From positions 1 to 31,879 of IMG/VR virus record IMGVR_UViG_3300012964_000040: DNA of 31,879 bases. One strand, written 5' to 3'. A program made the translations under genes and the position numbers. Source of the stretch: a virus (taxonomy: Duplodnaviria > Caudoviricetes). Position 1 is the stretch's first letter. Each line of letters begins with the position of its first letter. Below, one piece after another: positions 1-31,879 of the stretch. The notes under the pieces were generated by a model, which saw only the letters and a list, made by a program, of their open reading frames with translations, searched no databases and was not told the DNA's origin.

Positions 1-117
1 GCAACGAGAGACCGCCCGAAATGGCGGAAACGCAGCAGGACGCTACTGCGTGGCTCCGGGATACATGGCGCGCTTGAGCCTAGGATCAAGCCCTACGCCC
101 TCGTTGCGACTTTTTTT
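1..117 (+). other. Multi-branched RNA structure followed by a U-tract (candidate ncRNA 3' end or terminator/attenuator; 5' part probably outside the window)
   Basis: Closing stem GCAACGAG(1-8)/CTCGTTGC(100-107). Inner hairpins CCGCC/GGCGG (12-27), ACGCAG/CTGCGT (30-51) and GCTTGA/TCAAGC (72-91), the last extended by GGCG/CGCC. T7 tract at 111-117. Confidence 0.45.
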
Positions 118-133
118 ATAATGAAGCAACGAT

Positions 134-220
134 GCCTAACGTGGAGGTCAGCAGCCGCGCTGACCACTTAACAACAGAGAACCCTGCCGTTGCGCGGTCT
201 GCTGCACCGTAGGGTTAGGG
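134..220 (-). other. attC site (87 bp)
   Basis: Minus strand reads CCCTAAC-CCTAC-GGTGCAGCAGACCGCGC...GCGCGGCTGCTGACC-TCCAC-GTTAGGC: R'', 5-nt spacer, L'' with an extra G, a second extrahelical A, L', R'. Confidence 0.9.
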
Positions 221-230
221 GATTTTAACT

Positions 231-566
231 ATGGAACAAAGCAAATTGATGGAATTCGTAAACGCAAGCGATAGAGAGCTGCGCGAATTTCTTGAGAAAA
301 ACCCAAAAGCCGCCAAGTTCCAGCGCCTTAATTTTAACGACAGCACGACACAGGAACGCATGATGCGGGTTGGAATTGAGGCCAGACATTGCGAAGCTAA
401 ATCAGAGGATGATATTTTTATGTTGGCCGTTGCAACGCTGCAAAACGACCATGTGAAAAACGAAAGAAAGCGCTTAACGGGTCTTACCCCTAACGTCAAG
501 CATGAGGGGGCGCCGGCATTATCGGCGCTCCCGCTCGATGCGCCTGTTGGGCGCGATGAGGGGTAA
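231..566 (+). CDS. Hypothetical protein (cassette cargo; reads through attC 488-552)
   Basis: 111-aa ORF starting 10 nt after the attC, whose AGGGG end could serve as RBS. No recognisable family. Confidence 0.7.
   Translation: MEQSKLMEFVNASDRELREFLEKNPKAAKFQRLNFNDSTTQERMMRVGIEARHCEAKSEDDIFMLAVATLQNDHVKNERKRLTGLTPNVKHEGAPALSALPLDAPVGRDEG
488..552 (-). other. attC site (65 bp)
   Basis: Minus strand reads GCCCAAC-AGGCG-CATCGAGCGGGAGCGCCG...CGGCGCCCCCTCATG-CTTGAC-GTTAGGG, with extrahelical bases on the R''/L'' arm. Confidence 0.88.
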
Positions 567-569
567 GAC

Positions 570-815
570 ATGGCAACGATGCCACGCGGGATGGTCCTCG
601 CCGTACCGGCCACGCTGCACCTGGACTCCTGGGCTGGGCGGAGAACCTACCAAATCCGGGTGACTGGAGAGACGCGGGAGAACTACCGCTTTGAGGCGCT
701 GGAGGATATTCCGATGCCGCGAAGGCGCTGGCTGAAGGTTGGAGAACATGGGCGCGCGCCGAAGTCTGCCGTGACGCCCAACGCCAAGGTAAGCGGCGTG
801 CCGCCACAGGACTAA
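570..815 (+). CDS. Hypothetical protein (cassette cargo)
   Basis: 81-aa ORF with GAGGGG RBS. The stop lies inside the next, truncated attC. Confidence 0.7.
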   Translation: MATMPRGMVLAVPATLHLDSWAGRRTYQIRVTGETRENYRFEALEDIPMPRRRWLKVGEHGRAPKSAVTPNAKVSGVPPQD

Positions 816-881
816 AAGGGAGCGATGAAGATGGAGCAACTGCAAGCGTTTGACGGAGGCACATGCGGCACGTCCGACTCG
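776..881 (-). other. Truncated attC site (R' half and stem retained, R'' end lost)
   Basis: GCCCAAC-GCCAAG-GTAAGCGGCGTGCCGC pairs with GCGGCACGTCCG (865-876) with the usual bulged base, but no GTT box follows on the + strand. Confidence 0.65.
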
Positions 882-968
882 TGGTACGGAACAGCAAGCG
901 GTGCGAACCCAAGGCCCCCAACGGCTGAATTCAGGGGCGGGCGGCTTTTTGCCCGTCCACTGGAATGA
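825..968 (+). pseudogene. 47-codon ORF, probable remnant of an internally deleted cassette gene
   Basis: AAAGGGAG RBS and ATG lie inside the loop of the truncated attC. MKMEQLQAFDGGTCGTSDSW...RPLE* is mostly att-site sequence. Confidence 0.35.
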
Positions 969-978
969 TTTGTTAGAG
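916..978 (-). other. attC site (63 bp), near-identical to the attC at 3474-3536
   Basis: Minus strand reads CTCTAAC-AAATC-ATTCCAGTGGACGGGCAAAAAGCCGCCCGCCCCTGAAT-TCAGCC-GTTGGGG. Confidence 0.9.
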
Positions 979-1000
979 CGCTGTTACAACAGGAGAGAAC

Positions 1001-1276
1001 ATGAAATCACCAATGCGACAGGCTTTTGAGGCATGGCATGGGTTTGAAGTTTGCGACGAAATGGACATCCAAACGTCGGTGGCTTGGGATAGCTGGAAAA
1101 CCGCATGGCGTGCGGCATCACTGGTGGAGCGCGAGGCGTGCGCTAGGCTGTGCGACAGGGCTGCACGAGATGACGTTGTGGCAAATGGGAACCTTGGCTG
1201 GACAAGCTCAGTTACACCACCAGATAAGCTTGCAGCCGGCATACGGATGCGCTCTAACGCAGAAATCAGGGGCTGA
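1001..1276 (+). CDS. Phage-type hypothetical protein (cassette cargo)
   Basis: AGGAGAG RBS. Contains 'AWRAA..EREACARLCD', a motif I associate with small early proteins of proteobacterial phages. Confidence 0.75.
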   Translation: MKSPMRQAFEAWHGFEVCDEMDIQTSVAWDSWKTAWRAASLVEREACARLCDRAARDDVVANGNLGWTSSVTPPDKLAAGIRMRSNAEIRG

Positions 1277-1312
1277 GCGTTAGCGAAGTCCCGCTGGATT
1301 GACGGGTTATGC
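1252..1312 (-). other. attC site (61 bp)
   Basis: Minus strand reads GCATAAC-CCGTC-AATCCAGCGGGACTTCGCTAACGCTCAGCCCCTGATT-TCTGC-GTTAGAG. Confidence 0.9.
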
Positions 1313-1325
1313 CCCGCCTTTCGAT

Positions 1326-1377
1326 GAAAATATATTTTAATTTAGGGCTTGACAGTAATTAAATATAGGGCTAGACT
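1326..1377 (+). promoter_or_regulatory. Sigma70-type promoter carried inside a cassette
   Basis: TTGACA (1349-1354), 17-bp spacer, TAGACT (1372-1377), with an AT-rich UP-like tract upstream. Confidence 0.75.
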
Positions 1378-1425
1378 GTGTTCATGGTTAGCGATTGGCG
1401 CGAACCGATTACAGGAGATACGAAA

Positions 1426-1695
1426 ATGAGCAAATTACACAATATGGATTTGGCAGGGTTTATCGAATGCGCAGCTGCAGGCATTAACCCGGAGGATTGC
1501 AAAATCGAGGGTTTCGCGGAGGCCTGCTACAACGACAACTCTGTTTCAGAATTAATCGAGGCTCTGAAATCACTGTCGGCAGATAAAACAGATTGTGAAA
1601 ACTGGAAAATAACACCCTCACAATGGCGTGGCGAAATAAAAAGCGCTCTTGAATATGCGATGTTTCAATATGTATCAGATAACGACCTGAAATGA
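1426..1695 (+). CDS. Hypothetical protein (cassette cargo, gene 1 of 2)
   Basis: ATG 1426 preferred over 1378 because of an AGGAGA RBS and its position downstream of the promoter. 89 aa, acidic. Confidence 0.75.
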   Translation: MSKLHNMDLAGFIECAAAGINPEDCKIEGFAEACYNDNSVSELIEALKSLSADKTDCENWKITPSQWRGEIKSALEYAMFQYVSDNDLK

Positions 1696-1883
1696 ACCAG
1701 GGCGGAGCAAGAAAGGGGGCCGGGAGGCCTCCGATTGACCCGCGAATGGTCAAGGTTCCGGTGGGGTACAAACTGCCCCGCTGGCTCGTTGAATGGCTGC
1801 GCGAACAGGATACGCCAGCCGCTCAGTTGATTGAGGACGCATTAAAAAAGCGGCACAAACTGAAACCGCCCGAAGGGGCATAA
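1692..1883 (+). CDS. Small DNA-binding protein, AT-hook plus ribbon-helix-helix/CopG-like
   Basis: GGARKGAGRPP followed by a beta-strand 'KVPVGYKL' and two helices. ATGA overlap with the upstream gene; its TAA lies in the GCATAAC recombination box. Confidence 0.75.
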   Translation: MNQGGARKGAGRPPIDPRMVKVPVGYKLPRWLVEWLREQDTPAAQLIEDALKKRHKLKPPEGA

Positions 1884-1916
1884 CGCACGTTAGCCGACAA
1901 ATGTCGCGTAACTACG
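1878..1916 (-). repeat. attI-like cap site, copy 1 (36-bp exact repeat at 1881-1916)
   Basis: TAACGCACGTTAGCCGACAAATGTCGCGTAACTACG is identical to 4202-4237. Minus strand reads ...GGCTAAC-GTGC-GTTATGC. The repeat is certain; the attI role is inferred. Confidence 0.7.
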
Positions 1917-1924
1917 GAGTGAAA

Positions 1925-2155
1925 ATGGTGGCAAACAGAGCTACATGGGGGGTAAAAGAACTTGATACTGGGCTAATTGTCGCCAGGGGCAGCGTCCCGA
2001 CAGCAGATGAGGCAATACGCGAAGCTGCGCACTACGCGATACAATATGGCCAGGATGGACCTGTATGTTATTGGGTGAAGCAAGATGGAAAAATACTTGT
2101 ACAAGGTTCGCTGAACGGCGTGACAATTGTGGCGACACCAGACGATGCAAACTAA
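1925..2155 (+). CDS. Hypothetical protein
   Basis: ORF 1901-2155; ATG 1925 follows GGAG at 1916-1919. Confidence 0.65.
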   Translation: MVANRATWGVKELDTGLIVARGSVPTADEAIREAAHYAIQYGQDGPVCYWVKQDGKILVQGSLNGVTIVATPDDAN

Positions 2156-2306
2156 CCCACTTGCAACCGTCGAGCACATGCTAGAGATCGCCAGGCGCTT
2201 GGGCTATATCCGCGAGGTAGTGGAATCCTACCAGACATATCGGCGGATAGGCTATACTGTAGAGCAGGCGGCGCAGATGGCGTTAGCGGATTGGGAGGAC
2301 GAGTGA
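2145..2306 (+). CDS. Hypothetical protein, 53 aa (below the ORF-track cutoff)
   Basis: MQTNPLATVEHMLEIARRLGYIREVVESYQTYRRIGYTVEQAAQMALADWEDE*. Fills the gap and overlaps both neighbours (GTGA coupling at 2303). Confidence 0.65.
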   Translation: MQTNPLATVEHMLEIARRLGYIREVVESYQTYRRIGYTVEQAAQMALADWEDE

Positions 2307-2548
2307 CAGCTAAATTAGTAGTGCTCGACACCCCAAATTTACGCGATGTCCCCGCTGGGCTGCGTAGATTGGCTGACGATCTAGAACATGGCCGCGCAAT
2401 GGCGGTCGAGGCCATTATCATCACCCGCGATGCTGATGATCATATGCGATATTACAGTTATGGTAATATCGTCGATGTTGCCCACGGTATTGGTATGCTA
2501 CATATTGCTGCCGTGGCGTTAGCGTCGGGCAATCTGGAGGATGATTGA
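2303..2548 (+). CDS. Phage hypothetical protein
   Basis: GGAGG RBS and GTG start; 'NLRDVPAGLRRLADDLEHG' helix-rich small protein. Confidence 0.7.
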   Translation: MTAKLVVLDTPNLRDVPAGLRRLADDLEHGRAMAVEAIIITRDADDHMRYYSYGNIVDVAHGIGMLHIAAVALASGNLEDD

Positions 2549-3131
2549 GCCTACAATTATGACTAATGCGCGATATGCACTCGCAAAACTAGCAGGCCGT
2601 GTGCCTGAGCTGGGCGCGACGCGCGGTACTGATCGAGCGAGCATCACGCCCGAGGATGTTGCTGCGGCGTGCGCAGGACTTGCGCGGGGGCCGTATCTGA
2701 TTGCATTGGCTAAATACGCGCATGATTGGTCAGGCATCGCGGAGTTGGAGCGCATTATCTGGCTAGAGGTCGTAGATATAGCGATCCGTCCGCCTGACGG
2801 CAGGCCATGGCGAATACCCGTCGGGCAGGAGATATTGCGCAATCTAGGGCGGGCGGCGGCGCTGGAGGCTATTGAGGAGCCATTGTGTGATGAATGCTCG
2901 GGGCGGCGTGTGATATTCCTCCCCGGGGGGTTGGTCGAGGATTGCGAGGCGTGTGCAGGGACGGGACGAGGGCGTTATGGCGCGGTTACACTGGCGGCGT
3001 CGGTCGGCGTATCATTGCCAGACTGGGCGCACGTCTGGGGACCGAGATACGCAATTATAAGCAAAATCCCGTATAATTGGCTATATACGGCAGTATTGCA
3101 TATTAATCAGAGATTAAACGATGATGGTTGA
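2541..3131 (+). CDS. Q: Late-gene antitermination protein, lambda Q-like
   Basis: N-terminal 'SITPEDVAAACAG', Zn finger CDECSG...CEACAGTG, HTH-like 'LAASVGVSLPDWAHVWGPRY'. Lies upstream of a promoter-terminator pair and the late operon. Confidence 0.8.
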   Translation: MIEPTIMTNARYALAKLAGRVPELGATRGTDRASITPEDVAAACAGLARGPYLIALAKYAHDWSGIAELERIIWLEVVDIAIRPPDGRPWRIPVGQEILRNLGRAAALEAIEEPLCDECSGRRVIFLPGGLVEDCEACAGTGRGRYGAVTLAASVGVSLPDWAHVWGPRYAIISKIPYNWLYTAVLHINQRLNDDG

Positions 3132-3198
3132 CGAACGGTAGACGTTTTAGGTGAGTCGCAACGGCTATTACTCGGAGTCTGTAGACTTTGCACGAGTG

Positions 3199-3256
3199 GC
3201 CTAACGAACAAAGCTCAGGCGCGGCGTAGCCGTCGCGCTGGAGCACCGTGTTGGGC
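3199..3256 (-). other. attC site (58 bp)
   Basis: Minus strand reads GCCCAAC-ACGGT-GCTCCAGCGCGACGGCTACGCCGCGCCTGAGC-TTTGTTC-GTTAGGC. Confidence 0.9.
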
Positions 3257-3273
3257 ACAGGCCCGGATAGGAA

Positions 3274-3486
3274 ATGATGACTGAACTCTATATGTGCCGA
3301 ACGGATTATGACCATGAGCTTGGCGCTGCGATGGGTGGAAATGTTGTTTACCCAAGCGTGGAAGATTTGAAGTTGCACCGGGGTTGCATTACGGAATGCG
3401 GGATTGTGGCGGTGCGCGTTGAGTTTGTGCGCGTAGTTGAGGAAGGGTGCCTGCACGGTGACTGTGACGAGGTGCCCAACGCCTGA
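3274..3486 (+). CDS. Hypothetical protein (cassette cargo)
   Basis: 70-aa ORF with AGGA RBS. Its TGA stop lies inside attC 3474-3536. Confidence 0.7.
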   Translation: MMTELYMCRTDYDHELGAAMGGNVVYPSVEDLKLHRGCITECGIVAVRVEFVRVVEEGCLHGDCDEVPNA

Positions 3487-3536
3487 ATTCAGGGGCGGGC
3501 GGCTTTTTGCCCGTCCACTGGAATGATTTGTTGGGC
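3474..3536 (-). other. attC site (63 bp)
   Basis: Minus strand reads GCCCAAC-AAATC-ATTCCAGTGGACGGGCAAAAAGCCGCCCGCCCCTGAAT-TCAGGC-GTTGGGC. Confidence 0.92.
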
Positions 3537-3560
3537 ACGGAGCAACCAAAGGGGAACGAT

Positions 3561-3908
3561 ATGGATAAAGAAACGGTATTGTTTTGTGCGGACAAGGTGG
3601 CAGGTCTTGCAAAAGCCGCTGGCTATTTTGCGGCCAATGCGGTGGCACCAACAGTGAAATTAAACGCGCTTGTTCGCCAGGAGATTTTGCTAGAGGTTGA
3701 AATGGTCTTGCGCAAAAGCGCGAACGGGACAGGTTATTGTGGCACGTGCGGGCAGTGGACGAATGGGCCATTAACTTGCTGCGCGAATGACGGTGACTTG
3801 CCGGAAGTGTCTGAGGTGGAAGCGTTTGCGGTACGCGCAAGCAGAGTGCCCAACGCCATAGCTCAGGGGCGCGAGCATAGCGAGCGTCCCGCTGGAGCGG
3901 AGGGTTAG
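3561..3908 (+). CDS. Hypothetical protein with a CxxC...CC motif (cassette cargo)
   Basis: AAAGGGG RBS before ATG 3561. Reads through attC 3848-3910. Confidence 0.65.
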   Translation: MDKETVLFCADKVAGLAKAAGYFAANAVAPTVKLNALVRQEILLEVEMVLRKSANGTGYCGTCGQWTNGPLTCCANDGDLPEVSEVEAFAVRASRVPNAIAQGREHSERPAGAEG

Positions 3909-3910
3909 AT
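3848..3910 (-). other. attC site (63 bp)
   Basis: Minus strand reads ATCTAAC-CCTCC-GCTCCAGCGGGACGCTCGCTATGCTCGCGCCCCTGAGC-TATGGC-GTTGGGC. Confidence 0.9.
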
Positions 3911-4214
3911 GCTGCACATTTACATCGAGACGATGCAGCCAGCGACCGGCTGGACTGACACACACAGCGGCGATCCAATGCAGATGGGCTACGAGCCGGA
4001 GAAACTGATTTACACGGACTGCTGCGGCCAGCAACGGCCCGCGAAAGACTGCATGGTGCAGAGCTACTACGACGGCCTGAGCGTCTGGTGTGCGCCGGAG
4101 AAAGGCTGCAAAGACCCGCAAGTGATCGCGGAGAAGAAGGCGAAGGAGTTTGCGACACGCAGCGCAGGGCAGAAGGCGCGATGGGCGAAGGCGAAAGCAT
4201 CTAACGCACGTTAG
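3909..4214 (+). CDS. Cys-rich hypothetical protein (cassette cargo)
   Basis: 101 aa with five Cys and a basic C-terminal helix. The GGAGGG RBS and the start codon lie at the attC edge; the stop lies in the attI-like repeat. Confidence 0.75.
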   Translation: MLHIYIETMQPATGWTDTHSGDPMQMGYEPEKLIYTDCCGQQRPAKDCMVQSYYDGLSVWCAPEKGCKDPQVIAEKKAKEFATRSAGQKARWAKAKASNAR

Positions 4215-4237
4215 CCGACAAATGTCGCGTAACTACG
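4199..4237 (-). repeat. attI-like cap site, copy 2 (36-bp exact repeat at 4202-4237)
   Basis: Identical to 1881-1916. Minus strand reads ...GGCTAAC-GTGC-GTTAGAT. Confidence 0.7.
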
Positions 4238-4278
4238 TGGAGAAAGCCGACACACAACGCCTAGGCCTAAACTAGGAG

Positions 4279-4307
4279 TTGACACCTAAATAAAAATGTG
4301 CTTTACT
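4279..4307 (+). promoter_or_regulatory. Late promoter, pR'-like
   Basis: TTGACA (4279-4284), 17-bp spacer, TG-extended TTTACT (4302-4307). Downstream of Q and upstream of a terminator and the packaging genes. Confidence 0.65.
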
Positions 4308-4338
4308 TGCTTCGGGACATTCCGTCCATGAATTTTAT

Positions 4339-4363
4339 AAACCCGCCAATTGTGCGGGTTTTT
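4339..4363 (+). terminator. Intrinsic terminator, tR'-like
   Basis: AAACCCGC-CAATTGT-GCGGGTTTTT. Confidence 0.75.
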
Positions 4364-4381
4364 GCGTTTAAGGGGGTTAAT

Positions 4382-4420
4382 ATGGCGAAAGGAAAAGGTA
4401 AGGGCAAAGGCGGCAAATGA
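4382..4420 (+). CDS. 12-aa Lys/Gly peptide (possible leader ORF)
   Basis: AGGGGG RBS; MAKGKGKGKGGK*; ATGA overlap with the next gene. Confidence 0.5.
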   Translation: MAKGKGKGKGGK

Positions 4421-4953
4421 ACCTCCCAATCACCTACGATCAGTTCATTGAGCGGTGCATCCCCGGCGATGTGGTATTTGTAGGCAAAGGATCATTTGTT
4501 AGCTGGGCCATACGCACGATTACGGGGAAGCCCTATTCGCATTGCGGATTCGTTACGCTCAATGAGGCAGGCCAATGGATGATGATTGAGGCCGATCCGC
4601 ATGAAGCGCGAGCGGTACAGCTATCGGACTACAAGGGTCGTAAGTTGGCCATCGTCCGTCACCCGGTCCCCTGGGACGATATCAAGACTAAAGTATGGGA
4701 GTCCATCGGGACTGACTATGCCTACTCTCATCTCCTGTGGATCGCTCTGCGCGAACGTCTAGGCGTCAGGATGAGTTACACCGCCGCCAAAGAATACTGC
4801 TGTAGCGAGCATGTAGCTCTGAATCTCATCAAGGGCGGACTCAAAACCGCGCCCGGTCATTTGATATGGCCCCTCGATTGGCGCTGTTCCCCCGGTCGAC
4901 TCGCTGAACAACTGGACGCAATGGGCTACCCAGTAATCGCGGAGACTGCGTAA
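4417..4953 (+). CDS. Permuted papain-like NlpC/P60 enzyme (YiiX/YebB-like)
   Basis: PGDVVF...YSHCG (His first), IEA, G..Y and YCCSEHV (Cys last): the circularly permuted catalytic order. Confidence 0.85.
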   Translation: MNLPITYDQFIERCIPGDVVFVGKGSFVSWAIRTITGKPYSHCGFVTLNEAGQWMMIEADPHEARAVQLSDYKGRKLAIVRHPVPWDDIKTKVWESIGTDYAYSHLLWIALRERLGVRMSYTAAKEYCCSEHVALNLIKGGLKTAPGHLIWPLDWRCSPGRLAEQLDAMGYPVIAETA

Positions 4954-5492
4954 TGGCGCGCAAACAAGTGTCTAGGCAGGTCGATGAAAACGGCCTCACG
5001 ATTAAACAAGAGGCATTTTGTCGCGCATTTGTCGAGACGGGTAACGCGAGCGAAGCCTATCGCCGTAGTTATGACGCTGAAAATATGAAGTTTTCCACTA
5101 TCAACAGCAAGGCTTGCTTATTGCTAGGGGGCGACAAGGTGAGAGCAAGAGTGGACCAATTGCGTGCTATATCGACAGCAAAGGCGGTCAAAAAGCTCGA
5201 GATCAGCAAAGAATGGGTACTGTCCGAGCTGGTAGATAATGTCCGCAAGGCGAAGGCCTCCGAACCTGTGCTGATCAATGGCGAGCCGTCGGGAGAATAT
5301 CAAATAAACCTGGCGGCGGCGAACAGAGCGCTTGAGCTGATCGGCAAAGAGCTGAAAATGTTCGTGGACCGTAAAGAGATCAAGACCGGCCCGTTGGACG
5401 ACCTGGACGACACAGACCTGCAGAAGGTAGACGATGCACTGGCCGAGATTGAGCGAGCTTTCACCGGCAGCGGTAAAGGCATTACGCACTGA
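4953..5492 (+). CDS. terS: Terminase small subunit
   Basis: LTIKQEAFCRAFVETGNASEAYRRSY HTH and 'ANRALELIGK' motifs; directly upstream of TerL. Confidence 0.93.
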   Translation: MARKQVSRQVDENGLTIKQEAFCRAFVETGNASEAYRRSYDAENMKFSTINSKACLLLGGDKVRARVDQLRAISTAKAVKKLEISKEWVLSELVDNVRKAKASEPVLINGEPSGEYQINLAAANRALELIGKELKMFVDRKEIKTGPLDDLDDTDLQKVDDALAEIERAFTGSGKGITH

Positions 5493-6870
5493 GATAGCAC
5501 GTAAGCAATCCGAAAACAAGCTTGTCGGCTATCGGCCATACAAGAAGCAAAGTGAATTCCACCGAGCGGGCGCGAAATACCGGGAGCGATTATTCTCAGC
5601 CGGAAACCAGTTAGGCAAAACATGGGCTGGCGGATTTGAGACCGCCATGCACCTAACGGGGCGATACCCAGATTGGTGGGAAGGCAAAATATTCAATTCG
5701 CCAATCGTCGCATGGGCGGCCGGCGTGACCAGCGAAGCGACTCGCGACAACCCTCAGCGTATTCTGATGGGGCGAATAAACGCGATTGGTTGCGGCGCGA
5801 TACCCAAGAAGGCTATTAAGGAGTATTCCTCAAAGCGCGGCGTGGCTGATGCTATCGACACCGTGGTTGTGCTCCATGGCGGTGGAGCTGATGTGCAGGC
5901 CGGGGAAAGTTTGATCGCATTTAAGTCCTACGACCAGGGCCGGATGAAGTTCCAGGGCGAAACGTTGCATTTGGCCTGGCTCGACGAAGAGCCGCCGCTG
6001 GATATTTACAGCGAAACCCTCACCCGCACGAATACCACCAGCGGCATCGTGATGATCACGTTCACGCCGTTGTTGGGTATGTCGGATGTAGTGGTTAGGT
6101 TCCTAACTGAAAGGCCAGCTGGAACTCACGTCACAACGATGACAATAGACGACGCTGAACATTACACCGACGAACAGCGTAAGGCCATTATCGCCAGCTA
6201 TCCGGCGCACGAGCGAGAAGCGCGGGCAAACGGTACGCCGATGTTGGGTAGCGGAAGGATTTTCCCGATGGAAGAAAATTCGATCAAAATCGACCCGTTC
6301 AAGATACCGGCGCATTGGCCTCGAATCAATGGGATTGATTTTGGTTGGGACCATCCTGCGGCGGCAGCTTGTTGCGCCTGGGATCGTGATAGCGATTGTT
6401 GGTATGTGACGAATATTTACCGGCAGAACGAAGCCACTCCGGTGGTTCAGGCAGCCGCCATTCGTGCATGGGGGCCGTGGATTCCAGTAGCATGGCCCCA
6501 TGACGGCCTACAGCACGACAAGGGGAGCGGGGAGCAGTTGGCGCAGCAGTATAAGCGCGCTGGGCTGAAAATGCTCTCAGAGCGCGCTACGTTCGATGAC
6601 GGGACAAATGGCGTTGAGGCCGGGGTCATGGATATGCTGGAGCGCATGCAGACTGGGCGATTTAAGGTGTTCTCGACCTGCGCGGAATGGTTTGAAGAGT
6701 GCAGGATGTATCACCGCAAAGACGGCAAAATTGTGAAAGAGCGCGACGATTTATTGAGCGCAACACGATATGCGCTGATGATGAAGCGGAAGGCAATCGT
6801 AAAACCAATGCAAGAAACTGAAATGCGGCAGCGTGCGTTTCAACCATTTGACGCGACAATAGGGTATTAA
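5434..6870 (+). CDS. terL: Terminase large subunit, P22 gp2-like
   Basis: Walker A 'AGNQLGKT', Walker B 'AWLDEEP', motif III 'TFTP', nuclease 'GIDFGWDHP' and 'DDLLSATRY'. Confidence 0.96.
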   Translation: MHWPRLSELSPAAVKALRTEIARKQSENKLVGYRPYKKQSEFHRAGAKYRERLFSAGNQLGKTWAGGFETAMHLTGRYPDWWEGKIFNSPIVAWAAGVTSEATRDNPQRILMGRINAIGCGAIPKKAIKEYSSKRGVADAIDTVVVLHGGGADVQAGESLIAFKSYDQGRMKFQGETLHLAWLDEEPPLDIYSETLTRTNTTSGIVMITFTPLLGMSDVVVRFLTERPAGTHVTTMTIDDAEHYTDEQRKAIIASYPAHEREARANGTPMLGSGRIFPMEENSIKIDPFKIPAHWPRINGIDFGWDHPAAAACCAWDRDSDCWYVTNIYRQNEATPVVQAAAIRAWGPWIPVAWPHDGLQHDKGSGEQLAQQYKRAGLKMLSERATFDDGTNGVEAGVMDMLERMQTGRFKVFSTCAEWFEECRMYHRKDGKIVKERDDLLSATRYALMMKRKAIVKPMQETEMRQRAFQPFDATIGY

Positions 6871-6871
6871 G

Positions 6872-7471
6872 ATGGCAAATATTATAGATTTCAACGCTGT
6901 GAGCGTTGCCGCTAACACGACTGGATTTGCGAGCAACGTAACGGCGGCGTCATGGACGTTGGCTGCAAACAATAGCGGCGATTCACTGGCACATTTGGTG
7001 ACGGTGCATAACGACTCGATAACTGACCATAGCGCGAAAACTATCGCCCTGGTTGGTACTGGCCCTAACGGTCAGCCGCAAACCGAGACGATTGCCGCTC
7101 CTGGCATCTCGGCTACCGTAACATCCACTAAATATTTTCTGACCCTCACGTCTGCAACGCCGTCCGCAACGATTGGCGCCGACACGTTCGATATCGGATG
7201 GTCTGCGAGTAGCGTGACGGCGTGGAAGTATCCAAAAGATTTCAAAGACCATGTGTCTATCGGGATTGGCTGCATCGTTACTAGTGGCACTCCGACGTTT
7301 ACGGTTCAGCACATGTATGGAGACCCATCGGCTACCGCGTTCAGTCATTCGGTCATCGCGGCGAAATCGGCTAATACCGACGGAGTATATTCGGACCCTA
7401 TCCGAGGCATTAGGCTGGCGTTCACAGCGGCTGGTGGCGTACACATGATCGCGATACAGTCGGGCGTATGA
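6872..7471 (+). CDS. Hypothetical beta-rich protein, possibly virion-associated
   Basis: 199 aa, Ala/Thr/Ser-rich, tightly coupled between terL and portal. Confidence 0.7.
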   Translation: MANIIDFNAVSVAANTTGFASNVTAASWTLAANNSGDSLAHLVTVHNDSITDHSAKTIALVGTGPNGQPQTETIAAPGISATVTSTKYFLTLTSATPSATIGADTFDIGWSASSVTAWKYPKDFKDHVSIGIGCIVTSGTPTFTVQHMYGDPSATAFSHSVIAAKSANTDGVYSDPIRGIRLAFTAAGGVHMIAIQSGV

Positions 7472-9570
7472 CGGAAATTGAAAGTACGGCAGAAGATAGC
7501 CAAGAAGTCCCTGATGACGAGATGATCGAGATGTTGCCCGAGGATATTCGGGCGAAAATCCAGGCGATCAAAGAGCAGCGGGAAGAGCAATTGGCGACGC
7601 TAACCGTCAGTCTGGTGAAGAAGCGCAAAAAAGCCGTAGAGTGGCGTGAAAATACTGGAATAGAGCAAGAGTGGATGGACGTCGAAGATGCCTACGAAGG
7701 CATCGACGACGCGAATAGGGCAACCGAAAACACCGCGTCTATACGCATGGCCAAGCCGAGATCGCCAAATGGCGGGGCTATGATTACATCCAGGATGGTT
7801 AGCGCCACTAGATCAACCGTGTTTCTAAACATTACCCGGCCATATGTCGATGCAGCGGCGGCGCGAATATCCGACATGTTGCTGCCGACAGACGACCGGA
7901 ACTATGCGATACGTCCGACGCCTATCCCTGAGTTATCGCCGCAAGATATGCAGCAATTCACCCCCGAGGTGATGCAAGCGAATGGCGTTTCCACCAAAGA
8001 GCAGTTGATGGAGTTGATTAAGGCCGAGGCTGAAAAGCGGGCCAAGTTGGCGCAAACGAAAATCGACGACTGGCTTGTCGAATGCCAATACCACGGTGAA
8101 GTTAGGAAAGTGGTGGAAGATTGCGTCCGGCTTGGTACCGGGATATTAAAAGGTCCCGTACCTGTGTCACGCAAACAAATGAAAGCCGATGTCGTGGATA
8201 ATCAGATCACGTTGATATTGTCTACGGCAATATCGCCGGAATCTGTTTGTGTCAGCCCATGGGACATTTATCCCGACCCGGCATGTGGCGAAAAGGTCAA
8301 AAATGGCTCATTTTTATATGAGCGATCCCTTTTAAGCGCGCGGCAGTTGCGTGAATTGCGTGACCAGCCCGGGTATCGCGCAGACGAGATCGACAAGGCA
8401 TTGAAAGAAGGGCCTGCCAAGATCAACGTTACCAGCGACGGGCGCAGAACTGGCGAAGATGATCGGTATGAGGTCTGGTATTACTACGGGCAGATATCAG
8501 AGGACGATCTCGCCCTGGCTAATCAGACATACGAAAAAGGCGATAGCGCAAAACGGCACGTTGATGTCGTTTGCACGATGGTCAATGACAGGCTGATCAA
8601 AGCCGCGCCTAGTCATTTGGATAGCGGCGAATTCCCGTTCGATGTCGTTCCATGGCAGCGCCGCACTGGGATGCCGTTTGGTATCGGCGTAGGGAAGCAG
8701 ATAAACATCCCTCAACGCATGTTAAATGCCGCCACTCGAAATATGAACGATAATGCGCGGGTTTCCGGCGCTCCTCAAATTGTGCTGAAAAAAGGCGTCG
8801 TGACTCCGGCGGACGGCGTAATGGAAATAACGGGCGGTAAGGTATGGTTTGCCGACCCAGACCAAGACATAAATGATGTAAGGGGAGCGTTTACCACCTT
8901 TGACATCCCGTCCAGACAAAATGAGTTAATGGCAATCATTCAGTTCGCGCTAAAAATGGGCGAGGATGTCACTGGCCTGCCGATGCTGATGCAAGGCAGC
9001 CAAGGGAAGGCCCCCGACACCGTGGGCGGGATGCAGATATTAAATCAAAACGGCAACACCGTATTGAAGAGATTTGCTCGCATATTCGACGATAATCTGA
9101 CCGAGCCGCATATCCGCCGTTATTACGAGTGGGTGATGATATTTGGTGACGAGTCAATGAAAGGCGACTTCAAGATTGATGCGCGTGGGTCTACGGCGCT
9201 AATTGATCGGGAGATTCAGCGGCAAGTAATTTTAGGCATGGGGAGTATGGTGGTCAACCCCGCTTTTGGAATTGATCCGTTATTGTGGGCAAAAGAGTTT
9301 TTGAAGCTCAATAAAATTGACCCAAAGAGCATGGAATTAACGCCTGAACGCGAGAAAGTAATCGCAATGCAGGCTCAAGCCGCACAACAACAGGCATTTT
9401 TGATGCAAATGCAGCCGTTGATGCAAAAACTTGCAAGCCAGGAACGCATTAAGGCGGCTGAACTGGATAACAAAAAGCAGATTCAATCGGCCGACCAACA
9501 ACATGACGCACAGAAGTTTGTTGCCGATGTTGCCCTAAAAAAGGAAATGGGCAGCGGGGTTAATCAATGA
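7468..9570 (+). CDS. Portal protein (podovirus type)
   Basis: 700 aa after the terminase; 'LGTGILKGP', 'VSPWDIYPDP', 'GMPFGIGV' and a Gln-rich C-terminal barrel region. Confidence 0.9.
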   Translation: MTEIESTAEDSQEVPDDEMIEMLPEDIRAKIQAIKEQREEQLATLTVSLVKKRKKAVEWRENTGIEQEWMDVEDAYEGIDDANRATENTASIRMAKPRSPNGGAMITSRMVSATRSTVFLNITRPYVDAAAARISDMLLPTDDRNYAIRPTPIPELSPQDMQQFTPEVMQANGVSTKEQLMELIKAEAEKRAKLAQTKIDDWLVECQYHGEVRKVVEDCVRLGTGILKGPVPVSRKQMKADVVDNQITLILSTAISPESVCVSPWDIYPDPACGEKVKNGSFLYERSLLSARQLRELRDQPGYRADEIDKALKEGPAKINVTSDGRRTGEDDRYEVWYYYGQISEDDLALANQTYEKGDSAKRHVDVVCTMVNDRLIKAAPSHLDSGEFPFDVVPWQRRTGMPFGIGVGKQINIPQRMLNAATRNMNDNARVSGAPQIVLKKGVVTPADGVMEITGGKVWFADPDQDINDVRGAFTTFDIPSRQNELMAIIQFALKMGEDVTGLPMLMQGSQGKAPDTVGGMQILNQNGNTVLKRFARIFDDNLTEPHIRRYYEWVMIFGDESMKGDFKIDARGSTALIDREIQRQVILGMGSMVVNPAFGIDPLLWAKEFLKLNKIDPKSMELTPEREKVIAMQAQAAQQQAFLMQMQPLMQKLASQERIKAAELDNKKQIQSADQQHDAQKFVADVALKKEMGSGVNQ

Positions 9571-9776
9571 AGCTGACAGCCGAGGAAAGAAATTCCTCAA
9601 CCTGGCTAAAGGTGAAAGAATATTGTGAAGAAAGATTGTCGAGCCTACGGACTCGACTAGAAACGGATTTGGACGAAGTAAAGACCGCCAAAGCAAGAGG
9701 CGGTATTGCTGAACTAAAGGTTTTGTTGGCGGCTGATAAAGACCAGCCCCCGACGATAGGTAGCGACTCGCTTTAG
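9567..9776 (+). CDS. Small hypothetical protein
   Basis: 69 aa, helical, ATGA-coupled to the portal; a common position in podoviruses. Confidence 0.8.
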   Translation: MKLTAEERNSSTWLKVKEYCEERLSSLRTRLETDLDEVKTAKARGGIAELKVLLAADKDQPPTIGSDSL

Positions 9777-9798
9777 GGCTGGTTGCTGAATAAAGAGT

Positions 9799-9821
9799 AG
9801 CCCGCTTTAAGCGGGTTTTTT
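9799..9821 (+). terminator. Terminator-like hairpin before the scaffold gene
   Basis: AGCCCGCT-TTA-AGCGGGTTTTTT. Confidence 0.6.
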
Positions 9822-10715
9822 ATGGGTAAAACAATGAGCGAGAATCAACAGGAAGTACCGGAACCTACCGAAGCTGAAATGCAAGCTCAGTTTGAACTAG
9901 GATTCGCGGGCGGAGACAATCCCCCTGCCACTCCGAAAACGGACGAAGTAATCGTTCAGCCGGTGGTAAAGGAAGAGGCCAAGAAAGAAGATGTAATCAG
10001 CAACGAGGAATCCGAACCGGCGCCTGTATTGATGGGCGGATTGGACGAAACAGCGCTGAAGAACCTTCTTGCCAAGGCAGCGAAAGTTGATTCAATTGAA
10101 AGCGAACAGATCGCCACGCGCGATAGGTTGTACGGGAAAATCGGCGAATTAAATCGAGCAATACAGGAATTGAAACAACAGCAACAGACGCCCGCCAAGC
10201 CGGCCGGTGTAAAACTGTCGGCTAATCAATTCAAACGATTGTCGCAAGATTATCCAGACCTAGCCGAGGCGATTGCTGAGGATTTTGCAGAGTTGAATGT
10301 ATCGAGTGGCGAGAAAGACCAGCCAGTTGATATTGAGGCATTAATAACGCCTCGATTAGAAGCTATCCAACAGCAAATCAAAGCGGAATCAGAGCAGCAG
10401 ATGGAATTGCGCCTCATGTCATACATGCGTCCATCGTGGCGTGATGACGTTCAATCGCAAGATTTTACCCTGTTCAAGTCGCAGCTATCCCCTGATGTAT
10501 CGAAGAAATTCGATGAATCGTGGGACGCTACTTACATCAATGACATTTTATCGCAATATGATGCGTGGAAAGATAAAGCCAATACTCCTAGGCAGGATAA
10601 ATCAAAGCGCCTTGAGCAAGCTATTCAACCGCGGTCTACAGTCGCCGATCATACGCCATCCGATATAGACCAGTTTGAAGCTGGTTTTAAATCGGTAAAT
10701 GGGCGAAAACTCTGA
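9822..10715 (+). CDS. Capsid scaffolding protein (putative)
   Basis: Acidic, coiled-coil protein between portal and major capsid protein; alternative start at 9834. Confidence 0.75.
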   Translation: MGKTMSENQQEVPEPTEAEMQAQFELGFAGGDNPPATPKTDEVIVQPVVKEEAKKEDVISNEESEPAPVLMGGLDETALKNLLAKAAKVDSIESEQIATRDRLYGKIGELNRAIQELKQQQQTPAKPAGVKLSANQFKRLSQDYPDLAEAIAEDFAELNVSSGEKDQPVDIEALITPRLEAIQQQIKAESEQQMELRLMSYMRPSWRDDVQSQDFTLFKSQLSPDVSKKFDESWDATYINDILSQYDAWKDKANTPRQDKSKRLEQAIQPRSTVADHTPSDIDQFEAGFKSVNGRKL

Positions 10716-10726
10716 GGTAATTAACC

Positions 10727-11782
10727 ATGGCTATCCAAACCTATACCCTAAATGCAGGTCGTATTAACAAGTTCAAGGGCGAAATTCTCGCTCATGCGCA
10801 ACACGTCGAAGTTCTCGGCATTACTGGCCAGAACAGGAAGATGCCGAAAATGAACGGCGATACCGTCGTATATCGCCGGTGGTTGCCGTACGGCGCAACG
10901 TCCAGCACTGCGGCTACTCAAAACCGCCCTGCGGCTACTGCGGCGTCGCATATCCTGGACGAAGGTTCCACCCCCACTGCCGACTCCCTGACGCCGGTGG
11001 ATGTCAGCGTAACATTGCAGCAATATGGCTGTTTGTATGGTGTAACCGATAAGACGGTCGATCAATATGAGGACGACATTCCTCAGGAGATGAAGCGTCA
11101 AGTCGGTGAACGTATGGGCCTGGTCCGCGAGATGATTCGCTACGGCGCCATGAAGGCATGCACCAACGTGTTCTACGCGGGTGGCACGACACGAGCCACG
11201 GTAGCGGCGAAAATCACGATCCCGTTTATCCGCAAGATCACTCGTAATCTGTTGTCTAACCATGCCAAGATGATTACGCAAATCTTGTCCCCGAGCGCGA
11301 ACTTCAATACCGCACCGATTGAAGCGTCGTATTTGGTTTTCTGCCATACCGATTGCGAAAACGATATTCGTGAATTGCCGGGCTTTGTGAGCGTTGCAGA
11401 ATATGGTCAACGTAAGCCGGTTCATGAAATGGAATTGGGTTCGGCGGACCGTTTCCGTTTCATCGTGTCGCCTGAATTGGCGGCGTATGCTGATGCGGCT
11501 ACTTCTGGCGATGCTGTCGGTTCGGGGTTCCTGTCGACTACCGGCACTTATGCCGACGTGTATCCGATTATCGTTGTAGCGGAAGATGCGTGGGGCGATG
11601 TAGCGTTGCGTGGCGTGGATTCTGTCGACCCGACTTGGATTCCGCCTGGCGAGAAAGACAAAAACGATCCGCTGGGTCAGCGTGGTTATGTCGGCGCTAA
11701 ATTCTATTCCGCTGCGAAGGTTCTAAATGACGGCTGGATGGCAATTGGCGAAGTCGCTGTTGACTCGTTGGCTGGCGCCTAA
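10727..11782 (+). CDS. Major capsid protein, N4-gp56 family
   Basis: 'MPKMNGDTVVYRRW', 'LDEGSTP', 'TLQQYG' and 'DKNDPLGQRGYVGAKF' motifs; GAGG RBS. Confidence 0.92.
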   Translation: MAIQTYTLNAGRINKFKGEILAHAQHVEVLGITGQNRKMPKMNGDTVVYRRWLPYGATSSTAATQNRPAATAASHILDEGSTPTADSLTPVDVSVTLQQYGCLYGVTDKTVDQYEDDIPQEMKRQVGERMGLVREMIRYGAMKACTNVFYAGGTTRATVAAKITIPFIRKITRNLLSNHAKMITQILSPSANFNTAPIEASYLVFCHTDCENDIRELPGFVSVAEYGQRKPVHEMELGSADRFRFIVSPELAAYADAATSGDAVGSGFLSTTGTYADVYPIIVVAEDAWGDVALRGVDSVDPTWIPPGEKDKNDPLGQRGYVGAKFYSAAKVLNDGWMAIGEVAVDSLAGA

Positions 11783-11788
11783 TATGTG

Positions 11789-11818
11789 AGTGGGGGGTAA
11801 GTCCCCCACTTACTTTTC
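11789..11818 (+). terminator. Hairpin after the capsid gene (weak terminator or stabiliser)
   Basis: AGTGGGGG-GTAAGT-CCCCCACT followed by TACTTTTC. Confidence 0.5.
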
Positions 11819-11837
11819 AATTTTAAGGAGAAGCACG

Positions 11838-12308
11838 ATGCAAGCACATTATCCTAGCACGGGCGGCACTGCCTGTTTTTCTAAGGCTGGTCTGGCCGAA
11901 GGGACTACCTCTGCAACGATCAAAACCGCCGCCCCTAACGGCGCGGGTACTGATTACGCCATTCTTGGCCTGGGCTATCATAAAGTCGATACAGACAACA
12001 TCGCAGTTACTGCGCATACGGTACAAGCGACGGAAACTACATGTCTGTATTTGGTCCAGATTAATTCCAGCGGGACCGTATCGACCAAGAAGGGCGACGA
12101 AGTCTCTACCACGGAATTGACGGAAGGCAGGGCGGTATTGAAGTGGCCAAAGCCGGATGATTCCAAATGTCCGATTGGCGGGTATAAGGTTGCAGTTGCG
12201 ACTAGCTATACCTACACCAACGGTACGACTGATCATAGCGCTACCGGAATGACGGTGACGTATTATGATTTTGTCGGTGGAATGCCGCAATCGCCGCTAA
12301 CTGCATAA
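11838..12308 (+). CDS. Putative capsid decoration/cement protein
   Basis: AAGGAG RBS gives a start at 11838; beta-rich 156 aa immediately after the capsid gene. Confidence 0.65.
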   Translation: MQAHYPSTGGTACFSKAGLAEGTTSATIKTAAPNGAGTDYAILGLGYHKVDTDNIAVTAHTVQATETTCLYLVQINSSGTVSTKKGDEVSTTELTEGRAVLKWPKPDDSKCPIGGYKVAVATSYTYTNGTTDHSATGMTVTYYDFVGGMPQSPLTA

Positions 12309-12320
12309 AGGGGATATTTT

Positions 12321-12824
12321 ATGGCTAATCTATTTCGGCTAAAGTCGTTGGCGGCAAGCCAAAATGAAATTGATCGCGTAAGCGATGCAAGTACGCGCAT
12401 CGTAAACGTGACAACCTCGACTCTTATTGTCACGCAACGTAAGCACGATATGAAGGTTATAACGCTGAATCGTGCAGCTGGCATCGCAGTAACCCTACCT
12501 GTTGCGACTGGTAGCGGCACTGTGCTGAAGTTCTATGTTGGTACGACTGTTACGTCAAACTCAACCACGATCAAAGTTGCTGATGCAACTGACATCATGG
12601 TGGGGAATATTATCGCCAATTCAACTGGCGATACTCCTGATTTGGCGCAGCCGTGGCCAACGGCGTCGGATTCTGACACGATCACGTTGAACGGCACTAC
12701 TACTGGCGGTATTGCTGGCGACTTCGTTACGTTGATTGATGTCGCGGCTAATAAGTGGTCTGTGCAAGGTGTTACTAGCTGCTCCGGTACTGAAGCGACT
12801 CCGTTCTCCGCGACTGTGGCGTAA
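12321..12824 (+). CDS. Putative head decoration protein
   Basis: 167 aa, Thr-rich; 'ITLNRAAGIAVTLPVATGSG' and 'DTITLNGTTTGG' resemble post-capsid proteins. Confidence 0.65.
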   Translation: MANLFRLKSLAASQNEIDRVSDASTRIVNVTTSTLIVTQRKHDMKVITLNRAAGIAVTLPVATGSGTVLKFYVGTTVTSNSTTIKVADATDIMVGNIIANSTGDTPDLAQPWPTASDSDTITLNGTTTGGIAGDFVTLIDVAANKWSVQGVTSCSGTEATPFSATVA

Positions 12825-12844
12825 GAATCTGCAATCCAACCAAC

Positions 12845-12871
12845 AAGCCCGGCATAATGTCGGGCTTTTTT
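12845..12871 (+). terminator. Intrinsic terminator
   Basis: AAGCCCGGCAT-A-ATGTCGGGCTTTTTT. Confidence 0.8.
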
Positions 12872-12885
12872 ATTTGAGGTGAAAC

Positions 12886-13356
12886 ATGGCACGTCCGCGT
12901 AAAAATCTTGATGCAACCGAAGTCAATATCGCCCAAGGGACGCCGCGCGTAATGTCGTCATTTGGCGATGCTGATTTGTCTGATTCTGAAATAGAAGTCG
13001 TCGACGGCCCGAATATTAGTGACCGGGTGAAAATGGAAGCATTCATGGCGGAAAATGTTGAGGTCTACGTTCATGACTCCACCGACGAAAACGCAGAGCC
13101 CCTTATCCAAGTCGGCGTTAACGGTAGGAATCAATTCTTTGAGCGTGGCACTCAACAGACCGTAAAGCGCATGTTCGTCGCCGCCTTGGCAAGGGCCAAG
13201 CAAACTACATACAAAGAGCAAGAATACCTCGATGCTCGTGGTAATCGAGCTGTTCGTTATATTCCTCGAACTGCGCTTAAATATCCGTTTTCGATTGTGT
13301 ATGACGCCAATCCTAATGGTATCGCATGGCTAGAGAAAACATTGGCTGAACATTAA
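12886..13356 (+). CDS. Phage hypothetical protein
   Basis: GAGG RBS; 156 aa within the head module. Confidence 0.8.
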   Translation: MARPRKNLDATEVNIAQGTPRVMSSFGDADLSDSEIEVVDGPNISDRVKMEAFMAENVEVYVHDSTDENAEPLIQVGVNGRNQFFERGTQQTVKRMFVAALARAKQTTYKEQEYLDARGNRAVRYIPRTALKYPFSIVYDANPNGIAWLEKTLAEH

Positions 13357-14000
13357 TGTCTACGACGATTCAATCAATTAGGCGGCATGTAGCAATGAAA
13401 ATCAAAGGCTGTCCTAATCCGATTATCGACCAAGAGATTGTTTTCGCAACAAGGGAGTTATGCGAAAAATCCAAGGTATGGAAAACTGAAGAAAGCTCGG
13501 ATGTCGTTATAGCAAACCAGGGAGACGTTGCATTGACTGTAGACGCTACTAATGCGGATATCGTCAGCATTGATTACGCGACGTATGATGGGTTTGAGTT
13601 AACGCCAACGACCATTTATGAAATGTCAGAGTATGTATCGAGGTGGCGAGAGCATACCGGAACGCCAACGCATTACATAACGGATTTGGTCAATACACAA
13701 GTCCGCTTATATCCTATACCTACCACGACGAATGCTACAGGTTTTGTTTATTCTCTGACATTAAAGCCTAGCGAAAGCGCCACAACGATAGAAGATTTTA
13801 TAGTCGAACAATTCCTAGAAACGATAGTAAATGGCGCGTTATCTAGGCTATACATTCTCCCTGCAAACGAATGGACAGACGGTAACATGGCCATGTATTA
13901 CGATAGGAAGTTTAAGCAAGGGATAGATTTGGCGAAATTCAAAGCAATGTCTGGATTTTCGACAACGTTAAATGGCATCAATTCGCAAACACTAGTGTAA
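13356..14000 (+). CDS. Head-tail adaptor-like protein
   Basis: 'GCPNPIIDQEI..ATRELCEKSKVW', 'GTPTHY...VRLYPIP', 'IVNGALSRL': podovirus adaptor pattern. Confidence 0.7.
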   Translation: MSTTIQSIRRHVAMKIKGCPNPIIDQEIVFATRELCEKSKVWKTEESSDVVIANQGDVALTVDATNADIVSIDYATYDGFELTPTTIYEMSEYVSRWREHTGTPTHYITDLVNTQVRLYPIPTTTNATGFVYSLTLKPSESATTIEDFIVEQFLETIVNGALSRLYILPANEWTDGNMAMYYDRKFKQGIDLAKFKAMSGFSTTLNGINSQTLV

Positions 14001-14009
14001 GGTGAAAAT

Positions 14010-14453
14010 ATGGCAAATTTATTTTATCCGCTCGGCAAAAAGCATTTTGCGATTGGCGATGTTGTATGGAAAGCATCGGGCGGAAGCACCGTCAGGGCGT
14101 TTCTTGTGGATTCTACCGCATACACTTATAGCTCTACGCATGAATTTTTAAGCGACATACCTACCAATGCTCGGAAAGGCGCGAGTGGCGGTACGGCGAT
14201 TACTGATGGCGTATTGCTAACGCTGATAGATGCGGCAACTAACGGCGTATTAGACGCCGACGATATCACGATATCCGGTATTTCTGCCGGGTCTGCGTTG
14301 CAGAATGTAGTTATTTTCAAGGACGGCGCGACTGACGCCGCGAGTCCCCTGCTGTTGTTTATTGATACGGCCACGGGACTTCCTGTTACTCCTGACGGCA
14401 ACCCCATTCTAATTCAATGGGACAATGGGGCGAATAAGATAGGGGTCTTGTAA
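14010..14453 (+). CDS. Putative structural protein (fibre base/minor virion protein)
   Basis: 'MANLFYPLGK...GVLDADD...FIDTATGLPVTPDGNPILIQWD'; a pattern I associate with minor virion proteins. Confidence 0.65.
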   Translation: MANLFYPLGKKHFAIGDVVWKASGGSTVRAFLVDSTAYTYSSTHEFLSDIPTNARKGASGGTAITDGVLLTLIDAATNGVLDADDITISGISAGSALQNVVIFKDGATDAASPLLLFIDTATGLPVTPDGNPILIQWDNGANKIGVL

Positions 14454-14455
14454 TC

Positions 14456-15547
14456 ATGGTTGATCTGATTATGCGAAGAGACGGAGTCGGCGGAAGCAGA
14501 AGTTGGGATTCCAGTCAAAATCAAGGTGGCGGCGGGTCTGTAAATATTACAGGCATTGCAGGAACGAGAAGCGACGGCGCCACATGGACATATACCGGCA
14601 CCGGATTTGGGACTAAGGCTAATGGCAAACCCCTATATTGGTCAAACTTCGCATCGTCTGTTCAACCATCCGCACTAGGATTAAACGCAAGCTGGCCTTA
14701 TTTGAGTCCTACGTCGGCATTGTATACGGGGACGGTTAGCGGGAGGACCGGCACATTTCTTAGCGATGATATATCGAAAAGCTCGGGCTCGATGGGCGTT
14801 GAGATTGACAACATACCTTCGACTGATTACATGTTTGTTTCCGTAGATAAATGCTACACGTTCGATATTGCCACTAATTTGGGACCAGCCGGGTTAAATC
14901 TAAAAATCTTTCGCATTTGGCCTGATCAATTCGGGGCTACGATCCCGTGGGGCAACAATATTTACGGAGCGTATCAAGGCCTAGAAGAGCCTAATTCGTT
15001 TCGTTCTACAAATGAATACTGCCAAGCCACTGGATACGGTACGCTTATTAAGAGAAATAATAGCGATGCCCTGTACCAATATAATCAATGGGACAGATAT
15101 CAAGTAGCGTTTAAAGAGTCTGGACTTGATACTCAGGATGGTATTTTCTCCATTTATCGCAATGGCGTTAATTGGATGAAGAATTGGAAAGATGACGCAA
15201 CAGGCACCGTATATGCCGCCGAACGTCAATGGGTGCTATCCACTTCCGCCAGGTACAACAAACATACTAAATTTGTTTTCGATCAGGTTAGCAACGGAAC
15301 TGGAGTCGGCCCATTAGTTCTATATTATGACAGGATTTACGTCGATAATACGTGGGCAAGAGTGATGTTATCGAATTCCTCTACGTTTGCCGCTGCTACT
15401 GATTTAGAAATGCAAATACCTCAGACATGGACATCCACCCAAGTTACAGCGGTTGTTAATTATGGCAATCTAAACCAGGCGGCGCCGATTTATGCATACA
15501 TCGTAGATGCACTAGGCAATGTTAACGCCAATGGAGCGTTAACGTGA
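14456..15547 (+). CDS. Putative carbohydrate-binding (beta-sandwich/lectin-like) virion protein
   Basis: 363 aa, rich in aromatics, Asn and Gly; C-terminal 'YYDRIYVDNTWARVML...QIPQTWTSTQVTAVVNYG'. Confidence 0.55.
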   Translation: MVDLIMRRDGVGGSRSWDSSQNQGGGGSVNITGIAGTRSDGATWTYTGTGFGTKANGKPLYWSNFASSVQPSALGLNASWPYLSPTSALYTGTVSGRTGTFLSDDISKSSGSMGVEIDNIPSTDYMFVSVDKCYTFDIATNLGPAGLNLKIFRIWPDQFGATIPWGNNIYGAYQGLEEPNSFRSTNEYCQATGYGTLIKRNNSDALYQYNQWDRYQVAFKESGLDTQDGIFSIYRNGVNWMKNWKDDATGTVYAAERQWVLSTSARYNKHTKFVFDQVSNGTGVGPLVLYYDRIYVDNTWARVMLSNSSTFAAATDLEMQIPQTWTSTQVTAVVNYGNLNQAAPIYAYIVDALGNVNANGALT

Positions 15548-16899
15548 GCGATTTTTCATATAATTTCTCTGCACAAGTAACCGCCAACCCGTGGACAGGG
15601 CCTGCAACTCTTCTTAAATTGTTCTCTTATCCTGACTGGCAAATTGTCAATGGCACTGGCCTTCAATCAACGACGGCTTATAACTCGATTTGGTTTGCTC
15701 ATAACGTAGATTATGTAGGATCGGCGACGGCGATAGTGGCGGAAATAACCATTCCGTCTACCACTATTTCGTCCGATCATCCTGCGGCGGGTATATTCGT
15801 CAGGACAGGAGCCAATGCTGGAGCGGGGTATAATTTAGAGTTAACGACATCGACTACCGCTAACCTTCAATCTATTGCGACCAACGGCGCCAGAACGTAT
15901 TTGGCTGGCATAACATTAGGCACGATTACCACATCGAGTTTAATCGGATTGTCCTATGTGCCGTCGACCGGCGTATTGACGGCAACGGTTGATGGAGTAT
16001 CGAAAGGTACGTTTGTTGATACCACATGGGCAGCAGAAGCTAGTTTGGCGGCTGGCGGATATCTATACCAAACAAGCGGCGCACAAACACAAGCCATTTC
16101 GACGTTTGCCGGAACTGGAGTTGCGGCGGCAACATCGTTAACGTCGATATCTGGCGACGATATATTGGTAGATGGCGAAACTCTATCTTCGTATGTCGGT
16201 ACTGGTTTGAGTGCGGCCAATGACATTAGGGTAACAAATAACGGAGATAGCGTAACCGCCACTTGGTCGATTAGCGGCCAAACAGCAACGGGTGGTATTA
16301 TCTCGGCGGCGACGAGGGGGAACCTCCCCTATACGGACACGAATCATGTTTTAACTGCGTATGTGCGAGATGTCACCCCGTCAAATTTGGCGAGCCGAAC
16401 AATTACGCTACAAGTCCCGTCGGGATATGTTACCTATCAGCTAGACGAAGCATCGGCAATTAAAACGCTTGGTGATTCCGGTCTATACGGCATTGGAACC
16501 ATACCCGTAAAATCACAGGTTAAGCTTCCTGTCTCATACAGCGGGAATACCATAAATTATGAACTAATAAGCGGTATATGGACTGGCCGCATATCGTTTG
16601 CAAGTTTCATAATTCCGACATCTATTACTCTAAATGGCGAGTACCGCCCTGGTGATACTGGGGTATGGCAAAATCTTACAATGGTTTTGTACTCGCCGAT
16701 AGTTGTAAGCGGTATCGCCGATTCAAGTATCGTCGGTAATCCGACCATAAAATTCACCAAGATAATTTCCGTCAGTGGCGTGGCAACAAGCGCGGCTGTA
16801 GGAACCCCGACGATAGTGCAAAATACGTTCAAAGTAGGCGCTCCTACTTTATATTCTAAAACACGCACGCATTTAATATACTCCACTAGGAGACAGTAG
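15544..16899 (+). CDS. Putative fibre/appendage protein A
   Basis: GTG start; N-terminal ~195-aa beta domain paralogous to 17199-18692; C-terminal 'VSG.A.S..VG.PTI' repeats. Confidence 0.65.
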   Translation: MSDFSYNFSAQVTANPWTGPATLLKLFSYPDWQIVNGTGLQSTTAYNSIWFAHNVDYVGSATAIVAEITIPSTTISSDHPAAGIFVRTGANAGAGYNLELTTSTTANLQSIATNGARTYLAGITLGTITTSSLIGLSYVPSTGVLTATVDGVSKGTFVDTTWAAEASLAAGGYLYQTSGAQTQAISTFAGTGVAAATSLTSISGDDILVDGETLSSYVGTGLSAANDIRVTNNGDSVTATWSISGQTATGGIISAATRGNLPYTDTNHVLTAYVRDVTPSNLASRTITLQVPSGYVTYQLDEASAIKTLGDSGLYGIGTIPVKSQVKLPVSYSGNTINYELISGIWTGRISFASFIIPTSITLNGEYRPGDTGVWQNLTMVLYSPIVVSGIADSSIVGNPTIKFTKIISVSGVATSAAVGTPTIVQNTFKVGAPTLYSKTRTHLIYSTRRQ

Positions 16900-17190
16900 A
16901 TGTCCGTTTACAAGCAACCCGTTGAAGATTATCGAGTAACTATTGATTGCTCTCGATCATTGTCGAGCAGTGAAACAATTACAACCATATTGGCCACGGC
17001 GATTGGTAACTCGGATGGGACGGCGACAACCGCCGCGATATCGTCATATTCGCACAATAATGCGCAGCAAATCCAGGTGGAAATCACTGGCGGAGCTGAT
17101 GGCGATGTTTTAAAAATAGAGGTCGATATTCAAACATCGGTCCAGCCTCGCATTCAAGTCGAGGCGTGGCTTCCGGTTATTGAGATTTAA
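16900..17190 (+). CDS. Small fibre adaptor-like protein
   Basis: AGGAG RBS; 96 aa with 'KQPVEDYRVTID...ITGGADG..KIEV.I.TS'. Confidence 0.6.
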   Translation: MSVYKQPVEDYRVTIDCSRSLSSSETITTILATAIGNSDGTATTAAISSYSHNNAQQIQVEITGGADGDVLKIEVDIQTSVQPRIQVEAWLPVIEI

Positions 17191-17198
17191 TAAATAAA

Positions 17199-18692
17199 AT
17201 GTCCGATTATTCCTATGACTTCTCCGCGCAAACAACGGCGAATCCATGGACAGGACCGGCTGAACTTTTAAAGTTATTCTCTTATCCCGATTGGCAAATC
17301 GTTAATGCCGTTGGTTTGCGGTCGACTACCGCCTACAATAACATCTGGTTTGCCCATAATGTAGATTACGTCGGTGGCTCGTCGCAAATTCGCGGCGGCA
17401 TAACAACGTTGTCAACAACGTTTTCCGGGAACTACCCCGGCGCCGGAGTATTTGTCAGGTCGGGGGTCAACGCCAACGCCGGGTATATGGCGTATATAAC
17501 ATCGGCGACAACTGCGTCAGTTCATCGAGTAGCGACTAACGGCGCTTTAACATATTTAGGAGGCGTTACTCTATCCGGGTACAGCGCCGGGACGTTATTT
17601 GAGCTAGGTTACACCCCTACTGGTGGAGCGCTTGAGGTTTATGTAGCGGGGACGGCTCAAAGCGCCGGGCTCACTGATACCACGTATAGCAGCGAAACCG
17701 TACTTGCCGCTGGGGCCTTTCTTTATCAAAACACTGGCGTACAAGATCAGGAAATATCCACCTTTACTGGTACCGGCGTTTCCCCGTCGCACCTGACAAA
17801 GACGGCGACATCTAGTGCAGCGATACAGATATCGTCGACAACGACTGTAACGTCGTCATTAGTAATGCAAAAGGCATTGAACGCTACCGCAACGGCAAAT
17901 GCTGCAATTCAGGCAACATTATCTCAGACGGCAACTGCCGGTCTTGGCATTGCGATAAAACCTACACTGCAATCTATAGCGTCACCCAGGATCAAAGCTG
18001 CATTAACGAAACTTGCGACTGCGAGCGCTGCATTGCAGCAATCATATACGATAAGCGCTACCGCAGGATCGGTAATTATATATTCATACCACGAAATAAC
18101 CGCTACAGCGAGTGCCGCCATTGTACTGGCCAATGAAGCTATATCAATCGCCAGTATTGCGATAGAAAAAGAATACGGAATAACGGCAACCGCCGGTGTC
18201 ATTATCACGGACGCTAAGGAAATAATCGCAACTGCATCGGCGGTTATACAAAAAAGCACAACCGATACTGCGACCATTAGCGTTGCTTTGCAAAAAGCAC
18301 TAACAGCTATCGCTACTGCGTCGGCGGCAATTCAGATTGAATATGTATTGTCGGCAACTTCAGATATTGCGATAAGCAAAACGTTAGCGTCAATATCGAC
18401 TGCGACATCTGCAATACTGAAACAAAACCTTTCTACAACGGCAACGGCAGGAATGGCGTTAAAAAGCGTATTGTCGAAAGTAGCTACGTTGTCGACGATA
18501 ATAAGCAGGGCTATAACAAAAACGACAACCGCAAGCATCGGAACAAAAAAGAACGGGATATTAAAGACATCTACCGTAAGTACGCATATCGTCCCGTACG
18601 GTGAGACATATTGCTCGTTGTCCGATTATTTGAACGATGACGTGACAGTATCTGATTTGAATTCATATGTTTCTATTCAATATCTACAGTAG
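17199..18692 (+). CDS. Putative fibre/appendage protein B with a repetitive stalk
   Basis: Paralogous N-terminal domain followed by ~14-aa 'TATASAAIQK'-type repeats. Confidence 0.65.
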   Translation: MSDYSYDFSAQTTANPWTGPAELLKLFSYPDWQIVNAVGLRSTTAYNNIWFAHNVDYVGGSSQIRGGITTLSTTFSGNYPGAGVFVRSGVNANAGYMAYITSATTASVHRVATNGALTYLGGVTLSGYSAGTLFELGYTPTGGALEVYVAGTAQSAGLTDTTYSSETVLAAGAFLYQNTGVQDQEISTFTGTGVSPSHLTKTATSSAAIQISSTTTVTSSLVMQKALNATATANAAIQATLSQTATAGLGIAIKPTLQSIASPRIKAALTKLATASAALQQSYTISATAGSVIIYSYHEITATASAAIVLANEAISIASIAIEKEYGITATAGVIITDAKEIIATASAVIQKSTTDTATISVALQKALTAIATASAAIQIEYVLSATSDIAISKTLASISTATSAILKQNLSTTATAGMALKSVLSKVATLSTIISRAITKTTTASIGTKKNGILKTSTVSTHIVPYGETYCSLSDYLNDDVTVSDLNSYVSIQYLQ

Positions 18693-18705
18693 GAGATCGT
18701 AAATT

Positions 18706-19200
18706 ATGGTTGCAACAGTATTGGTAGGCGAAAAAAATGGTGCAGGCGGTACGTTTACGGACAAGACATCCGGTATCGTTCGTTTCAAGAACGCAGATAA
18801 TCCAACTGTTGACCTCGTAAATCCGATGGTGGTTCCGGTCGCCGGGACTGATTATAGCTATGAGAAGTGGCTAAAAATGAAAATAGGCGGAACTGGCCCC
18901 GCCAGTCAGATCACCAATCTGAAGTTTTATACTGATGGCGCCAACAGTCTAGGAACAGGAGTAGGATTATATGCAAAGGCGGTTACAACGTATGCAACAC
19001 CGGCAGAGGCTACGGCAACGACTGGCTACACAGACGCTTTCACGTATACGTCAGGCTCACCCCTATCGTTAGGCGCAGGACCGTACAGCTCTACTAATAC
19101 AGAAATGGGCGACCATTGTGTAATGATTTGCACGGTAGATAGTACCGCAGGTCCCGGGACTCCTTCTGACACACTGACTTTTGGTTACGACGAAATTTAA
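18706..19200 (+). CDS. Hypothetical structural protein
   Basis: AGGAG RBS; 164 aa, beta-rich, ends 'TLTFGYDEI'. Confidence 0.7.
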   Translation: MVATVLVGEKNGAGGTFTDKTSGIVRFKNADNPTVDLVNPMVVPVAGTDYSYEKWLKMKIGGTGPASQITNLKFYTDGANSLGTGVGLYAKAVTTYATPAEATATTGYTDAFTYTSGSPLSLGAGPYSSTNTEMGDHCVMICTVDSTAGPGTPSDTLTFGYDEI

Positions 19201-19220
19201 CCAGAAAGAGCGATTACAAT

Positions 19221-19463
19221 ATGTATACGCGGATAGTTGATGACGACGGGACAAGGCACGGAATATCGCATGATCAAACGATTCACTTGATGGTATTTCC
19301 GGATGGTGATAATGAGATTTTCCAACGTCATGCGATTAAATGCGGCATTACTGGTGAAGTTTCTAAGCAAGTCACATGGCTGGTCGGGTCGTTGAATGGC
19401 GTGAAACTCTACTGTATGGAAGATGGTAAATTTGTCATGACGACCAGGGAGATTAATCCATAA
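19221..19463 (+). CDS. Hypothetical protein
   Basis: 80-aa ORF coupled (TAATG) to the next gene. Confidence 0.65.
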   Translation: MYTRIVDDDGTRHGISHDQTIHLMVFPDGDNEIFQRHAIKCGITGEVSKQVTWLVGSLNGVKLYCMEDGKFVMTTREINP

Positions 19464-20071
19464 TGGCCACCATACAACAAGCCATTACCCTAGCAAGATA
19501 TTTGCTAAATGATACAGTAACGACGTACGGATATAGCGATACAACGTTATTGCAATACGGGAATGACGCGATTGATGCTATCTCTGTCGCTCGACCTGAG
19601 TTGTTTAAGTCGTACATAGAAATAACGTGCATAGCCGACAGGGCGGAACAAACGATAAATGTAACCGATAGCTCTGGTCTCGATTCTGTTATCAGGGTGA
19701 AAGGCGGAAATAGTGTGACCATGATTGATCGGGACATATTGGATAGATTTAAGCCTGATTGGCATACGATGGCGTCGGCGGCTGCGGAACACTGGATACC
19801 GATAAAAAGCGACCCTATGAGATTCTTGATTTATCCTCCTGCGCCTTCTGGTCAGATATTGGTAGGGGTTCACGTTGTTAAGCCGAAGGAATATACAATC
19901 AGCGAAACCCACCCGTTATCCGACGTATATACGAGCGCAATCGCTGATTATATCGTTTCAATGGCGGCCGGTTCTGAGAATGAACGCGCAGACAATGCAC
20001 TTTCTTCTAAGCACCTAGGCTACTTCCAAGCCAAGATCGGCATATCGAAACAAACGAACGTCGGGGCATGA
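19463..20071 (+). CDS. Second head-tail adaptor-like protein
   Basis: 'ARYLLND...YSDTTLLQYGNDAI...RPE', 'LDRFKPDWH', 'FLIYPP'. Confidence 0.7.
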   Translation: MATIQQAITLARYLLNDTVTTYGYSDTTLLQYGNDAIDAISVARPELFKSYIEITCIADRAEQTINVTDSSGLDSVIRVKGGNSVTMIDRDILDRFKPDWHTMASAAAEHWIPIKSDPMRFLIYPPAPSGQILVGVHVVKPKEYTISETHPLSDVYTSAIADYIVSMAAGSENERADNALSSKHLGYFQAKIGISKQTNVGA

Positions 20072-20400
20072 AAACCAAAATACAAGACGTGGAAACCTAC
20101 TGGGACAAGATAACAAAATTGCTTCATGTCCCGTTGATATCATTTATTGGGATGACCGTTTGGCAGATCAAGATACAAAACGAAACATCTCTTTTAAGGA
20201 TAACCACACTTGAACATACGGTTCAACAGCATGAAGTTCGCATTAGAAATATAGAAGATTATCAATTGGTAGAACAAACGCAGGACGCTAATAAAGACCC
20301 TAAGCCGAAAAAGCTTCACGAAAGAAACATAAGCATCATGTCCAACAAATCGCCATCCGACAGGCGTAAATTGCGCCAAGAAGATCAAGATGAGAATTGA
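20068..20400 (+). CDS. Small membrane-anchored coiled-coil protein (holin-like candidate)
   Basis: One hydrophobic segment (LLHVPLISFIGMTVW) followed by a heptad region. Confidence 0.45.
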   Translation: MKTKIQDVETYWDKITKLLHVPLISFIGMTVWQIKIQNETSLLRITTLEHTVQQHEVRIRNIEDYQLVEQTQDANKDPKPKKLHERNISIMSNKSPSDRRKLRQEDQDEN

Positions 20401-22003
20401 TTATCAAGCGTTCATAGGCCAACTTCCAAGAATATCGACCGAACTTTTGCCCCCAGCCGCCGCTGTTCAGGCAACAAATTGCAAACTTTGGACAGGCGAG
20501 GTTCAACCGATAAAGAATTACAAGCAAAATTTTGCATTAACGAAACCAGGGACCATCAAAACTATTTACCTTTTCGGCGGCTTGTACTGGTTCCACGATA
20601 CTGCGGATGTTGATTATGTTCGCGGCCCTGTCAGCGGGAACACGACCAATCGTACATACTTTACAGGCAATGGGGCGCCAAAGGTAACGGACAACACCCT
20701 GGCCCTCACAGGGGGCGGGACGAATTACCCGATCTCTTACTACACTCTCGGCGTTCCAGCGCCTACCAGCGCCCCTAGCGCGGTTGCAGCCGGGGCTACG
20801 TGTAATCCCGGAGACGAAGAAACAATAGCGTATGTGTATACCTACGTTACTGGCTGGGGGGAAGAAAGCATCCCATCACCGCCTTCTGCCAATTTAACGA
20901 GGTGTCCGGGGGATACGGTTACTGTCACGGGTATGGGAGTCGCGGCTCCTGCTGGGAATTACAACATCACCAAAAAGCGCATTTACCGTATTCAACAGAA
21001 TCAAACGGGGTCAGATTGGCAATTTGTCGATGAAGTGAACATTACCGATGCCACGTATGTTGACACTGTTGCGGATGCTGATTTGAATGAAATTCTTACA
21101 TCGACTTACTATGACGTACCTCCTACTGATATGGCGGGTTTAACCATAGGCCCGTATGGCGTTATGGCGGGGTTTACGTCAAACAGCGTTTGTTTCAGTG
21201 AGCCGTGGATTTTCCACGCATGGCCAGCCGATTATCAATTACAAACGACATATGCCATTGTAGCCATCGGCGCAATAGCTGATAGCTGGATAGTGTTGAC
21301 TGAGGAGCGGCCATATTTAATCGGCGGGCAAATACCTTCTCAATATTCAATCCGTCGATTAGAGACGGATCAAGCCTGCGTCTCCAAACGTTCCGTGGTG
21401 AATTTTGGTGATATTTTAGCTTATGCATCTCCTGATGGCGTTACGATTATCGACGCCGCCGGTAACGCTTCTATCGCCACTTCTGGACTATTCACGCGCG
21501 ATGAATGGCAAGCATTGAAACCTACTTCAATGATGGCGGTTAGATGGGAAAAGTATTACCTCTGCTTTTACGACACAGGAACAACTACTGGCGGGTTTTA
21601 TCTTGATCCTAAGAATCCAGAATTTGTTGCATACACGAACATCTACCCACTTGCCAAACACAATGACCTGGTATCCGATTTGGTATACTTAAATGTGGGC
21701 GGTAATGTCGTTGAGTGGGACAACAATACCACTTATCTTACCTATACATACCGACCGAAGCCGGTTGTGACCGTAACACCTATTCGACTCGCGGGGGCGA
21801 AAGTATGGGCTTCGAGTTACCCGGTAACGTTTAATATGTACGTCGATGGAACGTTACAATATACGTATTCCGTCCCTGACGCGAAGCCGTTTCGTTTCCC
21901 TTCCGGGTTCAAGGGAAGGACATGGCAGCCAGAAATAACGGGTACAGCTAATGTAAAGCGAATATCTATGGCATCTACCATTGGAGAATTAAACGATGGC
22001 TAG
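20390..22003 (+). CDS. Tail nozzle/DNA-stabilisation protein (putative)
   Basis: 537 aa; 'YVYTYVTGWGEESIPSPPS', 'CFSEPW..HAWP', 'QACVSKRSVV', 'YASPDG'; propeller-like; position before the fibre and ejection genes. Confidence 0.7.
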   Translation: MRIDYQAFIGQLPRISTELLPPAAAVQATNCKLWTGEVQPIKNYKQNFALTKPGTIKTIYLFGGLYWFHDTADVDYVRGPVSGNTTNRTYFTGNGAPKVTDNTLALTGGGTNYPISYYTLGVPAPTSAPSAVAAGATCNPGDEETIAYVYTYVTGWGEESIPSPPSANLTRCPGDTVTVTGMGVAAPAGNYNITKKRIYRIQQNQTGSDWQFVDEVNITDATYVDTVADADLNEILTSTYYDVPPTDMAGLTIGPYGVMAGFTSNSVCFSEPWIFHAWPADYQLQTTYAIVAIGAIADSWIVLTEERPYLIGGQIPSQYSIRRLETDQACVSKRSVVNFGDILAYASPDGVTIIDAAGNASIATSGLFTRDEWQALKPTSMMAVRWEKYYLCFYDTGTTTGGFYLDPKNPEFVAYTNIYPLAKHNDLVSDLVYLNVGGNVVEWDNNTTYLTYTYRPKPVVTVTPIRLAGAKVWASSYPVTFNMYVDGTLQYTYSVPDAKPFRFPSGFKGRTWQPEITGTANVKRISMASTIGELNDG

Positions 22004-24182
22004 TTGGCCGTCTTTGCCTAGTCTGGCCGGACTGGCGAAAGAGGTTGCCGCTGCGATTGGACCGCTAAAGGAGATCATCGCCAAGATGACCGGACAATCT
22101 GGCACATGGCGCGACCAGGTGGTCACAAAAGGCGATTTGGTTGATGGAGGGTTAGCAACCTATCGTTCCCCTGATGGGACCAAGCATCAAGCAAGGAATG
22201 CGTCCGGGAATTTAATCCCAGTCCAAGAAGGTTCGGCATATTTCAAAATACCTCCGGCAGTTACTAGCTTGACGGCTACGGGAGCATTTGCAAGCATCTT
22301 TTTAGAATGGACGGCACCTGTCTACCCATATATCGCGTACTACAACATATATCGGGCAACCACGGATGATGTCGGGGTTGCAACGAGACTTGGGACCACT
22401 ACGGATACATTTTACGCCGACAACATCGGAGAAGGTACTGGGTCTGCTCCATATTACTATTGGGTGTCGGTTACGTCGCAAGCGAATAATGAGGGGCCAA
22501 AGAACGCGCTCGCGGGGGTTATAGGGCGAACATCCTACAGCCAAACTTACGTCCTATCCGTTCTCACGGCGAAGTGGCAAGCGAATCATGTTTATTCGGC
22601 CAATGGATATGTTATCCCAAATCCGGTGAGTGAAACGGGGCTATGGTATAAAACCACCGCAGGGGGAACTTCGGGTGGCACTGAGCCTACTTGGCCAACC
22701 GTACTAGGAAATACGGTAGCAGATGGTACGGTTACATGGACCGCTATTGCCGTCCCTACTGAGTTCCCCCCGTTCATGGTAGGCGAAATAGACGGGCAGC
22801 CAGGAATCATCATCAATAAAGCGTGGATTGGTGACGCTACGATCACAAACGCTATGATCGAATCGTTGGCTGCCGATAAGATTACGGCTGGGACTATTAC
22901 GGCGGCGGTTGAATTATTAGCGGCTACGATTACCTCCGGGTATATCAGAACATCATCGGGAACCGGACAACGGCTAGAGATAGATGATACAGGGTTTTTC
23001 ATCTGGGCTGGCACCGGGAGCAAGACGGCGGCAAATGGTGTCTTTTCGGTCAGCGATACCGGAGGCGTTCAATTTAGGAAATCTGATGGAACGCTAATCC
23101 TTGCTTCTGACGGAACCGGATATGTCGCAACCGATGCCGCCGCCGGTGCGACATTCACAAGCGCCAATGCCGGGGCGTTAGCTTATGCGAATACAGCCAA
23201 CTGGCAAACACAAGTCTCCGGGACGGGCAAGCCAAGCGACAATGCAGACAATACAAAGGTCGCCGTCGAGGCCGTCCTTTCAGTAAATGACGCCGGGGCG
23301 ATCCGTAATATAAGTTGGCCGACCACGAAGAAAATATCGCTTGATTTCGCTAATCAACTACTCGGGATCGGGACGGATGATTGGGCGTCCACGAATGCTA
23401 AGATACTGTTTCAATATAATAGCGGGACGCCGCGTGCAAGTATTGGCGACAAGTCAGCAGAAAAATATATCGAATTCGATGGGACCGATGTTAATGTCGG
23501 ATTGAACACGAATATCAGCGGAGCGGACGCAGTAGGCAATAAACAAGAGTATTTTTCGTCACGCTTCAGCGATATTGCTGGCGAGTACAAACAGACTACG
23601 CGGGCAAGTGGCACCGTAACGTCTGGGCTCGATGCGTCGGTATATCAGCCTTATTGTAAGCTACACTTGGCGGCGTCCGCGAATTCATATGCGGCAATCG
23701 AAAAGCACACGTTTTTTACTTTTAACGGAGCAATACAGGGAGTTACGTCGCGATTAGCGAGAGTGTTATTTACGCTAGGCAGTTCGTGGAGTTCTGGTAT
23801 TGTCTCTAATTCGATGCCACCATTTATTATAAATTTAGGCGGGTTCGGATATTTAGCCAATGGAGTCGGAATATATCTAGGCGACGACAAAAAATTATAT
23901 GGGTATTCAACAAAATATCTCGTCAGTACATCCACATGCCTGCTATACGATTGGTCGGCGGGCAGCCCGCAAATAGGTGATATTTTGATGGATTTTTCAT
24001 CTGGCAATTACGTGAAATTTTACAACGGTCAGACTCGCACGCTGCTCGGAACGATCACTACGAATTTAGCCAGTTTCACGCAAGGCGGTGATACAATATT
24101 CAGCGCTTACGTGCAAAACCCGCTAAGTGGCACATATAGTTCAATGGACGTAACGCTTTGGAATTTGCGGATGGCATATTGA
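21996..24182 (+). CDS. Tail fibre/host-specificity protein
   Basis: FN3-like segment 'LTATGAFASIFLEW...YNIYRA', a 'WQAN..Y...GTSGGTEPTWPT..TVADGTVTW' module, 'IGDATITNAMIESLAADKITAGTI' repeats and a divergent C-terminus. Confidence 0.75.
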   Translation: MASWPSLPSLAGLAKEVAAAIGPLKEIIAKMTGQSGTWRDQVVTKGDLVDGGLATYRSPDGTKHQARNASGNLIPVQEGSAYFKIPPAVTSLTATGAFASIFLEWTAPVYPYIAYYNIYRATTDDVGVATRLGTTTDTFYADNIGEGTGSAPYYYWVSVTSQANNEGPKNALAGVIGRTSYSQTYVLSVLTAKWQANHVYSANGYVIPNPVSETGLWYKTTAGGTSGGTEPTWPTVLGNTVADGTVTWTAIAVPTEFPPFMVGEIDGQPGIIINKAWIGDATITNAMIESLAADKITAGTITAAVELLAATITSGYIRTSSGTGQRLEIDDTGFFIWAGTGSKTAANGVFSVSDTGGVQFRKSDGTLILASDGTGYVATDAAAGATFTSANAGALAYANTANWQTQVSGTGKPSDNADNTKVAVEAVLSVNDAGAIRNISWPTTKKISLDFANQLLGIGTDDWASTNAKILFQYNSGTPRASIGDKSAEKYIEFDGTDVNVGLNTNISGADAVGNKQEYFSSRFSDIAGEYKQTTRASGTVTSGLDASVYQPYCKLHLAASANSYAAIEKHTFFTFNGAIQGVTSRLARVLFTLGSSWSSGIVSNSMPPFIINLGGFGYLANGVGIYLGDDKKLYGYSTKYLVSTSTCLLYDWSAGSPQIGDILMDFSSGNYVKFYNGQTRTLLGTITTNLASFTQGGDTIFSAYVQNPLSGTYSSMDVTLWNLRMAY

Positions 24183-24638
24183 ATGGAAATCCGTCTCGCC
24201 AACGTTCGCGACATAGAAAAGATGTTGCCAATGTGTTCCGCCATGCACGCCGAGTCGCGCTATCGAATTTATCACTACAGCCAGGAAAAAATGAAAACGC
24301 TCATCGAGCGTATGACGACGGACGATGACTCCATCGTACTTGTGACTGAGCGCAACGGTGAAACAATCGGGATGTTTTTGGCGACTATCGGGACGCACTT
24401 TTTTGGCGATGATCGCTATTCGTCCGACGGGTTGTTGTATGTCGTTCCAGAGCACAGAGGAACAAAGGCGGCGAAAAATATGGTAACATACTACGTGTTG
24501 TGGGCAAAAAGCAAGGGCGTGAGCGACATACGTATTGGCGATACCACCAACAACAATCCTGAACAAAATGAAAAGTTTTACCAAGAATCAGGGTTTATCC
24601 GCATTGGCGGAAACTTTCTCTACGAAGGAGGCGAATAA
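24183..24638 (+). CDS. GNAT-family acetyltransferase
   Basis: 'IRLANVRDI', 'LYVVPEHRGT' and 'KFYQESGF' GNAT motifs. Confidence 0.88.
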   Translation: MEIRLANVRDIEKMLPMCSAMHAESRYRIYHYSQEKMKTLIERMTTDDDSIVLVTERNGETIGMFLATIGTHFFGDDRYSSDGLLYVVPEHRGTKAAKNMVTYYVLWAKSKGVSDIRIGDTTNNNPEQNEKFYQESGFIRIGGNFLYEGGE

Positions 24639-25372
24639 TGTGCGGAGCAGATTTTGATAACATGATTAATGGAAAAACAGCTTCACGCCAAACGGCGTCT
24701 GCTAATAGAGCCATTGATTTGCAGAATGCGCAATTTCAAGAACAACTCGCATATGCGAAGCAGCATGACGCCGAACAACAAGCGCTCGCTCAAGCGCAAT
24801 TTGATTATCAAAAGCAGCTTGCCACGCAAACTGACGCAGAACGAAAAGCCCAATCCGATGCGATGATGGCTGAAGCGACATTGACGCCAGAGAAGATTGC
24901 CGAGGCCACGGGAGGAGCGGCGGGGACTGTAACCAAACAATTTGACAATGCTCAAGCAGCACAGCAACGCGGCCTTACGGCGATGGGCGTCGATCCCGGG
25001 ACCATGAGATCGGTGAGCGCAGATAGAAGTTTGGCGCTGACAAAAGCGGGTGCTACTGCTGGCGCGATTAATTCCACTCGATCACAAATGCGCGATATAT
25101 CACAACAACGGATGGATAATGCGCGACTTGTTAGAATAGGCCTGAATCCGCTAGCGTTAAATGTGACAAACACAAACATTGGCCTACCAAGCGCCACCTT
25201 AGGCACGATGAGCCAAGGCGTTGGGATGTATGGGAATCAGGCCGGGATGATGTTTAATCAAGCGAGCGCGACTAGACAAGCCGGAATGGGTCTTATTGGT
25301 GACGTTATTGGGGCCGCAGCAAAAGTCGCTGGGGCGGGGGCTGGAGTCGCTGGGGCGGGGGCTGGGGGATAA
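24638..25372 (+). CDS. Internal virion/DNA ejection protein (putative)
   Basis: 'MCG' start; Ala/Gln/Gly-rich coiled coil with a hydrophobic Gly-rich C-terminus; follows the GNAT gene as in podovirus ejection modules. Confidence 0.65.
   Translation: MCGADFDNMINGKTASRQTASANRAIDLQNAQFQEQLAYAKQHDAEQQALAQAQFDYQKQLATQTDAERKAQSDAMMAEATLTPEKIAEATGGAAGTVTKQFDNAQAAQQRGLTAMGVDPGTMRSVSADRSLALTKAGATAGAINSTRSQMRDISQQRMDNARLVRIGLNPLALNVTNTNIGLPSATLGTMSQGVGMYGNQAGMMFNQASATRQAGMGLIGDVIGAAAKVAGAGAGVAGAGAGG
25324..25365 (+). repeat. Perfect 21-bp tandem duplication
   Basis: AGTCGCTGGGGCGGGGGCTGG twice, encoding VAGAGAG twice. Confidence 0.9.
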
Positions 25373-25373
25373 T

Positions 25374-26894
25374 ATGGCTGGATTTGGTTTAAGTAATGCT
25401 GTAGATGGTGCCATTAACGCGTATTACATGGCGAAGAATGATAAAGAACAAGAGGCTCGCAGACAATTAGAGCAACAAAACGCAGAACTGCAAAATCAGC
25501 AGTTAAAGAATCAAGTCGATTCTGAAACGCGATATAAGCAAGGTCTATCCTCTGCCTATGATCAATCAGTACAGACGAAGCCATATAAATACGACCAATT
25601 CGACCAAAACGACGTAATACCCGGAAGTGATGGATTGCAGTCTATTGCCGGTGTCGACAAACAGAAGTATCTCACTGGCGCCGAACAATCTGCAATGGCG
25701 GCTGGACTTCCAGAGAAAGCGGATATTTTGAACAAAATGCGTCAACAGGACGCGCAAGAAGGATATAAGCAAGCATGGCAATATGCCAAAGCTGGTATGT
25801 GGGACAAGGCGAATGAAGTATTCAATTCTATGGGGGACAGCAGGGCGAAGATCGATCCTCATCCTGGGTTCCCCGATGGTTCAGTAGCCTTGGTCACGAC
25901 CGATAAAGGCGACCAATCGGCGATTGATCTTAATAAGTTTGGTCAAGCGATGGGGTACACCTCTAACAAAATAACGACATTAGGCGAAGGACAGCAGGCA
26001 ATAGACAGTTCAGGAAAGGTTGTCGCGTCTAATCCAAAAGGCGATAAATATGTCTTTACCGACGCTGGGGTCTTGGATCAATCCAGCGGGAAAATCACCC
26101 CGCTTACGAAAGAACAACAAGCGGCGATGGCTAAAAAGGGGTCTGTTGGCGGGTCGACTTCTGGCAATGTCCAGTGGGCCGAATGGTTAACTAATAATGT
26201 TTTCGGCGGTGATCACGGCGCGGCGGCGAATTATATCAAAAGCTCAAGCGGCAATCCGATAGATAATAAGACTCGCTTGATGCAAGCCATATTGAAGCAT
26301 GATTCGGATAATTACATACAACGCCCATTGCCAGAAGTGTTAAAAGAGGTAGACGATACGTTTTCGGCGATGGCAGGAGGTAGGATCGTAGGTGGCGGGG
26401 TTCCGGCTCAAGGCGAGACGCCAACTACCGGGGTAGCAAATATTTCTCCTCCAAAAGTGGCCATTGATGCGTTGCGGTCAAATCCTTCTTTGGCTCCACA
26501 ATTCGCAGCTAAATACAAGGTCGATCCGCGCCAATTCATCCAGCAAGACAATGTTAGTCCGTCACAGCCTTCACCTTCTTCTGGCGGATTGACTAGCATG
26601 GTGGATCGTATTCAAAGAGAGAAGCAACTCAATGCACAATTGAGCACTCCGCCAAATCAAGAGCAAATTAGCATGGGTAAAAAGTTCGGACTGCCATCGA
26701 CAGCCACAAAAGAACAACGCGGCAAGGATTATAACTCAATGGCAATGGCCTATACTAATGTCATACGAGACGCAAATTCTGGCAAAGTCCCTCAATTGGA
26801 CGACTTGCAGAATGCGCTTAGATTTGCGCAGGGTAAAAACGATACGGCAACTGCCAAACAAATCACTGACATTATCAACAGATTCTACAAGTAA
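25374..26894 (+). CDS. Internal virion/DNA ejection protein (putative)
   Basis: ATG 25374 follows the upstream stop; Gln/Ala-rich; lies between the first ejection gene and the giant gene. Confidence 0.65.
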   Translation: MAGFGLSNAVDGAINAYYMAKNDKEQEARRQLEQQNAELQNQQLKNQVDSETRYKQGLSSAYDQSVQTKPYKYDQFDQNDVIPGSDGLQSIAGVDKQKYLTGAEQSAMAAGLPEKADILNKMRQQDAQEGYKQAWQYAKAGMWDKANEVFNSMGDSRAKIDPHPGFPDGSVALVTTDKGDQSAIDLNKFGQAMGYTSNKITTLGEGQQAIDSSGKVVASNPKGDKYVFTDAGVLDQSSGKITPLTKEQQAAMAKKGSVGGSTSGNVQWAEWLTNNVFGGDHGAAANYIKSSSGNPIDNKTRLMQAILKHDSDNYIQRPLPEVLKEVDDTFSAMAGGRIVGGGVPAQGETPTTGVANISPPKVAIDALRSNPSLAPQFAAKYKVDPRQFIQQDNVSPSQPSPSSGGLTSMVDRIQREKQLNAQLSTPPNQEQISMGKKFGLPSTATKEQRGKDYNSMAMAYTNVIRDANSGKVPQLDDLQNALRFAQGKNDTATAKQITDIINRFYK

Positions 26895-26903
26895 GGGGTT
26901 AAT

Positions 26904-29900
26904 GTGGCCAATTTCTTCGATCAATTCGACGAACCGCCTGCTAAATCCAATTCTGTCAAAGACCGATTCGAGAATGGGACTCCGCAGCGAGATTACCCAT
27001 TAACTGGAACAGGCGATCCTGCGCTGGAATCCTACCTAAATCAAAGCTCCAAAGCACAGTCAGGGAATTACTTTGATCAATTTGATGCGCCTGAATCGTC
27101 GAAACCTAAGTCCAGCAAGGAACCTGGCATATTTTCAGATGTTGGCAATGAATTGCTGGCGGGAACCGGAAATATATATTCAGGCGGATTACATGCGGCG
27201 GGAATGGCATTTGATGCTCTTGGCTGGGATGCGGCAAAGGATCAGGCGAGAAAATGGGAACAAGAAACGAATGAATCAGTAAATAAGTTTTTGGGGAATT
27301 TAAGCTCCAAGCAAAAAGAGGCTAATGCCAAAAAGTTTGTTGAGCAAACCGGCCCCGACTGGACAGACATTGCCCCCGGCCCAGCATGGAAAGACCCCAG
27401 GGCGATTATCGGTAACGCCGTTCAATCCGCCCCATCTACAGCGGCCAGCATGGGCATTGGTTTTGGCCTATCAAAAGCCATCGCTCCATTGGTAAGCAAA
27501 GCACTTCCCGCATTGAGCGCAGCAGCCACCGAGTCGGTTACTGGCGCGATTGCTTATGGCCTTGGCGAGGGTGCAACGTCTGCGGCAAGCGATTCTGAGC
27601 AAGTGGCCAATCAAATCAGATCAATGCCAGAGGGGGTACTTCAGACCTCTCCGACCTATCAATACTACTTGCAAGATCATAGTCCGCAAGACGCCCGCGA
27701 AAAGGTAGCGATGGATGCCGCCAAGCGGACTTTTTGGACTACCGGGGCTGTAACAACCCTACTTGGTGCCCCAATGGGTGCCGTGTTTGGACGGATGTTT
27801 GGCAAGTCTGGTCCTGTCGCCTCTAGCAGATTAAAATCGTTATTGATGGGCGGTCTTGGCGAGGCCGGGCAGGAATTTGCCCAAAGTGGCGCGGAACAGG
27901 CATTGCAGAACGAAGCCACTCGTAAATACGCCAATCCGGCCCAAGATATCAAGGAAGGCGTGATCAATCAAGCCGTCGCTGGGGGTATGTCGGCATTCCC
28001 AATGGGCGCAGGTGCTGGCGGGCTAAGTTATCAATCCCCCACTCAAGCGAATATCGAGCAACCGTCAGAACCATCGAAAGCCCTGCCGAATCTCGGACCT
28101 AATCCGATGGTTGTGTTTCCAGACGGCACTACGGCTAGAAAGGGCGAAGTCGATGACGCCATTGCAAAATTGGAAGCGAGCGGAAAACAAGAAGAAGCGG
28201 CTCAATTGCGCGCCAAACTCTTTGGTTATGCACAACAGCCCGCTGATCAAGAACAACAAGCGGAACCGGCCGCCCAACCTAATTTCTTTGATGCCTTCGA
28301 CAATCCGCCTCCTATCGGCAAGAATGCTCCCCAAACGCAAGAGGTCTTGATCCAAGGCATTCACAAACAAGCCGTAGGCCAAGATTACACTCAAGCATTA
28401 AATGAGCGCCAGGCGCAACAGGAAGCCGAACAGGCGCAAAAGATGAATCAAGGGTATGACCAAGCGGAGGCTGAACAACGCAATACCCAAAGCCGCTTGG
28501 CTGATCTTATTGCCAAAAACGATACTGAACAGGCAAGTGAGCCTAATGCCCTTCAATTGGCAATGAACAAAGCCAAGGTTCAATCTCAAGCCAATATTCA
28601 ACCGGATGATATCATTCGGCCTAACGGTCAGCCATTTCCGAGTCGTCCGGCAGTCGACTTCCATATCAAGGCCAAGAAGCTGGGAGACTATGCTCCCGTT
28701 CAACTGGCCAAGGGTCAATGGGTGGCGAGAAAGGTACAAGCGCCGCAGGAAGAAGTGTCCGCTTCTCCACTTCCCCCTACTTCAAATACCCGCCTTTCCC
28801 TACTTCGAATACCTACTCCTAAACCAGGGATTCAGTCGTCCAATATTGAGGCACAACCTACAATATCGGAACCAGAATCGACGCAGACCATCATTCAAAA
28901 GGCTGCGACAAATTACCCTACTTTCGATAAATACCAGTCATATTTGCGAGGTCGATTGGGGAAGGATGGGATAGCCAAAAACCAGGACATTATCAACCAA
29001 GCGTGGGATCAACGAGCAACGCCAGCTAATCAGCCCAGCGCCGAAGCGGCAACGGTTTCGTCTACCCAGGAGATGCCAGCCACCGCCGATCAAGGGGCAA
29101 GCAATGCTGGTGAGAAGCATGTTGCCGACGTTGGCAATATGATCGGGAAGCAGAAACAAGCAAACGAAACAGCCACAATCTTACCTAAGATTACTGCGGA
29201 GAAAGAGATTCTTGAAACCAGAACACCAATGGAAGTAGCGCAACCAACGGCAGTGCAAAGAACTTCGTTTGAGACGATCACGCTTAACGGTCCCAAAAAA
29301 CTTAAAGGTAAATTGTACGAAATGCCTGGGTATAAAGGCCCGCAATTAGCTGTTGTAGAATACAAGTCGCCGAGAGGCCAAGGGTACCGCGTATATCTTC
29401 CGAAGAGCGGGGTAATGCTTACCGATAACAATGGAGTTGGCAAATTAAATGATACGTTGAAAATCGCTGTTCAACGCGTTTCATATGCTAAATCTAAAGC
29501 GCAAGATAACAAACCAGCCGCATCACAGAATGCGGGCGGCGCAATCAATGAATCTGCTAAGATTGGCCCCGTGAAAGACAACCATGGGTCGGGCGACAAC
29601 CTCACTGATTCAAAACCCCTTCAGCCCGATAGTGAGGAATTTAAGCAGTGGTTCTCGGGAAGCAAAGTTGTTGATGCTAACGGAAAGCCATTGATTGTAT
29701 TCCATGGAACGAATATACAGTTTGACAAATTCGCAACAAATCCAGAAAGGCGAGTGTGGAATGACGATGCATCTCCAGAAGGACTATTCTTTACAGACAA
29801 TAAAGATGAGGCCGGATTTTACGCCAGTACTGCTGAGAGAAAGAATGGCGGAAATGCTCATATTGTAGAGTCATACCTATCAATACGTCATCCACATTTT

Positions 29901-31879
29901 GTAGATAACGACGACATATCAAGCTATATCAGAGATTGGCTCTATAAGCTTCAACAGAATGACCCGGAACAATATGACTTCATGGCCAGTACAAAAGCAT
30001 ACGAACTGCCTGAGTATCAAACCGGGTTAGCGCTTGCGATCAAAGACGCCAAGAACTCAGGTAAAGATGGGGTAATTTATACTAGCGAACTAGAAGACGG
30101 GACAAAGCAGAGGTTTTTTGTTGTATTCGATCCGGCACAGGTGCAAATCGCAAACCCTAACCAACCCCAGCGCACCCAAGGCGCTGCCGCCCAAGACCCC
30201 CCGCAGTCCGCGCCGAAGAAAACATATCAGCAATTGCTGGATGAAGCGTTGGCTGGCACGAAACCGATTTCCGAATCCGACAAGTTGCGCAGGCAGGCAG
30301 ACGCACTGACCAAAGAAGCCATGAAGATGATTGGCGGAGTCGAGCCGGGGCAACCGATCCGCTCGACCGCTGACCGCAACAAGCGCGACAAGGCGATGGA
30401 GAAAATGGCAAAGTCTGCCGATCTGCTGCGCCAGGCTGATGAACTCGACGCTGCCGCCCAAGAGCCAACGCCAGCGGCGGAGCGCGCTCACCAATATCCG
30501 CTACCCGGCACAACGTCAGAAAGCCACGAAAGATGGCGCCTTGTTGAACAGGGCCGCGCCGAGCCGGACGCTGACCAGCGCAAGCTCATGGACGCAGTGG
30601 ACGCTGCGCGCAAGTCTGGCATCAGCTCATACAATGAGGCCGTGGATCATGTTGTTGAGAACCTGAAAGGCTACCTGCCAGAAATTGCCCACACTGGCGA
30701 TGGCAGCCCAATCAAGTCGGAAGTGATTGGCGCATGGAAAGCGCTGGACACACAGGGCAACAAGAAGGCCAACGACGAGGCCAGAACCCGGCTTAACCTC
30801 AGCGTCGGCCAGAAGATCGGCAACATCACGCCAAATAGCGGAAAGATGCTGCGCGCCGTTTATGTTGAGGAAGTCGGCAGCACGCACTACACGCTGGTGG
30901 GAACGGCAGGCAATAAACAGGCCAGAATCTCACTTGACCCGACGGGCCTTGAGCGGGCTATTCAACGTGCGCAACCAGATAAGGTGGAAGCCGCCCAACA
31001 GTCCACCCAATCCCCGGAACCTGAACAGCCGGCAGAAGCGAACAAGCAGCCATGGCAGATGACGCGAAAAGAATGGGACGCTGCGCGTGAGAAGGTTCGT
31101 CCAGAAGTCGTGCAAAGCGATGTCACCAAAGCCTCTTCCTCGCGGGCCGTAGCTAATATCAAAGCCTTGGAACATTTGTTGTATGGCGTGACAGATACGG
31201 CAAGCGAGAAATTGCGGGCCGCCGCTAAGGGCGATATTTCGCTCACTCCTGACGAAGTCGAAGCCCTTACAGATCGCCTTGAGCGCAAAGTTTCGCATCG
31301 TGACGTGGTTGAGAAGGCATTGGCCGAAGGCAAACCCGTTCCTAAGAATGTATTAGCCGATTATCCAGACCTGCATCAAAATGCGTCTTCTACGCAACAA
31401 ACTGGAAAGATCGAGGACTTCGGCCAGAAAATCGGAGGGGCCAGAAAAGATATCTGGCAGTCCTACAAAGATACTCTGGACGAAGCCAAGGACATAGACG
31501 TTGCAGCCGAACCGCTCTCGAAATCCTGGCCTGCACCAAATTATGATTCTCTACTGGAGGCAGGCGCTGATCCGTGGGCGGTCGCTTTTATGCATGCAGC
31601 CCGCGATGAAATCCCGGCCAAGCCTTCAAAGTCATGGCGCCTGAAAGGTTGGGTGGATCAGGTCAAACTCTTGCGCGATTTTGCAATTGGGCTTGCCGAT
31701 GGCGCAGTATCTGTTGAGCACGCCCGAGAAGAAATCACGAAGAGGGATTCTCTGCGCGACATAGCCGGTCGGATCGAACTCTACATGGAGGTCGGGCACA
31801 GCCAGTCCTTGCGCGGCGTGAGAATTTCCTACGGTAATTATAGCCTTCACAACGGCATTGAATATGACCCGCCAAAGAC
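26904..31879 (+). CDS. Giant polyvalent (DarB/LPD-type) injected protein, partial, >1658 aa, with ART-PolyVal-like and LPD5-like domains
   Basis: AAGGGG RBS and GTG start, MANFFDQFDE.... The same frame gives 'FKQWFSGSKVVDANGKPLIVFHGT...GLFFTD...GKDGVI...VVFDPAQV' (~29631-30155) and 'KIEDFGQKIGGARKD...PLSKSWPAPNY' (from 31407). Frame spot-checked at several points, not codon by codon. Confidence 0.85.
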   Translation, partial: MANFFDQFDEPPAKSNSVKDRFENGTPQRDYPLTGTGDPALESYLNQSSKAQSGNYFDQFDAPESSKPKSSKEPGIFSDVGNELLAGTGNIYSGGLHAAGMAFDALGWDAAKDQARKWEQETNESVNKFLGNLSSKQKEANAKKFVEQTGPDWTDIAPGPAWKDPRAIIGNAVQSAPSTAASMGIGFGLSKAIAPLVSKALPALSAAATESVTGAIAYGLGEGATSAASDSEQVANQIRSMPEGVLQTSPTYQYYLQDHSPQDAREKVAMDAAKRTFWTTGAVTTLLGAPMGAVFGRMFGKSGPVASSRLKSLLMGGLGEAGQEFAQSGAEQALQNEATRKYANPAQDIKEGVINQAVAGGMSAFPMGAGAGGLSYQSPTQANIEQPSEPSKALPNLGPNPMVVFPDGTTARKGEVDDAIAKLEASGKQEEAAQLRAKLFGYAQQPADQEQQAEPAAQPNFFDAFDNPPPIGKNAPQTQEVLIQGIHKQAVGQDYTQALNERQAQQEAEQAQKMNQGYDQAEAEQRNTQSRLADLIAKNDTEQASEPNALQLAMNKAKVQSQANIQPDDIIRPNGQPFPSRPAVDFHIKAKKLGDYAPVQLAKGQWVARKVQAPQEEVSASPLPPTSNTRLSLLRIPTPKPGIQSSNIEAQPTISEPESTQTIIQKAATNYPTFDKYQSYLRGRLGKDGIAKNQDIINQAWDQRATPANQPSAEAATVSSTQEMPATADQGASNAGEKHVADVGNMIGKQKQANETATILPKITAEKEILETRTPMEVAQPTAVQRTSFETITLNGPKKLKGKLYEMPGYKGPQLAVVEYKSPRGQGYRVYLPKSGVMLTDNNGVGKLNDTLKIAVQRVSYAKSKAQDNKPAASQNAGGAINESAKIGPVKDNHGSGDNLTDSKPLQPDSEEFKQWFSGSKVVDANGKPLIVFHGTNIQFDKFATNPERRVWNDDASPEGLFFTDNKDEAGFYASTAERKNGGNAHIVESYLSIRHPHFVDNDDISSYIRDWLYKLQQNDPEQYDFMASTKAYELPEYQTGLALAIKDAKNSGKDGVIYTSELEDGTKQRFFVVFDPAQVQIANPNQPQRTQGAAAQDPPQSAPKKTYQQLLDEALAGTKPISESDKLRRQADALTKEAMKMIGGVEPGQPIRSTADRNKRDKAMEKMAKSADLLRQADELDAAAQEPTPAAERAHQYPLPGTTSESHERWRLVEQGRAEPDADQRKLMDAVDAARKSGISSYNEAVDHVVENLKGYLPEIAHTGDGSPIKSEVIGAWKALDTQGNKKANDEARTRLNLSVGQKIGNITPNSGKMLRAVYVEEVGSTHYTLVGTAGNKQARISLDPTGLERAIQRAQPDKVEAAQQSTQSPEPEQPAEANKQPWQMTRKEWDAAREKVRPEVVQSDVTKASSSRAVANIKALEHLLYGVTDTASEKLRAAAKGDISLTPDEVEALTDRLERKVSHRDVVEKALAEGKPVPKNVLADYPDLHQNASSTQQTGKIEDFGQKIGGARKDIWQSYKDTLDEAKDIDVAAEPLSKSWPAPNYDSLLEAGADPWAVAFMHAARDEIPAKPSKSWRLKGWVDQVKLLRDFAIGLADGAVSVEHAREEITKRDSLRDIAGRIELYMEVGHSQSLRGVRISYGNYSLHNGIEYDPPK

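Follow-up and report, generated by a model that had tools for sequence, protein, structure and literature searches.

The 31,879-bp stretch of viral DNA analysed here (the window) belongs to a tailed phage, with terminase, portal, capsid and tail genes after position 4953, and near its left end it carries two arrays of integron-type cassettes that are each headed by the same attI-type site. The two sites are probably phage-borne copies of a chromosomal-type attI and would act as docking sites for cassette insertion by a host IntI at the G↓TT crossover (the arrow marks the point of exchange). A wider proposal is put forward only tentatively: that many phages infecting IntI-bearing proteobacteria operate a mirror-image integron as parasites, with a host-type attI that is often multicopy, a hijacked host integrase and a common, phage-specific stock of reversed cassettes in which DNA-modification genes abound.

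In bacteria, integrons are known for storing resistance genes and genes against phages. If phages have attI copies of their own and draw on the host integrase, that enzyme would diversify the attacker too. Standard surveys score attC and intI and not attI, with the result that such arrays would be filed as passive CALINs.

The duplicated site and the arrays it heads

A repeat of exactly 36 bases, present without mismatch at 1881-1916 and 4202-4237 and extending on neither side, heads both minus-strand attC arrays, as an earlier reading of the window from its sequence alone (the sequence-only reading) had claimed. At word lengths of 25 and 30 the window contains just one further exact repeat, an attC pair (925/3483). 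That reading took all 36 bases as a landing pad; strictly, 33 belong to the site (Table 1), the first TAA coming from the cassette. In minus-strand reading, every cassette opens with G↓TTRRRY and closes with an R'' that matches it. This match is 6/6 in six of the seven segments, including the two that adjoin the repeat (G↓TTATGC and G↓TTAGAT), and 5/6 in the seventh, which spans a broken unit (A3 in Table 1). Both copies stand where attI was predicted from attC polarity, with an R box that forms the 5' boundary of the first cassette. The inverted repeat and its 4-nt spacing are likewise present as described (1889-1912 and 4210-4233) and are best read as an L box, inverted at a fixed distance with TA at -9/-8 and one base off the attI1 position, plus an upstream box that appears DR1-like, its GTTACGC being common to attI1 (box names after the attI1 description in PMC12901181).

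A profile search located seven attC sites, all on the minus strand within the first 4 kb, the remainder of the 31.9 kb having no site; in 533 kb of shuffled loci there were 0 matches to the profile, which was seeded partly with the window attC sites, whose scores are not independent of it. The arrays hold four and three intact attC sites of the canonical IntI geometry (R''-L''-L'-R') with no intI, the arrangement by which CALINs are recognised. The polarity of the sites is fixed independently, because in stretches shared with other loci the attC body stays with the 5' end of the right-hand gene (1255-1432 in locus L099, 771-879 in L268); the match in L268 sits just upstream of, and runs into, a DNA methyltransferase cassette gene. 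All main ORFs of the window lie on the plus strand against the minus-strand attC polarity, the flanks consist of phage genes, and no intI adjoins either site. By its sequence and position the site resembles a working attI and would belong to an attI subfamily, but the locus is not a complete integron.

Table 1. Positions of the attI-type sites, cassettes and neighbouring phage genes in the window
Feature	Position	Strand	Description
attI-type site A	1884..1916	-	crossover G↓TT between 1884/1883; L box 1889-1895; DR-like box 1906-1912
attI-type site B	4205..4237	-	identical to A; crossover 4205/4204; L box 4210-4216; DR-like box 4227-4233
Cassette A1	1258..1883	-	attC 1252-1312; + strand ORFs 1378-1695 and 1692-1883; promoter-like site 1349-1377
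Cassette A2	922..1257	-	attC 916-978; + strand ORF 1001-1276
Broken unit A3	782..921	-	771-879 97% identical to L268
Cassette A4	494..781	-	attC 488-552; + strand ORF 570-815
Cassette A5	140..493	-	attC 134-220; + strand ORF 231-566
Non-cassette phage segment separating the two arrays	1917..3204	+	small ORFs and probable Q-type antiterminator (2541-3131)
Cassette B3	3205..3479	-	attC 3199-3256; + strand ORF 3274-3486; homologue in L265/L278
Cassette B2	3480..3853	-	attC 3474-3536; + strand ORF (about 3561-3908) reads through next attC
Cassette B1	3854..4204	-	attC 3848-3910; + strand ORF 3909-4214 has its stop within site B
Terminase small and large subunits	4953..6870	+	arrays directly upstream of virion gene block

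The position of the crossover is supported by relatives of cassette A1. In L086 and L099 the A1 homologues end at the same TAAC and are followed by an attC, behind which they sit, where in the window the 36-mer follows instead; in one contig of run X3, probably from the source sample, the end of A1 continues into a different, host-like site. Because these homologues end at the same base and other sequence then begins, the alignments show that cassettes have been exchanged at exactly this base and that the G↓TT crossover is real. Loci L253 and L240 have one head in common and differ in their first cassettes.

Both arrays were also said to end distally in GTTAGGC. The sequence is there at both ends; the left copy, 133 bp short of the contig end, may be where another cassette starts, and the left array possibly runs on past A5 and off the contig. 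GTTAGGC occurs at 6 of 55 array ends and 22 times in 197 inside arrays, showing no enrichment at ends, and the empty junction predicted from it was not found in IMG/VR or the metagenomes.

The Q-type label of the probable antiterminator gene comes from PF27659 and PF03589, each on a minority of members and each a lead only; the gene itself had no Pfam or PHROG match and no usable relatives in the homologue search, and the locus is not traceable through it. The cassette proteins of the window likewise had no Pfam or PHROG match, an Rfam search gave one match judged to be chance, and among 80 terminase-related loci an array is present in one (L004). As a separate observation, a deeper contig in runs X1-X3 links position 123 with 4222 and position 4252 with 2145, the sides being 30-31 bases long; it may come from a related phage whose site is another one or is empty.

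Relatives of the site in phages and host genomes

Exact and near-exact searches of IMG/VR returned only the window's own contig and two chance matches inside a gene of related AT-rich contigs; no exact copy was present in GTDB genomes or GenBank phages, and the metagenomes held the own contig only. A relaxed pattern built only from the window site gave 42 distinct IMG/VR matches, 12 of which head a cassette (R'' 5-6/6, nine at 6/6) and 30 of which head no detected cassette; an opposite-facing attC lay beside none of the 42. The same pattern with one extra spacer base headed cassettes in 3 of 47 matches, and among loci with 700 bp available the figures were 10/34 for the short register and 3/45 for the longer one (p=0.012). 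Both registers exist, therefore, and the short one is dominant (12/42 versus 3/47). In bacterial genomes the counts of the relaxed pattern are barely above those of its control (9 versus 5 in 401 genomes, 7 versus 5 in 251), and there only context sets the matches apart.

That context includes integrase genes. The sequence-only reading had proposed looking for the 36-mer in phages and next to host intI genes, and it is the relaxed pattern that appears there: in the Methylococcales locus L396 it lies 249 bp from a full intI, and in L391, of the same order, beside a broken one. Of the other five Methylococcales matches, three (L392, L393 and L397) head cassettes at 6/6, and three of eight examined Burkholderiales matches head cassettes with no intI within 1.5 kb. 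Genome G495 has two matches, and its own intI has a different attI. Judged from the shared sequence, these matches suggest that the site belongs to an attI subfamily with a member beside intI. The earlier description of a phage-encoded insertion site holds insofar as it is a cassette insertion site on a phage; the better reading is that the phage has a copy of a host-type attI and did not invent the site.

For a wider comparison, intI loci were drawn from 301 Burkholderiales and 121 Methylococcales genomes (order names inferred) plus five handles; a downstream attC confirmed the junction in 34 of 64 loci, and the 30 without a confirmed junction were left out. A occurs at -8 in 32 of these 34 host attI sites, which come from chromosomal integrons. 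TA at -9/-8 is found in 20/34 host sites, in 18 of 31 phage junctions and in 5% of the 1048 GTT sites of the window, while the attI1 register occurs in 2/34 host sites, which is the background level. The 31-junction set leaves out junctions that score as attC arms, truncated ones and those on genome contigs; L198 and L227, which come from unpublished genomes, and the duplicates L084, L085, L090, L102 and L129 were also set aside, and the genomes G031, G299, G348 and G504 underlie none of the claims made here. The sequence-only reading had called the site not a standard attI on account of its spacing (4 versus 5 nt). This holds against attI1, taken from a plasmid record, and fails more generally because the short spacing is usual in Burkholderiales and Methylococcales chromosomal attI. 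It should be noted that the window site scores -4.9 on the 34-site host profile, below the 95th percentile for the window (-2.9), and that among junctions from phage-type arrays 17 of 40 score above the 99th percentile; a strong inverted repeat is a minority feature, present in 3/34 host sites and 5/31 phage junctions. The site is, on these alignments, an atypical member of the attI family. IntIs are described as specific for their cognate attI (PMC2095811).

Duplication of the head recurs in other phages. Fifteen array-bearing phage records were read whole or nearly whole, six of them at least 90% complete, and in four (G539, G541, G535 and G528) near-identical heads occur at least twice. Those of G539 have 41 identical bases, and the G535 record holds 42 attC sites; G529 has two heads that differ from each other. 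The arrays face opposite ways in G539, G541 and G528, and here they stand in tandem around the probable Q-type gene. The earlier suggestion that the site was duplicated to give two hotspots is borne out as to the duplication, and selection for hotspots would be a further step.

Reversed cassettes and the proposed use of a host integrase

Most phage cassette genes face against attC polarity. Among 63 loci, nearly all of them fetched with two attC patterns from the window, attC sites were found in 56. Mechanical ORF calls on 199 cassettes, a count that includes the window and near-duplicates, put 115 as antisense and 5 as sense, with 79 unclear; in a second pass the figures were 85 antisense, 8 sense, 72 both and 12 none. 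Host first cassettes were sense in 15 cases, antisense in 3 and unclear in 16 of 34. PHROG scanning of 123 antisense cassette ORFs (35 of 157 were left out, 28 of these mostly the shortest) yielded 38 matches, 11 of them DNA methyltransferases, enzymes with a known anti-restriction function. A search of the open literature, with subscription journals outside its scope, found no account of phage attI sites that head reversed cassettes without an integrase.

How cassettes are made is a long-standing question. The phage genes fit tightly: of the 157 antisense ORFs, 80 cross G↓TT into the adjoining site and 36 terminate within the R box. Because genes so often end at or beyond G↓TT (116/157), the reversed cassettes may have been made from phage genes in place, exposing a route of cassette genesis, and such reversed, tightly fitted genes offer a concrete system for testing cassette formation.

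If the sites are docking sites, host IntI would supply the enzyme, inserting circular gene cassettes at G↓TT, and is the simplest candidate for this role. New cassettes would join the 3' end of the plus-strand transcript, the newest lying furthest downstream, and would be read from phage promoters, so that no Pc would be needed. Promoter-distal landing had been proposed from the sequence; it follows from geometry only, with no early or late promoter mapped. With this orientation the coding strand would carry the strand of attC that recombines, and it would also serve as lagging-strand template provided that forks move in the direction of transcription. On the plus strand, G outnumbers C in six of the seven window attC sites, and since an excess of G over C is described as typical of attC bottom strands (PMC5027507), the plus strand fits as the recombinogenic bottom strand. 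Bottom strands on the lagging-strand template are reported to recombine more (PMC5371416), and the cassette orientation may thus favour recombination. The second copy of the site would have arisen recently and would give a second entry point; the stretch separating the arrays is shaped like a delta-attI cassette, one possible route to a site copy.

An alternative source of the enzyme would be a recombinase encoded on the unsequenced part of the phage, acting on a real attI. The record is estimated to be 54% complete, the window site fits the general host profile poorly and it has no exact host copy, all of which leave room for such an enzyme. We nevertheless regard it as unlikely: a search for IntI-like recombinases (TIGR02249, E<=0.001) found none in the 15 array-bearing records or in the window contig and was positive in all 14 control genomes, the attC sites have the geometry that IntI uses, and the site family adjoins a true intI.

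It is quite improbable that the site is instead a collapsed attC remnant, or an opportunistic attG-type secondary site, passively copied with its flank. Its hairpin does resemble the inner stem of an attC, the L box reads as an R''-like heptamer, a cassette in L004 begins with the same 11 bases, the array already holds one broken attC unit, and genome-wide insertion by IntI at GWT sites has been described (10.1101/2022.09.11.507474). Tested as an attC, however, the 36-mer has no upstream R'', a right-arm score of -4.2 and a weak fold of about -4 kcal/mol, and some 30 bases beyond GWT are conserved across unrelated phages and beside intI.

The inverted repeat could also be mainly an operator or promoter element that cassettes abut incidentally, since it is a 9/11 palindrome that precedes an ORF start at copy A and the late region at copy B, and the small phage protein encoded by A1 gives a weak CcdA-like lead. 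This is very unlikely, as the identity between the copies stops exactly at the crossover triplet, the site family heads cassettes in one orientation only and a sigma-70 scan gave no match overlapping either copy; the site may have a regulatory role in addition to docking. Hardly credible, finally, is an assembly artefact at a short repeat: the window is a metagenomic contig that no listed piece spans whole, from a sample holding related phages, but separate contigs of runs X1-X3 (similar in depth, 12-15 in X1), probably the source sample and so not independent of the window, cover the distinct left and right flanks of both copies, flank pairing aside, and duplicate heads occur in other records too.

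Comparison with known systems

The reading of the sites as host-type attI copies can be set beside several described systems. Phage CALINs and integrons have already been published, as attC arrays without integrase and with DNA methyltransferase cargo (PMC9892861). The phages TJE1 and PH101 are described there as carrying typical arrays, and integrase-free attI heads and systematic gene reversal do not feature in the available text of that report. The same source describes a Shewanella prophage, M16-3, in which an integron and a CALIN each begin with an attI; in contrast to the window phage, that prophage encodes IntI and is cryptic.

The segment 1884-3204 resembles the cassettes of delta-attI type, which start at G↓TT and end in attI, and attI1-gene-attI1 units are described as excisable in the same account (PMC12901181). 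It differs in holding probable core phage genes, so that excised forms would likely be lost by selection. Sites of the attG kind are like the window site, as read here, in being double-stranded cassette targets distant from the integrase, and are cleaved in the centre of the site (10.1101/2022.09.11.507474); their reported consensus is only GWT, whereas the window site has about 30 conserved bases common to sites beside intI.

The attI1 of class 1 integrons has a G↓TTRRRY crossover, a degenerate L box preceded by GTCG and an upstream direct-repeat box with a GTTACGC core, all of which are matched in the window. There the L box is one base closer and the upstream box lies 28 rather than 32 bases from the crossover; unlike attI1, the window site has no neighbouring intI or Pc, and the cassette genes face it. 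The chromosomal attI of Burkholderiales and Methylococcales differ in that the window site scores low on their pooled profile and that host first cassettes are mostly sense where clear. They have the same register as the window site, and their CGACA/TGTCG subfamily occurs both beside intI and as orphan copies.

Cassettes and layout of the window

The broken third unit behind site A is the remnant of a DNA methyltransferase cassette whose attC has been disrupted, and a stretch reaching into this unit is 97% identical to the compared locus L268, with divergence after that stretch. Two attC sites that lie in different arrays, in cassettes that are unlike, share 95% identity over 63 bases. The first cassette behind site A (A1) carries two genes and a promoter-like site of its own, and the second of these genes was found again in five compared loci (L086, L099, L112, L125, and L138). 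At the right end, a big open-ended protein combines an ART-PolyVal domain with DarB-like similarity.

Window features
Feature	Position	Strand
Methyltransferase cassette remnant (A3)	782-921	
Stretch shared with L268	771-879	
attC of the similar pair	916-978	
attC of the similar pair	3474-3536	
Promoter-like site and genes of cassette A1	1349-1883	
Host attI profile match	4272-4288	minus
Large open-ended protein	26904-31877	

In two sequencing runs (X1 and X2) that, like X3, probably derive from the source sample, a deeper contig links window pieces 93-123, 4222-4252, and 2145-2306 in another order, which suggests a co-occurring relative with a different layout.

A candidate site beside site B

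The profile built from host chromosomal attI sites gave its top score in the window (6.8, equalled at 26360) 67 bp past site B, where the match is overlapped by a plus-strand TTGACA hexamer. This match may be a third site, a promoter look-alike, or chance.

Related sites in bacteria and other phages

Two bacterial genomes (G335, at L392 and L395–L397, and G245, at L225 and L231) hold several orphan copies of the window site's attI subfamily, the majority of which head cassettes. At L232 (G495:C1:2222364), a non-IntI tyrosine recombinase gene and a transposase-like one stand immediately behind a site of the window site's family, in place of an ordinary cassette.

Among phages, the terminase-related L004 carries its own 22-mer twice (1271-1292 and 1645-1666 of that locus), both times at cassette junctions, and this repeat does not match the host attI profile. 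The 58.5 kb provirus record G535 (L309, L311) contains 42 attC sites, distributed over several arrays on both strands with at least five array heads.
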